Positions 1 through 64,000 of a stretch of 64,000 nt of DNA are shown here, in pieces. Numbering within the stretch: position 1 is the first letter of the stretch; every line of letters starts with the position of its first letter. The DNA comes from Parasitella parasitica NRRL 2501 (taxonomy: Eukaryota; Fungi; Mucoromycota): NCBI GenBank assembly GCA_025201805.1, contig MU619261.1, forward strand, positions 80,005 to 144,004, written 5' to 3'. The translations under genes were made by a program, and so were the position numbers. The notes under the pieces are model-generated. The model searched no databases and was not told the origin of the DNA. It worked only from the letters and a program-made list of their open reading frames with translations.

Positions 1-1437
1 TTTGCTGAACAATGCAAGGCGTACGCACACGTGGCAAACCTATGCTGGCCTTGACTTGAGTCAGACGATGACCTGCTGATTGGCGGTTATGCTTCTTGGT
101 GATGGTTGCTGGCAGTGATGTTGCTGGCGCTTCTGTTGCCATAGGAATTACTTGAAATGATGCTAAAGAAGGCGTGTGGTCAGCAGAAGGAGCCATATCT
201 ACTACGGACACAGCAGAAGGTGTTCGACTATGTGTTGGTTTTTTGATTGCGCCGTCGTTTATCGGGCTACTTCTGATGGAAGATGCGCGGGTTTGTGCCG
301 AGATAGAAGGTGCCAGAGCAACCCCAGCGCCTGCATTTATTTTCCCGTCATATGCTACTCGAGTAGAAGGTATTGGTAGCTTGTTGATTTATCAGTATTA
401 ATATATCGATTTTGATACTACCAAATCTATGCCAAACTTACATTTCTCGCCAACAGATTATCCTCACGATCTAAAATAACAATAATATCCTCGCCATTCA
501 CTAGCAATGGTGTATTTCTGGTGTAATTCATCCAAAGAGATACGCCTTCTCGAATTTTATCCCCGAGCTGTTGAATTTCATCCATATTATTTCGTCTTCT
601 TTGGCTCCTCATCAAGATGTTTCTTCGTTTCATATTGCTCTTTGCAGATAATGAGATCGTTTTAGCTATGTCCAGATCAACATAGGCCTTCTGCAGGACC
701 TCAAAATCATCTGTATCGAATGCAAAAAAAAAAAAAAAAAAAATTGATATCTATGCAGTATTACATAATTCAGACTAAACACTCACCCGTTGTCCCAACA
801 TTCGAGAAGAATTTGCCAGAATCTAACTCCAAATCCCTGAGAAGATTATTTAGTTTTCTCAATATGTGCTTGGTATCCGGTTTATATCTGATGCGTGTAG
901 TGAACAGCCGAGCATTACTCTAATGATAAGCAGTGTTACATGTAATATACCGTGTAAAAAGATGAGAAAATACAGTACGAGTCGCTTAGTTTCAACGCTT
1001 TCCATAGCGCTTCCACTGTTTGTGCTTGCAATAGAAGGCCGTCTCATCAAATTCTGCTTCATCTGTTGAGGATAGATGCTAGCAGCTGTTTTTATAGCTG
1101 AGTCAAGCGAAGCTTCTGCGTTGATGAGCAGACTTTCTTTGGAATTGTCGGCAGATAGGCCAAACTCTTTGAGCATAGCTTCAATTTGGGTGGTCGTAGA
1201 TTCTACGGTTGTGATGGCTTGGTTTGTGAGCTCCAACTGAGCCAGCAGCTCATTCAGTTCAGCGGTTTTAAGAGTGAGAATAGAACGAAGGTTAATGATG
1301 GTTTGAGTTCCTTCGTCTAACTTTGCTAAAAGCATATTCACAGCATCGCCATTGCTGGTGGCTCCTATTGGAGAAGTTTCCGATAGCATTTTGTTGCTGG
1401 CAGTAGCAGGTTGAGGATCGTAAGTCATGTCTATCAT
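1..1437 (-). CDS. Hypothetical multi-exon protein with N-terminal coiled coil; 3' end runs off the window
   Basis: ATG at 1437 (MIDMTYD) within ORF 859-1509; heptad-rich segment LKTAELNELLAQLELTNQ; further exon-like ORFs at 427-633 and below 380; no recognisable family. Confidence 0.6.
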
Positions 1438-1794
1438 TGTTTCTTCTGTGTTGCGATAAGAAAAAAAAATAAAAATAAAAAGAGCAAAAAGAGGTTGTGA
1501 ATTTTCCAAGTGCTCTCAAGTGAGCGAATTATATTTTGCCCAAGAAGAAAAAAAAAAATGATCAGCAACAAACAAAAGCTACAGACTAAAACAAAGAGAT
1601 TTTAGAATTAAATTTATATGAGAGTGTTGAATTTTTATTTAAATCAGAGTGTGTATATTGAGTGCATGTAATGGAGAAAGTTGTTGTTGTGTAGTATAAA
1701 TGCATGTTTTGTTAAATATGAAATATCACTTTCAGAAGATGGAGGAAAGTGGCAGGGGACGAGCATGTATTCTATTTATTTTTTTAAGCATTAT

Positions 1795-3753
1795 TTACAA
1801 CAACATTTTGAGAGGGTTCTCCATATATCCCTTGAAAGATTGCAACCAAGTGGCACCAACAGCACCGTCAACAACGCGGTGATCAGCACTCAAAGTGACC
1901 TCCATGACATTGCGAACGGCGAATCCGCTTTCAGTGGTCTCATCAGCAACAACCTTCTGCTGAGCACCTCCAACAGCCAAAATACATGATTGAGGAGGAT
2001 TGATGATGGCAGTAAAGTTGCTAACACCAAACATGCCAAGGTTGGAAATGGTGAAAGAGCCGCCTTGGTATTCTTGAGGCGACAATTTGCCGTCGCGAGC
2101 ACGAGTGGCCAAATCCTTGACTTGAGAAGAGATAGTAGACAAGCCCTTGGTTTCAGCAGCTGTGACAATGGGGGTGATGAGGCCAGCAGGAGTGGCAACA
2201 GCAACACAAATATCAGCAGACTTGTATTGTCTGATGAAATCTCCTTGCCAGGCAGCATTGACTTCAGGAACTGCCTTGAGGGCCAGGGCGGACGCCTTGA
2301 CTACGAAATCATTGACAGAAAGCTTATATTTGCCTTCCGCAGACTTGTTGAGGACTTCACGCAACTTGCTAGTCTTGTCCATGTTAATCTCAACAGTCAA
2401 GTAGTAGTGAGGAACTTGCTGCTTGGACTCGCTCAAGCGAGTTGCGATAATTTTCCTCATGCTGGTGGTAGGGATATCAGTGTAAGCTTCACCAGATGCA
2501 CCTTGAGGGGCATAAGCGGCAGGGATTTGCACGGTAGTGGCAGCACTGGCAGCAGGGGAAGAGGCAGCGGGGGCTATTGTTTCGAAAAGAAATGGATTAC
2601 CAATTGATATCCCATTGTTTTACATAATTCAGCTTACCCTTAAAGTTTTCAACATCTTCCTTTGAGATGATACCGCCGGGGCCGGAGCCCTTGACCTTGG
2701 AGATATCGAGACCACGCTCCTCAGCAATTTTCTAACGGAATAGATCAGTATTAATGCCGTCAAAATACACATATTTCGTGCGGTTAACTTACTCTCGCAA
2801 GAGGGCTAGCTAAAACACGACCACCATGAGAGGGAGTAGCGGAAGATTCGCTCTTAGTAGATTCGACCACAGGAGAAGCGGTTTCCTCAGACTTGGCCTC
2901 AGACTTGGGGGCCTCTTCAGCAGCTGCAGGAGCAGGAGAATTGCCTTGAGCATCAGCAGCAGTAAAGTTTTCGAAAGCTGCAACATCAGCCTCATCATCA
3001 ACAAAGATAGCAATGGGCTAATAAGCAAAAAAAAAATCAATCCCAATGTCTCCCGATTATTTCTCAAATGCAACTTACCTGGCCAACAGCAACATCCTTA
3101 GCACCAGTGTCTACCAAGACTTTAGCAAGGAAACCTTCTTCTTGACACTCAAAGTCCATTTGAGCTTTATCGGTCTCAATTTCTACCAAGACATCGCCAG
3201 GTTGGATCTCATCACCAACCTTCTTTTGCCAGGTACCGATACCACCAGAAGTCATACTAACATTCACGACAAGTCAGCTACTGTTACTGCCTTGCAATCT
3301 TAATCAACAACTTACGTAGGAGACAAAGCAGGCATGGCAATGACGTTGTGAGAAGGGAAGGCTGCAGCAAGAGGAGAGTCGTTTTAGTTTTCCGAATTCG
3401 GTTCCGAGTTACATGTAGCAAATCACACTTACAAGATGAGCTATAAAGTCTAGAGTCTTTTACAGAAACTTGGTTGCCCAATGTACGGAGAGCAATGAAT
3501 CTGGGAGCACTATATCATAAGAGTCTTTAATTCAATACTCTTCAAACTAAAGCGAATTCAAAATTCGGGACAGGATTGAAAATTATCCCCACATTTTCTG
3601 GTCATATTCTTTTTTTTTTTTTTTTTCTTACCTTGATGAAGTGAAAGCGCGAGTAGCGGCATGCTTGACAAGAACAGGGGTGGTTCTAGTAGCTGTAATG
3701 CGAGCAGTGGAGGCAATTCCTCTCATAACTTGGCGTCTAATGGCAGCGGACAT
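1795..3753 (-). CDS. LAT1: Pyruvate dehydrogenase E2, dihydrolipoamide acetyltransferase (mitochondrial)
   Basis: Mitochondrial-type presequence [11 protein letters not shown]; lipoyl motif [12 protein letters not shown]; catalytic DHRVVDGA; multi-exon. Confidence 0.96.
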
Positions 3754-4443
3754 TGTCTGTAAATGTAGCAAAATAAATAAAGAGAAAAGTAGAAGAAACA
3801 AGGGGGAAAGTGAAAGAAGAGAAGATCAAAACAATAATTGAAGTTTTAAAGCTGGAAAACCCAGGATATCTCGGTTAAAATGGACCCCAAAACTGACGCT
3901 TTGGAAAGATCATTCGTGACTCCTTTAGCGGATCTTTTCGTATGCTAATGATTGTATTCCTGGAAGCATTTTGGCCCTAAAATACTTTTCTCAAGATGAA
4001 AAGCTTTTATGTTTTTCCTAATTTGTTTGATTCCAATTTATATATTCTGCTTGATCATTTCAAATCTGAGGACCCCTTATTCCCCGGATTTATCTTTTCT
4101 TTCAGTGATTTTTGTTTTGTTCTTTCTGATCCAGAAAATTTTAGCATCTTGTCCCAAAATTTGGCTTGAGTTGAGAGCTCATTTTACGTCAATCTCTGCT
4201 GTTGCAGCATTCAATTTGGTCGTTTGACAAATGATTTCATGAAATCTGGAAACTGTGCTCGAGTTCCCATTGGCCATGGGCAAAGGAAGACCTTTGATGC
4301 AGCGCACTTGAGAGTGATGACGTCTAGTGAAGGGAGATGTTGAAGCCTAATTTCGGTTTCCCCTGTTGAAATATATTATTTTTATTTCATCCAAACCTTT
4401 CTCCACCTTTTTTATTCCTTCAACCTAATAAAATACATTAAAA

Positions 4444-4710
4444 ATGGCAGGTCACTACGTTATCGCTGGTAAAACAATCCCCAACCACAAGGTAATAGCT
4501 TATCCAACATATGATGTAAACCAATCACTCACATATTCGCAGATTGCCATGTTCTTCATTGGCGGTTATGCTGCTCTTGGAGCAGCTGCCATCTTGAAGC
4601 CCAAGGCTCCTCAAGCTGCCACTCCTCCTATTCAAGCCAGCTCTTCTGATGAAGAAGCTTTCATCCGCGAATTCCTCCAAAAGGCCGAGGCTGACGAGAA
4701 GAAGAACTAA
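4444..4710 (+). CDS. ATP19: Mitochondrial ATP synthase subunit k
   Basis: MAGHYVIAGKTIPNHK, hydrophobic helix, then ASSSDEEAFIREFL; resembles fungal Atp19; one intron 4492-4542. Confidence 0.85.
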   Translation: MAGHYVIAGKTIPNHKVIAYPTYDVNQSLTYSQIAMFFIGGYAALGAAAILKPKAPQAATPPIQASSSDEEAFIREFLQKAEADEKKN

Positions 4711-6446
4711 ATTTATTTTTCCCAAGTAAAAATAAAACAAATGAACGCTATACACTTCAGCAATACTATATATACGTATACACAATCAATCGCTCGGTAT
4801 AAGATTTCGTTTTCAATGGAGTTCGACATTAACTGTAGTAATGTAGTTTAGGATTTATAATTATGTCTTGACATTTCTTAGGGGGGTTGTATTTGAGTTA
4901 CTAGCATAGGTCATGGCAATTGACGGGGTATGCTCGAAATTTCTCGAGTATAATGCAAGCGCAACTTTATTTGTGTCAGATATGTGCATTTTGACATTTG
5001 ATTGCTAGATTATGTTGATTGTAATAATGTCACATTTTTTATTTGGACCCGCTTAAAGTGTCGTGTTGATCAAATAAATGTAATGTACGCACGTATTATC
5101 AGATGGAGCATTATCTTTAGGATGTCATTTATCCAACAAATCACTTTTCTCTTCATTGTGGCTACAATTACCAATTAGGTACTATTTCAAGCCCTTCTGC
5201 TTTCGATCTTGAACATTTACAGTTTATCATGAAAAAAAAAGCTCGAATTCAACGCTTTTTGGGCATCATTTTTTTTCGCTCACTCAGTTTGCTAACATTA
5301 GCATGATAATCCTACGAAAAATGAACACTTTTAACGAAATAAAGAGCATTCAATGTATTACATAATCAAATAGAAATCTGTGTCGATTCAGTCTGTAATT
5401 GACAAAAAAAAAAATATGTCGACTATGGTCCCAAAAACTAGCAATTGTCTTTTCAAGAAAAAAATTGCTTACAATCCTGAAAATCAGACAGTCTAAAGTA
5501 TGCCAAACAAAGAGAAATACTGAGAACAAAGAAGGAGTATGGCATGACAGTAATTTCCAGCTTTTCATATATACCCGATGTCTCCAAGGTCATACATTCA
5601 TTAAATTACTGCCAGTTAATAATATTCATACATCAAAAAAGCAAACTCGCCCCACTGCTTTGTACGACATTCGAATAATCTTTGATAATTTGGTACATTG
5701 TTGAACATTTTACTTGAAATCAGCTGGTGTGTATGCGGAATGGGCACGATTTATTTAATTTTTAAGAACGCAAAAATGAAGATCATGCGATTAAACTGGT
5801 TGATTATTTTCCAGGGGCCGTTAAGCAGGATGATAAGAATTATTTGACATATTGTATATGCCAAAGTAATGGAACATCATCAGACATTTCTTAATATTGA
5901 GAGATGTATCATACTATAAACGCCACTTTGAAGTAAATCGAGGCCCTTCTCCTACTGCGGCTTTCGTAAAACAGTGTGTATGTTGGTCTTTCTACGTACA
6001 AATGAAGTTAATATATTTATATACACATAATTTTTGACTTTGCTATGTGATGATGAAAGGTGGTGGAACATGCATTTATGGAAGCACAATTGATTTATCT
6101 ACATGAGCATATGTATATGGCGGCAGAAATGCATTTAGCTTCCCTTTGGGTTCTGTTCATTTGAAAGCAAGAAACTCTTAATTTAATGGCTCAGTAATGG
6201 CGCTGTTCCGGTACCTTGATTCACAAGGTGAAAACGAAGAAGCTCACCCTTATGATCATGAGCAAAATTTGATGGATCCAGTGTCGCTTTCTGTTTTAAC
6301 CATGTGATGGTATAGTTTCGACATGAAGCTCCTTTTCACTTCCTTTAAAAAGGCAACAAAATACTCTTAACTTCTCAAGTTTTAAGCTTGATATTCAGTT
6401 AACCCTTTCCTTAGAACCACATATACTTTTTTCATTCACAACTCAT

Positions 6447-7076
6447 ATGAATTTCTTTATTTACATCCCTCTTTTTGCACTTGCAGTTGCACATCTTATT
6501 AATGTCACCAATGCATTCGAAATCCGTGGTCGCGGCATTGCCACCATTATGGAATTCAATACTAGTCCTAATATTAGCCCTGCTGGAGTTTTGCAAAGAC
6601 GCGGTCGTGGTACTTGGTAAATTTCTAGTTTACTCAAAGCAGTAGGACTTCACTGACAGTAACATTGGTTATATTAGGTACGACGGCGATGATTTGGGGG
6701 ACGCTGCTTGCTATGGACGTAATGGTCTTCCCTCATTCGATGCCAAAGAATCCCATATGATTGGGGCTATGGTAAGAAGTATACTGTGTTTACAAGCATC
6801 TGTTAACCATATCCATAGGCAATGAACGGGTTTGAAAACTGCTATAAATGTATGAAGATTACGAACAACAAGGACAAAAAAAAGACCGTTGTTGTCAAGA
6901 TTGTTGACAAGTGTGCCGGTTGCCAGGTTGGGAAGGCAATTGACTTGACTCCTGCTGCATTCAAGAAACTTCATAGTGATCTTAACACAGGTGTTCTTGA
7001 CATCTCTTGGAAAATCGTCGATTGTCCTAGTAGTATCAACAACATGATGCCTAAAAAAAAATCCAAGGAAGACTGA
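6447..7076 (+). CDS. Secreted RlpA-like/expansin-like DPBB protein, paralog 1
   Basis: Signal peptide MNFFIYIPLFALAVAHL, dibasic QRR, GRGTWY, AACY, VVVKIVDKCAGC, IDLTPAAF, GVLDISW; 3 exons. Confidence 0.85.
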
Positions 7077-8051
7077 GCTTTTCAGTAAATCAGACTTGAA
7101 ATGTTTTTAGATAACCCAAATAAATAAAATAAAGCATATTTATACTTGCCATGTACTTCTATTGTTGTTTTTTCTCAAACTACGCTTGTTATGATTTTCT
7201 TTGCTAATGATAACACCATAAATATGAATTGACTGTATTTTTGGCTTATATGATATTGTAGGAAGAGTGCAGATATGGAATATTATTAAATAAGCCATTT
7301 ATGCTATTTTATTAATTTTTTCATTGACTTGCTTGGTTTTCAGCAAAACCAGATTCGCAATAATTTCTCAATTGATCCATTTTGAAGGAATGCCCAACTG
7401 CTTACTCTAAATACTATCCGTCTTTTTTATCATCTTACGAGTACTGGCAAATAAGAGACGTATCAAGTCATTTCGAAGCAAAGAAAGAACCGGTAGAATA
7501 AGCACATTACTATCCTTTAATGGTCAAATTCTAGACCTTTACTTTCCTACGGTTATTGGATGTGAAGTAATATTTTAGTACAGTCATGCTGTTTAAGGTT
7601 TCTAGTTCCACAGACTTCCTCACCTTAACATTAATGAAGCATTATGTTATACATTTGCATTTATACGATGGCTAAATTTGTGAAAACCTCAATATATGAG
7701 AGAATACATTACCCATTTCTTAAAGTATTCATTTTCTTGTTGCATTTGTATAGAAAAAAAAATGAGTAACTCATTGTGTTTATTGGTTCACAGTGAACAT
7801 AGTTTCTAGGCCTTCACTTTGCAAGGTAAAAATCAATTTAGTAGTTCTTTATGATCATCAGCAAAGTATGATAGCTTCATTGTCGTTTTTAAACCTTGTG
7901 ATAGTGTAATCTCTGTATGAGGGTCCCATTTTCATCTCTCTTGTTAAAAGGCGAAGATAATCGCCTGTTTTCATGTGTTTTCTTGATTTTACAATCTTGA
8001 TATTTTTCAACCATTTTAAAGCCTTATAAACTTTTCTCATCCACATTTTAA

Positions 8052-8678
8052 ATGAAGTGTTTTGTTTATATGTCTCTCTGTGCATTTTTAATTGCATTGC
8101 TCATTACTAACACCAAAGCGTTCAACATTCGTGGCCATGGTGTTGCCACTGTTATGAAATTCGATAATTCTGCTGTCACTAGCGCTTTAGAAAAACGTGG
8201 CGGCGGCCGTGGTACCTGGTAAAATCAGCTTGTCTCTCAACACATTATATTCCTCCTTAACAGCATTTTTCGATTTTAATGTATTGCTAGGTACACCGGT
8301 GGTGACTTGAAGAACGCGGCTTGTTTTGGCCGTAAAGGTCGCCCTGATTTTACCCCTAAAGCTTCAGATATGATTGGGGCTATGGTAAATGAGATATCTT
8401 GTACCAATAAGCATTGTCTAACATGAGATCTATAGAAAATGCACGGATTCGAAAACTGTGACAAATGTATGAAGGTTACCAACACCGAGAACAAAAACAC
8501 TGTTATTGTCAAGATTGTTGATAAATGTGCTGGCTGCGATAACAATAGCGCAATCGATTTAACTCCTGCTGCATTCAAAAAGCTTGAAAAAGACCTCGGT
8601 GAGGGTGTTCTTAAAATCTCCTGGAAGGTTGTCGATTGTCCTAGTAACATTGAAGATATTGGGCCTAATGATGATTAA
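8052..8678 (+). CDS. Secreted RlpA-like/expansin-like DPBB protein, paralog 2
   Basis: Signal peptide, EKR, GRGTWY, IVDKCAGC, IDLTPAAF; same intron positions as paralog 1. Confidence 0.85.
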
Positions 8679-9606
8679 GCGGATACACACTAAAATATGC
8701 CTAGATGGTACACTTTCTTACCTCACTAATCTAATATAATAGTCTTTTTCTTTCGTATATGCTTGAATAAATGACAATAAAAGCTTTTAGAAACTCATTT
8801 CATAATATCCTGATAGTTCTAGAGGCATTCAACAAAAAAGTAATACATATCAGCAAACGGATGTACCCCTTGTAAAATACAGTTTCATTCAAATTGATCA
8901 AAGTCTTCAATTCATAATGATCCGCTATCTTTTTTAACTGTTTTTAGGCAAATATGCTGTCCTGGCATAAGTATATAAATTTCAATCTGTTGTTTACTTG
9001 CTCTTCGCTATTGGAAATCATTACGCATGATTAATATCTGGATTACATAAATAACTTTAGAGACCTGATGTTATCAAGAATAACAATCTTCATCACCTTG
9101 GCTTGATTGTAGAATTAATAAAGAATAAATTTCCAGAGATCATCCCCAAAATATCTACAATTATTCTATAATTAATCTCTTTTTAGGTATGATTCTATAA
9201 GCTTCTTGATACCAGGACATCTATTAGTGTTACTCTTTACTTCTATCAGTTTATAAGAAGTTAATTCATACATGGGCATATAGTAGCTTAAATACGTCAA
9301 CTAAATTCTTTAGTGTTGTTTGTTTGAGCAACTGTTGCATTTTGCTTTTCTAAATATGGATAAAAAACAAGCTGTTGTTCATTGTGAGTTCAGTGTTTAA
9401 TCAACAGTTCATTGTAATCATCAGCAACAAACTATTCACGGTTTCATTGTGTCCATTGTTTTGGGCATGGTGGTAACACAACAGGAATATCATTTTTGTT
9501 AAAAGGCAAGTACAATTTTTCGTCTTCTTCTTTTCTTGACCTTTAATCTTGTTCTTCAACTAATCTTTTCATCAAAGCCCAATCCATTCCTTAATTCACA
9601 TCTCAA

Positions 9607-10311
9607 ATGAAGTTTGTTACTTGTATCTCTCTTTGTACACTTGTAATTTTATCTCTTGTTAAAGCTTCAAAGGCATTTGATATGCATGACCCTAATGACG
9701 CCACTGCATACTTGAATCTTACTGATATCAATACTGGTATTTTGGAAAAGCGTTATAAAAGACCAGAGTTTCGCGGTACCTGGTAAAATCAAGTTTCATG
9801 AAATCATTGGAACCTTTGCTGACACATTTTTGGTTTTATTAGGTACGACGGCGAGGATTTAAGGAACGCTGCTTGCTATGAACGTAATGGTCTTCCACAA
9901 TTCCATGCTAAAGACTCTTATATGATTGGTGCTATGGTAAGGGAATCTTGTAGGAGCTACATTTATAAAAATTCACTAACCCGATACTCATAGAAAATGC
10001 ACAAGTTTGAAAACTGCTACAAATGCATGAAAATTACTAACAAAAAGAACAAGAAGTCCATTGTTGTCAAGATTGTTGACCATTGCGCTGGCTGTATAGT
10101 CGGTAAAGACATCGATTTGACCAAGACAGCATTCAGAAAGCTTGAAAGCAATTTAGATGTTGGTGAGCTTGACCTCTCCTGGAAGGTTACCGATTGTCCC
10201 AGTGATATCTATCCTCAAATGGGCCCTCATAAAGACTCTGGAAAGTCCAAAAAGCCCAATAAATCTCACAAATCCAAGAAATCGAACAAAGCTCACAAGT
10301 CGAAAAAGTAG
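9607..10311 (+). CDS. Secreted RlpA-like/expansin-like DPBB protein, paralog 3 (Lys-rich tail)
   Basis: Signal peptide, EKR, RGTWY, IVDHCAGC, IDLTKTAF; C-terminal KSKKPNKSHKSKKSNKAHKSKK. Confidence 0.85.
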
Positions 10312-10806
10312 AAGCCAAAAATTCAAAAAAAGGCCCTTAAAAAAAAAGCTCTAGAGAATCCAGAAAGCATCAAGCACTTCATGCTTCCCATGTTCATAAA
10401 CTTATTAATAGCTTTCTTTTCGTAAATACTCTGTATCATTTTTTTTTTCATTTGAATAAATAACATGTAAAAAGTACTTTTTCATTATTAATGATTTACA
10501 CTCGGCCTTGGCAATCCTACTTGTTAATATTTTCATAGGCTTTATAAATCCGTATGGCCTTAACATAAGAAAAGCCTAGTAGTATATGATTCATTGTGCT
10601 ATGTCTGTTATAAATTATGTGACGATAATTTGAGACAATAACAAATTAAATAATTTCATTGTGCAAAAATTCACTTTATGTTTGCGTGTTTTTCTTCGAG
10701 TATCGTTCATGAGTTTTGCTATTTATATCTTTGTACCATTACGCATATTTATTGGTGTATTTATTCATACCCATATTAATAATTTAGCCCTTTTGACACC
10801 ATAATA

Positions 10807-12484
10807 CAGTCGTTACGGAAATCATTGTCGTTCTTTTTTCAGAAAATTGTCGTTCTTTTAAAAATACATTGTCGCTGATTGAATATAAATTGTCGTTTTA
10901 TAATTTTGATTTGTCGTTATGAGTTGGTTAAATTGTCGTTTTAAGAAAGGTTATATTGTCGTTTTTGTTTCTGCCTTTTACTGGATCGTATTTTTCTTTT
11001 ATTCAAATTACAATGTCAAGTGTTTTTTATTATGAAGATGGACAAGATAACCTTTACGATGAGAATGGGATGAAAGTAGATGATCCCATGGAAGATGTCC
11101 TGACTGAAGTCAATGACCCCAACATTGTCTTGGAAACACTAACTAATCAGAATACGTACTTTGATCAAAAGCCTCTCGAGAAGCTAGTTGTAGACAAAGT
11201 AACAAATGGTGTTAAATCAGAAAAACGTACAACTACAGTCTCCGTTTACACGAATTATAGCGATAAAGAAAGAGAACAGTTTATTGATAAAATGATTGAG
11301 TGTGCACAAGAAAAGGGAGTATGGGAATTAATGTTCGAAATGCACAAAGATGGTGGAAACAGTACAGAGAAGACGGCACCATGCCATACAAAAAAAACAG
11401 TGAAATGAAAGGTCGTCCTAGTACTTTTACCGAGGAGCATGATAGTTTCCTCATCAAATTGATAGACAACGATCCCCAAATCATTGTCAGTGATATTATG
11501 GAGATGTTGATTGTAGAATTTGAGGGTTTCAGCATTTCTAACTCTCAACTTAACCATCATTTGAAAAATGATTTATGCCTTACCATGAAGAAAGCTACCC
11601 TCGAAGCAGAAGCAAGAAATTCACCAGAAAACTTGCAGGAAAGATTCGATTGGTTTATGAAATGGAAAGACTCTGATCTCGACTTCACAAGAAATTGTGT
11701 CTTCATAGATGAGGCCGGCTTTCATGTGAATATGCGATTTAATTATGCAAGATCTGCTGCTGGAACTCGTGCCCGTGTTAAAACCGAAAAAACTAGAACA
11801 CCTTCGCATACAATCATTGGTGCCATTCACTCAGGCAGTGTCCTTCTTGTTCAGTTAAGAAAACCTCCTTCTAAGAAGGAACTACTGGGTCAACAAACCC
11901 CTAAAAAGCGGAAAACAACTATTAAAGGGGTAAAGAGAGCTGCCTCACCACCACCAGAGGATAAAGCTAATCCCCCTAAAGGTACTACTACCGCTCACTT
12001 CATTAAGTTTATAAACGAGTTACTTGATGTAATGGACTTGGATGAGAAGTTAAAAGGATGTTATCTGGTACTAGACAACGCATCAACTCATAAATCGCAG
12101 CCGATGAAGCGGAAGATTGAGAAGAGAGGATACAAATTGATGCATTTACCGCCCTATTCACCAGAGCTAAATCCTATAGAGCAATTTTGGGCTTTAGTTA
12201 AGAGAAAACTTAAACGAGATCGTATGATGAGTGAAGAGAACCTATCCAGTAGAATTGCCGATGCATGTAATCAAGTTTTGATTAGTGACCTTTACGGTTT
12301 CGCTAATCACTCTAAACATCAAATTAGAAATTGTTTTAATAAAACCCCTATGTAATCGTTCCATCTGCTGTTTTTTTTAGAGATATACTGTTGTCATCAA
12401 AGTTAAAAATTAAGACGAAAATACAGATAACTAAAAATGACAATATAACCTTTCTTAAAACGACAATGACTTCCGTAACGACTG
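10807..12484 (+). mobile_element. Tc1/IS630-family DNA transposon, copy A (1678 bp)
   Basis: TIRs CAGTCGTTACGGAA(A/G)TCATTGTCGTT; TA on both sides; repeated subterminal TTGTCGTT motifs; transposase ORF. Confidence 0.93.
11013..12355 (+). pseudogene. DD34E Tc1 transposase split by a frameshift near 11310-11320
   Basis: FIDEAGF, LDNASTH and PPYSPELNPIE with 34 aa between the second D and E; N-terminal ORF (MSSVFYYEDGQ) is in a different frame from the HTH/DDE ORF. Confidence 0.8.
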
Positions 12485-12656
12485 TATTCGCACAAAAAAA
12501 AAAAAAATTGGGTCAAAATTTGAGAACCAATTCGCGCACGCCTGGAACAAAAATGAACCATATCGTAAAGTTGGTGAGATTCCAGAGTAACAAATATACA
12601 AACCAAAGATCCGGTGCTGATGTTTATGTGGAGCTTACAGCAATGTTTGTTCTTTA
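12485..12656. repeat. 172-bp non-Tc1 inner part of the left arm; inverted copy at 15762-15933
   Basis: TATTCGCACA14TTGGGTC...GTTCTTTA is mirrored, including the same 14-nt homopolymer. Confidence 0.9.
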
Positions 12657-13156
12657 ACATATTATTAATTAGAACGGAGTGTACAGCTAAAAAATCGCCT
12701 TTTTTGGATTTCGAATCTCCTAATTTGATTGATTCAAGCTATTTCGCCCGACTTTCAACATGATTTATTCTGTTGAAAGAGTTCTTATTTCAAATCAAAA
12801 TACACGACCATTTATTTCACGCTTTGTTGCTTACGCGCATATTTTTTTTATAGTTTTCTAAAACTTCTATATATTTTTAATTAGTTTTTGAAAATGAGAT
12901 ATACTTGATTTAACGCCGACTTCTCAAAAATTCGAAACTTGAATGGGAATTACAAAACCAAACAAAGCATTTATACACTCTATTCCTCGCTGGATTGTGT
13001 TTATTTTGCCGTGTTCTTGTCACCGATATAGATTTTATAAAATCAATATACAACAAAAAAATGTGCTCTTCGATAATAAATCAATAAGGTCTTATTTATT
13101 TTATTATAATGATATTTATATCACCCCAGCGCTAGCATTGATAGTCCTTGTACTAG
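12657..13156. mobile_element. Helitron-related fragment inside the composite element
   Basis: 12657-13019 aligns by eye with about 52272-52608 in the Helitron (for example TTCGCCCGACTTTCAACAT and AACGCCGACTTCTC); imperfect palindrome CAGCGCTAGCATTG followed by CTAG|T at 13153-13157. Confidence 0.55.
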
Positions 13157-13277
13157 TAAGAGTTTAATATCACTAAGCTTTTTCCGCTTGACTTTGATTT
13201 TATAGTAGCCCAAATCTGTCCAATGAAATTGAGTCTGGAGTATTAGGAGAAAGGAGCAATTAATAAAAATTAATAGA

Positions 13278-13513
13278 GAAGGGCCCAGAAACAGACGCTT
13301 ACATGGTACCAACAGAGGAGTTGCACACTGCACACTGCTAGATTCCTTCTGCTCAAATAAAAAAAAAATAGTAATGATGAATAGAAAAAGATGAAGAGAA
13401 GAAGGGCCCAGAAACAGACGCTTACATGGTACCAACAGAGGAGTTGCACACTGCACACTGTTAGATTCCTTCTGCTCAAATAAAAAAAAAATAGTAATGA
13501 TGAATAGAAAAAG
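13278..13513 (+). repeat. Tandem duplication with 123-bp period, followed by (AAT)n at about 13522-13548
   Basis: GAAGGGCCCAGAAACAGACGC...AATAGAAAAAG at 13278-13390 and 13401-13513, near-identical. Confidence 0.9.
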
Positions 13514-13661
13514 GTAATGACAATAATAATAATAATAATAATAATAATAGTGATGACGTTATCTTTTGTGGCTTTTTCTGACTTTAAAAAACGCTGGGTT
13601 AGTTTTAAGTTGGATAAATGTGAAACAATCTCATCCGGCTATTTTGCAGGAAACACTCAAT

Positions 13662-15548
13662 ATGTCTGATGTACTAACTCGTAAGTATATCACCTTTTTT
13701 GTGTCGAGCTTTGCAATAAAAAAATTATGTTTTTAGTTATGGAAGACTTTATTAAGGCTGAAAGATACCCCAGCTTGGTCAAATTTTGTGCTGCTCACGA
13801 GGATCCTATTAAGGCATACATTAGTCATTTCGAAAACGCAGTAGCGGCAAAAAAAAATCTACAAGTTAAAATGAAATTAGCTTTTAATAATGTGCGCGGG
13901 AAAAAGAAAAGAGGCCCAGGAGTTGAGATAAACCTAGAATCATCATATGCTGAAGCAAAAGCTGTGGATGCAATCACTATAGCTGGTTGGGAAAGCTTGG
14001 CTACCTCTGTTCAACAAGCAAAAGAAAAGCTTATTTCAAATCAGGTCAGCTTATAAAATATGCAAAAATACAAAATTGCACCTACTAATAATGTTTAATA
14101 GAGAACTGAGGGTCATGAACATAATAATACTGATGTTGAAAGCGCGAGCAGCACCCAAGAAGAAATTGTTGATACTTCCAGTGAACAGAGTTATGATGAG
14201 CAGGATGATTCTAGTATACTACAGCAATTCTATAAATATAAAAAGGCAACTGAAGTTTCAGCAAAAAAACGAGGTTTTTATGTTGATGGTAACCTCCATG
14301 AAATCCTGTAAGTTTAATACTCCTAGTTGCAAAAAGATCAGCATTAACATTAATTGTATAGTTGCTTATCGGACGTTCTATTTTTGAAAGAAAATGAATA
14401 TAGCGATGAGCAAATCAGTCATTTTGGGGCTACAAATTTGGATAGACTACGAAGTACTTTAATCACAAAATACATGGATTCGAAGGTGAAATTTGATACC
14501 AATTTATATAACCAAGTATCAGAAATATTACGGGTAAGACTTAGTGAAAAGATAGTTTTTATGCATTATTTAAGCGTTGATAATTGTTTTTTGTTTCTCC
14601 ATAGGATTTTCGTTCCCAAGATGGCACACGGAAAACAAAAGAGAAACTCAGCGAGTTGCTAAAAGAAGCTTGCGATGATGACTACAAATTAATCGAAATT
14701 ATAATCAACTGGTGAGTTCTCAAAATAATTCGATAAAAGTAAATGACTCACATTGTACTTTTCATTATGGTAAGAATAGCTTCAATAAGCTCCCTCTTTT
14801 TACCCGGATGAATGAAGAGATTGGTGAAGCAGAGTTGCAAGGAAACTACATTGATCCCATAGTATATCCCATGTTTCACAATCCACAGGAGAACATATAT
14901 TTTCGATGGTATATGAATACGTTGCACTGTTAAAAATTACATTCTTGATTAATAGTTTATTGTATATATTTTCCTATTAAATTAGGTTAAATAGGCAAAC
15001 CCCAGATACGGAAACACGAAGACCGGATGTCACATTTACAAAATGAAGCAAAGAAGAATTGATAGCTCAATAGGTTTCGTTGAAGTTAAACCTGAAAAAA
15101 GTGATTCAGTCAAGAGACATGAAGATATGATTCGGCTGGTCGCCTTTTGTAAAGATGCGTTGGAAAAGCAAAGTAGAAAAACTATGATTGCAGTGCAAGT
15201 TGTTGGTAAGAGTTTACAGGCTGATGAGATGTGTGAAGTGATTTTCAAACTTTCTTACATGCTGTAGGATTTTATATTTCCTTCTATATCTTTGTTTCTG
15301 TAGATGGATTACATTTAATGGTTGAGCTTTATTCCTTCGAAACGGCAAAGTATCTTGATCAACTTTCTCACTTACTCAGCTCGTTCGATAAATTAAAGCA
15401 AGTTATAATTTGCAGCAGGGATAATTGTGTTGAATCTCAAGGTAGTGCCAGGAAAAGAAATTCTAGTCTAGATATATCAGAACTTCATCGGATTATCAAC
15501 ATTAAGAAACCAAAAGGTTTAAGAACATCCCTGTCGTTCAAAAAATAA
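13662..15548 (+). CDS. 8-exon PD-(D/E)xK restriction-endonuclease-fold protein (Crinkler/CR-REase-like), about 480 aa if one -1 frameshift near 15033-15042 is repaired
   Basis: Exons 13662-13680, 13737-14044, 14102-14307, 14362-14533, 14605-14711, 14780-14908, 14986-15205, 15268-15548, all GT-AG; motifs GEAELQGNYIDP, RRPD, GFVEVKP, EDMIRLVAFCKDAL, AVQVVG. Confidence 0.65.
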
Positions 15549-15592
15549 TTTATATTTTCAAGCAGAAAATATTTTACATGTTACTACGCTGT

Positions 15593-15683
15593 ATGCCGTG
15601 TTTTTATATAATTATATGCTAGCTTTTATGCCGAGTTTTTATACAATTACTAATTTGCTTTTATACCAAGTTTTTATATAATT
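15593..15683 (+). repeat. Three degenerate 35-bp tandem repeats downstream of the core gene
   Basis: ATGCCGTGTTTTTATATAATT / ATGCCGAGTTTTTATACAATT / ATACCAAGTTTTTATATAATT at 15593, 15628 and 15663. Confidence 0.65.
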
Positions 15684-15933
15684 CTCTCTCTTTATCATTA
15701 TTTTATCAATATTCATAGTCTTATTTTTATATATTATAGTTACAAAAAAAATTATAAAGAATAAAGAACAAACATTGCTGTAAGCTCCACATAAACATCA
15801 GCACCGGATCTTTGGTTTGTATATTTGTTACTCTGGAATCTCACCAACTTTACGATATGGTTCATTTTTGTTCCAGGCGTGCGCGAATTGGTTCTCAAAT
15901 TTTGACCCAATTTTTTTTTTTTTTGTGCGAATA

Positions 15934-17611
15934 CAGTCGTTACGGAAGTCATTGTCGTTTTAAGAAAGGTTATATTGTCATTTTTAGTTATCTGTATTTT
16001 CGTCTTAATTTTTAACTTTGATGACAACAGTATATCTCTAAAAAAAACAGCAGATGGAACGATTACATAGGGGTTTTATTAAAACAATTTCTAATTTGAT
16101 GTTTAGAGTGATTAGCGAAACCGTAAAGGTCACTAATCAAAACTTGATTACATGCATCGGCAATTCTACTGGATAGGTTCTCTTCACTCATCATACGATC
16201 TCGTTTAAGTTTTCTCTTAACTAAAGCCCAAAATTGCTCTATAGGATTTAGCTCTGGTGAATAGGGCGGTAAATGCATCAATTTGTATCCTCTCTTCTCA
16301 ATCTTCCGCTTCATCGGCTGCGATTTATGAGTTGATGCGTTGTCTAGTACCAGATAACATCCTTTTAACTTCTCATCCAAGTCCATTACATCAAGTAACT
16401 CGTTTATAAACTTAATGAAGTGAGCGGTAGTAGTACCTTTAGGGGGATTAGCTTTATCCTCTGGTGGTGGTGAGGCAGCTCTCTTTACCCCTTTAATAGT
16501 TGTTTTCCGCTTTTTAGGGGTTTGTTGACCCAGTAGTTCCTTCTTAGAAGGAGGTTTTCTTAACTGAACAAGAAGGACACTGCCTGAGTGAATGGCACCA
16601 ATGATTGTATGCGAAGGTGTTCTAGTTTTTTCGGTTTTAACACGGGCACGAGTTCCAGCAGCAGATCTTGCATAATTAAATCGCATATTCACATGAAAGC
16701 CGGCCTCATCTATGAAGACACAATTTCTTGTGAAGTCGAGATCAGAGTCTTTCCATTTCATAAACCAATCGAATCTTTCCTGCAAGTTTTCTGGTGAATT
16801 TCTTGCTTCTGCTTCGAGGGTAGCTTTCTTCATGGTAAGGCATAAATCATTTTTCAAATGATGGTTAAGTTGAGAGTTAGAAATGCTGAAACCCTCAAAT
16901 TCTACAATCAACATCTCCATAATATCACTGACAATGATTTGGGGATCGTTGTCTATCAATTTGATGAGGAAACTATCATGCTCCTCGGTAAAAGTACTAG
17001 GACGACCTTTCATTTCACTGTTTTTTTTGTATGGCATGGTGCCGTCTTCTCTGTACTGTTTCCACCATCTTTGTGCATTTCGAACATTAATTCCCATACT
17101 CCCTTTTCTTGTGCACACTCAATCATTTTATCAATAAACTGTTCTCTTTCTTTATCGCTATAATTCGTGTAAACGGAGACTGTAGTTGTACGTTTTTCTG
17201 ATTTAACACCATTTGTTACTTTGTCTACAACTAGCTTCTCGAGAGGCTTTTGATCAAAGTACGTATTCTGATTAGTTAGTGTTTCCAAGACAATGTTGGG
17301 GTCATTGACTTCAGTCAGGACATCTTCCATGGGATCATCTACTTTCATCCCATTCTCATCGTAAAGGTTATCTTGTCCATCTTCATAATAAAAAACACTT
17401 GACATTGTAATTTGAATAAAAGAAAAATACGATCCAGTAAAAGGCAGAAACAAAAACGACAATATAACCTTTCTTAAAACGACAATTTAACCAACTCATA
17501 ACGACAAATCAAAATTATAAAACGACAATTTATATTCAATCAGCGACAATGTATTTTTAAAAGAACGACAATTTTCTGAAAAAAGAACGACAATGGTTTC
17601 CGTAACGACTA
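15934..17611 (-). mobile_element. Tc1/IS630-family DNA transposon, copy B (inverted, 1678 bp)
   Basis: Reverse complement of copy A; identical ORF translations; two substitutions seen in the outer TIR (positions 1 and 16). Confidence 0.93.
16063..17405 (-). pseudogene. DD34E Tc1 transposase with the same frameshift as copy A
   Basis: ORFs 16063-17118 and 17010-17462 translate identically to those of copy A. Confidence 0.8.
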
Positions 17612-18272
17612 TATAGCACGTCTACCAATCTACATTTTTTCGCGAAGAAGTTTGTCTTGTTGAAATTATCGTGCATTCAACACATACGTATCCTTTTATT
17701 AAACTACATTTTGTTACAGACAAGTCTCCAATTCATCGAAATTTTGGGAACAGATTTGTCTTATAATCATGAATTATAAGAATTTTAATTGCTATAAGAA
17801 TATTACTTGAGAGCAGATCGTTAGATCAAAACCTCAGGTAATTCAAATTGCTATTTTAGGCAATTTTGTCTCGGTTAAAGCCAGAACTAAAATTGGATAG
17901 ATAATGAATATTTCGCACACCTTTCCCATTTAACCGTGTAAAATGCAGATAATATTTAGCTTGTAGTTTTGATTCAAAGTGTATAATTTAATAAATATCT
18001 AACATGCACCAAAATAAATCACTGTGACAAATAAATCTTTAAAATATTATCATCTATGATTTTACCATCAACATAGAATTACAAAAAAAAACTAGGTATG
18101 AATGATTAAATATGTCAGGGAGAGGAAGAGGCTCGCTTGTGTGTGGAAAACACTGCGCTTTTTTCTAATTACTTGTAGTTTTACCAGGAAAAAAAGAAAG
18201 ATGTATAAGGTAATAAAGAGGAGAAGGGATTTATAGAAGCATGTAATATTAGTACAGAAAGAGAGAAAAACA

Positions 18273-18900
18273 CTACTTTTTCTTGGGACCATATTTGGGC
18301 GAAATGCTCTTTGGGCAAGAGACAGTCTTCCAAGAGATGTCAAGAACACCAGTATCAAGGTTACCAAGTTTTTGGAATGCGGCAGGGGTCAAATCAATAG
18401 CTTTACCAACCTTACAGCCAGCACACTTGTCAACAATCTTGACAACAACTGTCTTTTTCTTGTTCTTGTTGTTGGTAATCTTCATGCACTTGTAGCAATT
18501 TTCAAATTTCTTCATAGCCTGTGAGTATTACATTAGCGAGAGATGTTAAGAAAAAAATGCGTCCTTTTTTATTTTTACCATTGCGCCAATCATGCTATGG
18601 ATTGTGGCAGAGTAAGCAGGAAGACCATTACGATCATAACAGGCAGCGTTCTTCAAATCATTACCACTGTACCTAGATAAGCCGAGAAATGGTGTCAGTG
18701 AGAATTTAACATGTTGAGATAAAAAGCTGATTTTACCAGGTACCACGGCCGCCACGCTTTTCTAAGGCGTCATTGATGGTAGAATTATGAAACCTCATAA
18801 CGGTGGCAATACCACGACCATGAAGTTCCACCGCCTTGGCAACATTGATGAGCGTTGCAATTACAAGTGCACACAGAGAGACACAAACAATAAGCTTCAT
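18273..18900 (-). CDS. Secreted RlpA-like/expansin-like DPBB protein, paralog 4 (opposite orientation)
   Basis: MKLIVCVSLCALVIA, EKR, GRGTWY, IVDKCAGC, IDLTPAAF, GVLDISW. Confidence 0.85.
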
Positions 18901-20149
18901 GTGAGATGTGAGTAAGGAAAGGTTAGTATTAAGGAAAGGGTTGATTGAATATCAGGCTGAAAATTGGAAGAAGAAGGAGAAAAGATAGTTTTATATTGTT
19001 CAAACCTTTAAACGAAGACAAAAAGCGGACCCGCCATCATGTTGAAATTGAGTTATATGATCCATATGAAAGGTGATGCTTATGCTACACAAAAATAAAT
19101 TGAAAATGTTCGGTAGGAGTTTTTTACGCCTGGTTTAGCAAAAGATCTGCTTTGGCCTTTTTTGACTTTACAAAAGGCATTTATTCAAAAGGCTTTGGTC
19201 TAGATTTCAACATGATTAAGATAAAAACAACAGTAAAATGTTAGCGTTGGAAATTAAACACTTTGAAGTGAAATGTATTCAATAGAAAAGCTATTCCTGT
19301 GAGGTTCACTGTGTGTCTCTTGAAGTGCGCTTTCGGTTGCTGTTCCACTTCAAATGTCCACACATGAGAGAGAAAGGAGGTGAAGATTTGGGTGACTTAA
19401 ACTACCGAGCAAAGTTGACAGTTGTACAAAACTGCTTTAAAAGAAGCCAACATGCGCACCATTTCTAATTTCAATTGAATAATAAACACAACAGATATTG
19501 CTTGGTCCAATGACAGCTTTCAAGTTGAGAGTTCTTGTTTACTTTGAACACAAAAATTGCCTTGAAACAGATTTATTACGCTTTTTTAGTCCTTTTACTT
19601 GTGAACATTAAAAGTATCTATTTCCATCGCAATTATTGATCAATGCTAAAAATACACCAATGTATATCAAAGGGCGTCACTGTTGTTGTTTTTAATTAAA
19701 GCAACAACTAATATGCACTTCTTCTCGCCATGATGATTATCTTTCAATATAGCATACAGCGTGTGTCGGCTTTTTTGAGTGTAAGGCGCTTCGCCGTCTG
19801 TTAAATGTGTATCACTTTGTGTCCACTTTGCTGGTGCAACTGTAGACAAAGGGATCATAATATATTGCTCGTTTCTCCCAAAAAAAGAAAAAAAAAAAAA
19901 AAATCAGGATAGCCCATCAGTATAGGACGTTCTTAAAGCCAAGGACACTTTATAGGCAATATACTGTAAACTGTCTTTTTGATTGTTAATTATGTGTACA
20001 CATAGAAACAATACCGCCATATTTACTTTCTTTTTTATTGATGAAAATGATTCAGTTCTAATCTCAAGACATGCTGCTTGATAAACTGATTGCGACAGTT
20101 TAAATGCTTATGATTATTATATATTTGTGTAAGATCACAGCTGTACAAT

Positions 20150-21701
20150 CTAATTATGACGGCGCTTCACCTTCCTTCTGTCAAATTCATGAGATGCTTC
20201 GTATTTCGGCAAACTGACAACAAATGTTAATAAAAACCGATTAGTAACACTCTGCCCAACTTACTCTGTAGGGTCTGCGGGAAGGGGAGTAGTGTAAAAG
20301 TAATCGTGCTCCAAAGCCTCCAATGCAGTCGGGCGTTTTGTAGGGTCTAATACCAACAGTTTATCCATCAAATCACCAGCGAGTGCATCGTAATGTCCAT
20401 ACTCTTCTCGGACATGACGAGGCGTTACATCGAATCTTACTTTATTGGCGTCTGGTAGTTTGTCCCAGTTCGGCATGCTGTCTTGGGTTGGTGAGCCACA
20501 CAGGTAAAATATCTTTTTCAACTGATCAATGTCATCCTGTCCTTGCAATATGGGCCTGGATTTCAATAACTCACCAAACACACATCTATTCAAAAGGCTA
20601 AGCAAATTGCTGTGTGCCTCAAATAATGACAAGAATAACGTACCCTACACCCCACATGTCAATTGCACTCGTATATCTCCTCTCGCCGAGAAACAACTCT
20701 GGTGGTCTGTACCATCTTGTCACAACACAGTTGGTATATTCTCTGTTCTCCTCCTCAATTCCACGAGCTAAACCAAAGTCTGCAATCTGTAAAATCCCTT
20801 CGTTATTGATAAGCAAGTTGGCAGCTATCATATTGTACAAGTTAGCAAACGATTGCTACAATAGGCCCAATTTCATTATTACCTTTCATGTCACGATGAA
20901 GAATTCGATTCTAAACAAAATTTAGCATTCACGCAACCACAAAACTAATAGAAACTTTACATGATGAAGATAGGCTGTGCCTTCTAGTAACTGCTTGAGA
21001 TATGTCTTGATTTGAGGCTGTGTCAGTCTTACTTTAGGATTGTCTAGTAAACCAGCTAAATCGTGATCCATATAAGGAAACACCATGTAAATTCCACCCT
21101 TCTCCTTTCTGCTAATATCACCTAATGTCCATTTTTCGTCTTTAATAACTTGAGATAATATATTTTGGCTCTTTTGAATACCTCTTTCCACAGCAATATC
21201 ACTCAAGGGAACAATGTTTTTATGACATAATTGCTTCAAAATCTTGATTTCTCGAATAGCCGTAATAGGAATCTGATAGATAACATTGTGAATAATTGCC
21301 TCCAGAGCCTTTAATTCAGGTACAAAATCCATTAATACATACACCTTCCTTCTCGTTGTGCATTAAAATCCTCTTTAGCGCAACGAGTTGGCTTGTCTGT
21401 CTATCTCTCGCCTTATGCACCTCACTGTAACGGTTGTTTGTTTATTAATTTAGCGGTAATCCGACCAGCAAAATACGTACCCAAATGTACCCTCGCCTAG
21501 CTTGTCCAGAAACTCATAATCAGTTATCTTGGAGCAGCCTTTAAAGTGTCGGTTGTTCTTTGGTTGCGGTCTGTAGGCTGGTGAAGCGGAGGGCGCCGTC
21601 CACAAAGGAGATGCCACATTGCTTAGAGGCGATCCTTCATATACTCTGTGTAGTTTATTTGCGCGTTGATCGTCTCTTGGTTCGTCATGAGCTCGCTTCA
21701 T
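20150..21701 (-). CDS. BUR1: Transcriptional cyclin-dependent kinase, CDK9/Bur1 family
   Basis: [42 protein letters not shown]. Confidence 0.92.
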
Positions 21702-21895
21702 CAGTACGGTGTTGATTGGAAAAGTAACCTTGGAGCAATGCTGTAACAATCAACCAAAGAAAAAGATTTGTAATTTCATAGAAAGCTACTGTTGCCATTA
21801 CCAACATGGCACAAGGCGGTCACGAATACAAACAACAATGTGGTTGTTGTGGTGATTCCAAATCCAAATTCATTCTACTGCGTTATTATCTAACA

Positions 21896-22677
21896 ATGGC
21901 TCGAGATTCAACTGATGCTCTCCCTGACGACAACAAAAGGATACTGCTAATTTCTTTTCAAAATGGTTTACTTTTGACGACAAAGGCGAACGTTAGGCTG
22001 AAATGTGTCTGCAATGGTGTAAGCAGAAAGCCAAAGCCCGGAATGAGAATGTAAATTCAAATTGTGCCATGCTTTGCTTCAGCCGCCCTACGAAAGAAGC
22101 TACAATCGACGAGAGTGGTGAATGCAATCCTTTCAAAGGATATACTGTTTCAGTTCTCAACGCAAAGAAGGAATGCACAATGCACCCGAATGGTATAGCT
22201 AGAAATTACGCATTTTCAAGATTATTCACAATCTTGCTTTTCAATAGAAATGGCTGGATCAAAAGATACAGCAAAGCAAGAGTATGTAACGCTGTGTTAT
22301 TTTCATATTCTTTGAATATCTCATTGTTTTAGGACAAACAATCTAGAAACAACATATAAGCTTGATCTTGGGGACATTTGGACACAAGCAGATGTTACAG
22401 GTCCGTTCGTCATCACCCATGTCAGTAAAAACCACCTTGCTAATCATTCTATACCTATACAGTCAAGCAGGCCATCAATGACAAGATAGACCCTCTTTAT
22501 AACTCTTCAATTGAGCAAGTTGTTACACTTAAAGATAGCCCTCAGGCTACTAGGCTTCAAGAATATGTTAAATCCAAATCGAATGATTTATTAAGCCAGG
22601 TTTATCCAATGTCTCCATTCAAAATCGATGGCAAATCTAATGCTACTCCATCTGTAAATCCAGATGAGAAGAAATAA
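21896..22677 (+). CDS. Hypothetical multi-exon protein with Cys motifs
   Basis: Spliceable exons CLQWC...CAMLC...LDLGDIW...NPDEKK*; divergent from BUR1; model uncertain. Confidence 0.5.
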
Positions 22678-22892
22678 TGTCCCTATGATTTATGTATGAT
22701 AAAGCAAGAGATAGCAACCGCCAAGGAAATAGATTAATTTGGAAAATGCTCTTTCATTATAGTCTTCAAACATAATATCTGAATACATTCATTATCAAAT
22801 GTACAACAATTAATCACTGCTTCCAATATCCCAATATCCCAATATCTTGCTGTTTTTTGAGAAAATAAAAACATTACACCACGAAATACTTG

Positions 22893-23300
22893 TCAAAAAT
22901 CACTCAATAGCGCCCAAGGTGTGATGAGCACCTTAGACCAGACCGAAAGAGACGGGGAACGAGAGACAAAAGTAGGACGGGTAATATACTGCGTTGGACC
23001 ATATAAAATGGCTACTTTGCACAATACACTACTTGATGCATTTATGACAGAGGTAACAATGTAGCGTTTATCTAGTAAAATCTCCGTATCCACCAGAAAA
23101 GACCATAGACTCAGACTCATTATAGCACAATGTTTGGTGACCGCAAGGAAATAACGAGAAAAAGCAGCCTAGTTGAGATTCAGTGAGGATCTCCACCTTG
23201 GTTGCCGTAAAAGTTGAAATATGAGCATATCTGAAGTACAAGCTACTGGTTAATTGCTTCTTCACTTGCAGAGCCATCTCTTCTACGAAACCCTTGTCTT
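22893..23300 (-). mobile_element. Decayed L1-like LINE APE endonuclease fragment
   Basis: Frameshifted remnants TKHCAIM, LDKRYIVTSV, ILYGP and PWALLSDF (compare LLGDFN of LINE endonucleases). Confidence 0.5.
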
Positions 23301-23600
23301 CACCAACATAACCTAGAAGCACACCCTCATCTAAATCCGTACAGTTGGTGATTTGTATGATTATGATGAAAAATGTTGATCTCCGATAGTCAAATCCGTC
23401 AGATTTAAGTCAAGATATCGTCAGCGCTATATGTACACTGCACAATATATTACATATTTGTTATGTAACTTTTTTCTTACACCATTGCTATGCAAGTAGA
23501 TTAATATTGCATGAATAAACATGAAGAATAAATAGGCTCTCGTTATTGATTTTCTCTCTCTTTATTACACATTGAAAACTACCAAAAAAAGAAAAGAAAA

Positions 23601-24019
23601 ATGACCAACGTTGAACAATTTGTCGAGGACACAATCAAGAATAACAAAGTCGCGATTTTCACCAAGAGCACCTGTGGTAAATTACATATTTCAGTATAGC
23701 AAGGATCGTATTTAAAAGCTCTTAAAAAAAAAGAATTTTGCAGGAAGGCAAAAACTCTTTTAGATGGATACAATATCAAATATGAGAATATTGAGTTAGA
23801 TAAAAATTGTAAGCAATATACATGGCGTATGCATGATGATTGTGGGACATTGATAGTAAATAATATGTAGCCGATGGTGAAGCTATTCAAGAGTACTTGA
23901 CCAAGAAGACAGGTCAAAAAACTGTACCCAACATTTTCATGAATCAAAAGCATATTGGTGATTCTCATGACCTGACCAGACTTGAAGGTGGTGGTGAACT
24001 CCAAGGATTTATTGCCTAA
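23601..24019 (+). CDS. Dithiol glutaredoxin
   Basis: KVAIFTKSTC|EFC across intron 1, TVPNIF, HIGD; 3 exons. Confidence 0.85.
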
Positions 24020-24221
24020 GTAGCACCAGTCCTAGTGTATAAATATTAATAAAACAACCTTGCGTTCCATCCTTGAGGGATCATTTATGTTGTATTATGA
24101 TAATTGTGTATTTAGTAGTATATTATTTTTTTAAAAAATTAGGGTAAAATTCGGGCGTGCAAGTAAACGATGATATTACATTGACGGGAGAGAATAGTAA
24201 AAATAATGTTTCTTTTAGCGG

Positions 24222-27200
24222 TTAGAAGGTATTGAGGATAGGCATTCGTTTTCTTCCATTTGTAGAGGAGCCTTTGACTTCTTTGCTATCGATATGTGGA
24301 ACGCCAATCTCATCACATTTACTCAGAGAGAGGCTTAATCTGACAGCCATACGATATTCAAAATCGTACTTTGTAAATGTCATTGCCAATTGCCATAGCT
24401 TGCGACTCTTTTTGTAGTTTCCTAATCCCCAACTAGTGACGCCAGATTCTAGGTAGAAAAAAAAAAAAAAAAAAAAAAAAAAAGCATTAGATGTCTTGCA
24501 AATGATAACCGCCAAAACTTCTGTTCGTACCCCAATATGTAAATGGAACAACCCAATTTTCCTCTTTGATGCAGTCTTTGTGGTCGAGAATCCAATTTAA
24601 ATGAGCAATAGTCTCATCATATCTACCTAGCGAGTTCTGCACGGACGCTTTAATCAACAACAAAACGGCTCTTTGATCATAGTAATCAGGGGGCGTTACG
24701 GTTGGCACGAGTTCCTTCAGTCGAATGTTGTATTCAATCTTTTCTCTTTCATAAATCAGCTCTAGTGTATGCTGAACTAGGTCTAGGCACTTTTCAAGGC
24801 CTTCTTTCTCCATGTGCTCAAATGCATTCATCACCAGCAAAATCTCTAGTGCGGGCAAACTAAAATCCATATCTTGGTATCCACTCTTTTGGAAAAACGC
24901 TACTTTTTTAAGCACATAGGCATCTATATAAGTTTTTTTGTCGTTTGTGGGATCTTCAGCTAAAGCAGGGACCTCAGCAAATGCTAAAATGGCTTCCATA
25001 CGCTGGCCCATCATCTCGTAGCAGGTGCCCACAAAGTATTTGGAGAATGCAGGCGACCAGTAATTTTCGCGGCTTAGTTGCTCAAAGTACTGGGCAGCGC
25101 CTTCCCAATTCAGTTCCAAAGCTAGATTAAAGCCGATCTCATAGTCTGACATTTGCTTCATGGCGACTTCTGCCCATTCTCCTCTGCTTGATTCAGCTGC
25201 AAATGTAAATGACTGGGTTGAGAGAGGCAAGTTCCGCGCCACTCGAGCTATGCGAGCCGCAAAGTACAAGAAGAAGCAGGAATTTGGGTGGTTGCTTTGT
25301 GCGTCTAGTAGGCATTCAATGGCAGGACTCATCATATCTTTGGTGAACAGCTGAGGGGCAAACGAGGTCAGCACCGAGTAGTAAGCTAATAACCTATGAT
25401 AAAATGTCAGCATTGCATAGCCAGCATCAGTTTCTTACCTACGTAAGCGATGCCAAGGGAGCACGAATGCCGCGCCCTTCGAGACATAATTTGAGCAAGG
25501 CAAAGCCAAGCTGTTTGTCACTCTTCCACCCGAGAGCAGAAAAAATCTTGAGGATTTTGGGAGGCATGGATGATAAGATGAGATGAACAGCGCCAATACC
25601 AAACTGAATAGCAGAGACAGTGTCGCAATCCATGTATTTCGTGTATTCTTGTCCCATCCTTTTGTACTCTTGCCAGACAATACCATAACTGTTGTAGGCT
25701 ACAGGTGGTGATTAGTAAAGTCCCGTGGGTAGAAATGAGATATCCTTACCTCTTCTTATGTTTAATCCGCATTTAAGATATCCAACAACACTCTCTTGGG
25801 TCATTTGAAGAATGCCCATTAATAGGCAGCACTCTGCTTTCACAACATGGGCTCTTAATACACCGTTGGGGATGAATGCACTAGGATCAGAAGTACCGCC
25901 ACTGCTGTTGGGCATCGACATGGCGGAAGGATTTGCTGGTAACCCTGTATTGTTGGAAGAGAGCAAGGACGTAAAGTACTGACTCACTGTATCTTTGAAT
26001 GGCTTTTTGAATGAGGTGTTGTCTATTTGCGTCTTGGCTATAGTATATGCGGTTGCTAGTGCACTCATGGCTATCTCAATATCTGAATCATGGTATGTCT
26101 GCAAAAAGGTGGTTAGTAATTGCTTGTGAGTGCTGGTTCGATATGGATTACCATGATTGCTATTTAAAAAGAAGGTGAGTATATACATCCAAGGGTATAA
26201 TTTGCTCAAATTCTTCGCCTACCTTTGATGAACGCCATTGCACCGAGCCCCAATGCATACAGAGGATCACTAAAAGTCCTTGTCAGTGTTCCACATCTCT
26301 ATTAACAAATAACCGCACTTACACGCTAGCTTTGGTCTGAAAAGCGTACTTTGCCTTCATAAATTTGTTGTCAAACAAATACTTTATTCCTTCTCGCACA
26401 GGTTCATCTAAAGCCCAGTTGTTAACAGCTCGAATAAGTCTGTATTCTGTATGCTTACTTGCCTGCTTTTTCTTGCTCGTAAGGCTTTAGATTATTAGCC
26501 GGAATGTCTTTGGGGTCTATTGCTTTAATAGATATGACATTATCCCTGAACATGTCCAAGTCAATTGGCTCCTCGATTGGGTACTCAAACTCTGTGCTGT
26601 ACTTTGCACGGTCGTAATCCTCTGGCGAAATATGATCATCTGCCTCAGCTACTCTTGGTTTTTCAGTAATGACATGTTTCGCTGACTCCTCCACAGCAGG
26701 TAGAATGGCAGCCAAATGATTGAACGCTGGTTTTTCAGCTTCAGATTCTTCTTGGCTTATTGTAAGGGTTGATTCCGCTGTAGTTGACGTATCGTGAGAT
26801 GATCTGGTCGTTGCGGATTGCTGGTGAGTCTTTGTATCTTTGTCGGTGTGATCTATGTTTGGTTCTTCACGAGTGCCTTGAATAGTCTCATCCTCAATCA
26901 TAGTAATGGGAATCACAGCAGCTTGTGTTTCCATTGCGGGAGGTGTAGCTTCGTTCTCCTCTTTGTGCTCTGGTTGTTCTGCTGTCGTGAGAATTCCAAC
27001 AACAACTGATTGTTTGAGGGGCTCCTCAGAAATCTCAGCGATAGGTTCGGGAGGAACATATGAATTCTCGGCTGGAATGGGTTCATATGTTGCGGGTCTT
27101 TCAGGAACAGATTCTTCCACGGCAAAGCTCTCTGCTTTTGCAGGAGTATTGATAGGTGCCGAAACTACTTCCAGTGCTTCAACCACAGCAACAAGATCAG

Positions 27201-27799
27201 ATGAAGGTGGAGGAGATCCATTCTGCTCCTCCTTCACTTCTGCATCCTCTTGTTTCTCGTTTTCCTGGGGATCCATTAACGAAGCGTTGTCTCCTTCATC
27301 GTCATCATCCGAAAGTCCATGATTTTGTAAGGCTGGTAAGATGACTGACATCCGGGTGGGATTGTTCTTGTTTGGCGGCTCTGCCTCCTCAACTGCTTGT
27401 TCTTGTCCGTCGTCATTGTTTGTTGTATTATGTCTTTTATCTCGGGCAATAGCCATCTTTTTCATCTTTTCAACCTCTTTTCTCCTCTCGTCTTCCATAG
27501 GGTCTTCGTCTTGGAAATAGTTGTCGTCTTCGTCTTCGTCCTCTTCCTCTTCCTCACTTAGGGCATCTTCAAAATTATCGCTTGTCAAAGAAGATGATCG
27601 AGATCTGCTTACGATGTCTTTTGATTTCTATAAAAGTTGTTAATCATGATGTCTCAGAGCACTGTTGTGTTTTGTAAATCACCTTTGATTCGGCAGTCTT
27701 GCGCGACTCTTGAGATGCAATGGAGGCGGGTTTGTCTTCATCAGTTGCCTTTTTTTGAATACCTTTCCAAGCAGTCTTTTTGTTTGAGCCTTTCGCCAT
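24222..27799 (-). CDS. IML2: Iml2/TTC39-family TPR protein with a long acidic low-complexity N-terminus
   Basis: LRAHVVKAECCLLMG, FGIGAVHLILSSMPP, ENYWSPAFSKYF, WVVPFTYWE, YDFEYRMAVRL; ATG at 27799 (MAKGSNKK). Confidence 0.8.
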
Positions 27800-28293
27800 C
27801 TGATTGTGTGGATTGTGTTGGTAGATTGATTGATTTTTGGGCTACTTTTTTAAAAGAAGAAGAAATAGAAAGAAAAAAAAAAAAACAAAGGAGGAATATT
27901 TTTACTTTGTAAAGCTTAAATGGTATAATTTGTGTGCACATGAAATAAATTGCTTTGTGTTGCACAGTTTGTAAATTAAACGGAATACAGATTTCTATAT
28001 AGTTGTTATGACTATGTAATGTCTTGAGAGCTTGTTTACCACAGGGGCGGAAAGGAGATTCAGCATATGCTTAGATTAAATGTCTCCTTAAACCCTGGCT
28101 TGAGTTATTGGGTATAGATCATTACGACTGATGGGATAAGGCTATCATATGATAAATTGATCCATTTCAAAACTCGGAACTTCAAGTCCTGAAACGCCAT
28201 CCACCACAATTGCGATGCTTGCATGAGTATAAAAATTCGCTTTGTTTCTTGTCTTCCTTTTACTTTTAAACATAACACCTCGAGATATTAAAT

Positions 28294-29627
28294 ATGCCAC
28301 AGAATAATCAGACAAAGCTTGTTATCCTGGGAGGCGGTGCAGCAGGATTGATGGTTGCTATGCAACTTGCAAAAACAAAATACCTCGAAATCACATTGAT
28401 TGATAGTAAAGTAGGGTTGCTCGAACTGTGGGTCATCCTATAAGAGTAGCTGTTTAACGCTTGTATAGTCTTTTTATGAATACACTCCGGCTCTCTGCTC
28501 TGTTCTATTTGAACCTACAGATAAAGCATTTGAAAGACACTTTGATAGCATCACTTTTGACTATGCACCTTATCTGGCCAGCCTTAAAATCAAGTTTATT
28601 CTCGGCAAGATTGCTTCCGTCAAAGAAGGAAAGGGTATATATTTATTAAGCAATATTGATGTAATATTTGTTTAAAAGGCAAATAGTTAATTTGGTAGGT
28701 CAATCACAAGCAGTAGAGTACGACTATGCTGTTATATGTACAGGATCAAGCTACGCCGATCCATGGAAAACAGCCCCATCCGAAGATGGCAATACTCTGG
28801 ATGCTGCAGCAAGACTCGATTTTTTGCGTCAACACAGACAAAATTACCAAGCATCTCAGGATATCCTTTGCATTGGCGGCGGGCCTGTTGGCGTTGAAAC
28901 TGCTACCGAAATAGCCTGCCGATCACCCACCAAGAAGATTACCTTGATAGACTCCAACGAAACAGTGCTTGCTAGTGCACCTGCCAATTTAGGTCAACAC
29001 GCACAAACCATTATTGATGCAAAACCTTCCATCCGCAGTATTCACAACGAACGAGCCTATGAAAAGGGGAAAAGAGGAGACAAGTCGATTTATGAGACAA
29101 ATCAATCTCACACTATTATTGATGCACATCTTGTATACAACTGTATAGGCACAACTCCCAATTCCACTTTCTTGGATGGCGCCTGGTTGGACAACAAGAA
29201 ACAAGTAATTGTAGACGATACACTTAAAGTCCATGGGACCGCAAATTTGTTTGCTGTAGGCGATGTAAATTCTGTACGGGAGCCCAAGATGTTCTACACG
29301 GCGCATATGCAGGCTGTTCATTTTGCTAAAAACATGCGTCGTATTCTCAAGAATACAGCCCGAGAAGAGCTACTTCTTCCATACCAAGGCTCGAAAATAA
29401 ACATGGTGGTATCTTTGGGACCTTCGCATGCTGTGGCCCATGTTTCTGGTATCAACTTGACCGGCTGGCCTTTTGGGACTAAACACGGTAGTCGAATTGC
29501 AGCCTTAACAAAGTATTTTATTGAGCGCATTACAATGGACGATCTTGGGTTAAAGATTCCTGTGAATAAGCTGTTATATTACACTCAAGAAAAAGGACAT
29601 GGAGGTCTTCATCTGCATTCATCTTGA
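28294..29627 (+). CDS. AIFM2/AMID-like FAD-dependent NAD(P)H oxidoreductase
   Basis: VILGGGAAG, ICTGSSY, IGGGPVGVE, FAVGD. Confidence 0.88.
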
Positions 29628-29815
29628 ATACAATTTAGTTTTTTTTTTACGCTTAATAAACCATGCAAATCCCAAATATCATTGAACATGTACATGTACA
29701 ATCAATATGAAATCGCGCCTACTAGCTGGTTTTTTGTGCCCAGTTAAAATCCAGAATTAGCATTTGAAATAGGGAATTTATTGTGTTCTTTTTAATCATA
29801 TTATCTTTTTGAAAA

Positions 29816-31519
29816 ATGAACAATCCGGCAGCACAGAGCACACTATCTGTTCTATCACTCAATTGTTGGTAAGTCAGAGTGAAATCACTCACATGCATTA
29901 GCTTGAATACATGATGAACAAATATTTGCAAAGGGGCCTAAATATTGTTGCCAAAAAGCGTAAATTTCGACTTGCAGCTATTGCCGACCGCGTGAGCCAA
30001 GAAGAATATGACATTGTAGCCTTACAAGAAGTTTGGATGTGGCAAGACTTTGACTACATCAAAGAAAAGTCTCGAGACTCATTACCTTTTACAAAATACT
30101 TTCATAGGCAGGTATATAAATATATAAATATATGTATTTGTATCAAAAGCCCTCTTAAGGCAGCTTGTATTGATTGCTTATTATCATAGTGGAACGCTTG
30201 GCAGTGGATTAGTCATTTTATCTCGCTTCCCAATTTTATCATCATCATACCTGAAATTCACCTTGGCTGGCAAGCCATTAAAGATATTCCAGGGAGATTT
30301 TTATGTTGGAAAAGGTTGTGGTTCTGTATGCATTGATCATCCTGAAATCGGACTAATGGATGTCTACACAACGCATGTATGCATATGAATTGTAATGTTC
30401 GCTGCGCACTCGATACTGATACATGTCTTTATGCAGTTGCAAGCTAGTTATGGAAATCACGATGATTATGAGGCACAAAGGATAACTGAGTGCTGGCAAA
30501 TAGCCAATAGCGTAAGATCATCAGCTGCCCAAGGTAGACATATTATTCTGGTGAGTCCATAATGGGGACAAAGTGACAAACAGACCATTCACATAATTCA
30601 GGCTGGTGATTTTAATAGTATTCCTACCAGCTACTGCTACCAAATACTCAAAAACCATGCATTTATGGCAGATTCGTGGCTGGAATTGCACAAGGATACA
30701 ATGGCAGACAGTCTTGACCAACTCAAGAGAAACCAATTGACCGCTTCCGAATGTATACAATTATTTGGAATAACATGCGATTCTCCGTTAGATACATGGA
30801 CTAAGCATTTACTGAAGCAGCAGCCATACGCTAAAGACGTTGGCGATAGACTGGACTATATCTTTTACAGACGTACACCAGAAATCAAATGCCAGCAATC
30901 CAAAGTGTCCTTTGAAGAATACATACCAGATACACAGATGAGTTTTTCTGACCACTTTGCTGTTCACTCCACATTCACTATATCTGCAAAAGCAAACAGT
31001 GCATTTGAAAACGATTATGCACCTGTTCCAAAGCAAATTGCCAGACCTGATTACACAAAAATATTACCAGAAACTCTCCATCCCATCATTCGCATCCTGG
31101 AAAGAGATCTGCTAAGGGCCACATCAACAGCAAACAGTCTGCTATTTCTCTTTGCCCTTTCAAATGTCACTGTGTTTGGTTTATATGCTTCTCAAATTGC
31201 AATCCCAGTCTATTTTACAAATCAACCTCAAATTGCGGTGATATCAAGCGTTGTTTGTGGATCGCTCATCATTATTCTCTCAGTTATTAGCGTTGTGTCA
31301 CTCATAGTAGGATTTGTATTCGGGAGAAACGAACAACGGTCTTTACGGCAGTATTTGATTGATATAAATGTATGTTTGGATAACTTACAAGAGACAAATG
31401 GAAGAAGTGGGTCTATCACGGCAGCAGCAGCAGCAGCAGCAGCATCTGCTTCGAGTATGCATTCATGTTCTACATCGGATGGACTAGTCATCAAACACAT
31501 CGGCATCAATAGAAAATAA
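29816..31519 (+). CDS. ISC1: Inositol phosphosphingolipid phospholipase C / neutral sphingomyelinase
   Basis: SLNCW|GL, VALQEVW, GDFYVGKG, AGDFN, RLDYIF, SDHFAV; two C-terminal TM helices. Confidence 0.9.
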
Positions 31520-31530
31520 ACCTTCATATT

Positions 31531-34470
<2,940 letters not shown>

Positions 34471-36332
34471 GAATAATTTTGTTAATGAAAAACAAAACAA
34501 AAAAAAGCAAAAAAAAAAAAAGCAACTCATTTGGTTTATATAGTCACTTGCTCTGTACAATCCACCGCGTTTTCATAGCTAATCTCAAGATGTACTTTAC
34601 ACAATACACTTTAAAAAAAAAACTTCCCATATTGTACATAGTATAGATCAAGTAATTATACTATTGAACTTGAAAAGAATATTTCAGTGATTACATTGAT
34701 TGCTCCTAATGCAGACATGTTGTTGAACAATCCATTTGAAAGGTGTTCTTCATATCGCATCCGTACTGGGCTTGATGCTTACACCTCAAAAAAAGAATAA
34801 TAAAAATGTGGTGGAGCGCTGAATATCATTTTTTATGGTAATTGTGCACTCCCACTTTGAATTTAATGAAAGATTTAATTGATCATGTATGCGATGACAC
34901 CATCGTGGTATTATGATGCATATAAAATGTATGACAAGAGGGAGACTCAAAGTAATAGTATAGGCCATGCGAACGCATCTCTCTACATGACAATATAAAG
35001 TTCAATTTAGCTTTTATCTTAAAAGATAGACAGTGTGTACACATAATAGCACATATAATATCCACGTTTTATACATCGATCATCCTTTCATGCGATATAG
35101 GATCTTGAGTTACCACATTTGTTGGTTCTACGAGTGCATTAGCTGGATGTGGAGGAGTATCTGTTTTTGGAAAACTTTCTGCATTTGGTGTGGCAGCTGT
35201 ATTTGTACAAACTTTACCATTCGGCTCAATAAGCGCATTAGGTACTGTAGTAATTTAGCGTTTGGATCTACAAGCACTTTGGGTAGCGGATCAGTATTGG
35301 GCACAGCAACGTCAACTTCTGCTTTTGGTGGATCAGCATAATGTAAAATATAACAAAGGGGTTTAATATTCAAGACTTGTGGAGTATATCAGGACTAACC
35401 ATGAGACCTTGTACAAGAAGCTTTGAAATAACCGTGATATAACAATTAACAATGTTGCGAGAAATTTTTCGTTCTTCGACTTCTCTCCTTCTAATGACAC
35501 GCCACTCATTGTTCTTCTCATCATCGCGCCATACTTGATGAAGGCGACCTTTTTAAAAAATTATTGTTCTTTTAATAATGATATGATCGTGGCCCAAATA
35601 TTATGTAGCTTTCAAAAAGCCTTTATTTTGCTACGACGAATACACCAACATTTTGAGGTATCAATTCTAAAATCCGGATGCCATTATAATACGGATCCCA
35701 TATCAAAGAATAAAACATCGGATCTTTAAATAATATATTTTCCATATGATAAATCTGAACATGACATGACATATGAGATAGTTTACAATCTATCCCATCT
35801 CCCATATACCATCACTTGAATTTTTATCTTTACATTGCTTCACTCAGTTTGTAGAAAGTATAAATCACTTTATTTTAGAATATAATAAATGGATCTTTAC
35901 TTTGATTTAAGGATTCAATTTTTAGATGAAGGTTTTTCAGATATAGCAATTGATCCAGCTTTATTGTAGTATTAATATTTGTTAATATAGATAATTTAAA
36001 TGACATTTACCGATTCCAATTTTTGGCTAATTAATAAGTTGCTTTTTTGAAGAAAGAGATGGAGTGATAGGTTGTGTTTTTAGATTATTTATATATATAT
36101 AAATATGGTAAAGCAATGGCAATTTCATTAGTTCAGTAATTCTCAAGTACTCAGTTTAATCTGTTTAACCTGTTTCCTATCTCATAAATATCACTTGCGT
36201 GTGCTGCTATTTTCGAGTAGAATACAGGATAGATATCTGCTGTAGATTTTTTAGTATGTGTTAAGAAAAAAAATAATAAAACGTTCATAATTTGTTTTTT
36301 TTATTTTTTTATTATTATTATTTAAAACATCT

Positions 36333-37884
36333 CTAAGCTGTAGAGCCCAAGACACCCATCTTTTCCAATGAGCGAGAGCCCATTTCCTCCCATTCTTGTT
36401 TAGTAACCCACCAACTATCCTTATCCTTCATGATATCAGCAAGCACAGCGCCACCGAGATATACCATATGTTTACGTCTAGGAGGATCCTCGATACGGAT
36501 TTTAAATTTCTATATGAAAGGGTTACTTTTACAAAATCAAAGATATGCAAACTGTCCACCCACATTTAATCGACTTGCATCACCGTTTAATACATTTGTA
36601 AGATAGAGTTGCTTCATTTCTTTTTCTAGACGACTGGGTAAACCAGGATACATGGTTGAACCACCAGAAAGAACAATATGTTTATAAAGATCAGCACGAA
36701 TGTCAATATCAGCAGATTGGATTGTGTTGAAGAGCATTTCTATAATTCATTTTAGCTTTGCACTTTTTTTTTCCTTCGTTCTAAATTTACCAGCCATGCC
36801 AGGTGCTTCGACATCAATCAAATTAGGTTGGAATAAACACTCGGGAGCTTCGAAACGTTCAGATCCCACCTTGATAACACGACCATCCGGAAGCTCGTAG
36901 CTTTCGACTAATGTTGTTGTCTCATTACCTAATTTTTGATCTAATTCGAGATCGTAACTAGATGCGTGATATCAATAGGGCTGTCCTTGGGTTGGGTGTG
37001 ATCATTCATGAATATCTCTCTACCTGACATAACTGAATTTCTCTTTAATTTGACGAACAGTTTCAAAATCAGCGGTACGATTGAATGCATAACCTCGCAA
37101 AAGTAATAATTTGATCAAATATCTTGTAACATGACGGCCAGCAACATCAAGACGACGTGTCAAATTAGCAGGCGCATATCCTTGATAAACAGGCACCTAC
37201 ATATGCAAATCGCATGAGTTTCAAAGGTAAGTCTTGGCTTTTTTTTTAATCAAAGATGTCTACTCACAATATGTGTAACACCGTCACCAGAATCCACAAC
37301 TACACCAGACATAAGGCCTAATATGCATATAAAAAACTAAATAAACTACCACAGCGCACGCATAATTATAAAGCGTCAACAAACCTTGCGCGAAAAGAGT
37401 CAGTACAGCTTGAATAGCTACATAAATACCCTGGAATCCGTACTCTTCAAACATAATTTGGGCCATTTTTTCACGATTCTGCTTGGGATTCATGGGAGCT
37501 TCGGTTAACAAAATCTTTGAATCTCTTGGATCAATCTTGAGCTGTTCATCGAAGGTGTAGTTCCATAAGTGGCGCATATCTTCCCAGTTACGAATGATAC
37601 CATTTTCCATAGGATAAGACATTTGTAGGATGTTTCTGAGCTGAGCAGCTTCCTCGCCGACCATAATGTCTTTTACTTGAAGGTTGCCAACTCGCTCTTC
37701 AGCACGCAAGATGGGTCGACCGACAACACTAGGAAATACATGCTCAGGAAAGTTGGAGCCTGCATAACCGCACTTGACAAACTAGCAAAGAACGCGTTTT
37801 AAAAGTTTGGTTGAATATTAGCTATTTAGCATGTTCACTTACACCTGTACCGTTATCTACAACAAGTGTATTTGTGGCATTCAT
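36333..37884 (-). CDS. ARP2: Actin-related protein 2
   Basis: [63 protein letters not shown]. Confidence 0.95.
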
Positions 37885-38639
37885 TTTCAAAGTAGAAATT
37901 GAGAAGAAGAAGAAGAAAAAAAAAAAAAAAAGAAGATGAATGTGTGAGTGGCCCCACTAGGCAAGAAGCAAATTAATATGTTGGCAATACAATAATTGAA
38001 GCTCCATTTCAGCTTTTTGAATGGTTTCTTAAATTTCCGCATCATATATACCAAATTACGTCAATGGGTAATGACAAGATGAGACACTGTATTGTTACGA
38101 CAAAAGAAAGAATTTGTGCCTGGTTCGTGTTATTGTTAAATAAAGATTTTAATGACGGCAAGAGTGAATATACATTTTAGTAATTTTTTGTCTGTGTCAA
38201 CGATACTGAATGTTTGTATGCGACTCTTGTATACAAAAAACGAGCGAAATAATCGTATATCTATATGAAGCTTGCATAATGAGCTTCTTGAACATGTCAC
38301 CATGGCAACCTTTTAATCCATGGAATGCGTAAGATATGATAGGCAATGAGTGCTTTGAATTAGGATTGACAAAACAGTCTGATTATCGCTAATATTTATC
38401 TGATTTTTGGCGCATTGCTAGTAGAATGAATCGATGGGATGGCCTGAACCTATTTATCAGATTGGAAGCATCTTCTTTAAATTCATGACGTAGACAACAA
38501 CAAGATGTTTAGAGCCCCACCCCCCTCCCCTTCAATTCAAAGACCCCTCGAAAAATTCTGGGGAAGCTAAAAACGTTAAATAGATTGCAAAGGAGGGATA
38601 GTCTTCACTCTTTCTTGTTTTAAACATTATCTTACAACA

Positions 38640-38848
38640 ATGCTTAGAAACGTTGCTCGTATCGCCCGTCCTTTAGCTGTTCGTAGCTTGGCTCCTGCAG
38701 TAAGCATTCACAGAAACAAAGAAACAGAGAAAAATGTGATTGCAAAAAGATTCCATCTCGTATTATTAGCCACCACATCCCAGAAGAAAAAAAAAAAAAT
38801 CCAACTTACACTAAAGACCAACACATGGTTACCAACACACATCCGCAG

Positions 38849-38879
<31 letters not shown>

Positions 38880-40780
38880 CATTCGCTTACTGCAATTTTC
38901 ATTTATGACATTTGGCAGGGGAAATATCCATACATTTTGCTAGACATCTTGGTTCTGCTACAACCCAATTCATTAATAATGTGGAATTTATAATGATACG
39001 AGATGGACTTTTTGATCATATTTTTTTTTGCCTCTGTAAACAATTGCAGTCAACTAATTTCTTCTTTTAGGCCCGTCTTAATCTCGGTGCTATTGCTACT
39101 GCCGCTCGTGGTTATGCTTCTGCCAAGCCTTCCACTTCTGAAGTCTCTTCTATCCTTGAACAACGTATCTTGGGCGCCAACTCTGAAGTCGACCTTCAAG
39201 AAACTGGTCGTGTCTTGTCCATTGGTGATGGTATTGCTCGTGTCTACGGTCTCAAAAATTGTCAGGCTGAAGAGATGGTTGAATTCTCCAGTGGTCTCAA
39301 GGTAAATATCACCGTTTTTTCAATGTTTAATTGGAAAAAAAAACTCAATCAATTGGCTTGTAGGGTATGGCTCTTAACTTGGAAGCTGATAACGTCGGTA
39401 TTGTCGTTTTCGGTAACGATCGTTTGATCAAGGAAGGTGATACTGTCAAGCGTACTGGTGCTATTGTCGATGTCCCAATTGGCCCTGGTATCCTTGGTCG
39501 TGTTGTTGATGCTCTTGGTAACCCCATCGATGGTAAGGGCCCTCTTGACACTGTTGGCCGTTCTCGTGTCCAAGTCAAGGCTCCTGGTATTTTGCCCCGT
39601 CACTCTGTTAACGAGCCTATGCAAACTGGTATCAAATCCGTTGATTCCATGGTCCCTATCGGTCGTGGTCAGCGTGAATTGATTATTGGTGATCGTCAAA
39701 CTGGTAAGACTGCTGTTGCCCTCGATACCATTTTGAACCAAAAGAACTGGAACAACGGTTCCGATGAGGCCAAGAAGTTGTACTGTATCTACGTTGCTGT
39801 TGGCCAAAAGCGTTCTACTGTTGCTCAACTTGTAAGAACTCTCGAAGAGAATGGTGAGGATATTCTTTTTTTCTTTTGATGTATTGTTATTGACGTCAGA
39901 ACTAACGTCGTGTCGATTAGATGCCATGAAGTACACCATTGTTGTTGCTGCCACCGCCTCTGAAGCTGCTCCTCTTCAATACCTTGCTCCTTTCTCTGGT
40001 GCTGCTTTTGGTGAGTGGTTCCGTGACAACGGTCGCCACTCTTTGATCATCTATGACGATTTGTCCAAGCAAGCCGTTGCTTACCGTCAAATGTCCCTTT
40101 TGCTTCGTCGTCCTCCTGGTCGTGAAGCTTACCCTGGTGATGTTTTCTACCTTCACTCTCGTCTTTTGGAACGTGCTGCCAAGATGAACAAGAACTTTGG
40201 CTATGGCTCCATGACCGCTCTTCCCATCATCGAAACCCAAGGTGGTGATGTCTCTGCTTATATTCCCACTAACGTCATCTCCATCACTGATGGCCAAATT
40301 TTCTTGGAAGCTGAACTCTTCTTCAAGGGTATCCGTCCCGCAATTAACGTCGGTCTTTCCGTCTCTCGTGTCGGTTCCGCTGCCCAAACCAAGGCTATGA
40401 AGCAAGTTGCTGGTTCCATGAAGCTTTTCTTGGCCCAGTATCGTGAAGTCGCCGCCTTTGCTCAATTCGGTTCTGATTTGGATGCCTCCACCCAATTCTT
40501 GTTGAACCGTGGTGCCCGTCTCACTGAATTGCTGAAGCAACCTCAATACTCTCCCTTGTCTATCCAAGCTCAAGTCCCCATCATCTTTGCTGGTGTCAAC
40601 GGTTTCCTTGATAAGATCCCCGTCAACAAGGTTGTCGACTGGGAAAAGGACTTTATTAGCCACGTTGCTACTCAACACAGCGATGTCCTTGAGGAAATCC
40701 GTACCAAGGGTGTCATCTCCAAGGAGCTCGAGACCAAGCTCCGTGATGTTTGCGATAACCATGCCAAGGGTTTCTATTAA
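38640..40780 (+). CDS. ATP1: Mitochondrial F1 ATP synthase alpha subunit (nuclear-encoded)
   Basis: Presequence [10 protein letters not shown]; GDRQTGKT; [23 protein letters not shown]. Confidence 0.98.
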
Positions 40781-40925
40781 TTTATAATGTGATGACCAAT
40801 CTTTTTTTCCCTCGTAACTATGTAAAAAGAGATGAGGTATGAAAGAAAAGAAAGAGAAGATAAAAAAAAAAAGCAACTCTACACTTTGTTACAAGATTAA
40901 AACCATAATAAACTTTTTGATTTTA

Positions 40926-43383
40926 TTAAGAGAAATCATGCGGCGTGTTTGGCATTTCACTTGTTGCGACTTCCAAAGACTTCCAATGCTCGCTCCACTG
41001 CCTTGCGTACCTGACTTCATCTCTAACATATTTGTTGTACATGACTGATACACTGGCTTGTTGTTTATGGAGGTATGACAGCTCCTCAATCAAGCAGTGT
41101 TTAATGAATATGTCACGCTGTCTGACAAGCGACAGCCCGCCAGTGGCTTCATCGAATGATGGGCCTGAGGATGTATTGTCATGTCGAGTGTCCTGTTCAT
41201 CATGCGCAATAAACGGTTGCACTTGTCCTTTTTTGTATCTGGCCACCTGTCTAGATAGCGTTTCATTTTGAATGGGACCCATTTTTTCTCTGCGCTCAAG
41301 CAATTCCTACCCAATGTTCAAGTTAATATCGTCAGAAAAATAACAGCCATATCCACACATATACTCTAAACGATTCAAGTAGATCGCGCTGTCTTTTTAA
41401 GCCTTCTACAATACTATCGCCGGTTGCTTTTGCCTATGATATCCGCAAATTTTAGTAAATATATATATATATATTTGCATTGCGTTAAAGTCGAGTTGTT
41501 CAGTTACTTGTTTGTTCAGCATGACTCCTGCCTGCTGCAGAGATTTGACAATGCTGCTGTATCCGCGTATCACCTCTGGACAGCCCTGGCAGTCAGGCAC
41601 CCAGCAGTTCTTGTCCAATTCACTCACAGAACTGCGCAATTCGTCACTACTATCATCACACATGCCCCATTGCGCTATACTCACTTTAGAGTGGTGCTAT
41701 ATCGCATATAGTCAGTGCCCAATGCCTTTTTCAGTCGATTCATCTGATTCATGATGACACACATGCGTTCGTACTGCTGTATTGATACAGACAGTCTCTT
41801 TTTCATCCTAACAATTCGATCCTCCAAGTCCATGGGTATAGTTTGTTCTAGATACGCTATGTTGTGTGATTTCCTAACAAATTCCTCGTCTAGCGCAGGC
41901 GAATTTACTCTTTTCCATGAATTGATTTCCTATGCAATTGTTAGTAAGATTATCTTTTGAAGATCGACCAACGTGCCCCAAGTACATACAGAAGGATGAC
42001 TTAAAAATGCAATGACGACTTTATCTTTTCCCAATACAGGATGTCTTGCAACAGAGTTGATAAATCGAACAAGGCCCTTTCTTCTTCTCTCTTCAAACAT
42101 GTCATTCCCTATTTCCATATAGCAATAAATACCTAGTGTGTAAATTATTAATTTTACGGATTATCAAACTTTACTTCCTCCAAGCTTTTTCGGGGGCAAA
42201 TTTGGAATGACTCGATAGGGATATCTTTTCAGCAAAGTCTCCCATAACCACCAGAAATCACTGAATCGACGCAGCACTTTGTTGCCTAGCTTTTCGCTCT
42301 CCACTTCGTAATTGACGTGTTTGAATAAAAAGCCTTCCTTTTCAAGCGTGCGAGAAACGGTGATATGATCTAAATCCCGAAACCATTGGTTCATGGCTTC
42401 TTGTTCCTGCTGATGCCTCGAGCGATTGAGCTGCAGCAGATGTTGGTCGTCCGCTTCTGGCTGTACAGCAGTGTTCGTGCTTGACACATCAGAAGGATCT
42501 GCTTGCTTTGTTTGATTGTTTTCCCAAGGATCTTCGTTTTTTGTTGGAGACTCTCTGTTTGCTTTTGGTATCTCTTGGATATTGTAAGATTCCATGTCGG
42601 TTATCGTGGGGATAGGTAAATCTATCAGGGTCCGAGCATTTAATATAGAACTGGCTGTTATTTGCTAAATATTGCATACCATTTCTATGCTGATACACTG
42701 TCTCCAATGAGATATCTAAGATAGCAAACGTTCCATTTGAGATTTTTTAATAGCTAGGCATACCGCTGGCTTACCCATATTTTTCTGGGCACAAGCAACG
42801 AGGGCTAGATAAGCATTGAATTCGTTCCGTGTCACCGAGCTTTCTCCAGTAGCGACAATCAGATTCATAATCTATGCACACATATACTTTGAAAAATTAG
42901 CAAAAAAAGTACATGAACGCACTGGCATACTTGCTTTTTGTTGTTGAAAGAGAGGTATACTGGCTAAATGTAGAATAATCTGCAGTGGTTTGACATTGAT
43001 TTCCTCGCGATGTGGGTTTGATTTACTGTAAATATCGAGATAAACATCAGGAACATCCGCGCCCACTAATAGCCTTATTGTTAAACATCTCAATATGTGT
43101 GATTTCAACAAGCAGAATACCTACAAAGGACATTGTTAGCAGTCAGCCTTGATCCAAACCCCCCATTTTGCTCGTCTAATTCTGATCCCATCATAAAACT
43201 AGAGTCTATGGCATAGGCATTGCTGTTCCTGGTATCAGTAAAGTCAAAGGAAGCATTACTGCTGGTAGTCCAAGGGTCGTCAGCGTAGATGGGAGGTGTC
43301 GTTCGAGATAAAGACTGAGAGCTAAAGTATTGCAGTGGATTGCTATAGTCGGGACTTAGTATGTCGTCGCTGGGTGTTTGCAT
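40926..43383 (-). CDS. MVP1: Sorting nexin Mvp1/SNX8 (PX-BAR)
   Basis: KEGFLFKHVNYEV, RRFSDFWWL, YPYRVIPNLPPK, EERRRKGLVRF, helical C-terminal region. Confidence 0.85.
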
Positions 43384-43849
43384 TACCTGGTCAAACGAAA
43401 ATAAGAGTATAAGAGAAAGGGAAAAAGAAAACCGGAAGTATTGCGCACAAAGGAACATCTTGTAGTAATACATGTGTTTTAAGAAGCCGCGCAATGCAGA
43501 CTAGGAGTAAAACATCAACAAAAAGAACTTGCACCTGAAACTCATTATCGACATGTGGATTCTTGTATCTTTTATTGGAAGCATTGTGTATTCTCCTGGC
43601 ATGCTTGATGCTATTTCAGAATGTCTAGGCAAAGCCCTGCAACATCATTCCAAGCCGACATCCCATATTGGCTTTGCGTACAAGCGCCGTACAAAACAAC
43701 GCCCAAAGGTGGGGAAGGGCGCTCTTTGCAATGTAACAGTGCTTTCAAACGACCGGACCGGAAGCTACAGTACAAGACGCACGCGATTCGTACTAGAAAC
43801 CCGCTCCTCCTCCTCCTCCTCCCCCCCCCCCCCCATTTATAATCCAAAT

Positions 43850-43855
43850 ACGCGT
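43850..43855. promoter_or_regulatory. MCB-type element ACGCGT upstream of PCNA
   Basis: ACGCGT at 43850; ACGCGA at 43781; second ACGCGT at 44343 in a PCNA intron. Confidence 0.45.
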
Positions 43856-43982
43856 CTTGGTTTTATATTTTCTTCTCTTTCCCTTTTCTTTTCTTCATCC
43901 CTTGAAAACTATTCAAATGTAAGTTGAGATTACAGCGTCTCTAATGAATGGTCTCAGATGTTGACTGTTGCATCTAGCTATA

Positions 43983-44911
43983 ATGCTCGAAGCCCGTCTC
44001 CCTCAAGCCAAGCTCCTTAAATCCTTACTTGAAGCTGTCAGAGAACTCGTTACAGAATGCAACTTTGAATGTAACGATTCTGGCATCGCCCTTCAAGCCA
44101 TGGATAACTCTCACGTCGCTTTGGTTGCAATGTTGTTGCGCTCTGATGGCTTTGATCCCTATCGTTGCGACCGTAACTTACCCTTGGGCATCAATTTAGC
44201 TAATTTGGGTAAGATCTTGAAGTGTGCTCGCAATGATGATATCTTGACCATTAAGGCTGATGATGACGGTGACATCTTGAGCATGGTTTTTGAGAGTAAA
44301 GGTAATGTAGTGGTCGTGCAAGAAAGTTAGGTCGCGTCTTTAACGCGTGTTGGTTTAATAGAAAGTGAAAAGATCAGTGAGTACGATCTCAAGTTGATGG
44401 ATATCGACAGTGAACATTTAGGTATTCCTGATACCACATATGAAGCTGTTGTCACTATGTCCTCTGCTCGATTCCAAGAAATCTGCCGTGATTTGCAAAC
44501 TCTTAGTGATTCTGGTATGTTTTTTTTTTTCGTATCTTCTAAGCTTGATCGTCTAATTGACTCTTTTTCTTTTTTTTTCTTTTTTCTTTTTTTTTATTTC
44601 AAGTTACCATTGAATGTACAAAGGAAGGTATCAAATTCTCCAGCGATGGTGAGATTGGTAAGGGTGCTGTCACTTTGAAAGCCAACAGCTCTGTTGATAG
44701 CGAAGATGATGCCACCGTTATCGAACTTCAACAAAGTGTCTCTATGACATTCTCTATCAAGTACCTCGTCAACTTTACCAAGGCCACACCTCTTGCACCT
44801 CGTGTCAGCTTAAACCTATCAACAGACGTTCCTCTGTTGGTTGACTACAAGCTTGAGAATCTGGGTTATGTTAGATACTACTTGGCTCCCAAGATTGGCG
44901 ATGAAGAGTAA
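43983..44911 (+). CDS. POL30: Proliferating cell nuclear antigen
   Basis: [42 protein letters not shown]. Confidence 0.97.
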
Positions 44912-45300
44912 AACAAAGAAAACCAACCACAACAGCCCCATCCCAAAAATTAGTGTAAATTGCTCTCACTTTATACAAAATACGCATTATTATATATATA
45001 TATATTACTACTAGCATCAATTCCACGTCAAATAATGAATGCTCTTGAAAGAATAAAAAGTCAGCTTGAATCAACATTGGAATCAAAGACTTTATAGATG
45101 GGATGTTTGCTATCAGCAGTGAGCGATTTAGAAAGGCGTGCCTTTCACATGAATGTGTCTTACTGCCACATACACGAACCACGGATGTCATGCTGCAAAT
45201 ATGGAAAAAACCATTGCGTGGAAGCGTAAATTTATTTATAGAATATCATTAATTAGTCGGTTTCTTTCTTTTTGAAGTTTGTATTTTCTTTATTAGTAAG

Positions 45301-45400
45301 ATGACTGCCCGTTTTTATCATGACAATGGTCAAAGTAGAATAGTTGATGAGCAAAAGAATGATTCAATGGACTGGGATGAGGAAAACTTTGACCTGTATG
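45301..45400 (+). mobile_element. Remnant of a Tc1 transposase N-terminus
   Basis: MTARFYHDNGQSRIVDEQKNDSMDWDEE resembles MSSVFYYEDGQDNLYDENG of the Tc1 copies. Confidence 0.45.
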
Positions 45401-46555
45401 TAGTCATTTCGCAGTTTCTGAAAGAAAGAAAAAAAAAGCTCAAGTAAATGATAAAGGTTATGGTGATTGCGATAATATATAAAAGCGTTTCTGGTTACAA
45501 ACCTTTTATTTCTGATAAAAGCTAACAAGCTCCTGAGAGAAGAGAAATATCTCCCTAAATAGACCTCTTACCATCATTCATAGTGAAAATACAAAAAGAA
45601 TGAGTTGTGAAATAAGCTATATAGATCACATCTATAAGCTCCAGGTAGTCTTTGAAAAAGGCCACAGTTGTCTATTGACAAACATCTGTGATTCTGGGTG
45701 TAAGTGTGTCTGTTGGCTTTGGATCAAAAACCTTTAATTGGATTCAGGAACGAAGAGCAAGGTTAAAGATAAACACATTTATGTCCTTGACATTTCATAA
45801 ACTTCTATATAGATAATCTTTTATGAAAGGGTGTATTATCCTGGTGGTAAATTGTTTCCTTTTCTTTGGCATTTTCTTATTCCTTCAGTTGATCTGGTGT
45901 CTTCTAGTGTAGAGGGTCTTGTCAGACAAATACCAAGCTGGATTATGTATACCCAGTTGCACAGTAGAACAGCTAGTCAAACCTGTTCCATCTTTATGGT
46001 ATTAAGATGGCTCAAAAGTGTGTGTCTTTGCAAAGTCAGGTATGTAGATTTCAGGTGCCTGATTTTTTTTTTTGGGTCTACGCGAACTTTAGTGTGTTAA
46101 TGTCTGTTTTGTCAGAAGAAAGACAAAAACTACGAGAAAACAATGTTTAACGATCTCTAACATAAAAATAATTAATGCAAAGTAATGCATCAGACTAGAA
46201 GACATCTTTTAATAAAATACTTGCATAGTTTAGAGCAAGTTTTTGTACTTTTCAAGTTGACATCAGATGACGGTGGCGACTTTTCTGAAAAAATATTTTT
46301 CAAGATCGGAGCGTGAGATCGTCAGGCCAGGTACAGACATGCAAGTGCTATCATTAGAAAGTTAAGAAGCACACAATTTAAATGAAATAAATTTTGATTG
46401 TTTTTCTCTTGAATTGAGTAAGCTATGGCTTCTCAAAGCTAATGCTTTCTTCAAAAAAGCACCATTTTTCTTTGATAGCGGAGATTAAACGCTTCCAAAA
46501 TCAGGAAGTAAAAAATCTTTCAAAAACTCCATTTGGACAATTAGAAAACAAAATT

Positions 46556-48945
46556 CCTTAAGGATCTTGCCAATTGGAGGCCCATCTCCCTGATAAATAC
46601 TGATTGCAAGGTATTCACTAGAATTTTGAATTCTCGGGTGATTGATGCTGCTAATCAGGTGATTACGCAACAACAAGCGGGTTTTATGCCTAACCGTTTT
46701 ATTGGCGATCACGGCCTCGCTCTGCGAATTCTGATGGAAGACGCTCAACTATATTCCAACCGAGCTCTTGGGGTGGCCATCGATAGCGCTAAAGCATATG
46801 ATTATGTCAACGAGAACTACATTTGCAAAGTATTGCAAAAGTTTGGTTTTCCCTCCACATTCATCACAAGCATTCGCAATTTGTTCTTTAAGAACCAAAT
46901 AGTGATTAACGTTAACGGGTTTTTGACAGATTCTGTACAGCAGAAACGGGGACTACGCCAGGGGGATTCCATTTCTCCAGTGCTCTTTAACTTTGCCTTG
47001 GAACCTCTACTGCTAGCCATCTTAAATGATCCCAATATCAAAGGATACTCCTTGAACACCAAAGCCGTCAAATCATCGAACCTTCAAGTGCCATCTCCTG
47101 CTCCCATTAAACTGTTAGCTTATGCTGATGATTTATTAGTCATTGTCAACAGTAGTGCCGAGATGCAGGCCATTCAGGATCATATATCATGCTATGGCCG
47201 TGCATCCAATGCTAGGGTTAATTATCATAAGTCGGTCGCTTTCCCCCTCTCTGGGGACAGGTCCGTCGTACGTCCAGATTTGTTCCGCCTCTCACGGCGC
47301 CTTCAATTCCAATGGCACGATTCAAATAGTGCGTCCTATATGAAATACCTTGGGTACCCCATCTGGTTTGGTGTCCACCAAAGGACGAAGTTTTGTGAAG
47401 AAAGTATCCTCAAGTTACAGGCGTCCCTCGACCGCCACTTAACGCGTAATATCTCTGTGTACGGCCGGGCAAAAATGGCCAATACTTTGTTCCTGGCTAG
47501 ATTCTGGCACGTATTGAGGATTACTACGTTCCCTTTGGCCTTTATCAGGAAGATATCCTCTATGATTTACCAATTTATATGCTACAGGATCTTTCCGCCT
47601 ATGAGGAAATCTGTCATTTACTTACCCAAAGAAGATGGTGGTCTGGCAGTTTTCGACATAACTGTGCAACAACATATACTACAGCAGCGTTATGTCAGGG
47701 CTCTCCTGATAGACGCCCCAGGTGAGCAGCAGCTGCCTAGTTTCCTCCTGCAGCTCCTCTCAACGTTCATACAAGTAACGTATGGGGCTCCCTACGTGCA
47801 GTTACCATTGTTGTTTAAGAACTTTCGCTGGGGCTCGCCTTTGACTGGCCTACATTGCCTCCTCCCAATTTTGCGCTCTGTCGATGCCTTTTATATTGAT
47901 GATTCCTGGGATCAAAGCCAACTGTCTTTTGACACGCTGCTGAACTTTCCTCTCGTTGCCCTATGTCAACAGGATGACGCTGCCCATAGCATTGTTCAAC
48001 ACAGACAGATACGACAAAAACCGGCCAGCACTTTCTTAGAACCAAGTCGCTTATCCGAGGCTCTAGTCTTTAAAGCTCGAAGCAGCTGTCCCAACCCTGG
48101 CCTGTTGACAAAGATTCTTCGAGCGGTAAATTCGGGTGCTCTGTCCTTCATCTCGTCCATCAACGTATACTTGTCTTCTCCCTCTGGCCCTTCTCTGAGT
48201 GCCGCGGGCAGTGGTGTTGACTTCTCGCCGTATTTTCGTTCTAAGTTCATCTACCAAGGAATATTGGTCTTGTCCATGACTAATTCTCAGCTGCGAACGA
48301 TGTATATGCGAGATCACCCACCAATCAACCGCCCAGCGCTGGATGTTCATCGCTTTACTGCTATATCCTCCTTCCTCCATACGCGGATGCCCAGCTCAGC
48401 GCGTAATCTTTGGTTTCGTTTGCTACATAACAAAGTCTCATCTAAGGTGAATTTGCGGCCTATCCTCAAGCTGCCGGATGAAATGTGTGTTTTCTGTGGC
48501 GGTCGTGAGACTACTGCCCACATGTTGTTCACTTGCCCATCTCATGCTGATGCTTGGCAAAACTACTTTGCCTTGGTCTTTGTGCCTTCTGGTCCACTGA
48601 ATATGGATCAGGTATCTCAAGATGTAATGTCGTTAAACCTACAGGGATACCGTCTTCTGGACTCCGAATTGAAAGTTTCTGTTTTCGAAGCGGTTACATG
48701 TCTACTGACTTCTGTCTGGCGTGCCAAATGGCAACACTATTTTGATGCAGTTGCCCCTGACAACCAATCCATCGTGGATCGTGCCATGGTCAATTTGCGA
48801 CACTTATCGGCTCTTAACATTTTGTAATATAGTNNNNNNNNNNNNNNNNNNNNNNNNNNNNNNNNNNNNNNNNNNNNNNNNNNNNNNNNNNNNNNNNNNN
48901 NNNNNNNNNNNNNNNNNNNNNNNAAAAAAAAAAAAAAAAAAAAAA
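46556..48945 (+). mobile_element. 5'-truncated L1/Tx1-like non-LTR retrotransposon
   Basis: Open RT ORF (NWRPISLINTD, GLRQGDSISP, LAYADD) plus C-terminal CVFC...H...C finger, stop at 48827, poly(A) tail, 13-bp TSD AGAAAACAAAATT at 46543-46555 and 48946-48958. Confidence 0.93.
48834..48923. other. Assembly gap (N run) in the LINE 3' end
   Basis: Run of N. Confidence 1.
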
Positions 48946-50086
48946 AGAAAACAAAATTACTTCTTTGAGGAAGATATCATCCTCTTATACTATGCATACC
49001 ACGGCTGTCAGTTTATGATAATAGCTGTATTGTTGGGCTCTCTACACAATGGTGTCATTTTCATAATCCCCGTATACTTATGGAAGAAATTCTGCCAAAA
49101 AACCTCAAAAATGAATTAAGAGCGAAAAGTCAACATTTTGCTTAATCAGAGCGGCATTTCCAATCTTTCAGATCAAGGAATGACCTTTTACGGTCATTTT
49201 CTTCTAATATATGACATAGTGAAAAGTTGCATTTTTGAGGTCAAAATCGAGGATATTGCATAGTCAATGATTTTGGATGTGTGGATACAAGGAAAAAATC
49301 GAAAAAATCCGTCATTTTGCATCGAAAAAAAAATCATGCTCAAATTGCACCAAAATCATATATAATATAGTTTTTTCCCCATGGATACTATTTCTGGCGT
49401 TTTCAGGGCATTTTAAATAATAAAAATCAGTCAAAAGATGGCACACGAAGCTAAAGTTCTAGCTTTTAAGCTGTAAAAATTATCTATCTGGAGATGATAT
49501 CACGTCAATGTCAATTTTAGTACATGACAAAGCCCTACAAAGTAAGCATTTTTGATGCCACAAGAATACCTTTCTTTAAAAAGTACTATAATCAAACAGA
49601 TGTGTCCTATTGGGTTGAAAGCAGAAGAGGATAATTTATGAATTTAATGTTTTGCTGCAATAACCCCTTGTTTTGTGAATAATTCATAGGTTGCTAAGCA
49701 CCTACAAGCATTTGTACAGCACTCTGTTGATTGTTTTGAAATACGCTTACGTGGCGAGCCACTATGAATATTAATCATTTCATTTAATCAGTCATTTTTT
49801 ATAAAAGTACAGTGTTTTGCTTTGGAAAGGACAAGAATTCGACTGGAACGACTGTACTGTGCTTCTACTCTCAATTTACCAATTTTTTTGAAAACACTGC
49901 CCGCTTTCCTGATATATTTTACACATGTGTGAGGACAACTTGCCCAGAGTAATGGGGCTAACTTGGTCGAATGATCGAAACAAACTTGCCAGCATTTGAA
50001 TATAAATTAACCGCAATTTTCCAAATAGTTTACCAACTTATGGTGGAGAAAGTCCTTGATTGCTTAATGATTAATCGATGTTATCA

Positions 50087-50157
<71 letters not shown>

Positions 50158-50174
50158 GTCTCTCAGAGGTACGG

Positions 50175-50900
50175 GAGAGAACAACTTGATAACCAATTTA
50201 ACGATGGATTTGAAGCTGGGCGCTTTAAATTACTATAACTATAGAGCGGGGCTGCTTCAATCTTGGCGGCAGTTTCTAATGCAATCTCCTTCAAACATAG
50301 CAGATATGTAATACTGTTTGGTAAAAGTGAGATTTGATCAAGTTTCTTGAACAATTTGGATACAATAATCAGTCTGTAAATTTTTGGAGAAGGGATTTTC
50401 ACCTTCACAGTGAACACCACAAACGTTAGGCTTTGTAACTCCTTTGATAACCAAATTGTCCAAGGTCTCCTTCATTTGTTTTGCACATTTTAATAAACCT
50501 GATTCAACGTACGACTTTTGCTCTGTGGGCTTAAATTCAGCAATTAAAATAATATATTTGATGCTGCCAGAGAGGTTGTATACTTTTAAATAACTGACCA
50601 TTAGCCAATTTCATTTTTATAGGAGGGTTTGAAGCAAAGGCAGATGGTAATGATGATGAAAGGTAATAATGAACGTAGCTATCTTTGTTTGAATCTTCAG
50701 GTGGTCCATTGATAAGAACAGGGAGGATTTGCGTCAGAACTTGGGCTTTGTGCATATGTTCCTTGGCGCACAAGCTTTTGGAAGTGATTGACTACATAAT
50801 GACAATGAAGAGAACCAGTCATCGGGAGGAGATGCTTCTATGCCCCTTCACTAAGTGAAGCATTTCAGTCCTTCTGTGGGGTGATAAGCATCAAACGATG
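50175..50900 (-). pseudogene. Decayed PD-(D/E)xK nuclease-fold gene related to the composite-element core gene
   Basis: Frameshifted pieces DSYVHYYL...LANGQL, IILIAEFKP, LLKCAKQMKETL, VCGVHCEG; boundaries approximate. Confidence 0.55.
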
Positions 50901-51290
50901 AAGCTCATTTGAGCAAAGTGCAATAGTTCACATTACATGATGTCAAACATTCAAATTATCATGAACAGGTTCAAGTTTCACCAGATATTGGAACTTTAGT
51001 GAAAATATCTGCTTGATTCTAATTCTTCTAATCTTGATCTTACTTATCACTATAATTAAAAAGCATAGTTAGTTTTATTATCTATACAATTGATCCGCCA
51101 TTTGTGATCATCATCTACCATTATAAAGGAGTTCTTCACCATAAACTTACCAGCATACATTGCTGTCAATTACTACTTGTCCAGTAATATCCACGCCTAT
51201 TATATAGTAATTAATGGCCCAGATAGCAATGTTAGCAATTAGAAATGCCAACTTGACATTAACATAGTACATCACTCTACCCTTTTAATA

Positions 51291-52697
51291 CTAGACTAGC
51301 TGACCTACTCGCTTCGCTCACGACGGCCATCGTCGCCCTACCGGGAGCTCAATCTTTTGATAAGTGCTAATCAGATATTCAATGCTCTTTTATTGTTGTT
51401 TATCTATAACTTAAAATATATTGTTAGACAGAAATAAAAATATAGATGTAGTAACGCACAATAGGAAAAAAAAACGTAAAAATCAGTAGAGTTATTTAAA
51501 TACTTCATGGAATACAATATTATCGGTGTATGATCCAGTATAGTTTTTGGTAGTTGAGGTATTTCTATGCAGAAGAATTTTGATTGAAGATAGCTGCTTA
51601 ATGCGCGAGAAAGCAACATATAACTGGCCATGTGAGAAAAAGACCAAGAAAGTCGAGTGTTGAGCCATGATGGTCATGGTGAATACCGGTCTAACAGAAA
51701 ATTAGCAATCAACTCAGGACAGTACAAAGAGAAATCGGGGTTTGCACTGGTGTCTCCATTTTTCTCTATGCCCACATGCTTGACAATGGCGACAGATGCT
51801 GTTCCTTCTACCAAGATCATGGCGTTTGGTGAAAGAGGATGTACTTCTTCTAGCCATGTTATGAGTATTGTTGTGTATTAATTTGGCACCCAATCTACTA
51901 GTAGATCGCAAATGACCTTCTTGTCCACAGCTTGAACAAATACGTCTGCTGGTTGTTGCGTCATTAACGCTGATTGTTTCTCTTTGCTGATCTACTTTCA
52001 TAGTTTCAGATTGAGATCCCACTTTATACAAAGATTTTGATTATGATTGTAAAGTGAAAACAAATTTGAGTCATACGATTAGCAATGTTGTTTGCGCAAT
52101 GACGATAAGAAGATCGAGATGGCCTATGTCACCACAGCTTCCGCGAGTGTTAGTATTAGCACGGGTGTTATTGAGGCAAAGCCTGCTTGCAGAACGCGAA
52201 TGGCCTTCTTGACCACAGCTTGAGCAGATTCTAATAGCTGGCAATCTGTGTTTGTAGTAATAAAAAGTGTCAACATAATTGTATTAAATAAAACAGAGTG
52301 TGCAGCTTAAAAAGTCGCTTTTGCTGGTTAGACCATGTCCAATTTCGAAAGATTCAAGCTTTTTCGCCCGACTTTCAACATTATTCACTCTGTTTAGAGA
52401 GTTTTAATTTTAAATTAATGTGCACGTATTTTACTTATAATTTTCTGACGTGTTAAAGTATTTTTAATTAGTTTCTGAAATTGAGGATGTGCTTGGCTCA
52501 ACGCCGACTTCTCGAAATTTAACAAACTGGAATGGAACTGAAAAAACCAACTAAAGCATTTGTTAACTCCATTTCTTCTTGGTTTAGGTTTGTTTTGCTT
52601 TATTCTTGAGCTTCAAGCGACTTTAATGCGGCTGTTTTTTTTTTTTTACAAAGCTTGTAAAAAAAGTTAGCAGACTCCATTTTTTTAATTATATAGA
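51291..52697 (-). mobile_element. Non-autonomous, internally deleted Helitron (1407 bp)
   Basis: 5' TCTATATAAT at 52697, 3' CTAG at 51291, inserted between A and T, GC-rich hairpin near the 3' end; remnants CSSCGQEGH, HDLGR..ICRHCQA and PIF1 helicase end FSHGQLYVAFSR...TDNIVFHEV. Confidence 0.85.
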
Positions 52698-52820
52698 TTA
52701 AAATCGCCCTTTTGGCGCTGGAAGGACTGGAAATATTTATATATACAAGATGGGGTAATGATATGTATAAAAGGAGCTAAAGCACTCGCAAATAAATAAT
52801 GTAGGATGCATGGACAATGC

Positions 52821-53880
52821 TCATGTATTTAGACGTGTATCTTGGTAGGCTGGGAGTCGATTCGATTCGTACAACGGCAGCGATTCTTCATACTCTAACG
52901 ACCGCAAAAATCTTGGGGAGTCTGGAGTGTCAACGTAATAAACCTGCAAATCTTGAGAAGCGCGAATACCGTAGCCCAACGTCCCGATTTTCAAGGGAAG
53001 CTCCATCTCAACAACCGAATTAAACAAAGGGCCTATCAGCGAGCAATGGCTGCTCTTGATTTTGATCCTGAGCGTATAGGAAACACGAACAACCTTTGAG
53101 TAGTTGATCGAAGGCGTCAGATCAACGGGAAGAGGCAATGCCACTTGGTATTTTGCGCCACTACCGCCATTTAAAGTTTTGATCACGGCATGCTGTTTAT
53201 GGCCTTTTGACTTGGCCTTGTAGAAGCTAGAAGCAACCACTCTTGTGACCGAGACAGCACGACATTGCACGAGTTCCACATTTTCGCACAGCTCGAGCGA
53301 AATCGAATTGACTTCAGCTGGCTGGTCCTCCATCCTTTTCTTCTTGTTGGCTTGACGGCGCGATGTAACAACCGTTATTGGGATGCTGTCACCTGGCACG
53401 TAGGCCAAAGAGTGCAATTGCGCAGATGCATGCAACCCATTGTGACAACCCTCCTCAATGTTGGGTTGTTTCAAGAGGCTAGTTTCTATAAACGGCATAT
53501 AGGTGATTGTTCGTTGGGTTAACACAGGGGGTAAGGTGAATGTCGTGCGAATCAACTTGGCTGAGAGGTCAAATTTGCATTGATAAAGTGCGTGGTCCAT
53601 GGAAGGAGGGAACTGAATCATAGGCATTTGTATAGTGAAGGGGAATTGGTAATGCCTTTCTGTTAGTAAGCAATCGTCTCGTGTTCGTTGCCAGAGCGTC
53701 TGCTGCATGCCAAAGAAGGGTTTTTTTATCAATGGCACAAGAAACTTGGTGCCATCATGGACGGCTGTAGCGTGTTCAGCGCCTCTGAATGTCAACACAA
53801 TTCGATCTGCAGCGACAGGAGATTCTTTCATTCTAAGGTGAACGATACCTGTAATACAGATTTCGGTTAGATTTGCACGT

Positions 53881-53915
<35 letters not shown>

Positions 53916-54047
53916 AAGCTTTCATAGCGTACCTTGAAACACAGATCCAGGTCCATAAACGGGCTCATCTTGTACAGTGAACCCAAATTCAAGTAATAGT
54001 TCAATAGAGACACTTATATTCGGATCAGTAGACGGGATAACTGTCAT
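52821..54047 (-). CDS. Alpha-arrestin / arrestin-domain protein
   Basis: YGPGSVFQ|GIVHL, YQFPFTIQMPMIQFPPS, YVPGDSI, LPLKIGT; C-terminal LPLY/LPAY motifs. Confidence 0.8.
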
Positions 54048-57000
54048 CAAGCAAAGGGAGTAGGTGGTAATTTGCCTTTTTTCTTTTGTATGGCAAGAAA
54101 TATAAAATGAAAAAAAAAGAGAGCAAGAAGCATCCAGAATAAAGAAAGTGTCATTTTTATATCAAAACTCCATAAAAAAGACCATCCGAGTTTATCCAAT
54201 CAAGTGAGTCATGTCATTTATATTTCTAAATACCAATTTAACAATTCCGTTATACATGTGAGATTTGCAGCTGCATTTCCGTGTGTTTGTTTTGCTGGAT
54301 GCTTTGCATTTAGTGTAACAATAGAGGATGAAGGCCTAAAAACTAAGTGCAAGGCCCCAGCAATGGCGATGGAGCGTATACAATATGAAAGTATCGTACA
54401 TGTCGACATCTCTATTAAATGGAGACTAAACACCAGTATGACTAGGTATCATGCAACCGCTTCCTTTTTTTTTTTTTTCTGCTTCGTAGTGATGCATCTC
54501 AGCCTTGCAGTCTTTATTTAGTATCATTTTCTCTTACACAAAATTTTGACCTTCTCAGGAATCCCCTTGTTCTATTAAATTCAAAATGGCATGTACATTG
54601 CTAAAGCCTGGCAAGATGATAATTTTTATTAACCAAATATGTCTTTTTTTTTTATTACAACTGCGCGCTTTTTACTTGGCTGTGGGTGTAATTTTTAAAA
54701 TGTACATACATGGGCATTTCGAGCTGCATCTGCGCATGTAGCGAGTCCCTCGATTTAAACTTGATCTCATTCCTCCTTGGGGACAAGATGCTCTGGCTCC
54801 TATCCCCTCCCTCCCCCCCCCTTTTTTTTTTCTTTTCTGAAAAAGGTTGATCATGTGTAGTTTTTTAAACATGTGTAGCGATTGTTTCAACGAATATTGA
54901 CTTGATGCCTATATTTAACAGTGGTAGTATTACTTTTGGGACATAATGTTCGTGCGCACACGCAGTTGTGACATTTGATGATATCACTGCCATTTTTTGT
55001 TTGGTCAGCGAGGATCAAATGCTTATGTATATCTCATGCCGTAAAGATATTCGAGCTGATTTATTATAGACCCAGTTAGTTTATTCATTATCATGAGTAT
55101 TTGGATCTGCTGTATTCCTTCTTAACATTCTGTCCATGTCAACCACGTATTCATAAACACACGATGAGTTTCAACTCGACGACTTGTTCATTTAAAGATG
55201 TATATATTCATCAGATGATTGTATGAAAGAAATACCACGAGAGATCAAATGTACCAATAGGAGCATACTTGGTATTAAAAAAAAATACACTGTGCATGTA
55301 TGAAGAAAAGTAAGAAATACATACATCCCAAAAAGAGAAAACGTGGTGTAAATTACACAAGATTGACAAGTTAAATATAGTAACATTTTTGCTTGAGACA
55401 GACGTCCGTTTCATCCATGTATCATTAGAAAAGCGAGAAACCGCTCTTCATGTTTTGCGTACATAAAGAAGGTGGCAATCACTCCTTTTATCATGTCGAC
55501 AAATTAATCAATAGATATATACTATAGACAAGAATGCATCGAGCTTTCAAAAACATTGGTTGTTGTCAATGTATCAAACATTCATAATTCTATCTCTGGC
55601 GTTGCATATGCAACATACTACTCATTCCAGATAAAGTATAGTGTATTAGGCAGGTAAGTGCCATAGGAAAAATTGCTGGTATTAACTTTCTCGTCTATTA
55701 TCTGAGGATTAGCACGGTATTAGGATAAGTAGTCCACTTGCATGGCATAATGCTTCTGACAGAAGTGAAGGGAAGACCTGTAAGGTATTCCAATCAAGAT
55801 GAATTGCATTCTATCAGATAATAATCGATTGAGTTTGTGTTTACCATCAGAGATAATAAAGGTTTAATTAACATAAAGACTAGGAAGTCCTATTCCTGAT
55901 CACTTATAGTATTCGTATATTAATAAAAGGATCTTGGGAAGTATTTGAGACGTATTGAATTGGAAACAGGATTCAAGCTTTTAAGATGTTCAACTATTTA
56001 TACTCTTATACTTTTCTACTTATTATTTATTTACAGATATGTCACTTATTGACATGATTTTAGAATTGGACCTGGTGATTGGTGTTTTATGACGAGGAAT
56101 TTTAAGCTATTTGATAATTATTCAGTTTGTCAAAGAAGTTTGCATTTTCAGTCTATTAAGCACTGATTGAGGGTAATTTAGAAGCCAAAGGTTCCATTAC
56201 AGATGAATTCAAAGAGATTTTGTATCTGACGACCATTTGAAAAAGAAAAAAAAAAATCATGGTAAATGCTAAAATCTATATAATATTGATAGGTAGGTGA
56301 CCTAAACAAAAAGGTAAGCCTTGATAAACAATAAAGTATATTGAAGTTCATGTAATGATCTGATGAAATCATATGTGATGATTTGTAAGTAACACTCGAA
56401 CATTTTTAAACTTCTCTATTAAAGATTTATTGAATCGCAACAAATCAAGTCATTCCTGTGGAAGATCTATTCTGAGCAATTAGAAAACTATAAAGCCTCA
56501 TGTGCACTTTATCAATTTGCATTTCATCTTACATAATGTGACAATTGTCGAGAGTTATTTCTCTACAATAAATGACGTGCTGTAAAACAGATCTGCAAAT
56601 CTACTTGAATCAGGTATAAGTTTAATCATATAGAAAATCTGATGGAAGAAATCAACCATTAGAGTGTAATATACTAATTCAGTAAGTTATTACTCTGGTC
56701 ACGCTTTCAACTCGAAGGGAAAAAGCGACGAAAGCTTGTTATTCATGCCTACCAAATAGAGGATCGACTTTTAATCTTATTGTTCTTTGGATTTGACCGA
56801 AAATACCCCGAGAGTTGATAATATAAAACCCGTGTATTTCGGCATAAAAAAAAAAAAAAAAAAAAAAAAAGAAGACTACAACATTTTTCTATTCATTATT
56901 TTCTTTACACGGCTCATCAAAGACGAATTAATTTAATCACCCAAAAAGAAAAGAATAGAAGATTGGCTAGTCGAAATTATATTCTCTTTTCTTGAAGTAT

Positions 57001-57164
57001 TCTGTTTAATTAATCCAACTTCTTTTGCAAAAACCCACAACAACGCAACATCAGCTACAACGTCTAATCCAATTAATTAGTATTCTACTTCAAGGAAAGA
57101 ATTGCTGATTGACTCTTTTGTTTCTTGTGAACAATCTGGTGTTTTAAAACGACAAACAGATTTT

Positions 57165-59501
57165 ATGAGGATCCAAGTCAATTCGCAATTTCGATTATAC
57201 TTACTTTGTTGGTAAGAATTCGAGATCCTCCATGATTGAAAAGTTCTAATGTCGTTTAATCCAATACTAGCTTTGTATCACTCGGTGGCTTCATGGTAAA
57301 ATATACATGAAAGTATGCGGCTTATTTTAACACAATCTTTAACTGTTTTCATCAATGGTTTGTAGTACGGGTGAGTGGCATGTTGAATTTCAATCACCAT
57401 GCAATTAACGGATCTATTTTGATACAGTTATGACAGCGGTGTTGTTACCTCTATCTTAGTGATGCCGCCGTTTACAAGTAAATACGGCTTGATATCAGAG
57501 TCAGGCGCTGGATATGCTATTGTTCCAGTATCATTAGCCGCTTCGTTTATTGCCTCATTCGCCTCAGGGTTTCTAGCCGATACGCTTGGAAGAAAAAAGT
57601 TTTTATATGTAGCCTCAATCATTCATGAGATTGGTTGTATTGTGGAGATCGCTGGTCAATCTCTAGCATCCTTTTTTGCTGGCCGCATCATTACTGGTAT
57701 TGCCATTGGGTAAGACATCGACGTTTGGTTACCCACGAATCCAAGAACTAATGATTTTACAATTTTCAAAAAAAAAAAAAAAAAAAAAGTATCTATAGCA
57801 TGCTCGTCCCTTTGTATCAAAGCGAAATTGCCAAACCTCAAAATCGTGGCCGATTAATCACATTTTACCAAATCTTTGTTACCCTTGGCTTTTGCATTGC
57901 TTTTTGGCTAGGCTATGGTACGTATCCCATAGACTCTGATATTGGCTGGGAGATTCCCGTCGGACTGCAATTAGCAGCTGGATTTTTTATGCTGTGTGGC
58001 CTTCACTTCATACCCGAGTCTCCTCGTTGGCTCATATATAAAGACCGCAACGCTGAGGCACTCCAAATTCTGGCGCAATTACGGTCTCACGGAAATGAAA
58101 ATGATGTTGATGTGCAGATGGAATTTACAAGCATTGTACAAGACGTATCATTCGATAAAATGGCTTACAGACAACGATTTATGAGCTTGTTGAGAAAGGG
58201 AAATGACAACAACAGGAAAAGGACGTTACTGGGTGTTGGAATACACGTGTTTACGCAATTATCTGGCATCAATGCATTGCTGTAAGTTTTATATCACTAT
58301 TACGTTGGTTTAAATTGCATTGATTTACAATGTTATTAACAATAGGTTTTATCTCCCTCATATCTTGGAATCAGCAGGTATTAAAAAAGGCATATCAGCT
58401 TTACTAGGGAATGGAGTAGGCGGTGCTGTCAACTTTGTAGCCACATTGTTTGTGTTACTTTATGTAAGTCTTTTTGTCTTTTTAAGTCTGCAATTATATA
58501 ATATATTTGCAGATTGATAGGTGGGATCGACGCCGTATTTTGGTGTGTGGAGCCTTGGCTATGGCTGTTTGCATGTTATGTATCACAATTGTATCCGCGA
58601 TTTATAACCAACAATTGATCAGCAAAGTACCCGTGTATGGATCATGGAATCAAACGACGAGTGTAGTCACCGACACCGCCGCCAGCTACGCAATTTTAGC
58701 CTTGCTCTGCGTATTTATTGCATTCTTTGCTCTTAGTTGGTAATTAGTTTACGAAAGCGTCCGAGAATCTACATGATTTTTGATTGTTTTAATAGGGGAC
58801 CCATTGGGTGGATTTATCCTGCCGAGATCTATCCGCAAATGATTCGCGCCAACGCAATGGGGATTACGACATCCTGTAGCTATCTGTTCAACTTGTTTGT
58901 GTCACTTATATCGCCTGTCATGTTCCGAAAGATACTGTGGGGCACTTATTTATTCTTTGGATTGATTTGCTTGATTATGGCGGCCGTAGTGCAAAAATAT
59001 TATCCAGAAACAAGAGTAAGGCAAACCATGGCAACCAAATAAAATGGGCTTTGTATTTATTTTAGATTTGTATAGGGGCGATCTTTAGAAGAAATTCAGC
59101 TAATCTTTAGTGGAGCGCTTATAGATCAAAGACCAGACGCCCACCATCCAGCGACGGCAGCAGAAGCTTTGTTGCATCTGGAGCAGATTCAACATAAAGA
59201 TAAACGTGAGCGGATGAATCAAGCGCAATTCTCTTTGAACATACCAGCGGAATGGTCTGACGTTGTCGTATCCAATCCGCACAATGTCTCTAGGGCGTTG
59301 AATAATCTTCACAATGCTGATCAGGATTATGAGGATGATGAGACTTCAATACGTGAAATCAGATCGCAACGCACCTTTGCATCATCATCATCGTCAATCG
59401 CATCATGGCCAAATCAACGGTCAATTGAGCTTGATCAATTCGAAGTAGATGCTGGTCCTTCTGCTTCTACGCCGCCAGAAATGGGGATAAGCAAGAACTA
59501 A
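57165..59501 (+). CDS. MFS sugar porter family transporter
   Basis: GGFM|YG|YDSG, DTLGRK, PLYQSEIA, PESPRWL, QLSGINA, DRWDRR, WIYPAEIYP, PETRGRSLEEI. Confidence 0.92.
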
Positions 59502-60636
59502 TCGAACACGTCTCGACACACAACATTTTGTATTCTGTAAATTATTATTCCTCCACATTTCATATTTCTATTTTAATTTCGTAATCCTTATTTTAACCCC
59601 TCACGCACTCGAAATGTTTATATAAAAAAAAGTATTGCAATTCTTGCTTACCTTTATCACAAACTTTTCGTGCACTTAAGGAAAAAAAAATTCGCACAGT
59701 TATGGAATTACTGACAATTTTTTTTTGTTGGTTTATGTACTTATTGAATTGATTACGAAGAACATCCGCACTTTTGTATTTAAAAAGGGTTAATTCAATG
59801 CCTTTAGAATAATATGCTGATCAATCCATTCGTTTAAACCCTTTTTGCATCCTAGTATGCTTATAATTTTCAACAAATATCATACCTTATTCGTATGGAG
59901 TGACCGATTCTGGCGTAAAGTCAATATTTTCACTAATTGTAGAGTCTGCTGCTGCTGATGCTGCTGCTGCTGCTGCTCTTGTTGTTGTTGTTGCTTTTGC
60001 TGTTGATATACTAGTAGGGATAGAGGAGGGCCCGAGATCCATATCAGTGTATTTCCTTTTCATTGCGTGGTTTTGTGATTGTAAATTCTTGATGGTTTTG
60101 GCAACTGTTTCAGATGATGAATTTTGGCCAATAAGTTTCAATATTTTGGCACAAGCACTGTACAAAGGAACCGTATCCTAAAACGGCGGTAAAAAAAGAA
60201 GCTTCTAATATGTGTTTTTAGCAAAAAGGTTTTTATAGCAGACGGTCTGCATAATATATGTCATGTTTAAATTTAGATTTTCACATGTCTTGAAACTTGT
60301 CATTTGGATTATACAAATAAATGCTTTATGAGGAAGGAGGACGGAGCATACTTTCCGAAATACTGAAAGACATTAGGGGCGCTATTGTATTCCCCAGCTT
60401 ATTTTAGGAGTTTCTACCACCGTTCATTAGGAGTATTTCCAAGAAAGAAAGAGGGAAGAAGGAGGGGATATGATAGCTTGATAAGAGTATCCAAACTGGA
60501 TGGAACTTAGGAGTGAGCAATCACGACATGAGACTCATTTGTTTGGATTGATTTGTGCATAAAAAAATCATCCTCTTTTATCTCTCTTTTTATTTTTTCT
60601 TTTTCTTCTTCTGTATCTAGTGCTGTCACTGCCAAG

Positions 60637-61366
60637 ATGCTACACACAAACAGCAGCAAATTAACTTGTTCAAGTAAAAACGAGCAAACTATCGAGAGAA
60701 TTATGCCTTTACCAAGTGTTTTGATTGGTATAAAGCCGACGATGCCCTGGTCTGCAGAATTTATCTGACACTGTATTGCATGTTCCACTTAGATTTTATA
60801 GCAATGACTATCTGTGATTTATTGCCTCCAAGAAAAGTGTCATCTCACCATAGACAACCAATCATGCCTGAGCTTGTCTACTTTATCCAGAAGATTACTT
60901 TTCAAGGTGGCATTGATTGCCGAACTGCTTTGGTTGCATTAATATATTTGAATCGTGCCAAAGTTAATTTGCCTAAAGGAGCAGTTGGGGGCTATGGTAA
61001 GATCAGGGCAGATGAAAATAGCAATAAGCCATATTAAATCAATTGATAGACACTTGCCATCGCATGTTTCTAGGTTCAATATTAATAGCATCGAAATTTT
61101 TGAGAGAAAATCACAGCAACAAGCACATTATATCCATTCCGTCGACCTGGTCTCATTATTACTCAAACTACTATTGCTCTAATACAACAGCAGCGCTATC
61201 CACCTTGACAAACCGACAGTTGACTAATCTTTGTGGCGGTCTCTTTCCGTTGCAAGAAATCAATCAGTTGGAACGGGCTCTTCTCAAACTGCTGAAATAC
61301 CAATGCTGGGTCGATGACCAAGATATCCAGGAGTTTGTTATGGAGCACCGAGTCGACTTGCAATGA
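60637..61366 (+). CDS. PCL/Pho80-type cyclin-domain protein
   Basis: ALVALIYLNR, CHRMFLGSILIASKF, EINQLERALLKLL; start uncertain. Confidence 0.75.
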
Positions 61367-61546
61367 ACAGCAGTGTAATTATACCACCAACCGTTGTAAA
61401 TATCATTTGTACCCAATTATAATGCTTACCCCTCAAAGCCTCTTTTGTGATAATAAACAAATTCCGGCGCCACGACACATACATTTGTCCTTTTTTTTTT
61501 ATCAATTCCATTAAACCTTTTTATCTTTCGAGTTACATTCTTCATC

Positions 61547-62438
61547 ATGCGTTTTTTCAATAGTTTGGTGTCAGCAGTTGGATTTATTGCCTGTGCTATG
61601 GCTCTGACGGAACCTCCTACTGAGCTGCAAGTTGGTAAGGTCTTTAGCTCATTTGTGTAATCGTGCCCATTTACAAGCCATGCTATTCATAAACATAGGC
61701 ATCAAAAAGAGAATCCCTGCTGAGAACTGTCTAATCAAATCAAGCAACGGGTAAACATTAATACGTTTGACGCGATCCTATTTGTACTGAACGACCTTGC
61801 CCTTTTCTTCAGCGATACATTGTCCATGCACTACACTGGAACCCTTTTTGACACTGGAGTCAAATTTGACAGTAGCTTGGACCGCAGCCAGCCATTCGTA
61901 TTCAAGTTGGGCCAAGGCCAAGTTATTCAAGGCTGGGATCAAGGCTTATTAAAGTACGTGTTATGCATGTGATTAGTGAAATCGATCACCAAGTTTTCTT
62001 TGATAGCATGTGCATTGGTGAAAAGCGTAAATTGGTTATCCCTCCTAGCATGGGTAATGCATAAAACACAAACATTGCATCATGATATACTCAAAATGAT
62101 TGTGCATAGGTTACGGTGATCGCGGTGCTGGAGGTGTTATTCCTGGAGGCGCAACACTGGTTTTTGAAGTGGAATTGTTGGATATTCAAAAGTCTGCTTT
62201 TAAACCAGTTGCCAATAGTGGCGATGATGATCAGTTTATGTCGTAATTATGTTGAACTACTTGCATAAAATGACGGTATTTAATCTAGCCGCTAATACGT
62301 AGGTTCACTTCTCCCAGTTTCTTGATCTCAACTGCTGTAATCATCGGTCTCTTCCTTGTTGTGTTCAAAATGGCGAAAAAGCAAGACATTGTCGAGGCCA
62401 AAAAAGCTGCAACCGCAGAGATTAAAGACAAGAAATAA
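61547..62438 (+). CDS. Secretory-pathway FKBP-type peptidyl-prolyl isomerase with a probable C-terminal TM helix
   Basis: Signal peptide; [42 protein letters not shown]; hydrophobic last exon. Confidence 0.88.
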
Positions 62439-62446
62439 TAAAAGAT

Positions 62447-62674
62447 TTATTTGTTTGTGCTATGGCTACTGCCACTTAAAGTATTGATTGTGGAAGAAAT
62501 GCCATTCTTGATCGACTGGCCAGCTTGCGTAGTCAGACCAGGCTCGTCTGCCTTGCCGTCGTTTGGCTTGTTTTTGGGCTCGTCGTAGTCCCCAATCTTG
62601 AATAAACCAGTGCCACCTGTTTGAGTGTTTTTCTCTGTTGATGAGTGAGGGTTTTCAAGCTGTCCAATATCCAT
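62447..62674 (-). CDS. Small hydrophilic hypothetical protein (75 aa)
   Basis: Single ORF MDIGQLENPH... with an A-rich start context, lying between FKBP and Prx. Confidence 0.45.
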   Translation of the reverse strand: MDIGQLENPHSSTEKNTQTGGTGLFKIGDYDEPKNKPNDGKADEPGLTTQAGQSIKNGISSTINTLSGSSHSTNK

Positions 62675-62834
62675 TTTATTAGTACTTGCACAAAGTTTTA
62701 GGAAAGAAGGAAACAAATAAAATTTCTAGTGAAACCCAAGGATTTTATATTGATTAATGCAGTTTCACGAGAAAATGTGTTTCATGATGATTTATTTTAT
62801 TTTATTTTTGCTTTTTTTGCTTTTTTTGGAGATA

Positions 62835-63601
62835 TTAGAATGGAGAAGGTGTTAGACGCAAGTAAGGTTTAACAACCTTGACGCCCTTGGGGAAGATCTT
62901 GTGAGCTTCCTCGGTAGACACAGATGGATGGACAATAACATCGTCTCCCTTCTTCCAGTTGCCAGGCGTGGTAATACGGTGCTTGTCGCCCAACTGAAGA
63001 GAATCAATGACACGCAAGATTTCGTCAAAATTACGCCCAGTGGATGCGGGGTAAGACAAGATCAAACGGATGGTCTTTTTAGGATCGATTATAAAGACGG
63101 AGCGAACAGTGAAGGGAATGCCCTTGTTGTCAACATTGGTTGCGTCCTGATGATCCAGCATATCATAGAGGGTAGCAACCTTACGATCAGCATCAGCAAT
63201 GATAGGGAAATTGAGCTTGACATTACTAATCTCATTGATATCAGCAATCCACTTTTCGTGGTCACCCAGCTCGTTGGCAGAAAGACCAATGATATTGACA
63301 TTACGGGCATCCCACTCGTCTTGGAGAGCAGCGACGAGACCAAGCTCAGTTGTGCAGACAGGAGCTATTTTTTTTTAATTAATTCCTTACATTAATTGCA
63401 TTGCTCGCGTTGGAACCTACTGAAATCGGCAGGATGAGAGAAAAGGACGGTCCACTTGTCACCAACAAAGTCGTGGAATTTGATATCGCCTTTGGTAGTT
63501 TGAGCTTCAAAGTCTACGAGTTTCAATAGGATTCAGTCCTCGCGCCTTTTTCACCGAGAATTTCACTTACCAGGAGCAGTTGAGCCAAGTCTAAGAACCA
63601 T
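62835..63601 (-). CDS. PRX1: 1-Cys peroxiredoxin (Prx6 family)
   Basis: LFSHPADF|SPVCTTE, RSVFIIDP, YPASTGRNFDEILR, KPYLR. Confidence 0.93.
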
Positions 63602-64000
63602 TTTTTGCTTTTATTTTATTTTACAAGTTGAAAAGAAATTCGACCCACTTTCACCCGCTTATATATATATATATTTATATGTGGGTCGGGAAACCTGAGG
63701 AGACCAAAAGGAAACCTCTGATTTCATATCCCGCAGGCAATTAATTGAACTTATTCAAGAGGAAACTTCAATAAGTCGACTTATTTGAAGGTTGGGAAAC
63801 CTGTAATAAATTTATTAGTTTATATAGCAGATGATATATGATGCCTCAAATATTTTGCTATATAACTATAACTTTATACATCACAAAAAAAACTAATATA
63901 TTGTGTAAAAGACTTTTTTTATTTAGAGTAATGTAAAAATTAAATCACTATTTTTTGAAAGGTAATCTAATGATTTTTTGTTTCTAACTCGCAGCATTTC

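Follow-up and report, generated by a model that had tools for sequence, protein, structure and literature searches.

Composite transposons are a staple of bacterial genomes; in eukaryotes they are represented mainly by engineered vectors and rare alleles. In Drosophila virilis, the Paris composite holds unique DNA between two Tc1-like copies and is said to have moved together in a single event, with no recurrent cargo. Among prokaryotic elements, Tn5, Tn10, and Tn630-NC1 (PMC11544213) carry two insertion sequence (IS) copies around cargo, with arms that stop at the IS end; the transposases of Tn5 read inward, and Tn630 belongs to the same superfamily as Tc1 (PMC11544213). The Sleeping Beauty sandwich (Zayed 2004) is an engineered vector in which two complete Tc1-family elements in opposite directions flank the cargo with like ends outermost, the inner ends were inactivated on purpose, and two same-side ends support transposition (PMC4229213). 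In maize, re-replication gives inverted composites, the Ac composite insertions, which are one-off laboratory alleles of a hAT element (10.1101/2020.01.07.897926).

The unit described here lies in a 64,000-nucleotide stretch of the Parasitella parasitica genome (the window, C25:80005-144004, of a scaffolded 32.8-Mb assembly in 450 contigs). As in the prokaryotic composites, two transposon copies surround cargo, and their transposases read inward like those of Tn5, but the cargo is spliced and movement as one is inferred. The unit shares with the Sleeping Beauty sandwich the two opposite whole elements with like ends outermost, and differs in being natural, in its intact inner ends, in arms that reach the cargo flank, and in its recurrence in one genome. 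With the maize insertions it has in common the bounds at transposon 5' ends, arms apparently born identical, captured donor flank, and a possible source of hairpin RNA (10.1101/2020.01.07.897926); unlike them, it is made of Tc1, holds whole elements in both arms, and belongs to a repeated association with one gene family. The sequence-only reading knew of no description of this architecture for Mucorales Tc1 elements, and a literature search found no description of the inward Tc1 pair layout in Mucorales, but the Sleeping Beauty sandwich, maize Ac, and Tn630 are precedents. The recurrence of the layout at about ten sites in the genome, with unrelated transposon families, suggests a little-described natural eukaryotic route for moving genes. 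The order of the unit is TA, Tc1 (5' to 3'), f, core, f, Tc1 (3' to 5'), TA, where f is a segment of 172 bp beyond the inner Tc1 end; the features are as follows.

10805-10806: TA at the left outer end, putative target duplication.
10807-12484, plus strand: left Tc1 of 1678 bp, with the terminal inverted repeat (TIR) of its 5' side outermost.
ATG 11013 to stop 12355, plus strand: left Tc1 transposase, DD34E, helix-turn-helix (HTH) frame broken at 11317/11318.
12485-12656: left copy of f, 172 bp, TA plus inverted 3' flank of the nuclease gene, inner side shortened.
12654-13020: 367-bp interspersed repeat.
13272-13475, plus strand: two tandem copies of a ~80-nt non-coding motif (13272-13352, 13395-13475), 123-bp period.
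13662-15548, plus strand: cargo gene of eight exons with GT-AG introns, belonging to a family of Mucorales genes that carry a PD...ExK motif.
Cargo exons 1-4, plus strand: 13662-13680, 13737-14044, 14102-14307, 14362-14533.
Cargo exons 5-8, plus strand: 14605-14711, 14780-14908, 14986-15205, 15304-15548.
15684-15933: 3' flank of the cargo gene; the outer 172 bp (15762-15933) are the right copy of f.
15934-17611, minus strand: right Tc1 with the same 22-bp deletion; its outer TIR holds the only two differences between the arms.
17612-17613: TA at the right outer end.

The whole unit lies within a gene cluster of the expansin-like DPBB/Barwin type.

The sequence-only reading of this locus had proposed 1850-bp inverted arms, and 10807-12656 indeed matches the reverse complement of 15762-17611 at 1848/1850 positions, each arm being composed of the 1678-bp Tc1 and the 172 bp of f past its inner end. 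Both Tc1 copies carry 26-bp TIRs with additional short subterminal repeats. The transposase contains Pfam DDE_3 and an HTH, with a D to E spacing of 34, and its closest relatives are found in Rhizopus, Phycomyces, and Mucor, which places the host among the mucoralean moulds. Inward transposase ORFs and outermost 5' TIRs with TA flanks, also proposed, were confirmed. TA stands on either side of the whole unit, and it equally flanks all four Tc1 ends, so that it does not discriminate. The TIR starts with the canonical CAG at three of the four ends; the right outer end starts with T. The copies of Tc1 are complete with respect to length, TIRs, TA, and D34E, but not to the transposase: 22 bp, as called against an 83%-identical copy of R. 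microsporus, are absent from both genes at 11317/11318 (mirror 17100/17101), and part of the HTH is gone and the frame is shifted in both arms. Two independent Tc1 insertions were ruled out by this shared lesion and the shared flank.

Both arm mismatches fall within the outermost 16 bp of the right arm, inside its TIR, and one of them is the terminal base (C to T). Because such clustering in the outer tip has a chance near 1e-4, the arm interior has undergone homogenisation, or else the assembly collapsed it. An interior without a single mismatch and a single differing tip, together with the N gaps of a scaffolded assembly, might be taken to mean that a collapsed repeat was put to the left and right of a unique core. 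Such an artefact is most improbable: the four junctions are distinct and unique, the core and 160 bp of f are contiguous in an independent assembly (L085), the arms of three further pairs in this genome (C30, C66, C45; see below) are non-identical and have different stops, and a collapse might mask differences inside the arms but would hardly produce the layout.

The outer limits of the unit coincide exactly with Tc1 5' ends and, being TA-flanked Tc1 5' termini, were presumably made by transposase. Given the shared lesions and the shared inner flank, one arm would have been copied from the other. With a probability of about 0.55, the unit is the dead remnant of a natural composite of the Tc1 sandwich type, which Tc1 transposase formed and relocated by using two 5' ends. 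Two Tc1 5' ends would have been joined by transposase into one TA, placing the whole unit among the expansin-like genes, and both arms would stem from one. Alternative transposition with re-replication, like that of the maize Ac composite insertions, is probably the simplest route. The 5' ends of two sister Tc1 copies would enter a new TA, and the forks would each copy inward, through Tc1 and on into what lies behind its 3' end; one would halt in f, and the other would cross the nuclease gene to the inverted f at the far end, where the two would join. The donor may have been a single Tc1 next to an f-core-f unit, or a composite formed earlier. Re-replication of this kind would give identical arms, shared lesions, inward orientation, and a variable run past the inner Tc1 end. 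Against this reading, somewhat favored as it is, stands the point that it calls for synapsis between the same ends of sister copies, which is not known for this family, and that mismatches only at the tip require the interior to have been homogenised afterwards or the assembly to be at fault. The lack of a second copy and of an empty site, the pairs that gave no nuclease match, and the homologs of other genera that have no Tc1 pair, all described below, also count against it. The unit works like a composite transposon, and its movement as a unit is likely. If true, this would be a way in which an unannotated nuclease family is spread, and perhaps transferred, among Mucorales.

The origin of f was examined with homologs of the core. 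In the Mycotypha homolog, f-like sequence is present downstream only, with 72% identity, equal to that of the gene; f is therefore the 3' flank of the nuclease gene, duplicated on the left. At C55:66.66-70.70 kb lies a decayed core paralog of about 80-85% identity, with f at both ends and with no Tc1 within about 12 kb; its neighbours are PEX16 and thiolase genes, as read from ORFs, and the locus is non-syntenic with C25. The f-core-f unit is thus present at two unrelated loci and is older than the identical arms. The 172 bp shared past the inner Tc1 ends had been considered beyond the reach of independent insertions; they stand as evidence that arm was copied from arm, but are no proof of cut-and-paste as a composite, because they are the 3' flank of the gene and lie at both ends of the Tc1-free paralog. 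Since the core with its end segments occupies a second, non-syntenic locus, it moved or was copied at least once, and to this extent the proposal that the unit moved or can move as one finds support; the second half fails on the broken transposase and the mutated outer end. As for the same arm-core-arm unit elsewhere, no second whole copy of the composite was found in the genome, the Tc1-free paralogous core at C55 being the only partial match.

The left boundary between arm and core is the start of the 367-bp repeat, which occurs in at least 40 copies (92-98% identical) with fixed ends and with no TIR or target-site duplication seen. At one end, the match between the C55 paralog and the window stops a few bases from the Tc1 junction. 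The inverted ends of C55 reach about 70-100 bp further inward, and in the window this stretch, about 90 bp, is replaced on the left by the 367-bp repeat, so that the arm/core junction is secondary. When f-core-f was considered as a foldback or long-TIR transposon of its own, one C55 end was decayed, no target-site duplication was readable, and the Mycotypha homolog had f on the downstream side alone.

A search of the genome gave no further copy of this Tc1 family or its TIR. With both transposase genes disrupted, a mutated outer end, and no such further copy found, the composite cannot move by itself today, and the copy at C25 is dead, a fossil. A search of JGI metagenome contigs for the flank pattern gave no match; no strain with the flank and no empty site were found.

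The layout is not confined to C25. By two transposase searches of the genome, with elements located by match coordinates, about 10 inward-facing Tc1 pairs within 11 kb were identified, together with one outward pair (C38). With two queries, scores were identical for the two arms of five pairs (C25, both pairs of C46, C128, C29); the arms were similar but non-identical, with different stops, at C30, C66, and C45, and unequal at C87 and C68. About one inward pair of neighbours is expected from random placement, with a maximum of six in 5000 trials, under a uniform null that ignores transposon clustering. The paired transposases are 33-64% identical to that of the window and belong to several clades, which also hold solo elements. 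Frames of 440-490 codons are intact in both arms of four pairs (C46 twice, C128, C29). With about ten inward pairs in one 33-Mb genome and intact frames in several, carriage of a spliced gene by two 5' ends is now testable, as is the rebuilding of the arms at each jump.

Five cargo-family searches placed nuclease-fold homologs inside four pairs (C25, C46a, C87, C128) and gave no nuclease match in 6/10; the interiors of all pairs make up about 0.13% of the genome, and 0.04 pairs enclosing a cargo homolog are expected under the same uniform null. In all four, the enclosed cargo is tail-to-tail with a transposase, the two stops being about 0.4-0.8 kb apart. The inward Tc1 pair layout recurs, and one nuclease-fold family is enriched in it. 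The final nuclease exon has equal scores in the two arms of C128, and the arm length therefore varies.

These pairs bear on two further explanations. A Tc1 beside a resident f-core-f unit could have inserted in place as a hybrid element, a documented mechanism that leaves an inverted segment between identical copies in opposite orientation (PMC2775673); the locus would then carry a local inversion with two identical flanking copies and no unit would have moved there, as fits the single-locus nature of each pair. Decidedly unlikely as it appears, this process would require a new target TA that mirrors the old one exactly, would not copy the inner flank, yet the C128 exon is in both arms, and predicts inward and outward pairs in similar numbers, against about 10 to 1 observed.

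The nearest rival is a stable composite family like Tn10, with plain cut-and-paste on the outer ends and repair between the arms that keeps or extends their identity; it differs from the preferred reading only in the route of arm copying, and local inversion, misassembly, and the fold-back duplication considered below fit less well. The C55 paralog and the solo homologs would then be cores stranded once both Tc1 copies had been excised. The constant tail-to-tail spacing, the interiors of 3.2-3.7 kb in six of the ten pairs, and the confinement of mismatches to the outer tip agree with such a family, as does a TA-CA-TG-TA word near one C55 end. This word has the shape of a Tc1 excision footprint. 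A literature search found no support for it as such, and a word of this shape occurs about once per 20-30 kb anyway. A stable family is unlikely in view of the spread of the pairs over several Tc1 clades that contain solo elements, and no multi-copy composite was found, the other inward pairs likewise being without a second copy.

The cargo had been described as a spliced PD-(D/E)xK gene. Its eight exons and the conserved helix-E, PD, and ExK motifs agree with this description; the reading frame slips by one base near 15028, in the interval from PD to ExK, as judged against a 99%-identical allele from another isolate. Homologs of about 465 amino acids conserve the helix-E, RPDG, and FVEVK motifs in alignment, and the family forms clusters restricted to Mucoromycota. 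The cargo was searched exon by exon, with the full-length homologs P0126, P0150, and P0151 used as stand-ins; no Pfam domain and no header, kinase, or NTPase domain were seen in these homologs. With the Crinkler-type REase and fungal PD-(D/E)xK families (PMC5289972; Pfam PDDEXK_12), the cargo shares the PD...ExK motif and the transposon-rich context, but not a Pfam match or the accessory domains. An Atlas model of a homolog gave TM scores of 0.43/0.45 with the PDDEXK_12 cluster and 0.69 (by target) with the HsdR_N cluster; two AlphaFold models of the family were poor over the motif and had no clear PDB match. The predicted nuclease fold thus rests on the motifs and the Atlas model of a homolog. 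The gene is a passenger, probably a selfish gene for a putative DNA-cutting protein.

In other genomes the link between Tc1 and the cargo is loose. For the majority of homologs from other genera, no Tc1 pair is present (L086, L088-L093), and no Tc1 was found near those of Mycotypha, Phascolomyces, Helicostylum, and Absidia. In another Rhizopus assembly (L094), the 5' part of a Tc1-like transposase, with a similar N-terminus, lies directly upstream of the homologous unit and points inward; one convergent decayed Tc1 accompanies the Dichotomocladium homolog. The Zychaea homolog lies in an inverted duplication with arms over 6 kb, and that of R. microsporus in a 4.2-kb palindrome, in both cases with no Tc1 pair as arms. 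These two, with the f arms of C55, would suit a nuclease unit, or break repair nearby, that makes fold-back duplications with Tc1 as a bystander in the arm. Arms that end exactly at TA-flanked Tc1 termini are unexpected without transposase, and this origin is considered very unlikely.

The ~80-nt motif is located upstream of homologs, on the same strand as the gene, in the window, at C55, and in four genera: one copy in R. delemar, three in Helicostylum, seven in Phascolomyces (with AAT linkers), and about 20 in Dichotomocladium. It was absent near four other homologs, and its pattern gave no match in JGI metagenome contigs. A peptide repeat was ruled out by non-triplet indels. The motif folds weakly and is not a tRNA, and 12400-16000 gave no Rfam match; a recognition site or an RNA is our guess. 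A long-lived, self-propagating Tc1 sandwich family of Mucorales, with arms regenerated from one of them at each move and with a usual cargo of a selfish nuclease that acts together with the motif array upstream (recognition sites or small RNAs), can be imagined but is doubtful. The distance from the motif to the start codon ranges from 0.2 to 5.2 kb, and between the window and Phascolomyces the motif is conserved at least as well as coding DNA (82% vs 75%).

Besides the unit, inverted Tc1 pairs are known from coordinates at the following positions of the P. parasitica genome:
C46, 166955-177087, inverted Tc1 pair
C46, 211056-216978, inverted Tc1 pair
C128, 46678-52275, inverted Tc1 pair
C29, 16443-24899, inverted Tc1 pair
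From coordinates alone, both arms of each of these pairs hold long stop-free frames, and the pairs are, judged likewise, the top candidates for live composites. Five near-identical solo Tc1 copies (contigs C16, C10, C34, C65, and C35), with frames of 476 codons at 60% to the unit's transposase, are an unpaired family that was active recently. A weak Tc1-like blastx match lies at about 45500-46000 of the window.

Transposases 87-97% identical to that of the unit (protein clusters P0002, P0003, and P0041) come from records named Rhizopus and Phycomyces and from metagenomes, and a Mucor protein shares a cluster with them. These sequences suggest that the element was transferred between genera.

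Features of the window, inside and outside the unit, are:
6250-10311 and 18273-18973, four clustered paralogs of the expansin-like DPBB/Barwin type, two of which converge and enclose the unit
12654-13020, 367-bp repeat
13272-13475, ~80-nt motif
33373-34282 and 48834-48923, stretches of N, which show that the assembly is scaffolded
52282-52608, diverged copy of the 367-bp repeat

The 367-bp family has at least 40 copies with fixed, asymmetric ends, among which neither TIR nor TSD was found. The ~80-nt motif is non-coding, conserved upstream of one nuclease subfamily and frequently arrayed in tandem; it also occurs at:
L086, 2516-4665 (other assembly)
L091, 2470-3579 (other assembly)
L093, 7241-7461 (other assembly)
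L094, 8882-8958 (Rhizopus contig)
C143, 74683-74837 (own genome), two copies, with no nuclease match nearby

Inverted duplications also surround nuclease homologs elsewhere. In Zychaea mexicana (L088/L089), arms of roughly 9 kb, 100% identical over 2.3 kb, flank a 780-bp centre, and the duplication contains homologs that face outward. In Rhizopus microsporus (L087, 7890-12134), a near-perfect 4.2 kb palindrome, centred within a homolog, has Tc1 fragments on one side and a tandem array of short period on the other.
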